Shown: positions 1 through 64,000 of the stretch, piece after piece
Position numbering within the stretch: the first letter of the stretch is position 1
Layout: each line of letters opens with the position of its first letter
DNA from: an uncultured Candidatus Rokubacteria bacterium
GTDB lineage: Bacteria > Methylomirabilota > Methylomirabilia > Rokubacteriales > DASRDR01
Assembly (NCBI GenBank): GCA_963708025.1
Contig: CAVPSB010000018.1
Span: 416,001-480,000, forward strand
Direction of reading: 5' to 3'
DNA: 64,000 nt
Position numbers and translations under genes: made by a program
The notes under the pieces: generated by a model
The model's input: only the letters and a program-made list of their open reading frames with translations
The model's database searches: none
What the model was told of the DNA's origin: nothing

Positions 1-2
1 AG

Positions 3-185
3 GCGGTGGTCGCCGCCCGCACGGTGCGGGCCCGCGGCTTCGAGGTCCGGGTGGACGAGGATCTCGGCCCGGCGGTGATCTATCACGTGCGGTACGGTCA
101 GTTCCCCAGCCAGATCGAGGCCGAGGCCCGCGGAGAGGAGCTGGCCCTCTTCGGGCTGACGGGCCGGGTCGTCAAGGTGAAGTAG
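3..185 (+). CDS. C-terminal part of SPOR-domain protein (partial)
   Basis: Frame 3 reads ...GFEVRVDEDLGPAVIYHVRYGQFPSQIEAEARGEELALFGLTGRVVKVK*, resembling the SPOR 'YRVRVGPF-S-A' pattern. Confidence 0.65.
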   Translation, partial: AVVAARTVRARGFEVRVDEDLGPAVIYHVRYGQFPSQIEAEARGEELALFGLTGRVVKVK

Positions 186-207
186 CGCGGCTTGCCGGTC
201 GGTCGCT

Positions 208-1035
208 TCACGCGACGAACGGCGGGATGGGGGGAACCTCGAGGAGCTGGGACTTCACGTCCACCACGCCGGGAACCGATCGCGCCACCTCCGTTGCCCT
301 CTCCAGGGCGGCGGTGCCCTCCAGCTGGATCACCCCGCGGTTCGCCTCGACGTTGATCCGATACTTGCGGGTCTCCGCGTTGGCCGCGAGGGCGGTCCGC
401 ACCCGGGAGGCGAGGGCTCGGTCGCGCACCACCTGGCGTGACGTCTCGGTGGCGGCCACCTCGGGACGGTGCAGGAGGCCGATGATCAGGTCGATCCCGG
501 CCTGCGTCGTCAGCTTCTCGGTGTTGACGACGACGTCGTAGAGCGACGGATCGCTCCAGTCCACGTCGTAGAGGTAGCGCATCCGGCCGAACTTCTCGTG
601 GTCGTTCCGCCGCACCATCTCGGCGGTCGTGCGGACGTCCACCGACTCGCCCATCTGCCCGGCCATCTTCTTCATGACGCGCTTGACCCGCATGTCGAAC
701 GGGGCCATGACGCGGACCCGCAGCACGTGGACGATGTTCCGGAGGAGCACCTGGCCGCCCCGTCCCATGATGACGACGTCGTCCTGCTCGGCGACGTCGA
801 GGAGCGCGGACTGGAGCACCGTGATGTACTGGCGGGTCTCGACGTCGAAGCGCTCGAACAGCGAGGGTTTGGTCTCGTCCAGCTGGGTCAGCTTCTCCTC
901 GCCGACCCCGTACTGCCGGGCCGCCTGGCCGATCATGTCCTGGTCGACGTAGCGGTAACCGAGCCGCTCGGCCAGTGCCGCGCCGATCTCGGCGCCGCCT
1001 GACCCCATCTCGTGGGACATTGTCACGATGGCCAT
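208..1035 (-). CDS. Cytidylate kinase-like family protein with C-terminal BON domain
   Basis: MAIVTMSHEMGSGGAEIG N-terminus, VIMGRGG motif; C-terminal INVEANRGVIQLEG...ARSVPGVVDV BON pattern. Confidence 0.85.
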   Translation of the reverse strand: MAIVTMSHEMGSGGAEIGAALAERLGYRYVDQDMIGQAARQYGVGEEKLTQLDETKPSLFERFDVETRQYITVLQSALLDVAEQDDVVIMGRGGQVLLRNIVHVLRVRVMAPFDMRVKRVMKKMAGQMGESVDVRTTAEMVRRNDHEKFGRMRYLYDVDWSDPSLYDVVVNTEKLTTQAGIDLIIGLLHRPEVAATETSRQVVRDRALASRVRTALAANAETRKYRINVEANRGVIQLEGTAALERATEVARSVPGVVDVKSQLLEVPPIPPFVA

Positions 1036-1405
1036 GGGTCACCTCCCGACCTGACGGAGGGTCAGTCCTCCTCCACCACCTCGAACTCCTCCCCCGGCGC
1101 CCCGCACGCGGGGCAACGGTCGGGAGGGATCATTCCCGGGTGGACGTGACCGCAGCGTAGACACCGACAGACGAGCTGCACGGAGTCACCGGTGAAGTTC
1201 ACCCCCATTCTAGCCGAAGACGAACGACGTCAACAGCCCAGATTGGATGACCGGGTCGGCGTCCTCCGTCGAACCAGCCATCGCCCGGCCTGCGCCGACC
1301 TCGAGACGGCGGCCGTGGTGCGACGACCGGTTCGGGGGTAGCCTGGAGGTCAGACGATCGGGGAGAACTCCCGGCGGTCCCCGGCCGACCTGGATGGAGG
1401 GAGCC

Positions 1406-1606
1406 ATGAGACGCCGACTATTGCTCCGGGGCCTCCTGCTGAGCGTCGTCGCGACGGCGCTCGCCGGCTGTTTCGTCGTGCCGGCCCCTCCGCCGCCGGG
1501 GCCGGGGGTGGCCCCTCCGCCGCCGCCCCATGTTCTCGCCACGCCGCAGTGCCGGTGGCAGTACGGTGTGGGGTGGTTCGGCTGGGGCTGGTACGGCTCG
1601 TGTTAG
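1406..1606 (+). CDS. Small Pro-rich lipoprotein
   Basis: GGAGG RBS, signal peptide with lipobox LAGC, poly-Pro linker, aromatic/Gly tail. Confidence 0.6.
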   Translation: MRRRLLLRGLLLSVVATALAGCFVVPAPPPPGPGVAPPPPPHVLATPQCRWQYGVGWFGWGWYGSC

Positions 1607-1684
1607 ACCCCCGAGCACGGCCGGCCGCAGCCGTTCCGATACTTCGACGGGCTGCTAGACTAGTCTAGAGGCGGACGCGGCGAC

Positions 1685-2296
1685 TCACGGCCGATCGACT
1701 AGGCCCCGCCGGGACCGGCGCCACGTGGTCAGCGCGAGGGTGAGGGCGACCGCCACGATGGCGAGCATCGCGAGCCAGCCCTCGACCCGCCGGACATCGG
1801 CCAGCACCTGTTCGAGCTGGTCGGTGAAGAAGTAGGCCAGCCCGAAGACGACCGGGACGCCCACGGCCGCGGCGGCGGCGTCGATCAGGAGAAAGAGCGC
1901 GAACGGAACGTGCGCGATGCCCGCGGTGAGGAACGCCGCCGCCCGGAGACCCATCACGTGGCGGGCGGTGACGATCGTCTTCACGGCGTGCTTCCGGTAC
2001 GCAGCCTTCAGGCGCTCTTCCCGCTCCGGCGTCAGGACGAGACGGACCGGCCCCCAGTTCAGGACCCGCTCGCCCCAGTGCCGGCCGACCCAGTAGAGCA
2101 CGATGTCCCCGGAGAGGACGCCCACCAGGCACACGACGAGCGCCAGCCACCAGCGGGCCAGTCCTTCGTGGGCCAGCACCGCCGCCGCGATGATCGGCAT
2201 CTCCTCGGGGATCGGGATGCCGAGGCTCGCGAGCAGGAGCACGGCGAACACCCCCAGGTACGTGAACTGCTCGACGAACCCCTGGAGCGTGTGCAC
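1685..2296 (-). CDS. DedA family membrane protein
   Basis: GIPIPEE, GD..LYWVGR and ARHVMGLR motifs. Confidence 0.9.
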   Translation of the reverse strand: MHTLQGFVEQFTYLGVFAVLLLASLGIPIPEEMPIIAAAVLAHEGLARWWLALVVCLVGVLSGDIVLYWVGRHWGERVLNWGPVRLVLTPEREERLKAAYRKHAVKTIVTARHVMGLRAAAFLTAGIAHVPFALFLLIDAAAAAVGVPVVFGLAYFFTDQLEQVLADVRRVEGWLAMLAIVAVALTLALTTWRRSRRGLVDRP

Positions 2297-2358
2297 CAGG
2301 GCACCATGCCACGAGCCGGTCGCGCCGGCAACCTCCGGGGGGCCGCCCCGGCGAGGAC

Positions 2359-2616
2359 TTGACCGGAGCGTTGTCGCGATGGCATAGATGGCGCGATGAG
2401 GGGGAGCCGTCGGTGACCACGCTGCGCCTCGCCTACGCGGCTCTTGCCGTCGGCCTCCTGGTCTACGGCGGGGTCCTCGTGCGGCTCGGGCTCCGCCGCC
2501 CGGCGCGCCCGGCCGGCCGGGGGCTCCGGGCCGTCATGGTCCTCGCGGTCCTGGCGGCGGTGGCCGGCACCGCGGCCGCGGTGCTCCTGGAAGCGAGAGC
2601 GTCCCAGCCCTGGTAG
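2359..2616 (+). CDS. Possible small two-TM membrane protein (true start may be GTG ~2413)
   Basis: Two hydrophobic helices; no recognisable family. Confidence 0.35.
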   Translation: MTGALSRWHRWRDEGEPSVTTLRLAYAALAVGLLVYGGVLVRLGLRRPARPAGRGLRAVMVLAVLAAVAGTAAAVLLEARASQPW

Positions 2617-2624
2617 GCTTCGAG

Positions 2625-4058
2625 CTACCGCCGCTTGGCGGCTGACCGCGGCGCGCGCCGGGGGGCGGGCTCGGGGGCGGCCCCGGGGGCGGGAGTGAGG
2701 GCGCCGTCGGTGACGCCGGCCAGCGCGATGCCGGCATCGGCGAGCGGCTTGGCGATGCGGTCGCGGATCCAGTGCTCGTCCCACCACTCGAGCGGGTTCA
2801 CGTAGTAGCCGTTGACGAGCATCGCGAAGTGGAGGTGGTCTCCCCCGGCCATCCCCGTCTCGCCGCTTCGTCCCAGCGCCTCTCCCCGGCCGACGCTCTG
2901 CTCGGCCTTGACCGCGATCTCCGAGAGGTGCGCGTAGAGGGAGTACAGGCCGAGCCCGTGGTCGAGGAGGACCATGTTCCCGTAAATCCCGTTGGGGCCG
3001 ATGAACGCGACCCGGCCCGCGTTGGCGGCCTCGACCGGGGATTGCTTGCGGGAAGCGAGGTCGATGCCCAGGTGCCACTGGGTGTCCACCGTCCGCCCGT
3101 CGAACACGTAGGTCCGCTCCTCGGGGAAGTTGGCGAACACCTTCGTGTTGGACTGCTGGCGGAAGACCCCCTGCCAGACCGGCTTGGGCGAGCTGGCGCC
3201 CTGCGCGACCGCGCGGATCTTGGCCTCGTTCGCCTTCCGGCCCTCCCGGTTCACCTTGAGGAAGGCGTCCAGGAGTTGCGCGGTGCCGGCGTTACCCGCC
3301 GTCTGGGGGGCCAGCTCCGGCACCTTGCGCTGGAGGAACGGCTCGGTCAGCTTGATCGTGTCCTTCGGGAACCGGGTGGGGAGGTAGGTCACGGACACGC
3401 TGAGCACGCGCTGGTTGCCGGCCTCGTCCTCGGCGAAGATCGTGGGCGACGCCTGGGGCCCGTCGTACGGAATCGCGAACAGGGCCACCTGAACCGCGGC
3501 GTCGGGCGCGAGCCCGGATACGCCCGGGAAGAAGGCCGAGCCCACCTGGACTCCCGAGCGCGCCGCGCCCGCCACGCGGTAGACGGCGATCCCGGCCCCC
3601 GCGTGCTTGATGTAACCCGTCGCCGCCTTCAGCTCGATGGTGGGCGGCGTGAGGTCGACCGTGAACCGATGGACGAGCCGCGGAGCCGGATCGGGCCGGG
3701 GCCGCCACAGCGCGTCGCGGGCCAGGACCACCAGCTCGGCCGGCCCCTCCTTCAGCCCGAGCGCCGCCGCCTCGAGCGTCAGCGGTCGATCGGCCTCGCG
3801 GGGCGCGCCGGCCGGGAACTCCTCCGTCAACACGGTCCGCGAGCTCCCGCTCTGGACGACCCGGGCCTCCAGCGACTTGAGCGGCCCGGCCGGAGCCTGG
3901 AGCCGGAGGGTGATCGTCCGCTTCGGGTGGCCAAGGGCGGCGAGCGCGGGCTCGAGGGTGACGAGGACACCCGGCTGGCGCTGCCGCCACACGACGTAGC
4001 CACCTGCGGCGAGGAGGAGCACGAGGAGGGCGAGCAGGACCTTCCAGGCGCGGAACAT
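2625..4058 (-). CDS. M23 family metallopeptidase
   Basis: HLGIDL, YAHLS and HLHF zinc motifs; N-terminal TM anchor. Confidence 0.92.
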   Translation of the reverse strand: MFRAWKVLLALLVLLLAAGGYVVWRQRQPGVLVTLEPALAALGHPKRTITLRLQAPAGPLKSLEARVVQSGSSRTVLTEEFPAGAPREADRPLTLEAAALGLKEGPAELVVLARDALWRPRPDPAPRLVHRFTVDLTPPTIELKAATGYIKHAGAGIAVYRVAGAARSGVQVGSAFFPGVSGLAPDAAVQVALFAIPYDGPQASPTIFAEDEAGNQRVLSVSVTYLPTRFPKDTIKLTEPFLQRKVPELAPQTAGNAGTAQLLDAFLKVNREGRKANEAKIRAVAQGASSPKPVWQGVFRQQSNTKVFANFPEERTYVFDGRTVDTQWHLGIDLASRKQSPVEAANAGRVAFIGPNGIYGNMVLLDHGLGLYSLYAHLSEIAVKAEQSVGRGEALGRSGETGMAGGDHLHFAMLVNGYYVNPLEWWDEHWIRDRIAKPLADAGIALAGVTDGALTPAPGAAPEPAPRRAPRSAAKRR

Positions 4059-4142
4059 CTCCGAGGCATCCTACACAGACGACTCGCCGCCGTCAAACTT
4101 TGAGCGCTGCTTCATCGGCGGCGCGAGGCGCCCCGGCGCGCT

Positions 4143-5108
4143 TCACGACAGCCACGGCGTGACGCGGTCGGCTCGGTCCGCGACCCGCGCGAAGTGCCGG
4201 GCGGCGTAGTCGGCGAAGTCGAAGGGGAGCCGCGAGACGCCGATCTGGACCAACCCCCACATGGCCTCCCGGAGATCGGACGCGAGCCGCATCACCCCGA
4301 GCCGCGCCAGCGCCCGCGGCGTCGCGTCCTCGCCGTACAGCTCGAGGAGCCGCCGCTCCTCGGCCGGTCCCAACTCGCCATTGGCAGCCAGGTTGCCGAG
4401 GTCGAAGTAGCCGTCGCCCATCGCCGCGTACTCCCAGTCGAGGATGCGGATGCGGGCGCCGTCGTCGATGAAGTTGGCGGGCAGGAGGTCGTTGTGGCAC
4501 GGGACGGCCGGATCGGGGGGCGCGGCCGCTTCGATGCGGCGGACGAGCTCGAGCCACGCGGGAAGGGCCGGCGGGAGGGCGACCCCGTGGGCGAGGGCGA
4601 CGTCGCGGTAGCTCTCCACGGTCCGGAACGCCGAGAACCGGCCCGGGATCGACGGCCCCCGATGGACGCGCCGGATGGCCTCGACGATGCGACCCAGGGT
4701 GGCCGGGTCGTGGACGTCGGCCGCCTCCAGGCCGCGGCCGTCGATGAATCGCGTGACCAGGACCGCCGCTTCGGGGAGAGCGAACACCAGCTCGGGGCCG
4801 ACGCCGAGGCCGGCGGCCACGGCGGTCGCTGCCTGCTCCCGCGCGCGGTCGATCCCCAGGAGGCCGGTGCCCTCGCCGCCGATCCGGACGACGAACGTCC
4901 GGCCGTCCACGTCCACCCGGTAGTTCTCGTTCGTGATGCCGCCCGCCAGGGGCGTGATGCGGCACGTCGCGGCGGCGGCCCAGCCCGGAACCCGGGCCAC
5001 GACCTCCTCGACGGATATTCGGGGCCTCCCGCCCTCCCTCCCGCCCCCTCCCCCACCCACCGGGGGGGAGGGGGAGCCGGAGGACCGGATTCCTTCCGAC
5101 GCTCTCAA
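4143..5108 (-). CDS. Choline/ethanolamine kinase family phosphotransferase
   Basis: GGITNENY, CHNDLLPANF, ILDWEYA motifs; N-terminal ~30 aa encoded by a repeat element. Confidence 0.88.
   Translation of the reverse strand: MRASEGIRSSGSPSPPVGGGGGGREGGRPRISVEEVVARVPGWAAAATCRITPLAGGITNENYRVDVDGRTFVVRIGGEGTGLLGIDRAREQAATAVAAGLGVGPELVFALPEAAVLVTRFIDGRGLEAADVHDPATLGRIVEAIRRVHRGPSIPGRFSAFRTVESYRDVALAHGVALPPALPAWLELVRRIEAAAPPDPAVPCHNDLLPANFIDDGARIRILDWEYAAMGDGYFDLGNLAANGELGPAEERRLLELYGEDATPRALARLGVMRLASDLREAMWGLVQIGVSRLPFDFADYAARHFARVADRADRVTPWLS
5018..5087 (-). repeat. Palindromic repeat family A copy
   Basis: Reverse complement reads GGTCCTCCGGCTCCCCCTCCCC...GGGCGGGAGGCCCCGAA, matching copies at 6167, 10093 and 25389. 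Confidence 0.75.
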
Positions 5109-6082
5109 TGGGTGCGCCAGGCGTCGGGGTTGACGAGGTTCGGCGGCCGCTGGCCGGCGAGCGCGGCGACGCAGTTCTCGGCGGCCCGCGTTGCCATGGC
5201 GAGCCGCGTCGCCCGGGAGGCCGAGCCGACGTGGGGCGTGAGGACGACCTGGTCCAGCTCGACGAGCCCCGGATGCACCCGCGGCTCGTCCTCGAAGACG
5301 TCGATCCCGGCCCCGGCGAGCCGGTGCTCCTGGAGAGCGCGGACCAGCGCCGCCTCGTCGACGACCGGGCCGCGGGCGACGTTGACGAGGTAGGCGCTTG
5401 GCTTCATCAGGGCCAGCTCGGCATCTCCGATCAGCCGGCGGGTCTCGGGCGTGAGGGGGACGGACAGGACGACGAAGTCCGCCTCGCGGAGGAGGTCGGT
5501 CTTGGACCGGTAGGCGGCGCCCAGACCTTCGGCCTCGGGATCGGGCCGCCGGGTGTGGTAGAGCACCCGCATGCCGAAGCCCGAGGCGCGTCGGGCGATG
5601 GCCTTCCCAATCCGGCCGAGGCCGATGATCCCGAGCGTGGCGCCCTGGACGTCGCGCCCCAGCATCAGACTCCAGGTCACGCCCTTCCAGCGCCCGGCCC
5701 GGACGAACCGGTCGCCCTCGGCCACCCGGCGCGCCGTGGCCAGCATGAGCGCCCAGGCCATGTCGGCCGTCGTCTCGGTGAGGACGCCCGGCGTGTTCGT
5801 GACGAGGATCCCCCGCCGGGTGGCGGCGGCGACGTCGATGAGGTTGTACCCCACCGCGGCCACCGCGATGACGCGAAGGCGCGGGGCGGCCTCGATGACC
5901 GCCGTCGAGACCGGATGGGAGCCCATCGGGATCACCGCCTCGACCGTGGCGACCCGATGGCGCAGCTCGGCCTCGGGCAGCTCCTCCTCGACCGGGCTCG
6001 TCTCGACGGTCCCCGCCTGCTCGAGGATCGCGCGGGGCTCGGGCTCCATCGGCCAGGTGACGAAGATCCGCGGATCGGGCAT
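5105..6082 (-). CDS. D-glycerate dehydrogenase / glyoxylate reductase (D-2-hydroxyacid dehydrogenase)
   Basis: VTNTPGVLTETTAD, GIIGLGRIG, NVARGPVVDE, DVFEDEP, TPHVGS. Confidence 0.93.
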   Translation of the reverse strand: MPDPRIFVTWPMEPEPRAILEQAGTVETSPVEEELPEAELRHRVATVEAVIPMGSHPVSTAVIEAAPRLRVIAVAAVGYNLIDVAAATRRGILVTNTPGVLTETTADMAWALMLATARRVAEGDRFVRAGRWKGVTWSLMLGRDVQGATLGIIGLGRIGKAIARRASGFGMRVLYHTRRPDPEAEGLGAAYRSKTDLLREADFVVLSVPLTPETRRLIGDAELALMKPSAYLVNVARGPVVDEAALVRALQEHRLAGAGIDVFEDEPRVHPGLVELDQVVLTPHVGSASRATRLAMATRAAENCVAALAGQRPPNLVNPDAWRTH

Positions 6083-6166
6083 GACGCGGCGAGCCTAGCG
6101 GCGGCCCGCCGGCGGTGTCAAGCGCTCTGCGGCCGAGCTCTGCGACTGAGGGTCATCGGAGGCAAT

Positions 6167-6294
6167 CGGTCCTTCCGGCCCCCCTCCCTCCGGTGGCCAC
6201 CGGAGGGACGGGACGTCACGAGGGCCGCAGGCCCGAGCCGTCCCGGCGATCCGTCAAACGCAGGGGGGTTGGGGGGAGGGCGGGAGGTCCCGAA
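6167..6294 (+). repeat. Palindromic repeat family A copy
   Basis: C-run left end, internal CCGGAGGGACGGGACGTC...CCGTCCCGGCGATCCG shared with the 10093 copy, right end GGGCGGGAGGTCCCGAA. Confidence 0.8.
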
Positions 6295-6681
6295 TCAAGC
6301 AGGCGACGATGTCGGCCGCCGCGGTGGGGCGCGCCAGCCGCCGGGCGCCTCGCCGGAGGGCGTCGAGCCGCCCTGGATCATCGAGGAGCCGGTCGATCTT
6401 GTAGGCCAGGACCGGCAGGTTGTTGCAGCGGATGGCGGCGCCCTCCTCCAGCAGGTGGTCCGCGTTGCGCTCTTCCTGGCCGGGGATGGGGTTCACGATC
6501 ACGATCGGGAGACCGCGGGCCAGCGCCTCGGAGGTGGTGAGGCCGCCCGGCTTGCCGACGAGCAGATCGGCCGCGGCCATGTACTCGTCCATCTCGGTGG
6601 TGTAGCGCGCTCGAGAGCCTGGGCCGCGCGCACGTGACCGGCGCCGGCCGATGCCGAGAGCAGCAGCACCCGGTCAAGCAT
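6254..6681 (-). pseudogene. MGDG synthase/UgtP-like GT28 glycosyltransferase with large internal deletion
   Basis: N-terminus LLLSASAGAGHVRAAQAL joined out of frame to C-terminus MDEYMAAADLLVGKPGGLTTSEA...PIPGQEERNA. Confidence 0.8.
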
Positions 6682-7576
6682 CGGGCGGGCGCCCGGCCCG
6701 GACGCGGAGGGCGCCGGGGTGGACCCGGGCGGTCAGGACGGAACCGCCGGCGGCCGGCTCGCCGTCCACGTGGAAGAGGAGCGGCTCGGCGGCCGCCACC
6801 TCGAGCCGCGTGAAGGGCCGCATGGCGACGCCCGGCGCTTCGCCGATGGAGCCGGTGAACACCCGGCGCGCGTCCCACAAGGTTCGGAGCGGGCCGCGCG
6901 GCGCCACCACGACCAGGTCCAGGCGGCCGTCGTCGAGCCGGGCCCGGGGCGCGATGAGCACGTCGCCGCCGTACCGGCGGGAGTTGGCGCAGACGAGGAG
7001 GAGCGCGCGGCAGCACGACGTCTCGCCGTCCACCGAGAGTCGGTACTCCGCCGGCCGGTACCGGAAGACCTCCCGGATGCCGATCAGGAAGTAGGGGACC
7101 GGGCCCCGCCGCCCCCGGGCGCGAGTGTTGAACCGCGCGGCGACGCGCGCGTCGAAGCCGATCCCGGCGACGTTGAAGAACAGCCGGTCGCCGAGCTCCC
7201 CGGCGTCGATGAGCCGCTCCGGCGCCGAGAGCCCCGCCCGGAGCGCGGCCGCCGGGTCACGCGGCACGCCGAGCTCGCGCGCGAGGCCGTTGCCCGAGCC
7301 CGCCGGCACCACGGCCAGCGCGGCCGGCCCGAAGGCCAGGGCGCGGCCTACCTCGTTCACCGTGCCGTCGCCCCCCCAGGCGAAGACCACGGAGGCGCCG
7401 CGTCCGACGGCGTCCCGGGCCAGCTCGAACGCGTGACCGGAGGCGCCGGTCACGTGGACCTCGGCCGCGACGCCGGCGGCAGTGAGGACGGCGGTCGCCA
7501 GCTCGGCCCGGCGGCGTCCGGCATCCGGACGCCCGTGGGCCCCGGAGATGGGGTTGACGATGACGGCGGCGCGCAT
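6674..7576 (-). CDS. Diacylglycerol kinase family lipid kinase
   Basis: IVNPISG, GGDGTVNEV, PAGSGNGLA, GIGFDA, HVDGE. Confidence 0.92.
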   Translation of the reverse strand: MRAAVIVNPISGAHGRPDAGRRRAELATAVLTAAGVAAEVHVTGASGHAFELARDAVGRGASVVFAWGGDGTVNEVGRALAFGPAALAVVPAGSGNGLARELGVPRDPAAALRAGLSAPERLIDAGELGDRLFFNVAGIGFDARVAARFNTRARGRRGPVPYFLIGIREVFRYRPAEYRLSVDGETSCCRALLLVCANSRRYGGDVLIAPRARLDDGRLDLVVVAPRGPLRTLWDARRVFTGSIGEAPGVAMRPFTRLEVAAAEPLLFHVDGEPAAGGSVLTARVHPGALRVRAGRPPDA

Positions 7577-7745
7577 CCGCTAGTCGCGACCTCTCGCATC
7601 GAGTGAAGCACGAAAGCGGGCCCCGGGGCCGCTCGATTTCCAGCCGGCGCTCCGGCGGAATGGCCGGCCGGCTGGCTGTTGCCCCGAGACCTTTTCCCGT
7701 AGAATGGGCCCGTTTCGTCTCCCACACTTCACCATGGAGGTCCGC

Positions 7746-8042
7746 ATGGGTCAGATGAAGGAGTTCGCCGGCGTCTATTACCGGGAGGGGGCCCTCGACC
7801 CCAAGACGATGCAGCTGGTGGCGCTGGCCGCGATGGCGGCGGCTGGCTGCACGTCCTGAGTGCCCGGACGCTTCGCGGCTGCGAAGCAGGCCGGCGCCAC
7901 CGAGGACGAGATCAGCGAGGCCCTGATGTACGCGATGCGGGGCCGGGCCCGCGCCGCCTGGAGCACGATCAAGCACATCGAGGGCATCGAGGACCTGAAC
8001 AAGGCGTGGAAGACGAAGTACGAGCGAGAGAACGGGAAGTAG
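7746..8042 (+). CDS. Carboxymuconolactone decarboxylase/AhpD-like protein, probable selenoprotein (CxxU)
   Basis: GGAGG RBS; EGALDPKTMQLVALAAMAAAGCTS-TGA(7857-7859)-VPGRFAAAKQAGATEDEISEAL continues in frame; hairpin 7870-7887. Confidence 0.8.
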
Positions 8043-8123
8043 CCGACGCTGCTCCGTGACCGCCGCGGACCCGTCAGGGCCGCGGCGGTCGATGACCCTT
8101 CACCGGCACGCCGGGAGCCACCC

Positions 8124-9050
8124 ATGCCCTACTGTCGGACCGATGACCGGGTGCGCATCTACTACGAGGAGCATGGACCCGCCGGGAGCGGCGCACCAGA
8201 GGTCGGAGGCCGTCCGGACGACGCCGCGGGCCGCCGGCGCCGCGACCAGGCAAGTGGCACACCGCTGGTCCTCGCCTACGGCATCGGCGGCAACACCGAC
8301 ATGTGGGACACCAACACGGCGGCCCTGGCCGCCCGCCACCGGCTGATCCTGTGGGAGCCTCGCGGGCACGCGCGCTCGGATAGCCCCGCGGACCCGGCGA
8401 AGTACTCGTTCGCGCGCTGGGCCCTCGACCTGCGTGATCTCCTCGACCACCTCGGGCTCCGGACGGCGCACGTGGGCGGGCTCTCCCTCGGCGGCGGCAT
8501 CGCCACCCGGTTCGCCCTCCGCTTCCCCGGGCGGGTCCGCTCGCTGCTCGTGACCAACTCCTCCTCGGCCTCGGGGCTGCCGCTGTCCGTGGAGAATCTG
8601 GTCATGCGGGCCCGGAGCGTCGAGATCACGCTGACCCAGGGCATGGACGCGATGGCCGAGTACGCGATGGCGACGAACCCCAACCTGATCGCGCGGCTCG
8701 CCCTGAACCCCGACGCCAAGGCCGAGTTCTACGAGGAGTATCGCCGGCTCAGCCCGATCGGCTATGCGAACTCGTGCCGGGCGCTGATCGCCATGGATCA
8801 CATCACCGCCGAGCTGCCCCGGCTGGCCGAGCGGAAGATCCCGGTGCTGCTGATCGGCGGCGACCGCGATCCGTCGCTGGCCCCCATGCGGGTGATGCAC
8901 CGGAAGATCCGCGGCTCGAAGCTCGTCGTCCTCTCGTCCGCGTCGCACTTCGCCAACCGCGATCAGCCCGAGGCATGGAACCACACGGCGCTCGACTTCC
9001 TGGCGCGGTGCGACGGGCGGAGCGCCCGCCCGCGCGGCAGAGCGGCTTGA
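8124..9050 (+). CDS. Alpha/beta fold hydrolase
   Basis: GLSLGG nucleophile elbow, EPRGHARS, C-terminal His (ASHFAN); ~26-aa insertion near the N-terminus. Confidence 0.9.
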   Translation: MPYCRTDDRVRIYYEEHGPAGSGAPEVGGRPDDAAGRRRRDQASGTPLVLAYGIGGNTDMWDTNTAALAARHRLILWEPRGHARSDSPADPAKYSFARWALDLRDLLDHLGLRTAHVGGLSLGGGIATRFALRFPGRVRSLLVTNSSSASGLPLSVENLVMRARSVEITLTQGMDAMAEYAMATNPNLIARLALNPDAKAEFYEEYRRLSPIGYANSCRALIAMDHITAELPRLAERKIPVLLIGGDRDPSLAPMRVMHRKIRGSKLVVLSSASHFANRDQPEAWNHTALDFLARCDGRSARPRGRAA

Positions 9051-9051
9051 C

Positions 9052-9990
9052 GTGACGCCACCGGCCCGTCCGGGCGCCGTCGGGGTCATCGGCAACGGGC
9101 TCATCGGCCACGGCGTGGCCCAGATCTTCGCCACCGCCGGCACGCCGGTCCGGCTCATCGGACGCCGGGCGGCCAGCCTGGAGGCGGCCCTCGGCCGGAT
9201 CCGCGAGAGCCTCGGCCGGTTCCGGGCCCACGGGCTCCTGACGCCGGAGGCCGCCGGGGCGGCCCTGGCGCGGATCGCCACGACGACCGATCTCGACGCG
9301 GCGGCCGGCGTCGATCTGGTGATCGAGGCGGTGACCGAGGACATCCCGCTCAAGCACGGGATCTTCGAGCGGCTCGACCGGGTCTGTCCGCCGCCGGCCG
9401 TGCTCGCCTCGTCGAGCGGCCAGCCGGCGAGCCGGCTGGTCGCCCGGGTCCGTCACCGCGAGCGAGTGGTCGCCGCCCACTTCTGGAACCCGCCCCAGCT
9501 GATCCCGCTCGTCGAGGTCTGCGCCGGGCCCGAGACCGCCCCCGACGTCGTGCCGTGGATCTGCGCGGTGCTCCGCGCGGTCGGCAAGCAGCCCGTCGTG
9601 CTCGAGCGCGAGATCGACGGGTTCATCGGCAACCGGCTCCAGTTCGCGCTCCTCCGCGAGGCGCTGGCCCTGTGGGCGGCCGGCGTGGCGTCGGCGGAGG
9701 CGATCGACCTCGCGGTCAAGACGAGCTTCGGCCGGCGGCTGGCGGTGACCGGGCCCCTGGAGTCGGCCGACCTCGGCGGGCTCGATACGTTCCGCGCCTT
9801 CTCCGCGTTCCTGTTCCCCGGCCTCGACCGGAGCGCCGAGCCGCCCCCGGCGATGGCCGAGCTGGTCGGCCAGGGGCATCGCGGGCTGTCGAGCGGCCGC
9901 GGGTTCTACGACTGGTCGGCGCGCGACGGCGACGAGCTCGTCGCCCGGCGCGTCGAGGAGCTGTTCCGCCATCTGACCCGAGAGGTGTGA
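9052..9990 (+). CDS. 3-hydroxyacyl-CoA dehydrogenase family protein
   Basis: GNGLIGHG Rossmann motif, IEAVTE, HFWNPP, GFIGNRLQ. Confidence 0.92.
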   Translation: MTPPARPGAVGVIGNGLIGHGVAQIFATAGTPVRLIGRRAASLEAALGRIRESLGRFRAHGLLTPEAAGAALARIATTTDLDAAAGVDLVIEAVTEDIPLKHGIFERLDRVCPPPAVLASSSGQPASRLVARVRHRERVVAAHFWNPPQLIPLVEVCAGPETAPDVVPWICAVLRAVGKQPVVLEREIDGFIGNRLQFALLREALALWAAGVASAEAIDLAVKTSFGRRLAVTGPLESADLGGLDTFRAFSAFLFPGLDRSAEPPPAMAELVGQGHRGLSSGRGFYDWSARDGDELVARRVEELFRHLTREV

Positions 9991-10092
9991 ACCAGGTCCC
10001 GATCATCATCGCCAGCCACGTCGTGATCGCGACGCGACTCTCGCGGAGCCGCCGGGACGCGGCTCGGCCGTTCTGAGAGGGTGTGAAGCAAT

Positions 10093-10224
10093 GGGTCCTC
10101 CGGCTCCCCCCTCCCCCCGGTGCCCGCCGGAGGGACGGGACGTCGCGAGGGCCGTAGGCCCGAGCCGTCCCGGCGATCCGGTCAATCGGGAGGGGGGTTG
10201 GGGGGGTGGGCGGGAGGTCCCGAA
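10093..10224 (+). repeat. Palindromic repeat family A copy
   Basis: Near-identical to 6167-6294; lies between convergent genes. Confidence 0.8.
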
Positions 10225-10252
10225 CTGACAACATCGCGATTCGGCGCCGGCG

Positions 10253-10981
10253 TCACGGACGTTCCCGATAGTCCCCGCGCCGGCCGGCGGTCCAGAGCTG
10301 CGCCAGCTCGACGAGCATGCCGAGCGAGTCGGTAACGAGCCGAAGGTGGGTCTGGGGGTCGTTCCGCCACACGATGGGCACCTCGATCACCCGGTAGCCG
10401 AGGCGCCGGGCCAGCCACAGGACCTCGACGTCGAACGCGTAGCCGTCCAGCCGCTGGCGCGCGAACAGAGCCGTCGCCGCCGGCCGGCGGAACGCCTTGA
10501 AGCCGCACTGGCTGTCGTGGATCCCGGGCAGGAAGCAGAGCGACACGAGCCGGCTGAAGCCGCGGCCCGCGAGATCGCGCAGCCAGGGTTGGCGCACCTG
10601 GACATCGGACCCATCGAGACGGCGGGAGCCGATGGCGACGTCGTACCCCTCGGCCAGCCCGGCACGGAGCTTGGCGATCTCCTCGAGCGGTGCCGAAAGG
10701 TCGGCGTCGGTGACCACCACCTCGTCCTCGCGCGCCGCCAGCACCCCGCGTCGCACGCTCGCACCTTTGCCCCGGTTGACGCCGCCCCGCAGCACGGAGA
10801 CCCGGAGGGGGCCGCGCGCCATCTCGGCCGCGATCTCGGCGGTGCCGTCCGTGCTGCCGTCGTCGACGACGATGACCTCGGAGGAATCGCCGAGCGTGGC
10901 GACATAGTCCAGGACGCGCGGCAGGGTGGTGCCGAGCCGGCGCGCCTCGTTGTAGGCGGGGATGACGATGGAAAGGCCCAC
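10253..10981 (-). CDS. GT2 polyprenyl-phosphate glycosyltransferase (dolichyl-P beta-glucosyltransferase-like)
   Basis: SIVIPAYNE, VVDDGSTD, NRGKG, DAD, DSQCGFKAF. Confidence 0.9.
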   Translation of the reverse strand: MGLSIVIPAYNEARRLGTTLPRVLDYVATLGDSSEVIVVDDGSTDGTAEIAAEMARGPLRVSVLRGGVNRGKGASVRRGVLAAREDEVVVTDADLSAPLEEIAKLRAGLAEGYDVAIGSRRLDGSDVQVRQPWLRDLAGRGFSRLVSLCFLPGIHDSQCGFKAFRRPAATALFARQRLDGYAFDVEVLWLARRLGYRVIEVPIVWRNDPQTHLRLVTDSLGMLVELAQLWTAGRRGDYRERP

Positions 10982-11126
10982 CGGCGGCTACCCGGCTGAG
11001 GGGCGGGGCGGCGTCCTAGCCTTCGGTCAGGTCGATGACGGGGAGATCCTCGACCGGGGCGCCCATGGTGCCCGAGTATAGGAAGGGGGTCTGCCGGGGG
11101 TCAAGGCGGAAGGCTACAATACCTGC

Positions 11127-12464
11127 GTGGGCCTCTCGACCGGCTTCGGCCTGCTGGCCGTCGTCGCGCTGGTGGTGCTGAACGGGTTCTTCGTGGCCAC
11201 GGAGTTCGCGATCGTGGCCGTGCGGCGCTCCCGGCTCGAGCAGCTCGCCGCCCAGGGGGACGCGTCAGCCCAGCGCGCCCGGGAGGTCGTGCAGCACCTG
11301 GACGCCTACATCGCCGCCTGTCAGCTCGGCATCACGATGGCTTCGCTGGCGCTGGGATGGATCGGCGAGCCGGCCCTGGCCGGCCTGGTCGCGGCTCCGC
11401 TGGAGCGGCTCCTCGGCCGCTTCGGGCCCGCCGCCTCGCACGCGGTCGCCATCGGCGTCGCCTTCGCGGCCATCACCGCGCTCCACATCGTTGTCGGCGA
11501 GCTGGCCCCGAAGGGTCTGGCCCTCCAGCGCCCGGAGGCGACCGCCCTGTGGGTCGCCCGGCCGATCCAGCTCTTCTACGTCCTCTTCCGCTGGCCGATC
11601 ACCGCCCTCAACATCGTCGGAAACGCGGTGCTGGGGCTGGTCGGCCTGCGGCCCGCCGCCGGCCACGAGATGGTTCACACCGTGCAGGAGCTGGATCTCC
11701 TGCTGAGGGCCAGCCAGCGGGCGGGCATGGTGGAGGAATCGGAGGCGCGCATCGCGAGCCGGGCGTTCGAGTTCGCCGACCTGACGGCCGGTGCCCTCAT
11801 GACGCCGCGCACCGAGCTGGAGGCAGTGCCGGTGACCATCGGGCTGGAGGAGCTGCTGGAGGCGGTCGCCTCGGGGCGGCACACCCGGGTCCTGGCCTAC
11901 GAGGGCTCGATCGACAACATCCTCGGCGCGCTCCCCGTGCGCGATCTCATCGGGGTGGCCCGGCGCCCGCCCGAGAGGTTCGACCTCCGCGCGCTGCTCC
12001 GCCCGGTGCTCACCGTGCCGGAGAGCCGCCGGGCGGACGACCTCCTCGAGGACATGCGCGCGGCCGGCTGCGACCTGGCCGTGGTCGTGGACGAGTACGG
12101 GGGCACCGCGGGGCTCGTCACCTTGAGAGATCTGCTCCGCGCGCTGGTCGGCCGGATCGACGAGGCGGTGGCCGGGCGGACCAGCCCGGAATCCGGCCTG
12201 CTTCGGCCGGCCCCGGACGGGTCGGTGATGCTGGACGGGCTGACGCGGATCCACGAGCTGGAGGAGCTGATCGGCCAGGACCTCGACGAGGCCGAGACGG
12301 GCGGTGCCGACACGCTCGGCGGCCTGATCATGGCGCGCCTCGACCGGCTCCCCCAGGTCTCGGACGAGGTCACCGTCGCCGGGCGCCGCCTCCGGGTGGA
12401 GGCGCTGCACGGCCGGCGGGTCGGGCTGGCCCGGCTGCTCCCCGGGCCGGCGACCTCGCGGTAG
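11127..12464 (+). CDS. Hemolysin family (CNNM/CBS/CorC-HlyC) membrane protein
   Basis: NGFFVATEFAIV, CQLGIT, GELAPK, MTPR, VDEYGGTAGLVT, TLGG. Confidence 0.92.
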   Translation: MGLSTGFGLLAVVALVVLNGFFVATEFAIVAVRRSRLEQLAAQGDASAQRAREVVQHLDAYIAACQLGITMASLALGWIGEPALAGLVAAPLERLLGRFGPAASHAVAIGVAFAAITALHIVVGELAPKGLALQRPEATALWVARPIQLFYVLFRWPITALNIVGNAVLGLVGLRPAAGHEMVHTVQELDLLLRASQRAGMVEESEARIASRAFEFADLTAGALMTPRTELEAVPVTIGLEELLEAVASGRHTRVLAYEGSIDNILGALPVRDLIGVARRPPERFDLRALLRPVLTVPESRRADDLLEDMRAAGCDLAVVVDEYGGTAGLVTLRDLLRALVGRIDEAVAGRTSPESGLLRPAPDGSVMLDGLTRIHELEELIGQDLDEAETGGADTLGGLIMARLDRLPQVSDEVTVAGRRLRVEALHGRRVGLARLLPGPATSR

Positions 12465-12494
12465 CGCCGGAGCCTGGCCGGGTCGCCGCGCGGA

Positions 12495-13239
12495 TCATGG
12501 CGCCGCCTCGTCCTCGCGCCGAGCCTCGACCACCGGACTCGCCACGCGAAGCCAGGCCAAGATCCGGCCCCGGAGGAGATAGAGCGGCAGGGCGACGATG
12601 GCGACCGCCGCTGTCAGCACGGCCAGCTCGGCGTAGTGCCCGCTGGCCGTCTTCGCGCCCTGCACCGAGAGCACCCAGGTCCCCGGGATGCGACCGACGG
12701 TCGAACAGCGCGGCGAAGACCCAGAAGGAGATCGGAGACACGCCGAACAGGTAGGAGACGATGTCCTTCGGGAAGCCCGGGAGGGCATAGATGACGAGGC
12801 ACAGGATCGCGCCTTCGGTCCTGGCCAGGAACCCGACGCGGGCCCACGTCCGGGACGAGACGACCCGGCGGACGAACGGCGAGCCCAGCCAGCGCCCGAT
12901 GCCGAAGGCCGCCAGGGTCCCGATCGTCAGGCCGATCGTGGAGTACACGAAGCCCAGCGCCTCGGCGAACAGGTAGCCGCCGAGAAAGCCGATGACCTCG
13001 CCGGGGATGGGCGAGATCATGACCTGAAGCGCCTGGATGCCGATGAAGATGAGAGGGGCCCAGATCCCCGACCGCTGGAGGCAGTCCTCCAGGAAATCGC
13101 GGTCCCGGTAGAGCTCCACCACGAGGGCGAAGACCGGGCGGCCGGCGGTGGCCAGCCACCAGCCGAGGCCGACGAGCGCCAGGAGGCAGGCCGCCCCCAG
13201 CCAGGCGGTCCTAGCGGGCGGGGCCGATGAGCGTCGCAA
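12495..13239 (-). CDS. TVP38/TMEM64 (VTT domain) membrane protein, frameshifted ~12700
   Basis: IQALQVMISPIPGE, PGFPKD; C-terminus GRIPGTWVL... continues in another frame. Confidence 0.75.
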
Positions 13240-13503
13240 CGTTCATCTCGGTCGGGACGCGCTCGGCCTGCGTCGATCGGACGGCCTTCGGCCTGGGGGC
13301 GTCCGTCCCGACCTCTGGTCGTCGTTCGGACGGCCTTCGGCCTTTGGGGTCGTCGCCGATCCTCGGCGTACTCGGAGTACGCCTGCGGTCGGCGACTCCC
13401 TGCGTCCATTGGACGGCCTTCGGACTGTGGCGGACGGCCTTCGGCCTGTGGGCGCTGCTCGCTCCTCGGCCCCGCCCCGAGAAGTTGACTGATCGGCCAT
13501 GAC
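13211..13503 (-). repeat. Palindromic repeat family B copy with four internal GGCCGAAGGCCGTCC-like units
   Basis: Both ends match 15956-16067 in opposite orientation; terminal inverted arms GGGCGGGGCCGA...TCGGCCCCGCCC. Confidence 0.75.
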
Positions 13504-13569
13504 TGTGGCGGTTGTCTAGCACGCGTGGGCGGGGTCTGGCAAGAGCGGGTCGCCGGAGCCGGCGCCCCG

Positions 13570-13836
13570 TCAGTCGTTGATCCAGGACTCCGCGAGCGGG
13601 ATCTCGGGCGCTGGGCGGCGCGCGGGCTGGGGGTCACCGGCCGCTCCGGCGCTCGGCGCCAGCCTCAGCAGCTCGGCCACCTCGTCCCGCCGGTAGAGGC
13701 GCTGCCGCTTGATGCCCTGGCGGTAGCTTCTCAGGATGCCCCGGCTGACGTAGGCATAGAGGGTCGCGGGCTTGATCCCGAGGAGGCCAGCCGCCTCCTC
13801 CACCGTCAGGTACGCCTCGCCGTCCAGGATGACCAT
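13570..13836 (-). CDS. Stand-alone excisionase/MerR-like HTH protein
   Basis: YLTVEEAAGLLGIKPATLYAYVSRG, typical of the HTH found on citrate synthase-like regulators. Confidence 0.8.
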   Translation of the reverse strand: MVILDGEAYLTVEEAAGLLGIKPATLYAYVSRGILRSYRQGIKRQRLYRRDEVAELLRLAPSAGAAGDPQPARRPAPEIPLAESWIND

Positions 13837-13973
13837 CCCGTTTTCCCCCGTTCTCCTGCGAGGTTACATGGACACGCGGCCGCTGTCCAGTCGAGATCTG
13901 TCGTGTCGAGTCAAATCAAGTATAATCAAGCCCAACACGGCCGAGGCGCTTCACCCTGGACCGGAGGACAGCG

Positions 13974-15368
13974 ATGGACACGGGATGGAAGGCCGGACTC
14001 GAGGACGTCATCGCGGCGCGCTCCGCCGTCTGCGCCATCGACGGCGAGGCCGGCCGCCTCTACTACCGCGGCTACGAGATCGGCGAGCTGGCCGGCGCGG
14101 TGAGCTTCGAGGAGGTCACCCACCTGCTCTGGTTCGGCGAGCTGCCACATCCGGACGAGGGCGAGGCGTTCGCCGGCCGCCTCCGCGCGGCGCGGGGACT
14201 GCCGGCGCCGGTCCTGGCGATGCTGGCGGGCCTGCCGCGCGACTGCCACCCGCTGGACGCCCTCCGGACGGCCGTCTCGCTGGCCGCCGCCTCCGATCCC
14301 GACGCCCGCGCCGGGGATCGGGAGGCCAATCTCCGCAAGGCGTGCCGCCTCATGGCCCTGGTGCCGGAGACGGTCGCGGCCTGGCACCGGATCCGGCGCG
14401 GCCTCGCCGCCGTCCCGGCGCGCGCGGACGGCGGCCACGCCGCCTCGTTCCTCCAGCTGCTGGAGGGCCGGGAGCCGGCGCCCGAGGTCGGCCGCGTGCT
14501 CGACGTCGTGCTCACGCTCCACGCCGACCACGAGTTCAACGCCTCCACGTTCGCTGCCCGGGTCGCCGTCGCGACCCTGGCCGATCTCCACGCCGCCGTC
14601 GTCTCGGCGATCGCCACGCTCAAGGGACCGCGCCACGGCGGGGCCAACGAGGACGTCCTCGAGATGCTGCAGGCGATCGGCGACCCGGCCCGGGCCGAGG
14701 CGTTCGTGGAAGCGCGGCTCCAGACGCGGGCGGGGATGTCGCGAGCCGAGCGCGCCGATCCCCGGGCGCGGGTCCCCGGGTTCGGCCACCGCGTCTACAA
14801 GGTGGACGACGCCCGGGCCCGGGTCCTTCGCGGCATGGCGAAGTCGATGGCCGAGGCGACCGGTCGCACGCGGCTCTTCGAGGTCGCCGAGCGCGTCTAC
14901 GAGGCGGTGAAGGCGCGGACCGGCCTCCCGGTCAACGTCAACTTCTTCTCGGCGGTGGTCTACGACGCCCTCGGCATCCCGGCCGACTTCTGCACGTCGA
15001 TCTTCGCGACCGGGCGGATCGCCGGCTGGTGCGCGCACACCCTGGAGCAGTACGCCGACAACCGCCTCATCCGGCCACGGGCCGAGTACGTCGGGGTCGC
15101 GCCGCGCCCGGTCCCGGCCCGTCCGAGTCCTGAAGACCACGCCTACGAGTGGCGAAAGCGCGGCGCCTCCTTGGCGAAGAAGGCGCGGACGCCTTCGCGG
15201 CAATCGTCGGTCCGGAACACGGCCTCGCTCAGCCGGAGCGTGCGGGCCAGGGCCTCGTCCTCGGCGGCGTCGAGACCGAGGTCGATCGCCTGCTTGCAGA
15301 GCTCGAGCGCCCGGGCCGGGCGGGTGGCCAGCACCGCGGCCAGCTCCCGGGCCGTGGTGAGCGCCTGA
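13974..15368 (+). CDS. Citrate synthase/methylcitrate synthase family protein
   Basis: LYYRGY, HADHEFNAST, HGGAN, GFGHRVY, LIRPR; NVDF reads NVNF; ORF overruns into the convergent gene. Confidence 0.88.
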   Translation: MDTGWKAGLEDVIAARSAVCAIDGEAGRLYYRGYEIGELAGAVSFEEVTHLLWFGELPHPDEGEAFAGRLRAARGLPAPVLAMLAGLPRDCHPLDALRTAVSLAAASDPDARAGDREANLRKACRLMALVPETVAAWHRIRRGLAAVPARADGGHAASFLQLLEGREPAPEVGRVLDVVLTLHADHEFNASTFAARVAVATLADLHAAVVSAIATLKGPRHGGANEDVLEMLQAIGDPARAEAFVEARLQTRAGMSRAERADPRARVPGFGHRVYKVDDARARVLRGMAKSMAEATGRTRLFEVAERVYEAVKARTGLPVNVNFFSAVVYDALGIPADFCTSIFATGRIAGWCAHTLEQYADNRLIRPRAEYVGVAPRPVPARPSPEDHAYEWRKRGASLAKKARTPSRQSSVRNTASLSRSVRARASSSAASRPRSIACLQSSSARAGRVASTAASSRAVVSA

Positions 15369-15922
15369 CCGGCGGGGACCACCCGGTTCACCAGCCCCCA
15401 GCCGCGCGCCGTCTGCGCATCGATCGGCTCGCCGAAGAAGGCCAGCTCCTTGGCCCGCCCCTCCCCGACGCGCCGGGGTACCCGCACGGTGCCGCCGGTG
15501 CCGGGAAAGACGCCGAGCTTGATCTCCGGCAGGGCCAGCCGGACGTCGGCGCCGGCGATCAGCAGGTCGCAGCAGACGGCCAGCTCCAGCCCGCCGCCGA
15601 AGGCGAGGCCGTTCAGCGCGGCGATCGTGGGCCGGGGGAAGCCGTCGAGGCGGCTCCAGGCCGCGTTCTCCAGCGCGAGCTTGCGGCCGACCACGTCGTC
15701 GGCCACCGAGGGAAACTCCGCGATGTCCGAGCCGGCGCAGAAGGCACGCGTCCCGGATCCGGTGACGATCAGGACGCGGACCTTGGAATCGGCGGCCAGC
15801 CGGCCGAGCGTCTCGTGGAGGCGCCGGGTGAGCTCCAGGGTGACCAGGTTCAGCGGCGGGTTGTCCAGGGTCAGCTCGGCGATGCCCCCAGCGACATCGA
15901 GACGGACGAGGTCCGGCGTCAC
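15143..15922 (-). CDS. Enoyl-CoA hydratase/isomerase
   Basis: AFCAGSDI, PTIAALNGLAFGGGLEL, LPEIKLG. Confidence 0.92.
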   Translation of the reverse strand: MTPDLVRLDVAGGIAELTLDNPPLNLVTLELTRRLHETLGRLAADSKVRVLIVTGSGTRAFCAGSDIAEFPSVADDVVGRKLALENAAWSRLDGFPRPTIAALNGLAFGGGLELAVCCDLLIAGADVRLALPEIKLGVFPGTGGTVRVPRRVGEGRAKELAFFGEPIDAQTARGWGLVNRVVPAGQALTTARELAAVLATRPARALELCKQAIDLGLDAAEDEALARTLRLSEAVFRTDDCREGVRAFFAKEAPRFRHS

Positions 15923-15955
15923 GCTCAGGCCTCCTTCTCTTCTTGAAGCGCCAAA

Positions 15956-16067
15956 GTCATGACAGATGAGTCAACTTCCCGGGCGGGGTCGAGGAGCGAG
16001 CAGTGCCCCCAGGCCGAAGGCCGTCCGAACGACGACGCGCTGCGACGCTCATCGCCCCGCCCGTTAG
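15956..16067 (+). repeat. Palindromic repeat family B copy (short)
   Basis: GTCAACTTCCCGGGCGGGGTCGAGGAGCGAGCAG...GGCCGAAGGCCGTCCGAACGACG...CGACGCTCATCGCCCCGCCCG. Confidence 0.75.
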
Positions 16068-17008
16068 CCCTTCAAGCCGCTCATGATTACTCCCCGCACG
16101 ATCCAGCGCTGGAGCGTGAGGAAGATCACCAGGATCGGCAGGATGCTCAGCACGGCGGCGGCGGTGGCCAGGTGGTACTCGATGAAGTACATGTTGGTGA
16201 AGCTCATCAGCCCGATGGTCACCACCCGCATGGTCGGCGAGTTGACGACGATCAGCGGCCAGAAGAACTCGTTCCACGTCCACATGAACTTGATGATGAC
16301 CAGCGTGGCCAGCGCCGGCTTCACCGTGGGCAGGATCACCCGCCAGAAGATGCCGAGCTCGCCGCAGCCGTCGATGCGGGCGGCGTCGATGTAGTCGCTC
16401 GGCACCACCTCGATGGACTGCCGCATCAGGAAGACGCCGAACACGCTCACCAGATCCGGGGCCAGGATGCCGAGGTAGGTGTCGAGCAGCCCGAGGCGGT
16501 TCACCCACAGGTAGAGCGGCACCACCACCGACTGGAACGGCACCATCAGGATCCCGATCACGGCGAAGAACAGGACGTCCCGGCCCGGGAAGCGGAACTT
16601 CGCGAAGCCGTAGCCGGCCAGCGCCGAGAAGACGAGGCTGGAAACGGCCGAGATGGAGGCCACCAGCGCGCTGTTCAGGAGGAACCGGCCGAACGGCTGG
16701 CGCTGGAAGACCTCCCGGTAGTTGTCGAGGTGGCCCCACCGGTCGGGAAGGATCTGGAGGGGAAGGCGCTGGATCTCCGGCGCGGTCTTCAGCGAGGTGA
16801 CCGCCATCCAGAAGAAGGGGAAGAAGACGGCCAGAGCCCCGGCGGCCACCAGCAGGACGGCGAGCCACCGGCCGGCCGCGGCCGGAACGACACGCGTCCG
16901 CACCTTCGCGGGCACCAGCAGCCGATCGGAAGAAACGCCGGTGCCGGCTTCAGCAGGCAGCGCAGCGCTCCGAGCGCCGGCTTCGCCGGCGCAACGGCGG
17001 GGGGGCAT
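16064..17008 (-). CDS. Carbohydrate ABC transporter permease (MalG-like)
   Basis: DAARIDG EAA loop, WNEFFWPL. Confidence 0.9.
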   Translation of the reverse strand: MPPRRCAGEAGARSAALPAEAGTGVSSDRLLVPAKVRTRVVPAAAGRWLAVLLVAAGALAVFFPFFWMAVTSLKTAPEIQRLPLQILPDRWGHLDNYREVFQRQPFGRFLLNSALVASISAVSSLVFSALAGYGFAKFRFPGRDVLFFAVIGILMVPFQSVVVPLYLWVNRLGLLDTYLGILAPDLVSVFGVFLMRQSIEVVPSDYIDAARIDGCGELGIFWRVILPTVKPALATLVIIKFMWTWNEFFWPLIVVNSPTMRVVTIGLMSFTNMYFIEYHLATAAAVLSILPILVIFLTLQRWIVRGVIMSGLKG

Positions 17009-17036
17009 CGGGGGGGTGTTCCGACACCCCCCCGAA
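16974..17036. repeat. Double-hairpin palindromic element (family C)
   Basis: GCGCCGGC-TTC-GCCGGCGC and TCGGGGGGGTGT-TCCG-ACACCCCCCCGA perfect stems. Confidence 0.7.
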
Positions 17037-17038
17037 GT

Positions 17039-17947
17039 CTAATATTCGATTGGCTTGCGGAAGAATCGCCATTGCAGGAGCGTCACCAGCAGGAGCGACA
17101 CGAAGACGAAGACCGCCATCACCGAGGCGTCGCCGAGCCGGAAGTACTTGAAGGCCGTGTCGTACAGCAGCATGATCACCGTCTGGCTGGCGCCGGCCGG
17201 TCCCCCCTGGGTGGTCGCGTAGACCTGGTCGAAGATCTTGAAGTTGAAGATCAGCTCCAGGATGCCCACCATCAGGATCTGCGGGTTCAGGAGCGGCAGC
17301 GTGACGTGGCGGAGCTTCTGCCACGCCCCGGCCCCATCGATCTCGGCCGCCTCGTAGTACTCGATCGGGATCGACTGGAGCGCGGCCAGGAAGATCATGG
17401 TGTCGAAGCCGAGGCGCACCCACACGCTCACCGCCGCCAGCGACGGGCGCACCTGGTCCAGGCTCTGGAGCCACTTCTGCGGGGGGAGGCCGACCAGCGC
17501 CAGCAGCCAGTTGAGGAAGCCGTACACCGGGTCGTAGATCCACTGCCAGACCAGCGCGGCCGCGACCAGGGAGACCGAGAACGGCAGGAAGTACATGGCG
17601 GCCCAGACGTTGCGCCACCGCCGGCTCCCGATCCGGTTCAAGGCCAGCGCGACGGCCAGCGCCAGGACCACGGTGGTGGGCACCGACATCACCACCAGGC
17701 TCAACGTGTTGCCGACGCTCCGCCAGAAGTCCGAGTCGGTGAGGACCTTCTCGTAGAGCCGGAGGCCCACGAAGCGGCTCTCGCCGCCGGGCACCGTGCG
17801 ATGGAAGGAGCCGATGACCGACTCGACGAGCGGGATCAGGAACACGAGCGCGAAGTAGAGCACGGCGGGCAGGACGAAGAGGAGGCCCGCCCGCCGCTGG
17901 CGGTCCATGTAGGACCGGGGGAACGCGAGCCGGACGAGGTTACTCAC
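17039..17947 (-). CDS. Carbohydrate ABC transporter permease (MalF-like)
   Basis: YYEAAEIDGA, FDQVYATTQGGP. Confidence 0.92.
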   Translation of the reverse strand: MSNLVRLAFPRSYMDRQRRAGLLFVLPAVLYFALVFLIPLVESVIGSFHRTVPGGESRFVGLRLYEKVLTDSDFWRSVGNTLSLVVMSVPTTVVLALAVALALNRIGSRRWRNVWAAMYFLPFSVSLVAAALVWQWIYDPVYGFLNWLLALVGLPPQKWLQSLDQVRPSLAAVSVWVRLGFDTMIFLAALQSIPIEYYEAAEIDGAGAWQKLRHVTLPLLNPQILMVGILELIFNFKIFDQVYATTQGGPAGASQTVIMLLYDTAFKYFRLGDASVMAVFVFVSLLLVTLLQWRFFRKPIEY

Positions 17948-18353
17948 CGGCAGAGGCCGGCCCGCGCCGCTGGACCAGACGGAAGGCGCCCAGCCCCAGC
18001 ACGGTCGCCGCCATCAGCGCGGCGGCGAAGAAGACCGGCGCCGCGGGGCTTCCGGAGCGGTCGCGAATGAGCCCGGCCAGAGGCTGGGTGACGGCCATGC
18101 CGAGATAGCCCATGAGGGCCAGCCCGACCACCACGACCCGCCGGTCGCCGAAGCGCCGGCCGAGGAGCCCGCCCGGCAGGGCGATGGCCGCGCCGGGCAG
18201 CAGGTAGAGCCCCAGGAGCCAGCCGAGCTGGGCGTAGCTCAGCCGGAACTCGTCGATCAGGAAGGGAGCGATCGAGGCGATCGACTGGAGCTGGAAGCCC
18301 ATCGACAGACGCGTGAGGAAGATGACAGCCAGCGCCGTCCAGCGACTCCTCAC
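17940..18353 (-). pseudogene. MFS transporter with in-frame internal deletion
   Basis: MFS TM1-3 including motif A GLLGRRFGDRR joined to last two TMs (PLAGLIRDRSG); only 137 aa. Confidence 0.7.
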
Positions 18354-18377
18354 GCGCCTGTCCGGGCGTGGACTCCG

Positions 18378-19643
18378 TCAGTCCTTCAGGATCTTGTCCA
18401 TCTTGGCGGCCGCCTCGTCGAGCAATGGCTTCGGCTGGCCCTTGCCGTAGAGGACGCCGACCACCGCCTCGCCGAACGCCGTGGCCAGCTCGTTCGACTT
18501 GGGGTGGAAGTAGGTCGGGGGCACCGGCTGCTTCAGCATCTCCTGGGTGGACTGGTAGTCCGGGCGCGACTTGACGTACGGCGTCTCGAGGTTCGCCGTC
18601 CAGACCGGCAGGAAGCCGGCGACCTGGTGCTGGTCCAGGTCGTCCTTGGCGTTGCTGATGAAGCGCATGAACTCCCAGACGACCTGCTTGTTCGGACTGT
18701 TCTTGTAGACGAGGTTGGTCCACGGGAAGAGGGCGCCGGCCCCCGGGCAGGCCTTCCCGCACGGCAGCGCCGCCACCTTGAAGCTCACGTCCGGCGCGTT
18801 CTTGCGCACCCAGCCGAAGAACCACGACTCCCGGAAGATCACCGCCGCCCGCTTCTGGCCGAACGCTTCCTCGGGGTTGCCGAGGGCGAGGCTGGCCACC
18901 TTGTGCTTGTTGACGAGGTCGCCGTAGAACTGGAGCGCGGCCACCATCTCCGGGCTGTTGGCGTAGCCGGTCGCCTTCTCCAGGTCGGGGGAGAGCATCC
19001 GGGCGCCGAAGGCGTGGGCGAAGGGCAGGAACTTGTCGGCGATCCCGACCGGGTGGCCCTTGTGACGGATGGCGAAGCCCACCTGGTTCGGCTCCACCGT
19101 GAGCTTCTTCATCGCGGCCAGCCAGTCGTCGAGCGTCTTGGGTGGCTTCTCGGGGTCGAGGCCCGCCTTCTTGAAGAGGTCGGCGTCGAGGTACATCTGC
19201 TGGAAGTTCCCGTGCTCCAGCGGGATGCCGTAGCGCGCGCCCTTCCACTTGCCGATGGGCACCATGTACTTCGGCAAGGCCTCGTCCCAGGTCTTCTCGA
19301 GGTCGGCCGGCATCTTGTCGCAGAAGTCGTACTGCCCGCACCACTGATGGGTCATCCCGTTGAAGAAGTCGGGGGCGCCGCTCTTGCCCATGAGCGCCGC
19401 CAGGTACTTCGCCTCGTACCCCTGGTACGGGATGATGACGACCTCGATCTCGACGCCGGTCTTCTTGGCGAACTCCTTGCCCTTGCTCTCGTACCACTTG
19501 TTGAAGTCGGGGTTCTGCTCCCAGTGCGTCCAGTACACGAGCTTCTTGGCCTGGCCCGATGCCCGGTCGGGGTTGACGGCGGCCATTGTCACGGCCACGG
19601 CCACGAGGAGGACGACGAGGGCTAGCCAGCGGGGCGGTCGCAT
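18378..19643 (-). CDS. Sugar ABC transporter substrate-binding protein
   Basis: AAGGAG RBS, signal peptide MRPPRWLALVV, family 1 SBP motifs (DLFKKAGLDPEKPPKT). Confidence 0.9.
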   Translation of the reverse strand: MRPPRWLALVVLLVAVAVTMAAVNPDRASGQAKKLVYWTHWEQNPDFNKWYESKGKEFAKKTGVEIEVVIIPYQGYEAKYLAALMGKSGAPDFFNGMTHQWCGQYDFCDKMPADLEKTWDEALPKYMVPIGKWKGARYGIPLEHGNFQQMYLDADLFKKAGLDPEKPPKTLDDWLAAMKKLTVEPNQVGFAIRHKGHPVGIADKFLPFAHAFGARMLSPDLEKATGYANSPEMVAALQFYGDLVNKHKVASLALGNPEEAFGQKRAAVIFRESWFFGWVRKNAPDVSFKVAALPCGKACPGAGALFPWTNLVYKNSPNKQVVWEFMRFISNAKDDLDQHQVAGFLPVWTANLETPYVKSRPDYQSTQEMLKQPVPPTYFHPKSNELATAFGEAVVGVLYGKGQPKPLLDEAAAKMDKILKD

Positions 19644-19683
19644 GCTGCGCTCCTTTCGGCGGAGATGAAGGGCGCCGGCCGAC

Positions 19684-20639
19684 CTACGAGGTCGGCACTC
19701 GCGCCCGGACGTGGTCGGGGACCGGGTAGCGGCGGGTCCACGTGCCCGCCTTGACGACCTGACCCGGAAGGACGCGGCCGACGATCTCCTGGACTCGCCG
19801 GGAGGCGGCGAGGAGCCGCTCCAGGTCGATGCCGGTCGCGACGCCCATGGCCTCGAGGCAGTGGACGAGGTCCTCGGTGCAGACGTTGCCGGAGGCGCCG
19901 GGCGCGAAGGGGCAGCCGCCGAGCCCGCCGATGGAGGCGTCGAAATGCGTGACGCCGCACTCCATGGCGGCCAGGATGTTGGGGATGGCCATCGCCCGGG
20001 TGTCGTGGGTGTGGAGCGTCCAGACGAGGTGCGGCCATTTCGGGATGAGGTGGGCAAAGGCGCGGGCGACCTGGACGGGGTTGGCCATCCCGGTCGTGTC
20101 GGCGAGGCCGATGCCGCGGACGCCGAGGTCGGCCAGCCGCCCGCACAGCCACTCGATCGCGACCCAGCGGGACCTCGCCCTCGAACGGGCAGCCGAACGA
20201 CGGTCGAGATGCCCGCGACGATCGGGATTGGCTTGCCGGCGCGCCCGGCCACCTCGGCCACCGCCCGCAGCCGGGCCAGCGACTCCTCGACGGTCATGTT
20301 GACGTTGGCGAGGTTGTGGCTCTCGCTGGCCGAGATGACCGTCCGCAGCTCGTCGGCGCCGGCGTCGATCGCCCGGACCGCGCCCTTGTCGTTGGGGACC
20401 AGCGCCGAGTAGACGGTGCCCGGCCGCCGGTGGATGCCGGCCATCACCGCCTCGGCGTCCCGCATCTGCGGCACCACCTTGGGGTGGACGAACGAGGTGA
20501 CCTCGATCTGGGGCAGCCCGGCCTCGGCCAGCCGGTCCACCATCTCGATCTTCAGCTCGGTCGGGATGAAGTCGGGCTCGATCTGGAACCCGTCCCGGGT
20601 CCCCACCTCGCAGATGGTCACCTGCTGCGCCAGTCTCAT
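19684..20639 (-). CDS. Hydroxymethylglutaryl-CoA lyase family protein, frameshifted ~20165-20205
   Basis: EVGTRDGFQ, LADTTGMANP, LHTHDT, GLGGCPFAPGASGNVCTED across two frames. Confidence 0.85.
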
Positions 20640-21206
20640 GACCGAGGCCCCAGCACGTCGTCCACCGAGAGCACCCAGTCAGGAAACGCCTCGCAGCCGA
20701 GCCGCTCTCCGCGCGGTCGCCGCTGCGTCTCGGCGTACCGGCCGGTGGCTGGCTGACGATATACCTCGACGGCCTCGGCGTTGAGGTCGACCAGCCAGAC
20801 CTCGGGGATGCCCGCCCGAGCGTAGAGGAGCGTCTTGACCGCGCGATCGTAACCCAGCGAGGTGTCGGCGACCTCGACGACGAGGAATACATCGCGGGGT
20901 TCAGGATGAGCTCGGGCGTAGAAATCGTGGCTGGGCCGCAGGACCATCAGATCGGGCTGGGGTTCGGAATCGGGAGGGATGGAGGCCGGGTTCTGGACGC
21001 TCACGATCGCCCGTTCGCCCAAGCGCACGGATCAGGAGGTGAGAGAGCCGGGTGACGCACGCCGCGTGGCGGCTGCCGATCGGCGTCATCTCCACGATCT
21101 CCCCGTCGATCAGCTCGACGCGGTCGTCCTCCCGGAGAATGCCCGCCTCCCCCATCCGGTGGTACTCGTTGACCGTGAACCGCCGCCGCGCGATCTCGAC
21201 CGCCAT
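20636..21206 (-). CDS. Uma2 family endonuclease, frameshifted ~21025
   Basis: RRFTVNEYHRM, VELIDGEI, PQPDL, VEVADTS..YD..K..LYARAGIPEVWLVD. Confidence 0.85.
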
Positions 21207-21213
21207 GCGCGCC

Positions 21214-22380
21214 TCAGTACGACCGGGGGAGGCCGAGCACGTGCTCGCCGACGTAGGCCAGCACCAGGTTCTGGTTGATGGGCGCCGTCTTGTAGAGCCG
21301 CGCCTCCCGGAACTTCCGCTCCACGTCGTACTCCTCGGCGTAGCCGTAGCCACCGTGGCAGTCGATGCAGGCGTTGGCGGCCTCCCAGGCGGCCTCGGCG
21401 GCCAGGTACTTGGCCATGTTCGCCTCGGGCCCGCACGGCTGACCGGCGTCGAAGAGGGCGGCCGCCTTGCCCCGCATGAGGTCGGCGGCCTCCACCGCCA
21501 TGTGGGCCTTGGCGATGGGGAACTGCACGCCCTGGTTGGCGCCGATCGGGCGCCCGAAGACGACCCGCTGGTTCGCGTAGGCGACGGCCTTCTCGATGAA
21601 CCAGCGGCCGTCCCCCAGCGAGTCGGAGGCCACCAGGATCCGCTCGGCGTTCATGCCGTCCAGGATGTACGCGAAGCCGCGGCCCTCCTCGCCGATCAGG
21701 CTGTCGGCCGGGATCGCCATGTTGTCGAAGAAGAGGGCGTTGGTGGAGTGGTTCATCATCATCCGGAGCGGGCGGATCTCGAGGCCGTTCGCGTGGCGGA
21801 TGTCGACGAGGAACACCGAGAGCCCGTCGGTCTTGCGCTTGACCTGGTCGAGGGGCGTGGTCCGGGCCAGGAGCAGCATGAGGTCGGACTGGAGTACCCG
21901 CGAGATGAAGATCTTCTGGCCGTTCACCACGTAGCGGTCGCCCTGGCGGACGGCGGTGGTCTGGAGCCGGGTGGTGTCGGAGCCGGAGTTGGGCTCGGTG
22001 ACCCCGAACGCCTGGAGCCGCAGCTCGCCGGTGGCGATCTTCGGCAGGTGCGCCTGCTTCTGGGCGGCGCTGCCGTGCCGGAGGAGGGTGCCCATGATGT
22101 ACATCTGGGCGTGACAGGCGGCCGCGTTCCCGCCGCAGGCGTTGATCGTCTCCAGGATGAGGCCGCCCTCGAAGATGCCGAGACCGGCGCCGCCGTACTC
22201 CTGGGGGATCAGCGCGGCCAGGTAGCCGGCCCGGGTCAGCTCGGCGACGAAGGCTTCGGGGTACTCCCGCCTGGCGTCCAGCTCGCGCCAGTACTCGCCG
22301 GGGTACTTCTTGCAGATCTCCGCCACCCCGGCCTTGAGCGCGCGCTGCTCGTCGGTGAGGGTGATGCGCACCGTGGTCAT
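21214..22380 (-). CDS. Acyl-CoA dehydrogenase family protein
   Basis: FGVTEPNSGSD, NGQKIF, HGGYGY, VERKFRE. Confidence 0.94.
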   Translation of the reverse strand: MTTVRITLTDEQRALKAGVAEICKKYPGEYWRELDARREYPEAFVAELTRAGYLAALIPQEYGGAGLGIFEGGLILETINACGGNAAACHAQMYIMGTLLRHGSAAQKQAHLPKIATGELRLQAFGVTEPNSGSDTTRLQTTAVRQGDRYVVNGQKIFISRVLQSDLMLLLARTTPLDQVKRKTDGLSVFLVDIRHANGLEIRPLRMMMNHSTNALFFDNMAIPADSLIGEEGRGFAYILDGMNAERILVASDSLGDGRWFIEKAVAYANQRVVFGRPIGANQGVQFPIAKAHMAVEAADLMRGKAAALFDAGQPCGPEANMAKYLAAEAAWEAANACIDCHGGYGYAEEYDVERKFREARLYKTAPINQNLVLAYVGEHVLGLPRSY

Positions 22381-22482
22381 GGGTGTGTCCCTCGGGTCCC
22401 GCCGCGATTCACCGGACCTGCCGAGGAGACCGTAGCAGAAGCGCTCGGGCCGCGCAACGGCCGCTGCCGTCGAATCGCCGCC

Positions 22483-23831
22483 TCAGGTGGACTCGAGGCG
22501 GTCGAGCCGGGAGCGGCGCACCTGGGCCCTGACGTCGGTCACCGTGTCGCCCTCGACGTCGATCTGCACCTCGTGGTGCTCGACGTCCCAGCGGCTCACG
22601 GCGGTCAGCCAGCCGAAGCTCCGCCGCCGCTGGGGAACCACCCGCCGGCCACGGTAGACCAGCGTGCGAGCCCCGGGTGACCCGAGCTTCTCGAGCACCT
22701 CGACGTCCGCTCCGCCGAGTCGCAGGGCCTCGTCGTGCGTGGTGATGCCGGGGGCGATCCGGGCCAGGGTGTCGCGCGAGAGGATCACGCCGGTCTGCCG
22801 GGCGCCGGGGCCGGGTCGGCCGAACTGCAGGCGCCCCGCCAGCTGCCGGCCCACCCGGCCGGCCAGGCTCCGCACGATGACGGCGGCGAGGTTGCCCAGC
22901 ACGAAGAAGAGCGTGGGAATGAGCACCGGGGCCCAGGACTGGAGGCCCGAGAAGTAGGCGAACTGGACGGTGAGGACCTGGGGCGTGATGCCCTCCGAGG
23001 GGTCGAGGAAGTGGGAGACCACCTCCGTGTTCTCCAGTGACTCGCTCAGCCGCCGGCTGCTCGCGGGCGGCGAGACCTCGTCGATCTTGAGCCGGTCGGC
23101 GCCCGCGAAGTTGACGAGGAGCTGGGACGGCTCGTCGGCCAGCCGGATGAGGCGGTCCCGCTGGTCGAAGTAGATGGGGAAGAGCGCCTCGCTCCGGACG
23201 TCGTTGAAGCTGATGGACAGCAGGTGCCGCCGGCCCTGGACGACGTTCTCGACCCAGCTGGCCTTCTTCGGCCTCAGGAGGTCCGTGACCGTGAGGCGCA
23301 GGGTCATCAGCCAGTCGCGGGTGGTGAGTCGCGGAGTCCACGGGATGCGGACGTAGGTCGCCGGCGCGGTCAGGCCGAACGGCCCACCCGGGCGGACGAA
23401 GGTGACGAAGGGCGCCCCTCCGGCCAGCGGCTCACGCTGGGGCTGGCCACCCGTGGACTGGACCCGCTCGGCGGCCAGCGGCAGCCGGCCCTCGTCGGTG
23501 ACGCCGAGCCCGCGCGCCTCCACGAACCGGGCGAGGGCGGGATCCGGCTTGCCCAGGCTCGCCTCCCCGGTCACCGCGCCGGGCCAGAGGAGATAGAGGT
23601 CCTGACCATCGGGGGCGGCGCCCGGTGGCCAGACGAGGCTCCAGTGGACGTCGATGGTGACGGGCCCGAGCCCGGATCGACGGCCGCGCGGACGAACACC
23701 GGCCCGATGGTGAAACGCGGCTGGGGAGCAGACGCGAGGAAGACCTGGGCGGCGGCGGCGACGGGGACGGTGGCCACGGCCAAGAGGACGAGCGCCGCTG
23801 GGGCGGCGGTGCGGCAGACGGACCGGTGCAC
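22483..23831 (-). CDS. Hypothetical exported/membrane protein with C-terminal BamE/SmpA-like segment, frameshifted ~23670
   Basis: Signal peptide, long soluble domain, one TM, then IAPGITTHDEALRLGG. Confidence 0.55.
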
Positions 23832-23855
23832 CCGCGCTCCCGCCTGCTGCGCTCG

Positions 23856-24110
23856 TTAGAGCTTCTTCAGCGTGATCCCGAGCACCTTGGCCGCCTCGTC
23901 GGCCTTGCCGATCGAGTCGACGTGCCGGCCCTCGGCGTGGAGCTTCCGGGCCTGCTCGACCAGCGCCCGGGCGTTCTTGACCTTCGCGTCGTCGGGGCTC
24001 ATCGTGGCCATGGCGTCGGTGAGCTGCTTGATGAGGAGGGGACACTGGGAGGCGCCGGCGGACGTCACCAGCAGGCCCAGCACCGCGACCGCGATCGCCA
24101 GCTTCTTCAT
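23856..24110 (-). CDS. Small secreted helical protein
   Basis: GAGGAG RBS, signal peptide MKKLAIAVAVLG, CPLLIKQL...ARKLHAEGRH. Confidence 0.7.
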   Translation of the reverse strand: MKKLAIAVAVLGLLVTSAGASQCPLLIKQLTDAMATMSPDDAKVKNARALVEQARKLHAEGRHVDSIGKADEAAKVLGITLKKL

Positions 24111-24309
24111 CGGGTATCGCTCCTCTCGGTTCGGGCCGTTCCGCCCGCTGTGGCGACCCGCCCGTCTCGGGTGACCGAGGCTCTTCCAGTAGGAGTGCCT
24201 CCGCCCCCCACGCATTCATAGTACCTCTGGTTGACGTCCCGGGGATCGTCTGGTACCCCGTGGGACGTTGCCTCTGATTGACATCCGGGGTGGACGGGAC
24301 TGGGATTGA

Positions 24310-25377
<1,068 letters not shown>

Positions 25378-25388
25378 GAACATCGGCA

Positions 25389-25477
25389 GGTCCGGCCCCC
25401 CCCTCCCCCCGGCCACAGGCCGAAGGCCGTCGAAAAGTCGGGGAGGGGGGCTGGGGGGGTGGGCGGGAGGTCCCGAA
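25389..25477 (+). repeat. Palindromic repeat family A copy carrying a family B unit
   Basis: Family A ends with internal CAGGCCGAAGGCCGTC. Confidence 0.75.
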
Positions 25478-25489
25478 CTATCGCCGCCG

Positions 25490-26689
25490 TCAGTCGCTGC
25501 CGAGCTGCACCACGCCGCGGGCGGCGAGGCGCTCGATCTCGGAGTCGGCCAGGCCGAGCCCCCGGAGCACCTCGCGGGTGTGCTCCCCGAGCCGCGGCGG
25601 CGGCCGGCGCGGCGTCGGGCGGACGCCGTCCCACCGGAGGGGCAGCGCCACCGTGGAGAGCTCGGGGATCGTCGGGTGGGGCGTGGGCATCAGCATCTCG
25701 CTCGCCTTCGTCTGGGGGTCGCTGGCCACCGCGTCCAGGGTCTGGATCGGCGCGCAGGTGACGTCGGCGGCGCGCAGCCGCTCGAGGAGCGCGGCGGTGG
25801 AGAGCCGCCGCGTCTCGGCCTCGAGGGCGGGGAGCAGCGCGTCCCGGTGGCGGACCCGGCCCGGGTTGTCGGCGAACCGTGGATCGGCGGCGAGGTCGGG
25901 CCGGCCGAGGGCGCGGCACAGCCGCCCGAACAGCGCGTCCGTTCCCGCCGCGATCATCAGGTAACCGTCGGCGGTGGCGAAGGCCGAGTACGGGACGATG
26001 ATCGCGGTGCCGGAGCCCTGGGGCCCGGGCACCCGGCCGCTCGCCAGGTAGCCGAGGAGCTGGTAGGGGATCCAGGCGAGCGCGGTGTCGAAGAGGGCGG
26101 TCGTGATCTCGACACCCTGCCCCGTCCGGTCGCGCTCGCGCAGGGCCGCCAGGATGGCGATGGCGGCCCACATCCCGGTCCCCATGTTGACGAGCGAGGT
26201 GCCGGCGCGCGTGGGCGGCTGGCCCGGGTAGCCGGTGAGGCTCATCAGCCCCCCGTAGGCCTGCATCATCGGGTCGTAGCCCGGCAGGTCCCGGAGCGGG
26301 CCCCGGGTGCCGAACGGCGTCACCGCGCAGTAGATGAGCCGGACGTTCGCCGCGCGCGCCGCCGCCGCGTCGAGGCCGAGCGCCTCGGCGCCGCCGGGCC
26401 GGAAGCTCTGGATCAGCACGTCGGCCGCCCCGACCAGCCGGGCCAGGATCGGGCGGACCTCGGACGCCTTGAGGTCGAGCGCCACGCTCCGCTTGTTGCG
26501 GTTCAGCGCGAGGTAGCTGGCGCTCTCCGCCCCCCACATCGGCGGCGCCCACGCCCGGCTCTCGTCCCCGCGCCCGGGGCGCTCGACCTTGATCACGTCG
26601 GCGCCCAGGTCCCCCAGGATCTGCGTGCAGAAGGGGCCCGCGACGTTGAGCGTGAGGTCGAGGACGCTGATCCCCGCCAGCGGCGTCAT
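25490..26689 (-). CDS. CaiB/BaiF class III CoA transferase
   Basis: AGPFC..ILGDLGADVIKVERP, NRNKRS, PGYD, PRLGEHT. Confidence 0.93.
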   Translation of the reverse strand: MTPLAGISVLDLTLNVAGPFCTQILGDLGADVIKVERPGRGDESRAWAPPMWGAESASYLALNRNKRSVALDLKASEVRPILARLVGAADVLIQSFRPGGAEALGLDAAAARAANVRLIYCAVTPFGTRGPLRDLPGYDPMMQAYGGLMSLTGYPGQPPTRAGTSLVNMGTGMWAAIAILAALRERDRTGQGVEITTALFDTALAWIPYQLLGYLASGRVPGPQGSGTAIIVPYSAFATADGYLMIAAGTDALFGRLCRALGRPDLAADPRFADNPGRVRHRDALLPALEAETRRLSTAALLERLRAADVTCAPIQTLDAVASDPQTKASEMLMPTPHPTIPELSTVALPLRWDGVRPTPRRPPPRLGEHTREVLRGLGLADSEIERLAARGVVQLGSD

Positions 26690-26795
26690 GACGCGGCCAG
26701 TATAGCCGCCGGCCCCGGGCCGGTGAAAAGGCGCCTTGACCGGCCAGGGCCCGGCGAAGATAATTGGTCGGCCAACCAAGAAAGGAGAGGTCCCG

Positions 26796-27461
26796 GTGAG
26801 CCCCAAGCGCGGCATGGCGCCGATCCGGCAGGCCGAGATCGTGACCGCTACCATCCGCTGCCTGGCCCGCGACGGCTACGCCGGCCTGACGATGAAGCGG
26901 GTGGCGGCCGAGGCCGGCGTGAGCCCCGGCATCCTGCACTACTACTTCCCCGACAAGCGCGCCATCCTGGCCGCCGCGGCCGCGAAGGTCACCAGCGACC
27001 TCGACCGGCGGGTGGCGGCGGCGGCCCGCGGCGCCCGCGACGCGCGGGGGCGACTGCGCGCGCTGATCCGGACGTGCCTGGAGGTGGCCACCCGGGAGCG
27101 CGAGGTCTGGACCGTCTTCATCGAGTTCTGGGGCGAGGCGCTGCACGACCGGGACCTGGCCGCGCTGAACGCCCGGAGCTACGCCCGCGCGCGGCGGCTC
27201 CTGGTCGCGGGGCTGGCGCCGGGGTACACCGACGGGACCTTCCGGGGCCCGGCGGTCCGGGACGCGAGCGTCGTGGTCCTGGCGCTCCTCGACGGGCTCT
27301 CGCTCCAGCTCACGTTCGATCGGAGCCTGATGCCGGTCGCCCGCGCCGCGCGCCTCGCCGAGGCGGCGCTCCTCGGCTACCTGAACGCCGGCCGGCGTCC
27401 GGCGGCGGCGGGTCGGCCGGCGGCGCGCGTCCCGGCCGCCGGCAGAAACGGGAGGTTCGCG
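26796..27461 (+). CDS. TetR/BetI-like transcriptional regulator (no stop before next gene)
   Basis: GYAGLTMKRVAAEAGVSPGILHYYFPDK HTH; frame runs into the DinB gene. Confidence 0.8.
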
Positions 27462-28037
27462 ATGAGTCAGGTGGACGTGGCGTCGCCCGAGCGGATCAGG
27501 ATGCTCGAGTACCTGCGCACGCGCGCGGCGGCGCTCGGGCCGGTGGAGCTCCGCGCGCGCTTCCGCGCCGCGGCCGCCGAGTTCGAGGCGACGCTGGCCG
27601 CGGTGCCGGAGGCCGACGCCCGCCGGTCGCCGCGCGAGGGCGAGTGGAGCGTCGCCCACGTCGCCGATCACCTCGCCCAGACGATGATCCGGTCGGCCGA
27701 CGAGCTGCGCCATCTCCTCGCCGGCCGCCGGCCCCCCGCCCCGCCGGTCTACGACGGGCTCGTCTCGGGGGCGGTGACCTGGGTCCCGTGGGCCGAGCTG
27801 GTCGACGGGGTCCGGGCCGCCGACGCGGAGTTCGACCGGCTGCTCCAGGAGGCCGCCGGGGCCGGGCCGGCGGATGGTCTCACGGTCCGGACGATCCTCG
27901 TGGTGAATCGTCCCGACGGCGAGCCGGAGATCTTCGCGGCCGAGCTCCCCTGGAAGGAGTACGTGCTGGTCCAGCGGCTCCACCTGCTCGACCACCGCAA
28001 CCAGGTGCGGGGGCTGCGGGCGGCGACCGGAAGCTGA
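27462..28037 (+). CDS. DinB family protein
   Basis: GGAGG RBS; EWSVAHVADHL and HLLDH motifs. Confidence 0.75.
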   Translation: MSQVDVASPERIRMLEYLRTRAAALGPVELRARFRAAAAEFEATLAAVPEADARRSPREGEWSVAHVADHLAQTMIRSADELRHLLAGRRPPAPPVYDGLVSGAVTWVPWAELVDGVRAADAEFDRLLQEAAGAGPADGLTVRTILVVNRPDGEPEIFAAELPWKEYVLVQRLHLLDHRNQVRGLRAATGS

Positions 28038-28087
28038 CCCGGATGGTCGCCCTCGCCCCGGCCGGCGCGGTATCATGGGCCGCGTCA

Positions 28088-28719
28088 TGAGCGAGGCGAC
28101 GGTTGGGGGGGTGGCGGGGCGCGTGCTGGACGACCGGACCATTCCGGCGCGCGGGGAGTGGTCCGGCCCGGTGCGGGCCGGACAGATCCTGCGAATCGTG
28201 GACCTCGAGGGTCGCCAGGCCGTCGACTTCCTGTGCTACAGCGCCGCCGACCCCAGCGAGCGCTACAACGCCGCCGACACGCTGAAGCTGGCCGGCACGC
28301 TCTTCGTCACCACGGGCCACGGGCTCTACTCCGACATGGGCCGCCGGCTCTTCACGATCGTCGCCGACACCTGCGGGCGGCACGACACGATCGGCGGCTG
28401 CTGCAGCGCGGAATCGAACCGGCTCCGCTACGGCGTGGAGGGCACGCCGAACTGCCGGGACAACTTCCTGCGGGCCCTCGCCCGGTTCGGCCTCGGCAAG
28501 AAGGACATCGTTGCCAACGTGAACTTCTTCATGAACGTGCCGGTGGGCCCGGACGGCGCGCTCGCCATCGTCAACGGTCTGTCGCGCCCCGGCGACTACG
28601 TGGACCTGCGGGCCGAGATGGACGTGCTGGTCGCCCTGTCGAACTGCCCCCAGATCTACAACCCGTGCAACGGCGGCCGGCCCACGCCGATCCGCCTCGT
28701 GCTCTACGAGCCGGCCTGA
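28088..28719 (+). CDS. DUF1989 urea carboxylase-associated family protein
   Basis: IVDLEGRQAVD, CGRHDTIGGCCS, NFFMNV, SNCPQ..NPCN. Confidence 0.85.
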
Positions 28720-29255
28720 CGCGGCGGGAAGCCCGGAGTGGCCTTGACGCGCCGGAGCTGCTCGAGGTGATCGCCGTCGTGCCGGGCTTGCAGCATCCAC
28801 CATTGCCCCAGGTTGAGGTCCCCGAAGGCGAAGTGGCGCCACGTGAGCGGCCGGGGATCGATCCCGCCTAGCCGCTCGATCGACTGGCGGCTCCGCTCGC
28901 GCGCCGCCCGCATGTCGGCCAGCAGCCCGTCGATCGGGCGGCCGGCTTCCGGGCGGACGATCGGGGGCGCCTCGCGGGGACCGGGGGGCCACGGCGGGAT
29001 CGGCGCGAACGCGCCGAGATCGGGGGGGAACGGCCGGAGGGCATCCCCGGCATCCTTCAGCAGCTTGGAGGTGAGCTTCCCGGTCGCGATCTCGGCCAGG
29101 GTGAGGTGGTGGAGGATCTCGCCCACCGACCAGTCCTGCTGACTGGCCCGCCAGTCGGCCTGCGCCTGGGAGAGCCTGGTGACCTCCTGCAGGACTTCGG
29201 CGCGCACGGCTTCGAGCTCGCGCCAGAGGGTCTCGACGGGTGGCGGTAGCGGCAT
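28704..29255 (-). CDS. DinB family protein
   Basis: WSVGEILHHL, HFAFG, HDGDHLEQ. Confidence 0.82.
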   Translation of the reverse strand: MPLPPPVETLWRELEAVRAEVLQEVTRLSQAQADWRASQQDWSVGEILHHLTLAEIATGKLTSKLLKDAGDALRPFPPDLGAFAPIPPWPPGPREAPPIVRPEAGRPIDGLLADMRAARERSRQSIERLGGIDPRPLTWRHFAFGDLNLGQWWMLQARHDGDHLEQLRRVKATPGFPPRQAGS

Positions 29256-29272
29256 CGGTGTCTCCTTTCCCC

Positions 29273-29806
29273 CTACCGGGTCTCCAGGAGATCGAGGATG
29301 AGCGCCCGGGCCGCCGGGCTCTCCCAGGGGCGCGGCCCGACGATCCGGCCGACGAGCCGGCCCTGCCGGTCGATCAGGTACGAGGTCGGCGTGCCCCAGA
29401 CCCCGTAGGTCTTGCCGGTCACGTCCCCGCTCCGGTCCAGGAGCACCGGGGCCGTGTAGCCCCGCTCCTGGACCGTCCGCTTCACCAGCCCGGGGTCCTC
29501 ACGGAAGCTGACGAGCAGGACCTCGAGCCCCCGGGCCTTCAGGTCGCCGTACAGCCGGTTGACGGAAGGCAACTCCTTCCGGCAGTCCGGTCACCAGGTC
29601 GCCCAGAAGAAGAGCAGGACGACCTTGCCTCGCTGGTCCGCCAGCCGCACGGTCTTCCCGTCCAGGTCCGGCAGCGCGAGCTCCGGCGCCGGCTTCGGGG
29701 AATCGTAGGGCTGGACCTGCAGGGCGGCGAAGTCCGGCGCCGCCTCCAGCGCCACCGTGACGGCGAGGACCGCGACGAGGGCGCTGGCGGCGACGCGTGA
29801 CCTCAT
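29273..29806 (-). CDS. TlpA/ResA-like thiol-disulfide oxidoreductase, probable selenoprotein (UxxC)
   Basis: GKVVLLFFWATW-TGA(29591-29593)-PDCRKELP...GTPTSYLIDRQG in frame; ATGA-coupled to the upstream Prx. Confidence 0.85.
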
Positions 29807-30354
29807 CCGGCCACCTGGCGAAGCGCCTGCAAGACCTCGTCCGGCTTCAGGAGGTCGAGCGCGTTTTCCTGGATCTTCATCCACCGCACCACGCCGTCCT
29901 TGTCCAGGATGAAGTAGGCGCGCCGGCCGTAGCGGAAGATCGGGCTCTTCTCGTCGGTCACCATGGCGCCGTACGCCGGGAGCATCTGGCGACGGAAATC
30001 GGAGAGTACGAGGTGCTTGAGATTCTGCTGCTTGCTGAAGGCATCGAGCGTCGCCGCGTGGTCCGCGCTCACGCCCACGACCTGGGCTCGCAGGGCCTCG
30101 AACTGCGGCAGGGCCGCCTCGAAGCCCATGATCTCCTGGGTTCAGGTGCCGGTGAAGGCCTGGATGAAGGTGTAGATGACCACCGGGCCCTTGCCGGTCA
30201 GGTCGGCGAGCTTCACCTGCTTGCCGCCCGGGGCGGCCAGCGTGAAGTCGGGGGCCTTGTCGCCGACCTGGAGCGCGTGGGCCGGTCCCGTCAGGGCGAG
30301 CACGGCCAGCGTTCCGAGGAGGGCGGCGGTCAGCCGTCGTCGTGGTGAGCGCAT
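29803..30354 (-). CDS. Exported AhpC/TSA peroxiredoxin, probable selenoprotein (TxxU)
   Basis: VGDKAPDFTL...QAFTGT-TGA(30142-30144)-TQEI...VVGVSAD...LSDF...RAYFILDKDG in frame. Confidence 0.85.
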
Positions 30355-30403
30355 GATGCCTCCTTGGTGCGATTGTGTGGCGGGTAGGACGGGTTACGTT
30401 ACC

Positions 30404-31972
30404 ATGAACCCCGACATGGCGCCGGTCACCCTCTATGTCAACGGCCGGATCCTCACGATGGTTCCCGGGGCGCCGGTCGCCGCCGCCCTGGCCGTCCGGG
30501 ACGGCCGGGTCGCGGCCGTGGGGGACGCCGAGGGGGTCCTGGCCCTGCGGGGCCGCGACACGGAGGTCGTGGACCTGGCCGGGCGGACCGTCGTCCCCGG
30601 CTTCGTCGACCCCCACAACCACTTCGCGGCCGGCGCGCTCGAAGCGTTCGCGGCGGACTGCCACACGCCGCCGGTCCGGACGATCTCCGAGATCCAGGCC
30701 GCGCTCCGCGGGGCCGCCGCCTCGACACCCCCCGGCGAGTGGGTGCGGGGCGTGGGCTACCATCACGCCCACCTGGCCGAGCGCCGGCACCCCACGCGCG
30801 GGGAGCTGGACGAGGCGGTGCCCGATCGGCCGGCGCTCCTGCTCCACTTCTCCTATCATCAGGGCGTGGCGAACACCCTGGCCCTGGCGGCCGCCGGCAT
30901 CGGGCGCGGGACGCCGGATCCCCCGGGTGGCGGGATCGGCCGCGACCGGGCCGGGGAGCCGACCGGCCTCCTCTTCGAGCGGGCGATGGCGGTCGCCGAG
31001 CGCGCGTCGCGCGAGGGCCTGGAGCGCCGGTTCGGCGAGGTGGCGGAGGCGGCCAGCCGGCGCTTCGCCGCGGTGGGCCTGACGACGGTGCAGGACGCGG
31101 CGGTGAGCGAGGGGCTGGAGCGCCGGTACGCCGAGGCCGAGCGGGCGGGGCGGCTGGCCATCCGGGTCGAGCGGATGGTGGTCAGCCCGGGCGGCTGGTT
31201 CGAGCCGCCCTGGGCCGAGGCCCGGACGCGGGGCGAGGGTCGCACGCTCAAGGTCTTCGTGGACGGCGGGTACCGCTGCGCGATGCGGCTGCCCCGCGAC
31301 GGCCGCGAGGTCACGAGCGGCTTCCTCTTCTACAGCCGGGAGGAGCTGGCCGAGCTCCTGGTCACGGCGTGGCGGCAGGGCTGGCGGGTCACCTGTCACG
31401 CGCTCGGCAACCTCGGTGTCGAGACCTGCGTGGACGCCATCGAGGACGCCCTCGCTTGCGAGCCGAGCGGGGAGGGACGGGTGCGGATGGACCACGCGAT
31501 GTTCCTCACGCCGGTGCTCATCGGGCGGATCCGCGCTCTCGGCCTGCCCGTCGTGACCCAGCCGTCGTTCCTCCACGACCAGGGCGCGCCAGCCGTCCGG
31601 CTGCTGGACGGTCTCCGGTGTCACGCGTTCGGCAGTCTGCGGGCGGCCGGCATCCCCCAGGCCTTCGCCTCCGATTACCCGTGCGGCAGCGTCGCGCCGC
31701 TGGTCGGGATCCAGGCCGCGGTGACCCGGCGCTCGCGGGAGGGCGAGCTCCTGGATCCCGAGGAGGGCATCCCGGCGGAGGCGGCGCTGGCCGCGTACAC
31801 GCTCGAGGCCGCGCGGGCGTGCGGGCTCGAGGCCGAGTGCGGCAGCCTGGAGGCGGGGAAGCGCGCCGACCTCGTGATCCTCGACGCGAACCCGCTGGAG
31901 GCGCCGGGGGAGGTGCTGGCCGGGATCCGGGTCACCGGCACGCTGGTTGCGGGCCGCCCGGTGTGGCCGTGA
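30404..31972 (+). CDS. Amidohydrolase 3 (YtcJ-like)
   Basis: PGFVDPHNH, KVFVDGG, CHALG, MDHA, GSLEAGKRADLVIL. Confidence 0.88.
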   Translation: MNPDMAPVTLYVNGRILTMVPGAPVAAALAVRDGRVAAVGDAEGVLALRGRDTEVVDLAGRTVVPGFVDPHNHFAAGALEAFAADCHTPPVRTISEIQAALRGAAASTPPGEWVRGVGYHHAHLAERRHPTRGELDEAVPDRPALLLHFSYHQGVANTLALAAAGIGRGTPDPPGGGIGRDRAGEPTGLLFERAMAVAERASREGLERRFGEVAEAASRRFAAVGLTTVQDAAVSEGLERRYAEAERAGRLAIRVERMVVSPGGWFEPPWAEARTRGEGRTLKVFVDGGYRCAMRLPRDGREVTSGFLFYSREELAELLVTAWRQGWRVTCHALGNLGVETCVDAIEDALACEPSGEGRVRMDHAMFLTPVLIGRIRALGLPVVTQPSFLHDQGAPAVRLLDGLRCHAFGSLRAAGIPQAFASDYPCGSVAPLVGIQAAVTRRSREGELLDPEEGIPAEAALAAYTLEAARACGLEAECGSLEAGKRADLVILDANPLEAPGEVLAGIRVTGTLVAGRPVWP

Positions 31973-32014
31973 GCGCCTCGGGCGGGAACCGGCCCGCTGT
32001 CCGGTGGTCTAACC

Positions 32015-32575
32015 GTGCGTGAGCCGCCCTCCGGGGACGACGCGGGGTTCGTCGAGCGGCTGCGGGCCGGCGAGGGGCGGGCCTTCGAGGAGCTGGTGCG
32101 CCTCTACCAGCACCGCGTCTTCGGGGTGGCGGTGCGGATGCTCGGCAACGGCGCCGAGGCCGAGGAGGTGGCCCAGGAGGTCTTCCTCCGCGTCCACCGC
32201 GCGATCGGCGAGTTCCGGGGCGAGGCGAAGCTCTCGACGTGGCTGTACACGATCGCCTCGCGGCTCTGCCTCACCCGCCTGGGCGCCGGGGATCGCCGGC
32301 ACGGGCGGGAGGGCGAGGAGACGCTGGAGCGGCTCGCCAACGGCCACGCCGACCCGGCGGTCACGCTGGAGCGGAGCGAGGTGGAGGCGGCCCTGCATCG
32401 GGCCATCGCCGAGCTGCCGGAGGAGCGACGCATCGTGGTGGTCCTGCGCGACCTGGAGGGGCTAGCCTACGAGGAGATCGCGGCGGTGCTCGACCTGCCG
32501 CTCGGGACGGTGCGGTCGCGGCTCCACCGGGCGCGGCTGGATCTGAAGGACAAGCTGGAGCGGTTCTTCCCATGA
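32015..32575 (+). CDS. ECF sigma factor
   Basis: AEEVAQEVFL, STWLYTIA, YEEIA..LDLPLGTVRSRLHRAR. Confidence 0.93.
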   Translation: MREPPSGDDAGFVERLRAGEGRAFEELVRLYQHRVFGVAVRMLGNGAEAEEVAQEVFLRVHRAIGEFRGEAKLSTWLYTIASRLCLTRLGAGDRRHGREGEETLERLANGHADPAVTLERSEVEAALHRAIAELPEERRIVVVLRDLEGLAYEEIAAVLDLPLGTVRSRLHRARLDLKDKLERFFP

Positions 32576-33675
32576 CGTGTCACGACGCGCGCGAGCTGTT
32601 CTCGGCCCGGGTCGACGGCGCGCTCACCGACGAGGAGCGCCGCGGTCTCGACGCCCACCTGGCCGGCTGCCCGGAGTGCCGGCGGGAGCTGGCGCGCTTC
32701 GAGGCCACCGTCGCGCTCCTCCACGCCGCCCCAACGGCCCGGGCGCCGGTCGGCTTCGTCGACCGTGTCCTCGAGGCCGCCCGACCGGTGCCCTGGACCG
32801 TGCGCCTGCGGCGCCGGCTCCTCTCGCCGCTGGCGCTCCGACGACCGATCGAGGTGACCGTCGTCGCCCTGGTCGCGCTGACCGCCGTCTATGTCTACGA
32901 GCGCACGCCGGAGCTTCGGGACGCGGCGCGCCCGGCGATGGCGCCGCCGGCCCCCGTGGCCCAGGCCCCGAAGCCCGCGGAGTCCCCCGTGTCCAGGTAC
33001 GAGACTGCGCCCTCGACGGTCGAGCGAATCCCCCCCATCAAGCCGCGGGCAAAGGAGGAGCAGGTCGCCGAGATGCGGGACGCGGCGCGCAGCCTCGCGA
33101 AGGCGCCCGCCGAGGTGACTCCGCCCCCCGCGCCGCCGCCGCCCCGCTCGGAGCCGACCTCACCCGCCGCTGGCACGGCGGTGGTCCCTGCGATGCCGCC
33201 GGTGCCCCGCCCAGAGCCGGTCTCGCCCGCCGCTGGCACGGCGGCAGTCCCCGCGTCGCCGCCGGCGGCACCGGAAGCGGCGCGCGCCGAGGCGAAGGCC
33301 CGCGCCGTCGAGTCGGCCGGCGAGCGCGAGCGGCAGGCGAAGGAAGCCGAGGGGAGTGGGAAGACCGCCGCCATGGCGCGCTCGTCGGCCCTCACGGGCC
33401 GGATGGCGGCGGCGCCCGACGTCGCCGGGACGCTGACCGTCACGGACCGGGACGCCGCCCGCCGCGCGCTCGCCGAGCTGAGCGCCCGGCTGGGCGGCGC
33501 CGAGCTCTTCCGGCGCGCGGACGTCGAGGCGTCGAGCGTTGACCTCGTCGTCCCGGGCACGGCCTACGCCGAGCTGGCCGAAGCTCTCGGTCGGATCGGC
33601 CGGTGGCAGCCGGACTCCGTGCCCTCTCCGCTCCCCGCGCAGATCCGCGTCAGCGTTCGCCTCGCGGCGCCCTGA
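32572..33675 (+). CDS. Zinc-finger (HC2) anti-sigma factor
   Basis: ATGA overlap; HLAGCPEC motif, TM, Pro/Ala-rich extracytoplasmic region. Confidence 0.85.
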   Translation: MTCHDARELFSARVDGALTDEERRGLDAHLAGCPECRRELARFEATVALLHAAPTARAPVGFVDRVLEAARPVPWTVRLRRRLLSPLALRRPIEVTVVALVALTAVYVYERTPELRDAARPAMAPPAPVAQAPKPAESPVSRYETAPSTVERIPPIKPRAKEEQVAEMRDAARSLAKAPAEVTPPPAPPPPRSEPTSPAAGTAVVPAMPPVPRPEPVSPAAGTAAVPASPPAAPEAARAEAKARAVESAGERERQAKEAEGSGKTAAMARSSALTGRMAAAPDVAGTLTVTDRDAARRALAELSARLGGAELFRRADVEASSVDLVVPGTAYAELAEALGRIGRWQPDSVPSPLPAQIRVSVRLAAP

Positions 33676-33757
33676 CTCGCCCCGGGAACTTCCCGGACCT
33701 CCTCCGGTCTAACCGGCCAGACGCACGACATCGCCGGACCACCGGGAGGATTCGCCC

Positions 33758-35182
33758 ATGAAGACCGCTCGAAGCGCGCCGCTGATCCTGCTCCTGCTGC
33801 TGACCGCGTCGCTCGCCGACGCCGCCCCGCTGAGCATCACCCGCGAGGACCAGCGCGAGGTGATGGTGACCATCTACAACGGCAACCTCGGCCTCGTGAA
33901 GGACGTGCGCGAGGTCCGGCTGCCGGCCGGCACCACCGAGGTGCGGTTCATGGACGTGGCCGCCCAGATCGATCCCACCACCGTGCACCTGCAGCTCGCT
34001 GACGGCCCCGGCCGGGCTCAAGATCCTCGAGCAGAACTACGAGTACGACCTGCTGTCGAGCGAGAAGCTCCTGGAGAAGTACGTCGGCAAGACCGTGCGG
34101 CTCTACCAGAGCGACGGGACCTATCACGAGGCCACAGCTGCTCACCACGCGCGGCCCGGTCTTCGAGATCAACGGCCAGATCCACCTGGGCCACTACGGC
34201 CGCATGGTGCTGCCCTCGCTGCCCGAGAACCTGGTGGCCAAGCCCACGCTGGTCTGGCTGCTGCGCAACCAGACCGCCGGCGGCGCAGCGGGTCGAGGCC
34301 TCGTACCTGACCGGCGGCATCACCTGGAAGGCCGACTACGTCATGGTCCTCAACGCCGCCGACGACCGCGCCGACCTCACCGGCTGGGTGACGATCGACA
34401 ACAAGAGCGGCGCCACCTACGGCAACGCCGCGCTGAAGCTGGTGGCCGGCGACGTCAACCGCGCCCAGGACGCGCGCCGCGACGGCCCGGATGATGGAGG
34501 TGGCCGCCAAGGCCGCCAGTCGCCGCGGAGGCGAGCCGCGAGTTCGCCGCCGAGGGCTTCTTCGAGTACCACCTCTACACGCTCGACGGCCGGACCACGA
34601 TCAAGGACAGCCAGACCAAGCAGCTCACGCTGCATGAGCGGCGAACGACGTGCCGGTGCAGCAAGCAGCTCTATCTACTACGGCGCCGCAGGACTACTAC
34701 CGGAACGCGTACGGCATGCCGATCTCCAACCAGAAGGTGGCGGTCCTTCTCGAGGTCAGGAACAGCAAGGAGAACCGGCTCGGCGTGCCGCTGCCCAAGG
34801 GCAAGGTGCGCGTCTACAAGGCGGACGCGGGTCGGGCAGCCAGCAGTTCATCGGCGAGGACTGGATCGACCACACGCCCAAGGACGAGCGGGTGAAGATC
34901 AAGCTGGGCGAACGCCTTCGACGTGGTCGGCGAGCGCACGCAGAAGGACTGGCGGAAGCTCGGCCGGCAACCTCTACGAGGTCGAGTGGGAGATCTCGCT
35001 GCGCAACCACAAGAAGGAGGACCAGACGGTGACGGTGATCGAGCCGGTCCCCGGCGACTGGCAGGTCCTCCACTCGACCCACCCCTACGAGAAGCTCGAG
35101 GCCCACACGCTGCGGTTCTCAGATCCCGGTGCCGAAGGAAGGGGCCGTCAAGCTCGTGTACCGGGTCCGGCTCCGCTTCTGA
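33758..35182 (+). CDS. DUF4139/DUF4140 domain exported protein, multiple frameshifts
   Basis: [53 protein letters not shown] spread over several frames. Confidence 0.8.
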
Positions 35183-35956
35183 TCCCGCGGATCCCGGGAT
35201 TCCCAAATGAAACGCCGAATGGCCCGGGCAGTCCGGTCGTCTACCCAGCTGACGGCGGCGATCGTGGCGGGATTGAGGGAGCCTACTCCGCGGCGGACTG
35301 GCTGCGGGACGTTCCTTCAGCCCCGGGGGTGCGTCGATCGGCGTCGCCTGCAGAGTGCTCCCAACAGAACCCCCCGCCTAACGGCTCCGGGGGTCTCCAG
35401 CATCGGACGCGCCCACGGCCCACGATCACGATGAAGGCCGCGCAGGGCTCCCAGGACGTGGTGCGTCTCGGCGGTCGCGGCTCGAGTCGGGCGCTCTCGG
35501 CGAGGGCGGCGTGGCTCTTCGCCAGCGTCGCGTCCATCGTGGCCCGCGTGATCGCCGTCTGGTTCTGGATCCCATTCAGGATCGTCACGACTGTCATCCC
35601 ACCCTCCAGGGAGCCGGCCGTACCTCTCGCCGGGACCTGGCAGCGAAGGAGAGCAGCGGCCGTGCCAACGGGAAGTGCCGTAGAACCCAGAGGTTAGGCG
35701 CGCGGCCCGCACCGCGTGTGGTGGTGGTGCCGAAAGTTCGGCCGACCGGGAGGTCGGGGAGCCTTCGATGACTAGGCGCGCATGGTGGCCGTCTGGGTCC
35801 TGGGGACAGTCCTGATGACCGCCGTGGCGCTCGCTGGGATGCGGGCGGGGTGGGCTAGGTAGGCTCTGAAGGTATCGGATTTTCCGATAGGCCTGGCGTC
35901 CCTCGACGGACACCTTGCGACTTGGGTCGCGCCACTCCAGCGGCGAGGCCCAGGCC

Positions 35957-36355
35957 CTACCGACTCCGTCTCGCCAGCCCCGCGGCGACCGCCTCCTTGA
36001 GCTGCGCCAGCGTGATCGGCTTCGGCAGTCGCGCGACGACGTTCATTGTGAGCTCTCCGGCGGGCTCCTCGTCGAGAAACCCGGAGATGATCAGCACGGG
36101 AATCCGCCGGAGGATCGGCGACTGCTCGAGATGTCGCAAGACTGCCTCTCCGGCGAGCTCCGGCATGCGGAGGTCCAGGATCATCAGATCGGGCACCACC
36201 GTGCGCATGAGCTCGATCGCGTCCCGACCTGTGCGGGCTTCAACGGTTCGATATCCGGCTTGGTCCAGCGCCTCAGTCCAGAGCGCGCGAACAAGGTCAT
36301 CGTCGTCGGCGATCAGGATCCACGGCACGCCGCTCACCGTAGGAGCAGCGACCAA
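35957..36355 (-). CDS. Single-domain response regulator
   Basis: ILIADDD, PDLMILDLRMP, IISG, PKP. Confidence 0.88.
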   Translation of the reverse strand: MVAAPTVSGVPWILIADDDDLVRALWTEALDQAGYRTVEARTGRDAIELMRTVVPDLMILDLRMPELAGEAVLRHLEQSPILRRIPVLIISGFLDEEPAGELTMNVVARLPKPITLAQLKEAVAAGLARRSR

Positions 36356-36489
36356 TGGCTGTCAAGCCTTATCGCGATCGGTTCCTCGCGCCACCTCCCC
36401 CTCCCGCCGCCGCAACGCCGCCCACACACCCCTGGGGCAGGAGTGACGTGCCTCCCTCGCCACGCCTTCACCTCACTCCTTCGGGCTCC

Positions 36490-36890
36490 CGTCCCTCCTC
36501 CGTCAGGAGCCACTGCAGCGCCGCGCCCAGCTCCGCCACGGTCATGGGGGTGTCAACATAGGCGTCAAACGCAGCGGCCCGCGCGGCCTCGGCGAATTTC
36601 GGTCCGGCCAGTCCCGTGAGCGCGACGAGCTTGACTTCGCGCCGCGTGTGATCAGCGCGCAGTCGGCGGGCAAAGTTCAGCCCGCCTCAGGCCCGGCAGG
36701 GTCAGATCCACCCAATCAGGTCGGGTGTCACGCGGTTCAGGGCGGCGAGGGCCGCCTCGGCGGGCTCGGCCACGAGGACGACGGCCTCGGTCTGCCGCAG
36801 TGGCCGCTCCAGAAAGAGGCGAACGCTCCAGTCGGCCTCCACGATGAAGATCCGGTGGCACAGGACCGGAAGGCTCGGCGCGGGCGGCAT
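36490..36890 (-). pseudogene. Degenerate receiver-domain gene
   Basis: IFIVEAD...TPDLI, DLTLPG and KLVALTG fragments in different frames. Confidence 0.45.
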
Positions 36891-36935
36891 GACGGAGTGC
36901 GACCCCAGCATCATGGGCGACGACGCGGCCCCGCG

Positions 36936-37319
36936 TCAACCGCGCGAGCGGACGATCCACAATCCGAACGTCGCGGGGAGTGGACCGCGCGAGACGATCC
37001 CACGGCGGCGCGGCGCCGTCCGGCGGTTGGAGGCGATCTTCGTGAGAGTCCGGCGGCGCTCGTGGGTCCGCCGATCCAGGACGACGGCAATGCCCGCAAG
37101 GTCCTCGAGCGCGCCGCGCAGGTGCCAGAAGAGCGGCCGGGCCTCGCGCGCGACAACGATGAGCACGTGGCCGGGCGGCAAGGGAGTCGGCGGCAGCCGA
37201 TCCTGGCCCGTCCGAACGCGCTCGGCGCAGCGGTCGCAGATGCCGTGCGTGACCGCGGTGTCCTCATAGGGCGACACCTGGCCCATCACGACCCCGCACC
37301 ACGCGCAGACCCGGAACAC
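36936..37319 (-). CDS. Hypothetical Cys-motif protein (CAWC...THGICxxC, DRR..RR)
   Basis: Paralog of 37431-37859. Confidence 0.65.
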   Translation of the reverse strand: MFRVCAWCGVVMGQVSPYEDTAVTHGICDRCAERVRTGQDRLPPTPLPPGHVLIVVAREARPLFWHLRGALEDLAGIAVVLDRRTHERRRTLTKIASNRRTAPRRRGIVSRGPLPATFGLWIVRSRG

Positions 37320-37430
37320 CGAGGCGGCCTCGCCCCATTCGCCGGTGGGGGCGACCCTACGAACGGGGTCGGAGAGTCGTCAAGTTCAGTTTGACGGTGA
37401 CGCTGGCTGGTGCTGTCGGCACGTGCCCTG

Positions 37431-37859
37431 TCACGTCGATCCAGCCGGGCTCGCGTTAGGCCGACAGTCTGTGTGATCGCCCTCGGGACGGGCGGCCGCT
37501 GGCCGAGGGCGGACGAGCATCCACCCTCGCGTCAGCAGGTCGGAACCCGGGGCGCGGCGATCCTCGCCGCGGTACTCAGCCCGCTTGGAGACCTCGTTGG
37601 GGCGAACCCCCGTGCGGCGATCCCACAGCACGGCAGTCGGCGTCGAGTAGACCTCGGGCGGAAGCGTGAGATGCCCGGCGCCTGGCGGCGCGCGGCGGGA
37701 GAGGATCAGGAGGGCGCGGGGCGGCGGTGGAGGCTCAGCGCCGCCGTCCCCCTCGGCCCGGGCTCGACAGGGCTCACAAATCCCGTGCGTCACCTCCCAG
37801 TCATGGAAGGGCGACTTGACGCCGAGGAACAGGCCGCACCATGCGCAGTCTCGGATCAC
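37431..37859 (-). CDS. Hypothetical Cys-motif protein (CAWC...THGICxxC, DRR)
   Basis: Paralog of 36936-37319. Confidence 0.6.
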   Translation of the reverse strand: MIRDCAWCGLFLGVKSPFHDWEVTHGICEPCRARAEGDGGAEPPPPPRALLILSRRAPPGAGHLTLPPEVYSTPTAVLWDRRTGVRPNEVSKRAEYRGEDRRAPGSDLLTRGWMLVRPRPAAARPEGDHTDCRPNASPAGST

Positions 37860-38348
37860 GAGGTCCCCCCCCGGTCGGAATCCCAAATGGGAATGTCACC
37901 GTAAGGGAGAGCCGCCCGGCGTGTCAATCCTCGTTGGCTGTTGAGTGGTACAGAGGGCGCCGCCTCGCCCCTGGTCAGTTCGCGACCAGGCCGATCTCTC
38001 GGCTCATCTGAGAGTCGTTCTCCCGCGGACCTTTACGTCGGGCCTGCGAGTTGCGCCGCCCATCCGGCCGCGATCAAGACATCTGCATTGGGGGGAGAAC
38101 GGAAGTGGAGGTGGGCTGGCGAGTGCTCGGCGAGGTCATGATTCTCGGCGGGTTCGTCCTGCTCGCGTTGCTCCTCGGTCTCGGTTTCACGGGCAGCCCA
38201 TGACCCCGCCGCGCGTGCTCGTCGAAGGGGCGGTCATCGGAACCAGGAACGACTTTGAACCAGGCCTTCTGCGGCCGCCCGGTGACGCCCAGCTCGGCCG
38301 AATCTTCGGACATGAAGGGAGCCGAAAGGTGCTTTGGACGGCAGGTCC

Positions 38349-39733
38349 CTATGCGGGCTGCGGCTCCGCCGTCACCGGGTCCAGGCCGAGGCGGAGCTGG
38401 AATTCGCGGCGGAGCAGCAGGAGAGCCATCACCATCTGCAGGGTGACGGCACCCACCGAGAGGTACCAGATCCAGCGCAGCTCGAAGCCCGGGACCCGCG
38501 ACAGCAGGAACGCAGGGACGGCGACCACCAGGATGCGGACGAACGACGCGATGAGCGACGGCATGGTGTTGCCCATCGCCTGGAACATGCTCGAGGCGAC
38601 GAAGACGATGCCCGACGCGACGAAGTTCCAGGACACGATGCGCAGGTACTCCTCGCCGACCGCGACGACCTGCGGGTCCGTGGAGAAGACGCGGATCATG
38701 GCGGCCGGCGCGATGTGACAGCAGAGGGCGAGGAGCACCATCGCGCGACCCGGCCATCAGAGCAGCCGTCCGGAACGTGTCGCGCACGCGCTGCGGCCTG
38801 CGCGCGCCGAAGTTCTGCCCCGCCACCGGCGCGACCGCGAAGCCGAGCGCCACCACCGGCATGAAGCCCGCCTGGATCGATGCGCATGCCGATGCCGAAG
38901 CCCGCCTGGGCCGCGGCGCCGAACGGCCGGCTGATGACGTAGACGATGAACAGGTAGACGGCCATCAGCGCGAACTCGGCGCCGGCGGGCAGGCCGATCT
39001 TGAGCAGGCGACGCCACAGGGCCGACGTCGCGGCTTCCAGTCGCACCGGCACGAACTTCAGGTACGCGTCCGTCGGCAGGAAGTAGAGCGCGAGCCACAC
39101 GGTGCCCGACCGCGACCGCGATCGAACGTGGCGAGCGCCGCGCCGGCGACGCCGAGCGGGCGATGGCGTGACCCAGCCGAAGATCAGGAACGGCGCCAGG
39201 ATCATGTTGAGGATGACCGTCGCCGTCTGCACGACCATCCCCGGCTTGAAGTTGCCGGTGCCGCGCAGCGCCGCGCCCATCGCGACCATGCCGAACTGGA
39301 GCGCCAGCGCCGGGATGAACCACGCGCAGGTACTCGCCGGCCAGGCGCCGCGGTCGCGGCGTCGGCGCTCAGCGCGCGGCGTAGCGCGTCCGGAGCGCCG
39401 TCGCGAGCAAGGCGAAGAACGCGCCGCGCGACCAGGACCGAGAGCACCAGCGACTGGTTGAAGACGCAGCAGCGGCCTGCTCGCGGTCCTTGCGGCCCGG
39501 CGGCGTGCGAGACCAGCGTCGTCGTGCCGACGCCGAGCATCTGCGTCAGCGCGAGCACGATGAACATCAGGTTGCCGGCGATCGCCGACCGCCGCGACGG
39601 CCTCCTTGCCGAGCGCCCGACCCAGTAGAGGTCGATCAGGAAGTAGAGCGTCTGGAAGACCATCGTGACCAGCATGAAGCTCGGTGGTCTTGAGCAGGTG
39701 GCGGAGACCGGAGCCGGTGGTCAGGTCCTGCAT
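38349..39733 (-). CDS. MATE family efflux transporter, many frameshifts
   Basis: MQDLTTGS, DLYWVG, LKIGLPAG, GQNFGA, FQAMGNT distributed over frames. Confidence 0.82.
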
Positions 39734-40142
39734 GCCGGCAATCTAACACCAAACGCGCTGCGGACGAGCCGGGTCCCTGTACACTCTTCCGCGATCGGCA
39801 TGCTCGCCATCGGATCGTCGCGCGTTCTCACGGCGGCTTCATGGCCGCCACCAAACCGCGGCACAATCCTGCACCAAGCCGCCAAACGCCTCCCTCCAGT
39901 CCGTGAGGGGCTACGGCACCTCACGCGCCAGGACGTTCTGACAGTCGCCGCCGAACTTTTCGGCAGCGCCACCGCCCACCACCACCTCGCCCTCCCGCTC
40001 ATTGCCCGAAGTTCGCGCCCCGGCACGCTCGATGCCCGGGCACTTCGTTTGCTAGATCCGCTACAGGGGCTGCTCCTAGGGAGAGTTGACGAGCGCAGGC
40101 CTCTCGACGTGGAAAAGCCTGGGAAAGCCTGGGGTGAAGGAC

Positions 40143-40868
40143 ATGGCGCAGGAAGACCGGGCGGATCAGGGAGCCAGGAAACGCCAAACGCTCGCCGAAA
40201 TCCGGGCGGAGATTGATCGGCTATACTCCCTACGGGAGGACGATGAGCCGCCGGCCCAACCTCGTCCTCGGCGGAGGCTCGTCGCAGGGGTGGTCGCCGC
40301 TACGGTAGGCGCAGCCGTGATATCGGGCGTGCTGGTGGGTACACTGCTACCCCGACAGGCAGCTCGGGGGCAATCGAAGACACCGGTTACCATGGCACCC
40401 GCCCCGGTGCCGCGGTCGCCCGTGGTGAGCGAGCCCCAGCAGGCGGCGACCGACGTCGGGGATGCACCCGGGCCTGGTGCGACCTCGGACGACGAGGGTG
40501 TGCTGCGCGAGTCGGTGGACGTCTTGCTGGCCGCAACGAACCAGCGCGACCTCTCGGGCGTGCTCGCCTTCTACCCGGAGCGCGTGCCGCGATTCTACCT
40601 GGCGCGTGACGTGCCCCGCGATGTCGTCGCCGCCGACAAGGCCCGGCAGTTCCGCCAGGCGACGGTGCTCGACGTTCGTCGCACCAGCGACGTGGTGCTC
40701 ATCATCGATCCGGCCGGTGACGCCGCAGTGATGCGCTTCACCAAGCGTTACGTCATTACCGGACCGGGTCTGGATCGTCAGGGGGAGTCACTCCACGAGC
40801 TGCACTGGGCCAAGCGCGAGACCGGCTGGACGATCGTGAGCGAGCGCGATCTCCGCGTCCTCCGCTGA
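40143..40868 (+). CDS. Membrane-anchored protein with C-terminal NTF2-like domain
   Basis: TM, Pro-rich linker, ...RDLSGVLAFY...W.IVSE. Confidence 0.6.
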   Translation: MAQEDRADQGARKRQTLAEIRAEIDRLYSLREDDEPPAQPRPRRRLVAGVVAATVGAAVISGVLVGTLLPRQAARGQSKTPVTMAPAPVPRSPVVSEPQQAATDVGDAPGPGATSDDEGVLRESVDVLLAATNQRDLSGVLAFYPERVPRFYLARDVPRDVVAADKARQFRQATVLDVRRTSDVVLIIDPAGDAAVMRFTKRYVITGPGLDRQGESLHELHWAKRETGWTIVSERDLRVLR

Positions 40869-41019
40869 CTCGGGGGCGATTGCCCGCCTCACGGCGCGAA
40901 GTGCAGCCCCAGCGCAGCCGTCTGCTACTCGGCCAGCGCGCCAGCCCGGCTTACCCCCGCCCCCGTGCCGCTAGAAACCGTTATAACGCCGCTGGTGGGG
41001 CATCCCGGGGGCGCATAGA

Positions 41020-41358
41020 ATGCTGTGCGGCGGGTGCGACCAGCCCCTTGAGCCCCGGCGCCCGAATCACCAGTACCACTCGGCCGCCTGCCGGGTCCGG
41101 GGGCTGGCCCGCCGCCGGGCCGAGGACGGCCGGGCGGCGCTCGCGGCGCTCGACCGGCTCCGGAGCCGGGTAGCGGCCGAGGTCGCACGGTGGGAGGCGA
41201 TCGCCGCCGGTCGGAGCGGGGCAGGCGATGAGCCCGCTCGAGGCGATCGCCGGGCGGCTCGGGGCGCCGCACGGGAGGACGTGAACCGGGTCCGCGGGCC
41301 CATCCTGTACGTCATCATCCGGCTGCTGGACCAGAAAGGAGACCGCGCGTGCGGATGA
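41020..41358 (+). CDS. Hypothetical mobile-element protein with CxxC...H..C motif
   Basis: MLCGGCDQPL...YHSAACR. Confidence 0.45.
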   Translation: MLCGGCDQPLEPRRPNHQYHSAACRVRGLARRRAEDGRAALAALDRLRSRVAAEVARWEAIAAGRSGAGDEPARGDRRAARGAAREDVNRVRGPILYVIIRLLDQKGDRACG

Positions 41359-41651
41359 TCGGCCGCCTGATGCTACTCGCGATGACGCTGGCCGGCTGCG
41401 GCAGGCCACTGCCAGATACCGGCCCGAAGCTGACGCTCACTTGGGGGGCCGCGACGGATGCGGAGGAGTACGTGATCGAGCGCGCCGAGGCCGGGACATT
41501 CCGCGAGGTCGCCCGCGTGCCGGCGACTCGGACGGAGTATGTGGATCGGACGGTGCGGGCCGGCGTCGAGTACTGCTACCAGGTCCGGGCTCGGAACCGG
41601 CAGGGCGTCTCGCCGCCGGCGCCGCCGCAGTGCGGGACGCCGAAGCCGTGA
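41349..41651 (+). CDS. Fibronectin type III lipoprotein
   Basis: Lipobox LAGC; LTW...Y.IER...YVD......YCYQVRARN..G.S. Confidence 0.75.
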   Translation: MRMIGRLMLLAMTLAGCGRPLPDTGPKLTLTWGAATDAEEYVIERAEAGTFREVARVPATRTEYVDRTVRAGVEYCYQVRARNRQGVSPPAPPQCGTPKP

Positions 41652-41730
41652 CGGCCGCCCGGGCGAACCTGAGCCGGCAGGGGCGCGTGCAGGCGCAGGC
41701 GGCTCGGGGATGCGGAACTCCGGCGGCTGA

Positions 41731-42093
41731 TCGAGGCGGCGGCTCATCCCGTTCCTGTTCCCCTGCCTCCGTGGCCGCCAGCGCGTGGGCCAGTCGCGGC
41801 GCGACTTCCGGAAGGCCTGGGCGACGGCGTGCCAACAGGCGGGCGTACCGGGGCGGCTGCGCCACGACTTCCGGCGCATGGCCGTCCGCAACATGGTGAA
41901 CGACGGCACCCCGGAGAAGGTCGCCATGCTCATCACGGGGCACAAGACCCGGGCTGTCTTCGACCGCTACCACATCGTGGCGCCGGAGGACCTGAAGGCC
42001 GCGACGGCGCGGATGGCGGCCCGGGACGGGCACGTTTCCGGGCACGTTCGGGCGGCGGCGCTTGACAGGCGTCCCGCAAGCCGCGATGATTAA
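41731..42093 (+). pseudogene. C-terminal remnant of tyrosine integrase
   Basis: HDFRR, GHKT, DRY catalytic motifs; N-terminal two-thirds absent. Confidence 0.85.
42062..42090 (+). promoter_or_regulatory. Sigma70-type promoter for the tRNA
   Basis: TTGACA-N17-GATGAT ending 9 nt before the tRNA 5' end. Confidence 0.6.
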
Positions 42094-42099
42094 AAACAC

Positions 42100-42137
42100 G
42101 CCGGCGTAGCTCAGTTGGTAGAGCAGTCGATTCGTAA
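42100..42137 (+). tRNA. 5' half of tRNA-Thr(CGT), truncated after the anticodon loop (att site)
   Basis: GCCGGCG TA GCTC AGTTGGTA GAGC A GTCGA TTCGTAA; no 3' anticodon stem or T arm follows. Confidence 0.85.
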
Positions 42138-42296
42138 CCCATGAATCCTGCCGCGTAACTCTGCACCATTCCAGAGCCTAGCGCGACCACTTTGCCGGTT
42201 TCCGGTGGTCACTTTGCTTTCTACGGGCACCGAACGCCGGGCGGGGCGGCGGAACCTGTCAATAAGAACGAGACAGCGGGTTCTAGACTCATGAGA

Positions 42297-45200
42297 TTAG
42301 TGTAGGGAGACGACCCGGTTCAGGGTGACTTCCCATGGGGCGACTCCAGCGCCGCCTCCGCCTTCTCCAGCCAGAAGCTCATGCCCATCTCGCGGTACAT
42401 CGTGGTCGCGGTGGCCAGGTGCTCCTGCGGCCTTCGCCTGGTCGCCGGTGCGCCGGTAGAGCTTGCCGAGGCCGAGGTGGCAGTGGGCGACGAGCGGGCG
42501 CATCCCGAGCTCGGAGGCCAGGGCCATCGCGGCCCCGTAGTGCGCCTTCGGCCGTCTGCCACGTCCGGGTGGTCAGGATGCGAGGCGATCTCGCCCAGGA
42601 GGCGGAGGGCCCACGCCTCGTAGCCGCGCTCGCCGCGCTCGCGGGTGAGCCCCAGGCCGCGGTCGGCGCAGCGCGCGGGCGTCCTCGAGCTGGTCCGGCG
42701 AGGAGGTACGCCTCGCCGAGCTGCAGACGCTGAGCGAGTGGAAGTATCCGATCCCCGCCGATTCGTGCGCCGTCAGGGCCTGCTCGCAGCGAGCGAGACG
42801 CCCTCCCCGACGCGTCCCGACTGCCGCGTACACGTGACCCAGCGATGCCATGGCGTGGAGCAAAGACCGTGAGGTTCCAATCGCGGTACAGCGCGACCGC
42901 GCGTTCGAGCAGGGGGACGGCCTGGCCGAGCTGCCCCCTGACGCTGTGGAGATACGCGAGCCCCAGCAGCGCCTCGGTGAGGCTGACCGGGTGCTCGGGC
43001 GCTTCCGCGATCCGGAGGCTTCCCGTCCGTGAGCCTCGCCCTCGTCGAACGCCCCACGCTCGGCCAGGGCGCGCACCAGGAAGGCACGAGCCACGACGGC
43101 GGGAGACTGGAGGAGGCCGAACCGCTCACGGGCCGGGTCGCCCTGCAGCAACTCGATCAAGCTCCGGCAGGTGTCTTCGGTCCCGCGATAGTCGCCCGAC
43201 AGGTAGTGGCACGTGGACGACGGTAGTGGCGGGCGGCGACCTGGAGCGGCACATCGCCGAGCGCCTCGCCGATGGCCTCGGCTCGCTGGGCGAACGTGCG
43301 CGCGTCGGTCGTGCGCCCGGTGCCGATCACGTGATAGCCGGCCATGTAGGCCGACCCCCATCCCAGCCGACGCTGATCGTCGAGTGTCGTGGCCAGGGCC
43401 TCCGCTTCCCGGAGATACGCTTCGACCTGGCCGAACTCTGCAGGCGCGACCAGGGCGTTGCGAAGACCGAAGCGGATGTCGATGGCCTGCTCCTGCGTCT
43501 CGCGGGTCTCGGGGAGGTGGGTCAGCGCCGTCAGCGCCTGCTCGAAGTACGCGACCGCGTCGCGGTTGGCCGAGCGGGCGAACGCCTTGGCGCCGGCCTG
43601 GCGGAGGTAGCTGACGGCCTTGTTCCCACGCCTCGGCCCTGGAAGGCATGGTGGGCCAGCCGTTCGACGTGCTCGGCCAGCCGGTCGGGATAGAGCCGCT
43701 CGACCGCCTCCACGATCTGGCCGTGGAGACGCCGCCGCCGGTCCTGGAGCAGACTGCCGTAGGCGACGTCGTGGGTCAGGGCATGCTTGAAGGTGTACTC
43801 GAGGTCCGGGAAGATCCCGGCCTCGTACAGGAACTCGGCGGCCTGCAGGGTCGCGAGCCCGCGCCGCAGCGCGTCCTCGGGGACGTCCGCGATGGCCTGG
43901 AGGAGGGCGAAGGGCACGTCCTTCCCGATGACCGAGGCCGCCTGGAGCAGCCGCCGGGCCTCGGGCGGGAGCCGGTCGATTCGCGCGGCCAGGACGGCCT
44001 CGACCGTCGCCGGCACCTCGATCGTGTCGATCGGCCGGGCCAGGTGATGCGCCCCCCGCTCGCCCCCCAGGGCCCCGGTCTCCGACCAGCGTCTGGACGG
44101 TCTCCTCCAGGAAGAACGGATTCCCCTCGGTCCGCTCGATGAGGAGCGCCGTGAGGCGCTGGAGGCCGGCATCCTCGCCGAGGAGCGCCTGGAGGAGCTC
44201 GCGGGCGCTGTCGGGCGGCAACGGGTCGAGGCGCTGTTGCGTGTAGGACGTCTTGCTGCCCCAGCCGTGCTGGTACTCGGGGCGGTAGTCGACCAGGAGG
44301 CAGAGCCGGGCCGTCGGGAGGCTCTCGACGAGGCTGTCGAGGAGCGCCTGCGTCTCGGAATCGACCCAGTGCAGGTCCTCGACCACGAGCAGGACGGGCT
44401 GGACCCGCGCCTCGCGGAGCCAGAGCCGCTTGATCGCCTCCAGCGTCCGCTGGCGCCGCTGCTTCGGATCCAGCGCCTGCCAGGGACCGTCGTCCACCGG
44501 CACGTCGAGCAGGGCGAGGAGCGCGGGGAGGCTCGGCTCCAGTCCCCGGTCGAGCGCCAGGAGCCTGGCCATCACCTTCTCGCGAATCTGTGGCGGGTCG
44601 TCGCGGTCCTCGACGTGGAAGTAGGCCCTGAGGAGGTCGATCACGGGCAGGTACGGGGTCGCCTGGCCGTACGAGACCGCGGTGCCGTGCCCGATGAGCC
44701 AGCCATGGTCGCGATGCGCCCGCATGACCTCCCAGACCAGCCGCGACTTGCCGACGCCCGGCTCCCCGACGATGGCCACGACCTGGCCGTGGCCGGCGGC
44801 GGCCCGGGCCAGCGCGTGGCGCAGCTGCTCCAGCTCGGGACCCCGCCCGACCAGGGGGGTCATCGGGCCGCGCGGTGCCAGACCCGGGCGCTCGAGCCCT
44901 TCGAGCCGGTAGCTCGGCCCAGCCCGCGAGTCGACGGGGCCGACGGGCACGAGCTCGAACCGCCGCTCGAGGGCCGGCGCGGCGGCGGCGCTCACCAGGA
45001 TCGTGTCCGGCTCGGCGGCCGCCACCAGCCCCTCGAGCGCGGCATACGCCTGGCACTTGGCCTCGGCGTCGATCACGGCGGTCTCCCCCGCTTGGGCCCA
45101 CGAGGCCCGGGCTCGCGTGGATCGCGATTCGCGCGCCGACGCGGTCGGCGGTGGGGGATCGGGTGCGCTCGCTCGCCCGTCCGGATCGCCACGGCGGCGT

Positions 45201-46484
45201 GCGCCGCCCGCCGCGGGGCATCCTCGATCGGCTCGAGCCCGAAGACCCCGACCACCCCCAGCGGGCCGAGCTCCTCGACGCGCCCCCCGAAGCTCTCCAC
45301 CTTCTCGACGAGAACCTCGAGGGCCCGGGCGACGAGGGGCATCACCTCGCGATCCGGCGGAGGCACCAGGACGGCGCGCAGGAACGCGAGCCGGCGCCGT
45401 TCCCAGGCCCGGGTCTCCCGCGCGGACTCGCCGGAGGTGGCGGCGCCGCGGCGGGATCCCGCGGCGACGAGCCCGCCGGCGGCGCCCGCCCGGGCGGGCC
45501 CCGGCGCGCTCCGCCGGAGGCCGAGCTTCTCGATCCGGTACCGGAGGGTGCCCCGCGGGATCTGCAGCCGGGCGGCGGCCCGCGCGATGTTCCAGTCGGT
45601 CTCGTCGAGGGCCTCGACGAGATGCTCCCGCTCGACGGCGCCCATCGCGTCCCTCGAAGGGCCGCGGCCGCGCGCGCGGCTCCGGCGCGGTCCCCGCCGG
45701 CCCCGGCGTCGCGGGGAGTCCCAGGGCCTCCACGGTCACGAGCGGCGTCTCGGTGAGCAGGGCCGCCCGCTCCATGACGTTCGCCAGCTCCCGGATGTTG
45801 CCCGGCCAAGGATACGCGAGGAGCGCCGCCCGCGCGTCGGGGGTGAGCGTCTTGGGAGCCAGACCGTAGTCGGCGCACGCCCGCCCGAGGAAGTGCTGGG
45901 CCAGGAGGAGGATGTCCGACCCTCGCTCGGCGAGCGAGGGGAGCCGCACGGTGACGACGGCGAGCCGGTGATAGAGGTCCTCGCCGGAATCGGCGTCCCC
46001 GCACCGCCTCCAGGAGGTCCTCGCTCGTCGCCGCGGCGATCGCGACGTCGGCCGGCTCGCTCTGCGTGCTGCCGAGCCGCCGCACCGCCCCGTCCTCGAG
46101 GACCTTCAGGAACTTCGCCTGGACGCGCTCCGGCAGCAGGCCGACCTCGTCGAGGAAGAGGATGCCGCCGTGGGCGGTCTGGAAGAGACCCGGCTTGGGC
46201 TGGCGCGCGTCGGTGAAGGCCCCCCGCTCGAAGCCGAACAGCTCGGCCTCGAGCAGGGTCTCCGGGATCGCGGCGCAGTTCACCTCCACGAGCGGCCCCG
46301 CCGCCCGGGGACCGGCCCGGTGAAGGGCTCGGACCAGGAGGCCCTTGCCCGTCCCCGTCTCGCCCAGGATCAGCAGGGCCGGCAGCCGGCGCCCCTCGGC
46401 CCCGTGCGCGAGCAGCCGCCGGACCGTCTCCCGGACGGCCTGGATCTCCGGGCACTCCCCGAGCAGCTCGCTCAGCGGGGTCAT
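42297..46484 (-). CDS. Sigma54 activator AAA+/HTH fused to degenerate cyclase-like, STAND-type AAA ATPase and TPR domains; frameshifted
   Basis: GETGTGKG, ELFGFERGAFTDA, WPGNIREL, NIARAAARL...LRYRIEKLG; GEPGVGKS, VEDLHWVD, EGNPFFLEE, FKHALT; TPR tail. Confidence 0.82.
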
Positions 46485-46588
46485 GCGTCGGCGCTATTCT
46501 ACGCTCGGGCCGGATCTCCGCACGCGCTCGGAGGCGCCCGCCCCCGCCCCGTCCGGGCGCGTCCACGGTCGCGCGGCCGGAGCGTCCG

Positions 46589-47000
46589 TCACGGGCGGCC
46601 CGTCCGGCTACGACGGTCGCGCTCGGAGGACGCGCGGGTTTCCCCGGCCGGTCCCCGAGGTGCGCCGGGTGCCGGCGCGCCCTCGACCGCGAGGCGGACC
46701 ACCGGCGGCAGGGTCTGACGGAGCCGCTCGATGACCTGCCGGGCCACCCCGCCCTCGAGCCGGCCCACGTCCACCCGGACCACCCCGCCCCCCGCCAGCA
46801 GGGGACAGCGCGCCTCGATGGCGATCGTCGCCCCGCACCGCCTCGCCCGTGAGCTGCCGCGCCGCCAGCGCGAGGAGCCGCGCCCGCCGGCGGTCCCGGC
46901 GGTTCAGGAGCGCGATCAGCCCGATCAGCACGGCCAGCGGGCCACCGCCCAGCGCCAGGCTGAGCGCGAAGCTCCCGATCTCCCGGATCACCGCGTCCAT
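46589..47000 (-). CDS. Hypothetical membrane protein, frameshifted ~46830
   Basis: GGAGG RBS, N-terminal TM. Confidence 0.5.
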
Positions 47001-47260
47001 GACGGCACCTCCATCTGGTCAGGCGTCGCGCTTCGGCGACGCGACCGCGTAACTGCCGAGGATCCCGGCGAGGAGCTGGCGGCCGATCCGGACCAGGGCC
47101 CGATGCCCCCAGGGCGGCCTCGCCCCGCTCCACGCGGTCGGGGAGACTCGCAGCGGATGGCTCGCCGGGCCGCCGCCACGACGCGGGCCTCGGCCAGGAG
47201 CTCTTCGGGTCGCATCTGGTGCGCTTCGACCCAGGGATCCCCGACGCGGAGCTGGCGCAT
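46988..47260 (-). CDS. Small hypothetical protein
   Basis: GGGAGG RBS, directly downstream of a sigma54 promoter. Confidence 0.45.
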   Translation of the reverse strand: MRQLRVGDPWVEAHQMRPEELLAEARVVAAARRAIRCESPRPRGAGRGRPGGIGPWSGSAASSSPGSSAVTRSRRRSATPDQMEVPSWTR

Positions 47261-47311
47261 GATCGACCTCCCTGCTCGGTCACGAGATCTCGATCCACGC
47301 CAGGATGCAGG

Positions 47312-47326
47312 GCAACGGCGATGCCA
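47312..47326 (-). promoter_or_regulatory. Sigma54 -24/-12 promoter
   Basis: TGGCATCGCCGTTGC with exact GG-N10-GC spacing. Confidence 0.7.
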
Positions 47327-47862
47327 ACGAACGATGGCGTGGAGATTCAGGGACTTGGCGACTCGCTCATCGGCGGGGAGACGGGTTGGCCACTGGCGAA
47401 GGCGGAAATCCGCCACTGGCGAAGGTGATGACCGGGCCTCGCTCGCCGGCGGGGGACGACATGATGCCGCGGCTGGGGCATTGGGCGGCGAGGACCTGGC
47501 GCGCCGCGAGCTGGTCCTCGACCGCGGCGCTTACGCGCAGCCGCCCCCCCGGCAACCCGGTCCGATTGCCGACAAGGGGTGGGGGGAGCCTCAGCCGTGG
47601 TCAGGAGCGAGCTTCGGGGGATCGGAGGCGGGCCCGCTCCTCAGGCGCTGGACGATCTCTGCTCGTACCGTGGTTTCCGGGTCGCGATCCGGTGACACGG
47701 CGACGAGTTGCTCTGGGAGCGGGTCGTCACCGCATGGGCACGCGGCGTCTGTCACCGGATGCCGACGAGGCGACAAACCGCATCAGGACTGTGTTGTCAC
47801 CGCGTCACCGGATCCGATCGCGTGGAACGACCCTCTGCCCCGCGTCTAGCAGGATCGCGAGA

Positions 47863-50800
47863 TTAGGGGTACGGGCGCGACCTCAAGGTGAGTCCCCACG
47901 CGGCCGCCCAATGGCCGCCTCCGCCTGCTCCAGCCAGAAGCGTCATGCCCATCTCGCGGTACATCGTTGTCGCGGTGGTCAGGTGGTCGCTGCGCCTCTC
48001 GCGCTGGCCGGTCCGCCGGTAGAGCTTGCCGAGCCCGAGGTGGCAGTGGGCGACCAGGGGGCGCATCCCGAGCTCCTCGATCCTAGCGAGGGCTTGGCGA
48101 TAGTGCGCGTCGGCGGACTCCACGTCAGGAGGGTCGGCCCGGGCGGCGATCTCGGCCAAGAGGCGGAGGGCCCACGCCTCGTTGCCGCGCTCCTTCTGCC
48201 GGTGGGCGAGGTCGAGGGCGCGCCGGGCGACCGCGAGCGCGTCGTCCCGGCGGCCGGCCAGGAGGTGCGCCTCCCCGAGGTAGGCGAGGAACAGCGGATG
48301 GTTGGCGATGCCCGTCACCGCGGGGTCGGCGAGCGCCTCCTCGATGAGGGCCGCGCCCTCGGGGAGGCGCCCCGACAGCGCGTACGCGTACCCGAGATGC
48401 GCGGCCGAGACGTCGAAGAGGGCCCGCACCGGGATGACCCGGCAGAGCTCGACGGCGCGCTCGAGCGGCGGGATGGCCTGCATGAGGTCGCCGCGGCGGA
48501 GAGAGACGAGCCCGAGGCTCCGGTAGGCGACGACGAGGCTGCGAGGATGATCGATCTCGCGGGCGATCCGGCCGGCCTCGTCGGCGCGCGCCATCGCCTC
48601 GGCGAACTCGCCCAGCTCCGCGAGGCACCAGGCGAGCCCGTCCCGCATGAAAACGGATGTCGCAATGTTGGTTTCCAACCGTTCGTACCGCCGATCGCCC
48701 TGAAGCGCCTCGACGGCCCGGCTGAGGCACTCGGCAGCCTGTCGATAGTCGCCAATGGTCTGCCAGACGATCGCCCAGGCGCTGGGTCGCCCACGTCTGG
48801 AGAGAGACGTCATCGCGGCCGGTGGCGAGGACGAAGGCCCGCTGGGCCAGCTCGAGGGCGCGGTCCGGGTCACCTCCATCCAGGTCAGGACCGCGAGCCG
48901 GGCCAGGGCCCGCCCCAGCCGGCCTCCGTCGCCCAGCGTCTCGGCGAGGCGCTCGGCCTCGCGGGCATGCTCGGTGACCTTCGCCCGCCTGCCCATTGCC
49001 CCAGGGCGACGCTGGCGTCGAGGTGGAGGTCGATGGCCTGCTCCGTCCGCGCGCGACTCTCCGGAAGGTGCTGGAGCGCGTCGAGCGCCTGGTCGAAGCC
49101 GGCCGCCGCCTCCCGGTAGGCCGAGCGCTCCATCGCCTTCGCCCCGGCCTGACGGAGATAGGGGACGGCCTTCTCCCACACTTCGCCCCGAAGCGCGTGG
49201 TGAGCCAGGCGCTCGACGTGCTCCGCGAGCCGCTCGGGGTAGCATCGCTCGATGGCCTCGACCGCCCGGGCGTGGAGTCGCGCGCCGGCGGTCCTGCAGG
49301 AGGCTTCCGTAGGCCACCTCGTGGGTGAGCGCGTGCTTGAAGGTGTACTCGACGTCGGGGAACAGGCTCGTCTCGTAGAGGAACTCGGCCGCCTGGAGCC
49401 GGGCCAGGCCATCGGCCAGCGCGTCCGCGGGTCGCTTCGGCGACGCCCGCGAGCACGGCCATCGGGACGTCGGTGCCGACGACCGAGGCGGTCTGGAGCA
49501 GCGCCTTGTCCTCCGGCGGCAGCCGGTCGATGCGCGCCGCCAGGATGGCCTGCACCGTCGCCGGCACGTGGACGGTCTCCCGAGCCTTCACGAGCCGATA
49601 CCCACCGCGCTCGCCTGCGAGCACCCCGTCGTCCACGAGGCTCCGCACGCTCTCCTCGAGGAAGAAGCGGGTTGCCCTCGGTCCGCGCGAGGAGCAGCCG
49701 TTTCAAGGGCTCGAGGCCGGCGTCGCTCCCGAGCAGAGTCTCCAGCAGCACCGCCGCATTCTCCGGCGCGAGCGGGTCCAGCCGGAGCTGACGGTAGTAG
49801 GTCTTCCCGCCCCAGTCGTGCCGGTACTCCGGGCGGTAGTTGACGAGGAGCAGCACCCGGGCCGTCGGCAGACTCTGCGCCTCGGAGAATGGGCGCACCT
49901 CCGAACGCCAGATCACCACAGCGCCGATCGGGATTCCCTCGCGCAGCATCGGCACAGCCAGCACCGTTCGCAGGTGGAGAATCGACTGCGCCGGATTGCG
50001 GTATTGCGGATCCTGCGTGACGTCGGGGATGTGGATGACCTGACCCTCCATCACCGCCCGGCCCACTGCGGACTCCCGCCCCGGCTCTATCACCGCCACT
50101 ACGGACTCCCGCCCCGGCCGTTGCGGAAAGGCCTTCCGGATAGCCTCAACATCCGCCGGTGTGAATCCGAAGGTCGCTTCAAGCGAGAGCAGCTCCCCAT
50201 CGAAGCGCAACAGGTTGCTGCGCGTGGCCCCGCACAGACGAGCCGCGCTCTGGACGATCGTGTCGAAGACTGGCTGGACGTCGGTGGGGGAACTCGAGAT
50301 GACGCGCAGGATCTCACTCGTCGCCGTCTGCTGCTCGAGCGCCTCTGTCAGATCGCGGTTCTTCACTTCGAGTTCCTTGAACAGACGGACGTTCTCGATG
50401 GCGATCACGGCCTGATCCGCGAACGTTTGGAGAAGTGCGATCTGCTTGTCCGCGAAGGGCCGGACCTCGTGGCGTCGAATGGTGATCACGCCGATCGCCA
50501 CCCCCTCGCGGAGCAGCGGCACTGCCAGCATTGTGCGGACGCCTCTTTCCAAAGCGAACTGGGGCATGCCTGGAAAGTCATCTCGAGCGGCGACCACGAT
50601 GTCGTGGATGTGGATGGGTACAGCGTCAAGCACGGCACGACCGCTCGGCACATCGCGTCGAATCCGAACATTGTCATCCCACGCCGGCCCGTGGACAGCC
50701 ATAGTCTGAAGGAACTCTCCGTGAACACGCCGCACGGCAGCATCGGTCGCGCCGCACAGCCGGGCGGCGCTTTCAGCTATCGTGTCGAAGACCGGTTGGA

Positions 50801-53156
50801 GATCGGTCGGCGAGCTCGCGATCACTCGCAGAATCTCGCCCGTGGCGGTCTGCTGGTCGAGCGCCTCTTTCGTCTCGTTGAATAGCCGGACGTTCTCGAT
50901 CGCGATCACGGCCTGGTCGGCAAACGTCTTGAGCAGCCGTATCTGATCATCCGAGAATGGACCCACCCGCGCGCGCGACACTGCGATTGCTCCGATGGGG
51001 CGCCCCTCTCGCAGTAAGGGTACCGCCACGAGGCTTTGGCCCCCGGTACGGGATACGTATTCCTGGTCGTAGTCCGGATCCTGCCGCGTGTCGGGGATAT
51101 GGACAATCGCGCGGTCCACGATCGCTCGGGGCAGCGCGAAGGCTCGGGAGAGTCGCATAGGGTACCGCGGCGCAAGGACCTTCAGCCGGTCAGGAGCGAT
51201 GTCGTAGGCGGCGACAAGGTGAGCCAGCTCCCCGTCCAAACGGATGACAGCACCCGCGTCTCCCTCGCACAGCTGGACCGCACTCCGTGCGATGGTGTCG
51301 AACACGGGTTGGACATCGGTCGGGGAGCTACTGATTACTCGAAGGATCTCCGCCGTCGCCGTCTGCTGCTCGAGCGACTCGGTCAGCTCAGCGTTCCGCG
51401 CCTGCAGCTCGTGGAACAGCCGGACGTTCTCGATGGCGATGACCGCTTGGTTGGCAAAGGTCTCTAGGAGTTCGATCTGCCTCGCCGAGAAGGGCCGAGC
51501 GTCCGCCCGGCGGATCAGGATGGCGCCCAGAGGCACGCCCTCGCGGAGGAGCGGCGTGGCCAGAAGCGTCCGGATCCTTATCGACGTGCCCTCGGATGCG
51601 AGTGCCCGCGTTTCCGGGAACTCCGTCTCGGGCAACGCCAGGAGGTCTTCGACGTGAATCGTCCGTCGCTCTAGCACGGCCCGGCCCGTCACATGCCCAC
51701 GCCTGGCAGGGACTATGTCCCCGATACTCAGAGGCCTCGGCAGCACTCCGTGCTGAGCGACGAATCGCAAGACTTCCCCATCGAAACGAAAGATGGCCGA
51801 ATCGATGGCACCGCAGACCCGCGCGGCGTTCTCGGCTACCGTGTCCATGACCGGCTGGAGATCGGTCGGCGAGCTCGCGATCACCCGCAGGATTTCGCCC
51901 GTCGCGGTCTGCTGATCCAGCGCCTCGGTCACCTGCGCGTGTGCTTGTGTGAGGGCACGGTTCTTCTCTTGGAGTTCCGTGAACAGCCTCACGTTCTCGA
52001 TCGCAATCACCGCCTGGTTCGCGAACGTCTCGAGCAGCGCGATTTGCTCGTCGGAGAATGGCGTCGGCTCGGCCCGCGACACGCTCACCGCCCCGATAGC
52101 ACGGCCCTCCTGGAGCATCGGCGCCACCAGGATGCTCCGATACCCGAGGGCTCGCCCTCGAGCGCGGGACCACTCGGACATCGTCGGATCGGTCTCGACG
52201 TCGAGAACGTGGACGATTCGGCCGCCCTCCGAGATTGCTCGGTCGATCAGGCTTTCCAGGGTGCCCAGGCGTCGGGGATACGCACGGTGAAGCCGCTCGA
52301 GGGCGTCCGGCGTCGTGTGGTTGGTCGCCACCAGATGGAGCATCTCACCGTCATAACGCGCGACGGTACTGTAGAGACCCGAGCAGAGGCGCACGGCGCT
52401 GGCCGCGATCGCGTCGAAGACGGGCTGGAGGTCGGTCGGCGAGCTCGCGATCACCCGCAGGATCTCGGCCGTGGCGATCTGTTGCTCGAGCGCCTCTTTC
52501 GTCTCGTTGAACAGGCGGACGTTCTCGATGGCGATGACCGCCTGGTTGGCGAAGGTCTCGACTAGCTCGATCTGCTTGTCGGTGAAGGGCTGCGGCACGG
52601 TTTTCGCGACGAAGATCACGCCGACGACTCTACCCTCGCGCAAGAGCGGGGCGCCGAGCGCGGCCCGCCAGTCGCCAATGTCCTGAGCGCCACTCCAGGC
52701 ATAGTCCGTCTCGGCCAGCACATCGGCCACCTGAACAACTCTGGCCTCCAGCGCGGCTCGCCCGGTGATGCTGCCATGATTCACCGGGACCGGGCGGCTC
52801 TTGAAATAGTCCCTGATTCGTGCGTGCACCTCGGTCGCAAGACCGAAACTGGCGGCGTAGCGGAAGATTTCGCCCTCGCGCTGGAACAGCAAGGCATGAT
52901 CGGCATCGCAAAGCCGGACGGCCGACTCGCAGAGTGCGTCGAGCACGGTCTGCAGGTCGAACGCCGAGCGGCTGATGACCTTTAGCACATCGGCGGTGGC
53001 GGTCTGCTGCTGCAGCGCCTCGGTCAGGGCGTGCTGAAGGTCTTCATATGACTGTCCTCGGGGGCCGGTCTCGCGCGTAGGCGTAAAAGGCGTACCACAT
53101 TCAAGACAGAACTTGGCGTGCGAGGGGTTGTCCTGATGGCACCGGACACACTTCAT
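47863..53156 (-). CDS. Zinc ribbon + six GAF domains fused to C-terminal half of an AAA-TPR protein; frameshifted in distal part
   Basis: CxxC..CxxC, repeated QQTAT.EIL...FADQAVIAIENVRLF units, abrupt switch to SLPTARVLLLVNYRPEY. Confidence 0.8.
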
Positions 53157-53270
53157 ACCGCGGCCTCCAACTGGGGCAGCCGGACCGGTCTCCGACGCAG
53201 AACGAATGGGGGGAGCTTAGCCGGTGGTTCCCCCGGGGTCAAGGATCGCCGATTCGGCGCGGAACCGTAG

Positions 53271-53333
53271 TCTAACCCGCACGTGCGCCGGCGGAGCGAG
53301 CAACGCGAGCCCGCCGCCCGCTGAAGCGTGATG
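53271..53333 (-). other. attC-like site interrupted by IS (remainder at 55173-55180)
   Basis: Rejoined minus strand: GCCCAAC ATCAC GCTTCAGCGGGCGGCGGGCTCGCGTTGCTCGCTCCGCCGGC...GTTAGAC. Confidence 0.6.
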
Positions 53334-53423
53334 ATTCTCATTCAGGCCTCCTCCCTGCCACCGGCAGGGTAAGGTGATTGCGGCCAAACAACACCCGCCC
53401 CACCGGGGCAAGGAGGAGACCGG

Positions 53424-54480
53424 ATGAGATTCTACACAACGCAGCACCGATACTACTGCGGCATCGATCTGCACGCCCGACACGATGTACGTCTGCGTCC
53501 TCGACGCCGAGGGCAAGGTGCGCGTCCACCGCAACGGCCCGGCCAGCCCGGAGCACTTCCTGGCCACGATCGCGCCGTACCGCGAGGATCGTCGTCGTGG
53601 CCGTCGAGTGCATCTTCACCTGGTACTGGCTCGCCGATCTCTGCGCCCAGGAGGGCATCCCCTTCGTCCTCGGCCACGCCCTCTACATGAAGGCCATCCA
53701 CGGCGGCAAGGCCAAGAACGACAAGATCGACTGCCCACAAGATCGCCGTGCTGCTCCGCGGCGGCATGATCCCCATGGCCTACGTCTACCCGCGCGAGAT
53801 GCGGGCCACCCGCGATCTGCTGCGCCGGCGCTGCCACCTCATGCGCAAGCGCGCCGAGCTCCTCGCCCACATCCAGAACACCACCAGCCAGTACAACCTG
53901 CCCGCGCTTCGGCAAGAAGATCGCCTACAAGGCCAACCGCGACCGGCGTGGCCGAGCACTTCCCCGATCCCGAGGTCCGCAAGAGCATCGAGACGAACCT
54001 CGCCCTGCTCGATCACTACGATCGGCTGCTCACCGACCTCGAGCTGCACCTCACCCGCACCGCCAAGGTGCCACGACCCCAACGCCTTCTACCGCCTGCG
54101 CTCGGTGCCCGGGATCGGCAAGATCCTGGCCCTGGTGATCCTCTACGAGATCCACGACATCGACCGCTTCCCCCGCGTCCAGGACTTCGTCTCCTACTGC
54201 CGCCTGGTCAAGTGCGCCAAGGAGTCCGCCGGCAAGCACTACGGGTACTCGGGCAAGAAGATCGGCAACGCCCATCTCAAGTGGGCCTTCTCCGAGGCCG
54301 CCGTCCTCTTCTTGCGCAAGAACCCCGCGGGCCAGCACTACGTCGCGACGCCTCGCGCCAGCAAGCACGGCAAGGCCAAGGCGCTCACCATCCTGGCCCA
54401 CAAGCTGGGCGCGGGCCGTCTACTACATGCTCCACGCGCCAGCAGGCCTTCGATCCGAAGACGTTCTTTGGCCTGAGCGG
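53424..54480 (+). CDS. IS110 family recombinase/transposase, frameshifted, C-terminus uncertain
   Basis: GIDLHAR, VAVEC, KNDKID (DEDD); SVPGIG, ESAGK, GNAHLKWAFSEAA. Confidence 0.9.
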
Positions 54481-54649
54481 GACCAGCGAGACGTCCGCGT
54501 TGCGCGCCGAGGCCGAACACGACGCTCTGCTGGTAGGCCGGGGATCAGCCGGCGTTCAGAGCGCGAGGCCTAGGACGCGCACGTCCGTGTGCGCGCGAAT
54601 CCACGGTGGCCGCCATGACCAGCCGACCGAGCGAACGCTGACGACTCGA

Positions 54650-55158
54650 GGGGAACGGAAGAGCCTTCCGCCTAACTGGACCTGCCTGAGGGACCGAGCC
54701 CGACCGATGCCGCGTCGATCCTGCGGCCGCGACCGCCTGCCGGCATCTGGGCCGTGATGGTCCCGGAGTCCTGGCGTTGATTGGACTCCCGTTCCCGCTC
54801 GACGATCTTCTCGGCGCGCCGTTCGGCCCGAGAGCTGTGGGCTGCCCCTCACCCGAGCCGCGAGCTAACTGGACCGGTCAACGCGACCAGAGCCCGACGC
54901 TTTGAATCGGCCGGCGACGAGGGAACCGATGAGTTTCTAGGCCGCGGAGAGGCTGCGTTCTCTCCGCTCCGGTGACCCGACGGCTATCCGTGTCGCCGGA
55001 TCGAGCGTCGATAAGTGTTTGGTGCAGACCGCAGAGTCTGACGCCGCCTGTCGGAAATCAAGTCAGCGCACGTCTCGCGGACCCGGACGTCGTGCCGCTT
55101 CGTCACGCGGGAGCCCCTCCGCCCCCGCGACGGGAGCGGTGTCGTCCTCTTGACAACT
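54650..55158 (+). ncRNA. Candidate bridge/seek RNA region
   Basis: Long non-coding region downstream of an IS1111-type tnp, with hairpins and short matches to donor junction and target. Confidence 0.55.
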
Positions 55159-55424
55159 GGAGGCCTGATAAGTGTTGGGCGATCGATGTCTCGGCCCCAG
55201 TTGCACAGACAGATCACTACGGATTTCCCGGCCTGCGAAAGGAGTAGTTCGCGGCCGCCGATACCTGCGACCCGGTGGTAGCTCTGCCTGGACCAGTAGC
55301 CCTTGTAGACAGCGGTCACAGGACGATCAGTTCTATGCGTCTGCTGCCGGAAGGCTTCTTGAAGAATCTCCCGCCGTGACAGGGGTCGGCCGGCGATCCG
55401 GGCCGATTTGGCTCATGAACGGGC

Positions 55425-55715
55425 TCATACGGACGGGCCCGCGCGTCCCACCGTCGATTCCGCGCGGTTTTGCGTGGCTGAGGACAACGGTCTCTGGGAC
55501 CGGCGCGGTCGGCCGAGGCCCTGCTCCCGCGCCTCCAGCCAGCGCAGCAGCCTAGCCTTCGGGAAGCGGACCGTGCGGCCGATCCTCAAGACGGGCATGC
55601 TGGCGTCCTCGCTGGCCCACCGGAAGACGGACTTGACGCTGACCTGCAGCATCTCGGCGAGCTGCTCGGCCGTCCAATACTCCTTCACCGGCGCCGCTGC
55701 GAGAAGGTCAGGCAT
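55425..55715 (-). CDS. Excisionase-like HTH protein
   Basis: YWTAEQLAEMLQVSVKSVFRW...RIGRTVRF...LLRWLE. Confidence 0.82.
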   Translation of the reverse strand: MPDLLAAAPVKEYWTAEQLAEMLQVSVKSVFRWASEDASMPVLRIGRTVRFPKARLLRWLEAREQGLGRPRRSQRPLSSATQNRAESTVGRAGPSV

Positions 55716-56237
55716 CGACGAGCCCCCATGGCCGAGCGAACCCATCGGGCGGCCGAGGCGGCTCAACGCCATGACCGCGTGCTTCTACCGGGACCGACGC
55801 GAGGCGATGAAAAACTGGCGCCTGCTGCAGCGGTTGGGCTTGTTGGATGACTACCTCCGAGCCTCCCCACGCGACACTCAAGACTGCGAAGCTGTCCCTT
55901 GGTGTCGCCGGTGAGGCCGGTTGCTGGCTCGAGCTGTCTCTGGATCACGAGCCCGCTCCCTCCGTCGAGTCGTTGTCCGCCGAGGCCCTTTCGCTGCTCG
56001 ACGAGCTCACGTGGATGTCGCGCTCGGCGAGCCACGTGCGGATGGCGTCCTCGCCGCGGAGGGTGTCCGCACAGATGAGGACGTCGGTCGCGATGAATGC
56101 GTGACCCCGGCAGGAGCCGATGATCAGAATGCTCGAACCCTGACCAGGCCCCGGTGTCTGGCGGCTGGTGGTTGGAAGCTCCGACTTGTCTGGTGAAATG
56201 CGCCTGGCTGCCATGTCGTCGTCCGTCGGCCCGTCTC

Positions 56238-57515
56238 TCATGGGGTATCGTGGTCCCCGTCGACCCGGGGCTCGGTTCTCGGCGCAGACGTGCGGCCTGT
56301 GCTGGGACCCTCGGCCCCGCAAGGACCTCCCTCGACGCGCTTCGCTTTCCGGTGCCCGAACCATGGCGGCGTGGCACTCCATGCGGAGACCAGGCGGCGC
56401 TCGGTGTCGGGCCGGCGCTTCAGGAAGGCCGCGAGCGCACGACCGTCGGCAGTGAGGAGCGGCCAGGGATCGGCCCCGGTCTCGGTCGCCGCGCGGAAGA
56501 CGGCCGCGGCGTCGTACCGCCCCTTCGTGGGGAAGAAGCCGAGCTCCACCCCGTCGAGCGCCAGGGGGTCGCGGTCCTGGAGGTATTGCCTGAGACGCTC
56601 GCGGAGGCGAGCGACGCGGGCCTCACCAGTCAGGAGCAGCGCTGCGAGGCGGCGGGCCTCGGCCTCGTCGGGGATCGGCGCCTCATCCATGGCCTCGAGG
56701 GCGGCCAGGCCGGCCGGACACCGGTTCACCCAGGGGCAGGTCGCACACGCGGTCGAGGGCCGGGGCGGGAACGCGCCGGGATCGTCGGGGGTGGCGAGGG
56801 CCTGGGCGATACGAGCCGCGGTCGTCCGAGCCCAGGCCAGTGTCTCGGCGGTGTCCGCCGGAGTGAAGGCCGTGCGGGCGACCCGGCGGGTGCGAAGGTA
56901 GTGGTACTCGACCGTGACCGCCTCGAGCCGCGGCGCCCACGCCCACAGCAGCGCCGCGTAGCAGCCCGGTGCCCATGCCCACTGCAGAGTCTCGTCGTCC
57001 TCCGTGGCCCAGCCGCTCTTCCAGTCGCACACCGTGGCCCGCCGGCCATCCAGGGCGACGAGATCGAGCCGGCCGCGGAGAAAGGCGGCCGGGGCGTCCC
57101 ACCCGACCTGCCGGCCTCCAGCGTCGATCGCGAGCGCGTGCTCGACCGCCACGGTGTGTTCCACCGACACGACCCCGTGAGCGAGCCAGGTGCTCACGAG
57201 GGCCGAGGCCTCGCGGGCGACCGCGGTCCCTGCCTCGTCTGGCAGGGCATGCCGGGTCACTAGATCCCGTGCGAGCGCCGGTATCCGATCGAGCGGCGGC
57301 CAAGTGCCAGTGGCCTGGGCCTCGCGGACGTACGCCTCGACCAGCGCGTGGGCCACCGACCCGACTAGGCGGGGCCGCTGATCGGCGACCGGCTGCGGGA
57401 GTCGCAGCACGTACTCGAACCGGTACGCCGCGGGACACCGGTCCCAGGCGTCGAGGCGCGAGGGACTGACCCGCGGGAGCTTCTCGGTGGCCGTCTGGAG
57501 CGCGGTCACACTCAT
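56238..57515 (-). CDS. PD-(D/E)XK nuclease, RecB/AddB/Cas4-like with 4 Cys
   Basis: SPSRL...CP, GSVAH, GRLDL...DWKSG, CATCPWVNRCP; ATGA-coupled to UvrD. Confidence 0.85.
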   Translation of the reverse strand: MSVTALQTATEKLPRVSPSRLDAWDRCPAAYRFEYVLRLPQPVADQRPRLVGSVAHALVEAYVREAQATGTWPPLDRIPALARDLVTRHALPDEAGTAVAREASALVSTWLAHGVVSVEHTVAVEHALAIDAGGRQVGWDAPAAFLRGRLDLVALDGRRATVCDWKSGWATEDDETLQWAWAPGCYAALLWAWAPRLEAVTVEYHYLRTRRVARTAFTPADTAETLAWARTTAARIAQALATPDDPGAFPPRPSTACATCPWVNRCPAGLAALEAMDEAPIPDEAEARRLAALLLTGEARVARLRERLRQYLQDRDPLALDGVELGFFPTKGRYDAAAVFRAATETGADPWPLLTADGRALAAFLKRRPDTERRLVSAWSATPPWFGHRKAKRVEGGPCGAEGPSTGRTSAPRTEPRVDGDHDTP

Positions 57516-59401
57516 GACGGGGTAACCTCCACGGTAGTTATGGTGATAGGCCTCGTCGGAGCCGACCGGATGTCGAGGCCTGATTCCCGGAGGAAGCGGG
57601 AGGGCGGCCGAAACACGACATCGCCCCAGAGGCGGCGCATCCGGGCCACCGAGCACACGAGCCGCTGACGCGCCCGGGTCATGCCGACGTAGCAGAGGCG
57701 GCGCTCCTCGGCGAGCGCCTCGGGAATGGTGTGGCGGTAGTGCGGCAACAGTCCCTCCTCGATCCCGACGATGACCACCGTGTCGAACTCGAGACCCTTG
57801 GCCGCGTGCAGCGTGAGGCCGAGCACCTGCGTCGCGGCCGGGGCCCGGGCGTCCTTCTCGCTCAGCACGACCGTGTCGAGGAACTCGCCCAGGTTCTCGC
57901 CGCCGTCCGCCTCCCACCGCCGCGTGAGGGCGACCAGCGCGGCCATATCCTCGGCGCGACGAGCCTCCGGGCTTTCGTCCGGGCGATGGCCGTGGATCTC
58001 CCGCGCCAGCGTCTCGAGGAGCTGGCTGACCGGGGCCGGCCCGGTCCGCCAGATCGCGAGCTGCTGGAGGAGCGCGGCCAGCCGCGGACGGGTTCGCGCG
58101 GCCTCGGTCAGCGCCGCGGCGACCCCCACGCCGGCGGCGCGGGCGCGAAGCGTGGCCAGGGTCTTCGCCCCGATCCCGCAGCGGAGCCCGCGCAGGATCC
58201 GGTCCCAGGCCGGCCAGTCGGCGGGGTTGACGAGCACGCGACAGACGGCGAGGCAATCGCGTACGGCGGCGCGCTCGGCCAGGGGCCGGTCCGCGAGCAC
58301 CCGGACCGTGAGGCCGCGTGCCACGCAGGCCCGCGCGATCGGGCCCAGGCACGCCGTCACCCGTGCGAGGACGGCGATGGGTGGACCACTGGTCCGCAGC
58401 CAGTCGGTGCACGCGGCGGCCAGCCCCTCGGCTTCCGCCCGGTCGTCGGGCCACGTGAGAACCGTGGGGACTGGCCCGGCCGGCCGCACCGCGGCGAGCG
58501 GCTTCGGCCGGCGGGTGCTGTTGTGCGCGATCAGGCGCGCGGCGGTCGTCACGATCTGGGGTGTGGAGCGGTAGTTCCGGCCGACGGCGAGCACCGTGCC
58601 GCCCAGGTACGTGCGCTCGAAGGCGTGAAGGCGCGTGAGGTCAGCGCCACGCCATCCGTAGATGGCCTGGTCGTCGTCCCCGGCGAGCGTCACCGCGCCG
58701 TCCGGGGCCGCGAGCGCCTCGATGAGGGCGTGCTGGAGGGCGCACAGATCCTGCGCCTCGTCAACCAGCACGGCCTGGAACCGCGCGCGCAGCGCCGCGC
58801 GCACGGCCGGCTCGCGCGCGAACAGCCCCAGGGGCTCCGCCAGCAGATCCAGAAAGTCGAAGGCGTTCGCCTCGCGACACCGGGCCTCGTAGGCGACGCG
58901 AAGGGCCGCGATCGGGGACCGTGTCGGCCCCGGCCCCGGGGCCCCGGCGACACCGGGCGTCCTGGCGCGATCGAGGGCCTCGACGAGCGTCGGCAGGTCG
59001 CCGTCGAGGCCGAGGCCCTTCACGAGGCGGGCGACGAGCCGCCGGGTGTCCTCGCGGTCGAGGATCGTGAAGGCGGGCGTCCGGCCCACCGCGGCGGCGT
59101 GGCGGCGGAGGAGCCAGGCCCCGAACCCGTGGAACGTCCCCGTCCAGAGCGCCCGGGCGCGTGGGCCGAGCGCCTGGACGAGCCGACCGCGCAGCTCGTC
59201 CGCCGCCGCGCGCGAGAACGTGAGCGCGAGGATCGCCGTCAGATCGAGCCCGTCGTGGTCGATCAGCCACTGGATCCGGTGCGTGAGGATCCGGGTCTTG
59301 CCGCTGCCGGGCCCGCAGGCGAGCAGCAGGGGCCGGGCCGGATGCGTGACCGCGGCGCGCTGGGCCGGGTGCAGCGCCGCCAGCGTCTCGTCCAGGAACA
59401 T
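57512..59401 (-). CDS. UvrD/PcrA-like SF1A helicase
   Basis: GPGSGKT, TFH, VDEAQD, GDDDQAIYGWRGA, NYRS, TLHAAKGLEF, EERRLCYVGMTRA. Confidence 0.93.
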   Translation of the reverse strand: MFLDETLAALHPAQRAAVTHPARPLLLACGPGSGKTRILTHRIQWLIDHDGLDLTAILALTFSRAAADELRGRLVQALGPRARALWTGTFHGFGAWLLRRHAAAVGRTPAFTILDREDTRRLVARLVKGLGLDGDLPTLVEALDRARTPGVAGAPGPGPTRSPIAALRVAYEARCREANAFDFLDLLAEPLGLFAREPAVRAALRARFQAVLVDEAQDLCALQHALIEALAAPDGAVTLAGDDDQAIYGWRGADLTRLHAFERTYLGGTVLAVGRNYRSTPQIVTTAARLIAHNSTRRPKPLAAVRPAGPVPTVLTWPDDRAEAEGLAAACTDWLRTSGPPIAVLARVTACLGPIARACVARGLTVRVLADRPLAERAAVRDCLAVCRVLVNPADWPAWDRILRGLRCGIGAKTLATLRARAAGVGVAAALTEAARTRPRLAALLQQLAIWRTGPAPVSQLLETLAREIHGHRPDESPEARRAEDMAALVALTRRWEADGGENLGEFLDTVVLSEKDARAPAATQVLGLTLHAAKGLEFDTVVIVGIEEGLLPHYRHTIPEALAEERRLCYVGMTRARQRLVCSVARMRRLWGDVVFRPPSRFLRESGLDIRSAPTRPITITTVEVTPS

Positions 59402-59411
59402 GACCAGACGG

Positions 59412-60443
59412 TCAGGCGGCCGCGGGGGACTCGGGCGTCGCGCTCACGGGTGCCGGCCCACCCGCCTCGCCGTCGGCCTCGACGTCGAAGCGACGGAGGG
59501 CCCGGCCCGTCAGCCCGCTCCGCGGCAGCTCGGCGGTCGCGGCGACGACGACGGCCTGGAGCCCCGCCGCGAGCGTGGCGCGGAGGTCCGGCGCCTGGCT
59601 CACCGCGGCCGGCTCCAGTCCGTCCAGGCAGGCCTGCTCGAAGGCCGCGAGCTGGCGCTCCAGGGCGTCGTCCTCGACGAAGTTGAGCGCTCGGAATCGC
59701 CGGATGGTTCGCCGGAGCCGTGCGAGGGCCCCCTCGCCGCCGACGGCCTCGAGCGTCTCGGCCGGGTCGAGGAGATCAAGCAGCCCCGACTTCCGGACCA
59801 GCGCCGTCTTCTCGTGCCGCACGGTCGCCGGCATCGCCGTCACCCGAGCCCGATCCCGCATGAGCGCCAGGGCGAAGGCGTTCTCGGCCTCGTTCCAGGT
59901 GAGGCCACGGGCCGCCTCGAGCATGGCGTCGCGCACGGCGGGCGGCAGCGTGATCTTCGCGGGGCCGACCAGCTCGTCGAGCAGGCCCTGGAGCGTCTCG
60001 CGCGCGGGCAGCGGGTAGTCCAGCCAGGCGACGTCCTTCTCCCACTCGACGGGCAGCGTGGGCTCCGGCGAGCACAGGAGAAGCGGCCGCTGCGTGGCCT
60101 TCGCGGTGGGGAGGGCATCCCTCACGGTGCGGACCAGCTCCGGGAGCTGGGCGAGGTACGGATGGAGGTCGAAAAAGACGGCCACCGTCTTCTCGGGCAA
60201 GGTCGTGAGCCCCTGCACCGCCCGCACGGGGTCGCCCTGACCTTGATTCAGGACCTTGCCGTCCGCATCGGCCCAGCCCCGCGCCATGGTCCACGCGACG
60301 ACCCCCCAGCCGGCGGCGCGGAGGGTCCGGAGGTCGCCCAGCAGGCGCTCCTCCTCGTGGGTGGTGACGGCGAGGGCGGGATAGCCCGCTCGGAGGTAGT
60401 CGCGGAGCCGTTCGGCGAAGGGACTGAGCATGAGGTCCTCCAT
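59412..60443 (-). pseudogene. Ycf46-like AAA ATPase N-terminus fused by deletion to C-terminus of a DUF3150-like gene
   Basis: YLRAGYP..THEEER, GLTWNEAENAFAL, KSGLL..VGG, then no Walker A; continues FRALNFVEDDALE. Confidence 0.65.
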
Positions 60444-61001
60444 GGGCGTGAGGATCCACGCGCGCCAATGCCGCGCACGCGGGAGTGGTGAAGCCGGCTC
60501 AGGCCTCGGTGGGGCGTCCGGTGGGGTCCGTCCCGCTCGACCGTCCAGCGCTTCTGCACCGCCGCCCTGCGCCGAGTGACGACGCCGGGTCCCTGCCCTG
60601 GACGACAAACGCCGGCCTCGGCGTGGGCCGTCTCGCGTCGCTGGCGTGGCGCCGTCGCCGCCCACCACGTCCTCGACGCTGATCTCCCGCTGCGGCACGC
60701 GGTCTCTCGGGTCAGAGATACTGGCCGGGACGATCATCGCGGCGCCGCGCCTGGGCGCTCGTGGCGGCCTCGGACGCCCCACGGACGTCCTGGCTGGATT
60801 CGGCCCGTCCGGCCTCGATGTCGAGGCGGGCGAGACCCACGCGGACGGCTTCCGCGACGTGGAGGGCCAGCACCCGATCGATCGTGACGAAGCTGTACGC
60901 CACGAGCGCCCCCGTGCGGCGATCGCGTGCCTCGACATGCGCGACCGAGAGGTCCGCCTCGGCCAGGAGTCCTGGCAGCGCCGTCAGGTGGGCGTGCACC
61001 T

Positions 61002-61334
61002 TCACGGCGGCGTGACCGTCGGACGGGTCCCGGGGCGTGGCGGAGGTGGGAGCGAGCGGCTCGGATCGCACGACGGCTCTCCTGTCTGGGGATGTCCCGA
61101 GGTGAAGTGCTGTTCCAGCCAGTCCCGCTCGGCCTCGAGCGCGGCGGTCCGCATCTCGACCGGCCCGAGCACCGGCCCCTCCATCGGACCGAGGTCGGCG
61201 GTCCACTGGCCGTCCGGCGTGGGCTCCACGTGCGATGCGCGACGGATGGTAGCCCGCCCGAGCACGAGCAGGCCGCGGAGCGCGTCCTCGTAGATGAAGC
61301 CCACCGCGCCGTCAGGCCGAATCCAGACGAACAT
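61002..61334 (-). CDS. Conserved hypothetical protein of AAA/DUF1257 modules
   Basis: IRRASHVEP...WTADL.P..GPVLGP....AALEAE..WL. Confidence 0.65.
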   Translation of the reverse strand: MFVWIRPDGAVGFIYEDALRGLLVLGRATIRRASHVEPTPDGQWTADLGPMEGPVLGPVEMRTAALEAERDWLEQHFTSGHPQTGEPSCDPSRSLPPPPRPGTRPTVTPP

Positions 61335-61514
61335 GGCGTGTGCTCTGGGCGGCCCCCCGGAAGTAGTCCGCGGTGCGCGTGTCCTCCCGGGTCACGCCCA
61401 GGGCGCTCTCCAGGGGCCGCGTGAGGGCCTGGCACCAGGGCCGGCCACCCTCTCCACGCTGACGGTGACCTCGCCCGTCGGACCGATCGTCACGAGGATC
61501 GTCGGGTCACGCAT
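61312..61514 (-). CDS. DUF2997-like small protein, frameshifted ~61435
   Basis: ILVTIGPTGEVTVSVE.VAG / CQALTRPLESALG...T.DYF. Confidence 0.6.
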
Positions 61515-61520
61515 GGCGGG

Positions 61521-61855
61521 CTACCGGCCGAGCGCCAGGCGAACGGTGCCGTCGGCCTGCACGGTCCGGGTCACGCGGAATCCCTGGGCCCGCGCGAACC
61601 GGCCCGTCGCGGCCTCCGCGTAGGCCTGCCGGAATCGGTGGAGGTGGGCCAGGTCGCCCCACTGACGAGCCGGCCCTCGCCGTCGATGACGACCGGATAC
61701 TGCCAGCCCGGCAGGCGCAGCGCGGTGCCGGTCACCCGGGTCCCGTCGTAGAAGCGGACCGTCTCCCGCGCGAGCGCAAGGCCAAGGGCCGCCGCCGCAT
61801 CGGCCAGCGCCCCGGGATCCCGGAACTCGAGCGTGATCGTCGCCACGTGACTCAT
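61521..61855 (-). CDS. DUF1257-like protein, frameshifted ~61663
   Basis: MSHVATI...LRLPGWQYPVV / WGD...QAYA...ARAQGF....ADGTVRL. Confidence 0.65.
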
Positions 61856-61917
61856 GCGGGGTGTCTCCTCTCGCGCTGGCCGGCGCGTCGTGGGGCTCGG
61901 CTCGGCCAGCTCGCGGA

Positions 61918-62898
61918 TCAGGCTGCCGCGGCGCCCGTCAGGCGCGCGCACTGGTCCCGGAAGCCGGCGGCCACCCCGGGGTCCTGATACCGGCGGACGA
62001 ACCGTTCCCGCTCCTCGCGGAACTGCGCCTCGGTCAGGCCGAGCTCCGGCCCGTCGCCGTCGGACCCCTGGTACCGGGCCGTGATGTAGGCGCGATAGGC
62101 CGGGGCTCCGACGCCCAGGCACGCCGCGTGGACGACGAGAGCGTCCCGGGTCAGTTCAGGACTCGCGAGGTGGGTCGCCAGCTGCTCGCGGAAGGCGGCG
62201 ACCGCCTCCACGTCGGAGGCGGCCTGCGCCCGCCGGAGCGCGATCTCGCCGGGCCGCAACCCGAGCGCCTGGCCGAGCTGCCCGAACTCGGCCTCCGCGG
62301 CAGGGTCCGGCGCCCCGTCGCTTGGGGGGACGGCGGATGCCGGCGGGGCCCCGGGCCTGCCGTTGGCGGACTGGGACGCCATCGCGGCGGATCCTCCCGA
62401 CTCCGGTCGGTCGGCCACCCGCAGGACCTCGTCGGCCGACGCGATCCCGGTTCCATAGCAGCCGAAGCCCCACATCCCCAGGGCACGGGCCACAGCGCTC
62501 GTCTCGCCGTTCTCGAGGGGGTTCGACTCGTTGACCCCCTCCCCGCCGAGGAACACGCGGGCGTGCGCCACGACGGTGCCGTAGATCTCGCTCGTCAGCG
62601 TGGCCCGGGCGAGGAGCTGCCCGCTCGTCGGCTCCACGATGAACTCGCTGTGGACGCCGAAGCGCTGGCCGGCCTCGCGGTGCTGGTCGCGGGCCATCTT
62701 GACCCGGCCGTCCGCGGACAGGTACGGCTGCCGGACGGTGGCCCAGACGGGCGCCGCCCTCGTGCCGCCCACCTTCTTGCGCTGCTCGATGAGCATGATG
62801 AAGCTCTGGTATTCGGCCGGGGTCTGCTCGACGGCGAGCCGGCAGAGCCGCTCGGCCTTCTCCTGCGCCTCACGGATCAGGGTCTGGGGGTCAGCCAT
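61918..62898 (-). CDS. Putative Rad52/Sak-like single-strand annealing protein
   Basis: Y...DGRV...LENGETSAVARALG..G.G.GIAS.DE motif and flexible C-terminal tail. Confidence 0.5.
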   Translation of the reverse strand: MADPQTLIREAQEKAERLCRLAVEQTPAEYQSFIMLIEQRKKVGGTRAAPVWATVRQPYLSADGRVKMARDQHREAGQRFGVHSEFIVEPTSGQLLARATLTSEIYGTVVAHARVFLGGEGVNESNPLENGETSAVARALGMWGFGCYGTGIASADEVLRVADRPESGGSAAMASQSANGRPGAPPASAVPPSDGAPDPAAEAEFGQLGQALGLRPGEIALRRAQAASDVEAVAAFREQLATHLASPELTRDALVVHAACLGVGAPAYRAYITARYQGSDGDGPELGLTEAQFREERERFVRRYQDPGVAAGFRDQCARLTGAAAA

Positions 62899-62992
62899 GC
62901 CGGGCGCTCCTCTCTGGGCCGGGTCTCGGGAGAAGTCTTGGGTCCGTGCCGCGCCATCGGCACGCCGGACGTGGTCGCATCGCGTCGGTCGA

Positions 62993-63445
62993 TCAGCTCA
63001 CGTCGACCGGGTCGGGCATCCAGGCGATCGGCGGGAGCGGCGGGATCGTTGGGTACGTCCGGGCCAGCCATCGACGGACCCCGCGGAGCGTGCGACAGCG
63101 GGCCAGGGCTCCGCGGATCGCCGAGCGTGGGATGACCGGCTCGCGGTGTCCGTCATCGCAGACAAACTCCACGCGGCCCCAGCCCGGGCGACAGTGGATC
63201 AGCAGGTCAGGCCAGCATCCGGAGCGGGCGGCGGACTCCAGGTCGAACGGGATGCTGCGGCTCTCGAGCCAGGCCTCCAGCTCCGCGAATCCGCCCCAGG
63301 ACGCCTCGTCATCCTCCACCACGACCTGATCGTCCTCGAGACACTCGTCCAGGCGGCAGCCGGCCAGTGTCTCCAGGGCGCCGGCCAGCGCCTGGCGCGA
63401 GACCGCGCCCCCGATCGTCAACCGGGCCCAGCTGCGCTCTCCCAT
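62993..63445 (-). CDS. Hypothetical protein
   Basis: AAAGGGA RBS; MGERSWARLTIGG... Confidence 0.55.
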   Translation of the reverse strand: MGERSWARLTIGGAVSRQALAGALETLAGCRLDECLEDDQVVVEDDEASWGGFAELEAWLESRSIPFDLESAARSGCWPDLLIHCRPGWGRVEFVCDDGHREPVIPRSAIRGALARCRTLRGVRRWLARTYPTIPPLPPIAWMPDPVDVS

Positions 63446-63491
63446 GGGTGTCGTCCCTTTCGTCGCGCGACCGTGAAACGAAGGCCGGCCC

Positions 63492-64000
63492 TCACGCCAC
63501 GGCACCGAGGTAGCTCGGCGCCAGGCGCGCGTGCAGGCCGACGAGCGCGCGCAGCCGCGCCTCGGCCGCGACGCGCACCGCGTCCCGGTCGCCGGCGGTG
63601 ACCGCCGCGCGGATCGCCGCGGCCGTGTCCGCGCCCGCCGTGTCCTCGGCCACCGACCAGGGCCCGGGCAGCTCGTACTGGAGGGCGGCGAGCTCGAGCG
63701 GTCGGGATCGGCGGGCATCCCAGTTGCCGAGCACCGCGTCAACGTCGAAGTGCGTCTCGAGTCGCGCCCGACCGAGGGGCAGCGGCACCGACGGGGCCAG
63801 GCCGAGGAGCAGCGTGCGCCGCACGAGGAACGGCAGCGCCCAGCGCCTCCCCCCGTAGGTGACAAGCTGCAGGTCCGGCGTCTGGCTCCTCGAGAGCATC
63901 TGCCAGAAGGCCTGGAGGACGGCGGCTTCCTCTCCGGGTCCGCTCGCGGTCAGGACGACCACCGACAGGGCCGGCCGTCCCGTGTGGGCGAGCCCGAGGC
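63492..64000 (-). CDS. PolB-like 3'-5' exonuclease family protein, degenerate (partial)
   Basis: EEAAVLQAFW, LVTYGGRRWALPFL (cf. LVTFNGxxFDxPFL), HFDV. Confidence 0.6.
   Translation of the reverse strand, partial: LGLAHTGRPALSVVVLTASGPGEEAAVLQAFWQMLSRSQTPDLQLVTYGGRRWALPFLVRRTLLLGLAPSVPLPLGRARLETHFDVDAVLGNWDARRSRPLELAALQYELPGPWSVAEDTAGADTAAAIRAAVTAGDRDAVRVAAEARLRALVGLHARLAPSYLGAVA

Follow-up and report, generated by a model that had tools for sequence, protein, structure and literature searches.

A family-wide, three-module non-coding region, most likely one long guide RNA, in an environmental clade of IS1111 elements

We describe an insertion sequence in the genome of an uncultured Candidatus Rokubacteria bacterium that belongs to a widespread environmental clade of IS1111 elements, in which a region of ~416 nt downstream of the recombinase gene is most likely one long guide RNA of the bridge/seek type, in which module M1 would read the target, and module M3 together with the tail of module M2 may read the donor. 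Judged by comparison with homologues, this tail (54651-55066) is family-wide, non-coding, structured and composed of three modules. Bridge/seek RNAs are a known type of system; the size of the region, its duplicated loop and the insertion point are new. Positions refer to the window, which is the whole stretch of DNA that was analysed (64,000 nt).

The element and its relatives

The element occupies window positions 53332-55174 on the forward strand. It had been assigned to the IS1111 type in an earlier reading made from the sequence alone, and the assignment held, as homologues have both Pfam domains given below, a subterminal repeat, a long downstream non-coding region and a fixed insertion site. 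All strings cited in that sequence-only reading are where it placed them, and the 10-bp subterminal repeat and the TG at both ends that it named are present. The repeat is perfect (TCAGGCCTCC and GGAGGCCTGA) and falls in the 7-17 bp range of the IS1111 group, with terminal extensions of 8 nt on the left and 4 nt on the right outside it, and the layout of core, 8 nt and 10-nt repeat recurs in 50 left junctions of the family, with the same arrangement of subterminal repeat and short extensions in 38 sequences for which both ends were found. Since ends were detected by patterns requiring TTGAC and a repeat-like motif, these features are not independent findings; the right-end block was recovered independently by BLAST in many loci. 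The left core was TG in 47 and GG in 3 of the 50 junctions found across the family, and left and right cores were unequal in some loci (TG/GG, GG/TG, TG/AG).

Non-coding DNA, claimed earlier to span at least 500 nt after the recombinase, extends for ~695 nt from the end of recombinase homology (~54480) to the right core, compared to 92 nt upstream of the gene. It begins with a spacer shared only by the closest relatives (the window, L004, L005, L007, L010 and L043), which in L004, L010 and L043 is translated as a non-conserved C-terminal tail of the recombinase (ORFs of 427, 453 and 445 aa, respectively, versus 347-348 aa in most loci). The leader hairpin upstream of the gene, traced at 53341-53425 by spurious miRNA-model matches and arranged alike in homologues according to the left-end alignment, may have a function.

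Alignment with six homologues placed eight single-base insertions in the recombinase gene (53481, 53589, 53732, 53909, 53943, 54071, 54407 and 54435) and an additional 3-nt insertion at 54353-54355. Transposase_20 (PF02371, 1e-20) on the piece 54066-54347, one of seven frame pieces, was the only domain match in the window, as frameshifts interrupt the N-terminal part, and the intact homologues L009 and L004 showed both DEDD_Tnp_IS110 (PF01548; 1e-14 and 3e-15) and Transposase_20 (PF02371; 3e-19 and 1e-19). The gene neighbouring the element is also frame-broken, which makes assembly error as likely as decay, and the window copy may be inactive or mis-assembled.

Of 597 pattern matches, 401 encoded a relative; the best 80 of these and three plasmid loci made up the family of 83 related loci. 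Hosts of the clade were Nitrospirota, Rokubacteria, deltaproteobacterial, Gemmatimonadota and other metagenome-assembled genomes. Plasmid matches at E <= 1e-20 came from marine genera and Ca. Manganitrophus and included neither Klebsiella nor Pseudomonas, indicating that the recombinases are not close relatives of the ISKpn4/ISPst6/ISPa25 group; a plasmid search using an Enterobacteriaceae copy (L073) gave no match.

Table 1 Positions of the element's features and flanks within the window
Feature	Position	Strand	Basis or remark
Left flank, candidate attC-like arm: GTCTAAC 53269-53275 (RYYYAAC type), GC-rich imperfect pairing up to ...GCTGAAGCGTGA	53269-53331	+	
Left core dinucleotide TG	53332-53333	+	sequence
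Left end: 8-nt extension ATTCTCAT 53334-53341, subterminal inverted repeat TCAGGCCTCC 53342-53351	53334-53351	+	
5' leader, imperfect hairpin: CCUCC of repeat region pairs with AGGAGG ribosome-binding site (53411-53416)	53352-53423	+	
DEDD (IS110/IS1111-type) recombinase gene, frame-broken as assembled	53424-54480	+	three-frame reading, alignment with 6 homologues
Variable spacer	54481-54650	+	alignment, module offsets, ORF lengths
M1, candidate target-binding internal loop	54651-54800	+	nhmmer, helix covariation, guide covariation
M1 closing helix	54651-54661 with 54786-54796	+	
M1 apical hairpin	54721-54737	+	
M1 3' loop strand GCGUUGAUU	54774-54782	+	left-flank bases, core UG 54778-54779, then AUU
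M2, paralogous internal loop	54841-54948	+	71/84 sequences
M2 helix CCCUC / GAGGG	54846-54850 with 54919-54923	+	
M2 5' loop strand CUAAC	54865-54869	+	
M2 3' loop strand UUUGAAU	54901-54907	+	
M2 3' tail AUGAGU	54929-54934	+	complementary to left end CTCAT 53337-53341
Variable hairpins between M2 tail and M3 head	54949-55001	+	pairing by eye; length and sequence vary among loci
M3	55002-55066	+	66/84 sequences
GAUAAGUG, equal to right end plus core	55010-55017	+	
Near-invariant UUUGGUGCAG	55018-55027	+	
Hairpin CAGAC / GUCUG	55025-55029 / 55036-55040	+	
GGAAAUCAAGUCAG	55053-55066	+	
Right end: -35-like TTGACA 55150-55155, repeat GGAGGCCTGA 55159-55168, extension TAAG 55169-55172, core TG 55173-55174	55150-55174	+	
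Right flank TTGGGC	55175-55180	+	with core G, GTTGGGC, a GTTRRRY (attC R' type) box

Three modules and the DNA that they match

The large multi-module structured region that the sequence-only reading had proposed is conserved in the family, with M1 detected by nhmmer in 73, M2 in 71 and M3 in 66 of 84 sequences. Measured from M1 to M3, the region had a median length of 410.5 nt (64 sequences; 416 nt in the window), and its GC content ranged from 44 to 68% across genomes carrying the conserved modules. The earlier reading had named a conserved protein encoded in the region as grounds for its rejection, and no conserved ORF was found in the M1-M3 span, where a stop-free frame occurred in only 7 of the 64 sequences. 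A search of Rfam 15 with positions 53000-55600 at E <= 10 returned no matching family, only spurious miRNA and frameshift-element matches, and the single-sequence fold of 54645-55150 was not better than shuffles (MFE z = -0.94).

We assessed correspondence between modules and junction DNA using diagonal pairing scans with permutation tests, as phylogenetic noise dominated the raw mutual information computed for module columns and junction positions. Scans were restricted to Watson-Crick pairs because UGUUUGGUG, being rich in G and U, finds a partner nearly everywhere when G-U is allowed, and the permutation counts given here are not true probabilities because the sequences are related.

M1 showed covariation of the kind expected for RNA helices. 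Within its helices, 95% of cells were paired (29-40% in slid controls), and 190 cells had double changes compared to 47.3 in shuffles, with none of 500 shuffles reaching 190. Its 5' strand contains GCCUAAC, which pairs with right flanks of the GTTRRRY type with significant locus-specific covariation: M1 columns 19-25 against core G and right flank positions 1-6 gave 5.56 of 7 Watson-Crick pairs with own flanks and 5.10 with permuted flanks, a score reached by 0 of 10000 permutations (range across tests 0-7; 6 of 10000 with wobble). Exact compensated pairs were present in L008, L045, L051 and L064, and M1 of the window forms six Watson-Crick pairs and one G-U pair with its own right flank. The string CTAACTGGAC, noted earlier within GCCUAAC at 54672 and again at 54865, was conserved at both places and occurs twice in the window (expected 0.00; 0 of 100 shuffles reach 2). 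The M1 3' strand gave a modest signal against the left flank, with scores at least as high in 87-221 of 10000 permutations, and the window fits at three of five compared positions. This strand includes a conserved sense copy UGAUU (54778-54782), of which AUU equals left end positions 1-3. In M1 the top-strand match precedes the bottom-strand match in the 5' to 3' direction and shares the core G with it. This is the order described for IS1111 seekRNAs, whose top-strand-complementary segment is 5' of the bottom-strand one with overlap at the insertion point (PMC11187229). A different left-target guide had been suggested, CGTGATG at 54753-54759, which recurs at the left junction (53327-53333); this block of M1 was not conserved in homologues, and its 7 occurrences in the window, plus 5 of the reverse complement, are chance-like.

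The M2 loop is a duplicate of the M1 loop, with compensatory changes in 6 of 8 predicted pairs. Covariation between its 5' strand and the right flank was absent, the score being reached in 8768 of 10000 permutations, and the loop retains UG where the core is GG. Visual comparison of the M2 5' loop and the R'' end of attC arms gave no match. The M2 tail, in turn, appears to track the left end in part: the score observed for left end positions 3-8 was reached by 45-98 of 10000 permutations, and M2 column 92 was pairable with left end position 6 in 30 of 44 cases (among them G-C 16, U-A 8 and A-T 5), with the match breaking down in a large subgroup that has U-C at this key column (11 of 44). A candidate helix joining the M2 tail to the head of M3 (UCUAGG / CCUCGA) was, by eye, compensated in two loci (L006 and L058) and broken in several.

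M3 carries the donor match that the earlier reading had pointed to, GATAAGTG at 55010-55017, identical to right end plus core (55167-55174), and it covaries with them across the family. In the window's 64 kb, GATAAGTG occurs twice, both times inside the element (expected 0.24; 6 of 100 shuffles reach 2), and the two copies agree at 12 of 13 bases when the comparison is extended. Bottom-strand identity between M3 and right end positions -5 to core was 0.93, and M3 column 13 against right end position -2 (n = 49) was A/A in 32, G/G in 9, G/A in 7 and C/A in 1, with A/G never observed; this test rests on 12 distinct guide/DNA pairs, and 222-751 of 10000 permutations reach the score. In L021 and L083, which have a GG core, M1 and M3 both carry the corresponding change, and L045 violates the M3 core covariation. 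The proposed hairpin of CAGAC (55025) and GTCTG (55036) is conserved with compensatory changes, has at least 5 bp in 37 of 54 distinct sequences and varies in its distal pairs, and the consensus fold of the MAFFT alignment contained no M3 pairs. Only part of the donor loop envisaged around this hairpin stood, namely the right-end segment; the two hairpin-flanking segments alone did not account for both ends, as AATCA (55056-55060) showed no covariation with the left end and occurs 7 + 12 times in the window, and AUGAGU in the M2 tail is the better left-end match. M3 UUUGG was invariant relative to right flank positions 1-5. GGUGCAG in M3 was rejected as a left-flank guide, being identical to the consensus at -12 to -6 (0.66-0.69) with variants that did not covary, and is probably part of the hairpin stem.

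Insertion sites of the family

Right flanks began with GTT in 44 of 46 loci and had the full GTTRRRY in 21 of 46, and left-arm duplexes averaged -15.1 kcal/mol compared to -10.5 in 280 controls. Of 28 sites, 10 were at or below the control 5% quantile, more were attC-like by eye, and many had the 5-1-6-1 bulge pattern. Judged from these flanks, the family targets attC-like hairpins and cuts them at the G|TT in the R' box, which we take to be the crossover point of integron integrases too. The attC-like target that had been proposed from the window is clear for many homologues and weakly shown for the window's own site, where the rebuilt and folded 70-nt site was not significant against shuffles (z = -0.5), the arm duplex (-16.6 kcal/mol) was above the control 5% quantile (-17.5) and the family left-flank consensus GTCnGnTGCAnCnnnT was matched only in part. 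No integron integrase was found among 12 ORFs scanned next to the element. Uninterrupted target-like sites numbered 6 in 520,356 nt of flanks (0-4 in 20 shuffles) with none within the window, which is only suggestive of arrays.

Orientation-specific insertion into attC-type sites near the GTTAG end appears to be shared with the IS1111-attC group (ISKpn4, ISPst6, ISPa25; Tetu and Holmes 2008, Post and Hall 2009, via PMC13604230). For that group PMC13604230 gives AA*CG as the insertion point, 11 nt upstream of GTTAG, whereas in this family insertion takes place at TG|TTRRRY, the R' core itself.

A long guide RNA and its alternatives

By analogy with known systems, the guide RNA would derive from the transcript of the recombinase gene. 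No promoter was detected when the integrated copy was scanned, similar to ISEc11, for which no internal promoter was found (PMC11187229), and transcription could start at a promoter formed by the joined ends in the excised circle, with -35 TTGACA in the right end, a -10-like GATTCT across core and left end, and an 18-nt spacer; we infer this junction promoter from ISEc11, as cited in PMC11187229. The RNA would then be processed and bound by the recombinase, M1 would act as the target-binding loop, the donor ends would be read by two split segments flanking the variable hairpins in a multi-loop arrangement, and insertion would occur at G|TT of the R' box in attC-like hairpin sites.

The element resembles the IS1111 seekRNA elements ISEc11, ISPa11, ISKpn4 and ISPst6, as described by Siddiquee et al. 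(2024, PMC11187229), in its DEDD recombinase, subterminal repeats and long downstream non-coding region. Unlike IS1111 seekRNAs, for which a review gives 82-96 nt for the short and 148-172 nt for the long form (Table 1 in PMC13604230), the conserved region here is ~410 nt, with two paralogous loops, a third module and explicit matches to the right end and, in part, to the left end. Consistent with the IS621 bridge RNA as presented by Durrant et al. (2024, PMC11208160) and Hiraizumi et al. (2024, PMC11208158), the internal-loop strands would pair with opposite DNA strands around the core dinucleotide, target and donor would be recognised separately, and guide extensions match partner DNA in a way that may serve a handshake-like role. 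In contrast to IS621 in these accounts, the RNA region lies 3' of the gene, the loop strand order appears reversed, hairpins come between the candidate donor segments, which in IS621 share one internal loop, and the handshake-like extensions are on bottom-strand guides. The region is also about twice as long as IS110 bridge RNAs, reported to be 150-250 nt (PMC11208160).

An elaboration that we regard as unlikely is a tripartite guide of ~400 nt in which M1 would read the insertion site, M2 a second DNA (the donor's flanking site at excision, or a second site class) and the split segments the donor, giving three recognition units versus two in IS621, with attC cut at G|TT. It is unlikely that the guide is only a short seekRNA of ~80-170 nt, comprising roughly M1 or part of it, with M2 and M3 as unrelated conserved elements, for instance ones that stabilise, process or terminate the transcript or regulate how the recombinase is expressed. 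The lengths of known IS1111 seekRNAs, the sufficiency of an 82-nt RNA for ISEc11, the M2 loop with no DNA partner and the complementarity of M3 UGUUUGGUG to recombinase codons 4-7 in several loci would all fit such an RNA, whereas M3 AUARGUG covaries with right end and core, M3 as well as M1 follows the core when it changes to GG, and the M2 tail partly follows the left end. Furthermore, Durrant et al. have already published multi-loops that hold the donor-binding nucleotides of IS1111 bridge RNAs (PMC11208160).

We consider it very unlikely that the internal copies are DNA sites acting in cis rather than RNA guides, with GATAAGTGTTTGG as a relic or alternative right end and CTAACTGG and the TTGATT blocks as recombinase-binding sites. 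The internal copy has no adjoining subterminal repeat or TTGACA, the helices beside the segments show compensatory changes as expected of a folded single strand, and the M1 5' strand varies with the flank, a piece of host DNA to which a cis site need not correspond; these observations outweigh the 12-of-13-base identity of the internal 13-mer to the right junction, a tandem duplicate of M3 plus right end in L025, and the view that IS1111 ends are recognised partly via subterminal repeats (PMC11187229). That the matches arose by chance in the GC-rich tail of a dead element with no working guide, as the frame-breaking insertions, the chance-level CGTGATG and AATCA and the MFE z-score might suggest, is extremely improbable and for the family largely refuted by the conservation of the modules over their wide GC range and by guide-flank and M1 helix covariation, and the frame-broken neighbouring gene leaves assembly error as likely as decay.

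The window alone yields a modest result, one possibly defective copy of a known element type. The long guide RNA proposed for the clade is of wider interest because tools for programmable genome insertion are being developed from RNA-guided IS110/IS1111 recombinases, of which the IS1111 branch is far less understood than IS621. A large and phylogenetically broad clade would provide natural variation for how IS1111 RNAs read donor ends, in a putative guide region two to three times the described lengths, with a duplicated loop and guide-to-DNA rules that can be read from sequence. Insertion at the R' core would give insertion sequences a second, distinct route to the attC sites of integrons, a point of relevance to the dynamics of cassette arrays.

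Conserved modules of the element's tail

Relatives of the IS1111-group element were collected with a 94-aa in-frame piece of its recombinase, which returned at least 597 pattern matches in genome contigs, at least 401 of them encoding a relative; the best 80 of these (identity 68–87%) come nearly all from metagenome-assembled genomes spanning many phyla. Looking for distant DNA matches among plasmids added three Ca. Manganitrophus plasmids at ~74% identity, over the gene only. The recombinase gene is uninterrupted in 44 of the 83 loci, mostly at 347–348 aa. Compared with the loci by BLAST, the window's tail gave conserved blocks lying apart from each other, and iterated nhmmer profiles on the 84 sequences (83 loci and the window) defined three modules, M1 to M3. 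M1 starts immediately 3' of the stop codon in most loci. From the start of M1 to the end of M3 the median distance is 410.5 nt (64 sequences; 416 nt in the window), and 57 of the 64 lack an open frame across it. The window's element measures 1843 bp compared with the typical 1610–1675 bp, and together with its closest relatives (L004, L005, L007, L010 and L043) it carries an extra non-conserved spacer of 170–300 nt. In L004, L010 and L043 the recombinase ORF runs through this spacer as a tail (427–453 aa in total), whose 80–106 extra codons (compare window 54481–54650) are non-conserved, of low complexity and reach or overlap M1. No second copy of the element was found in the 64-kb window. Among the homologous loci, L025 has M3 and the right end tandemly duplicated (5772–5833 and ~6017–6078), placing two right ends 245 nt from each other, L058 has an upstream second match to each module in the same 10-kb locus, and L013 matches M1 twice.

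The M1 closing helix and apical hairpin were 95% paired, compared with 29–40% in slid controls, and contained 190 double-change cells, where shuffles gave 47.3 and none of the 500 reached 190. In M2, six of eight predicted pairs showed compensatory changes. Alifold on the profile alignments placed CUAAC opposite UUUGA(U/A), both conserved, across an internal loop in M1 and M2 alike, and this shared layout indicates that the two are paralogous. The tool's own consensus fold of M3 contained no pairs; counted directly, 37 of 54 distinct sequences have a hairpin of 5 bp or more that starts at (G)CAG and varies in its distal pairs, so the CAGAC/GTCTG hairpin proposed by the sequence-only reading is real.

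Element features (window positions), matches of module alignment columns to DNA, and permutation counts
Feature	Position	Sequence or DNA partner	Result
Core	53332-53333; 55173-55174	TG
10-bp inverted repeat	53342-53351; 55159-55168	TCAGGCCTCC / GGAGGCCTGA
M1	54651-54800		73/84 sequences
M2	54841-54948		71/84 sequences
M3	55002-55066		66/84 sequences
M1 match	columns 20-25	top strand, core G + right flank	0.82, far above 99.9th percentile
M1 match	columns 127-132	bottom strand, left flank -2 to left end 2	0.86, far above 99.9th percentile
M3 match	columns 10-16	bottom strand, right end -5 to core	0.93, far above 99.9th percentile
M2 match	columns 90-95	top strand, left end 3-8	0.67, at, not above, 99.9th percentile
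M1 5' strand		right flank	0/10000 Watson-Crick; 6/10000 with wobble
M2 5' strand		right flank	7682-8768/10000
M1 3' strand		left flank	87-221/10000
M2 tail		left end	45-98/10000
M3		right end + core	222-751/10000; 12 distinct pairs
AATCA (columns one base off the word)		core + left end	3216-5878/10000

Putative guide-to-DNA matches

Watson-Crick diagonal scans, with scores ranked against the 99.9th percentile of all windows, were combined with permutations in which flanks were swapped among loci 10000 times; counts are of permutations reaching the observed score and ignore kinship. Guide/flank pairs were compensated exactly in L008, L045, L051 and L064. Comparing M3 column 13 with right end −2 (n = 49) gave A/A in 32, G/G in 9, G/A in 7 and C/A in 1, with A against G in none, which is consistent with an RNA that pairs with the bottom strand and tolerates G-T wobble. 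Loci with a GG core (L021, L083) have GG in both M1 and M3, M2 staying UG; L045 is an exception.

The sequence-only reading had placed candidate donor and target guide segments in this tail, and its core idea stands. Every string it listed is in place, including GAUAAGUG (55010-55017), which does equal right end plus core; of its five specific assignments two, CGTGATG and AATCA, are chance. CGTGATG, read as a target guide, is a common word in the window (7 + 5 occurrences) and its block is not conserved in homologues. AATCA, read as a left-end guide, is equally a common word there (7 + 12), and AAUCA accompanies both TGATA (6) and TGATT (3) left ends, TGATT also occurring with AAUGA. GATAAGTG has two copies in the window, both within the element (0.24 expected; at least two in 6 of 100 shuffles), in a repeat extendable to 12 of 13 matching bases, and CTAACTGGAC has two against 0.00 expected. 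The window's GCCUAAC (54670-54676) forms six Watson-Crick pairs and one G-U with GTTGGGC (55174-55180), UGAUU (54778-54782) equals core plus left end positions 1-3, and AUGAG (54929-54933) is complementary to CTCAT (53337-53341). Its M1 fits the left flank imperfectly, at 3 of the 5 positions compared, and GCGU would line up with GCGT after a slip of 2 nt.

The near-invariant UGUUUGGUG of M3 is also complementary to CACCAAACA, recombinase codons 4–7 (L019, L027, L035, L047, L050, L071 and others), to which the window's version (CACAACGCA) is a poor fit; this could reflect regulation of one RNA by another, or simply follow from conservation of a peptide motif.

Insertion sites, recombinase gene and neighbours

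Pattern searches located 50 left and 49 right junctions, both in 38 sequences; the patterns demanded TTGAC and a repeat-like motif, so neither feature counts as an independent finding. Elements are arranged as left flank, core, 8 nt, 10-nt repeat, and at the other end 10-nt repeat, 4 nt, core, right flank, with the first core base unequal between junctions in some loci. Core G plus right flank reads GTT in 44 of 46 sites and full GTTRRRY in 21 of 46, and left-flank positions are strongly conserved as far as −16. Pairing of a 28-nt arm with the upstream region averaged −15.1 kcal/mol (280 control arms: −10.5), and 10 of 28 sites reached the control 5% quantile or lay below it. An imperfect hairpin anchored AAC...GTT, with two single-base bulges six pairs apart, is seen at many sites. 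Many family sites appear attC-like on the GTT counts and arm energies, the window's own site only weakly so. No integron integrase was found among 12 neighbouring ORFs scanned in the window. Intact family-target sites occur in the flanks of L009 (6654), L011 (7192) and L081 (53 and 5871), all in the element's orientation, as would be expected in cassette arrays.

The window's recombinase frame switches among all three frames. Against six homologues it has eight single-base insertions (53481, 53589, 53732, 53909, 53943, 54071, 54407 and 54435), one 3-nt insertion and no internal deletions, and only one of seven frame pieces has a Pfam match (54066-54347, Transposase_20, 1e-20); intact homologues have both DEDD_Tnp_IS110 and Transposase_20. 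Assembly error is as likely as decay, because the neighbouring GAF-repeat gene is likewise split across overlapping frames. The frame-breaking differences are all insertions (8 of 8, ~1 per 130 nt), a one-sided pattern that resembles an artefact of sequencing or assembly more than it does natural decay. That neighbour (ORF 48885-53156, −) encodes a zinc ribbon and six GAF domains. A TPR-bearing ORF (47863-49317) overlaps it in a different frame, and towards the C terminus the neighbour's translation is sensible and garbled by turns; 47863-53156 (−) looks like a single long regulator gene split by frameshifts. To the right, 55425-59401 (−) holds an HTH_17 (excisionase-type) ORF, a PD-(D/E)XK nuclease ORF and a UvrD-type helicase, possibly components of a further mobile or repair module. 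Within the left-end leader (53342-53423), the AGGAGG ribosome-binding site is paired with CCUCC from the subterminal repeat, and in several homologues the right-hand repeat copy (GGAGGCCTTA type) recurs directly before ATG, which may control translation of read-through transcripts.

Comparison with published systems

In published accounts, IS1111 seekRNAs have the top-strand match 5' of the bottom-strand match, the two overlapping (PMC11187229), and measure 82–96 nt, with long forms of 148–172 nt (PMC11187229; review table PMC13604230); IS621 bridge RNAs measure 150–250 nt with the strand order opposite to IS1111, and IS1111 predictions place donor-binding bases within multi-loops (both PMC11208160). 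AUU after the core in M1 and UUUGG after the core in M3 appear to resemble the handshake guides described for IS621 (PMC11208158). The main-text literature searched on IS110, IS1111, seekRNA, bridge RNA and IS1111-attC yielded neither a tripartite 400-nt IS1111 RNA nor an insertion at the R' core. As far as the table of a 2026 review goes (PMC13604230), the insertion point of ISKpn4, ISPst6 and ISPa25 is AA*CG, which lies 11 nt upstream of GTTAG; on that table the clade of the window's element therefore enters this kind of site at another point. The element represents a new, larger variant within a known kind of system.
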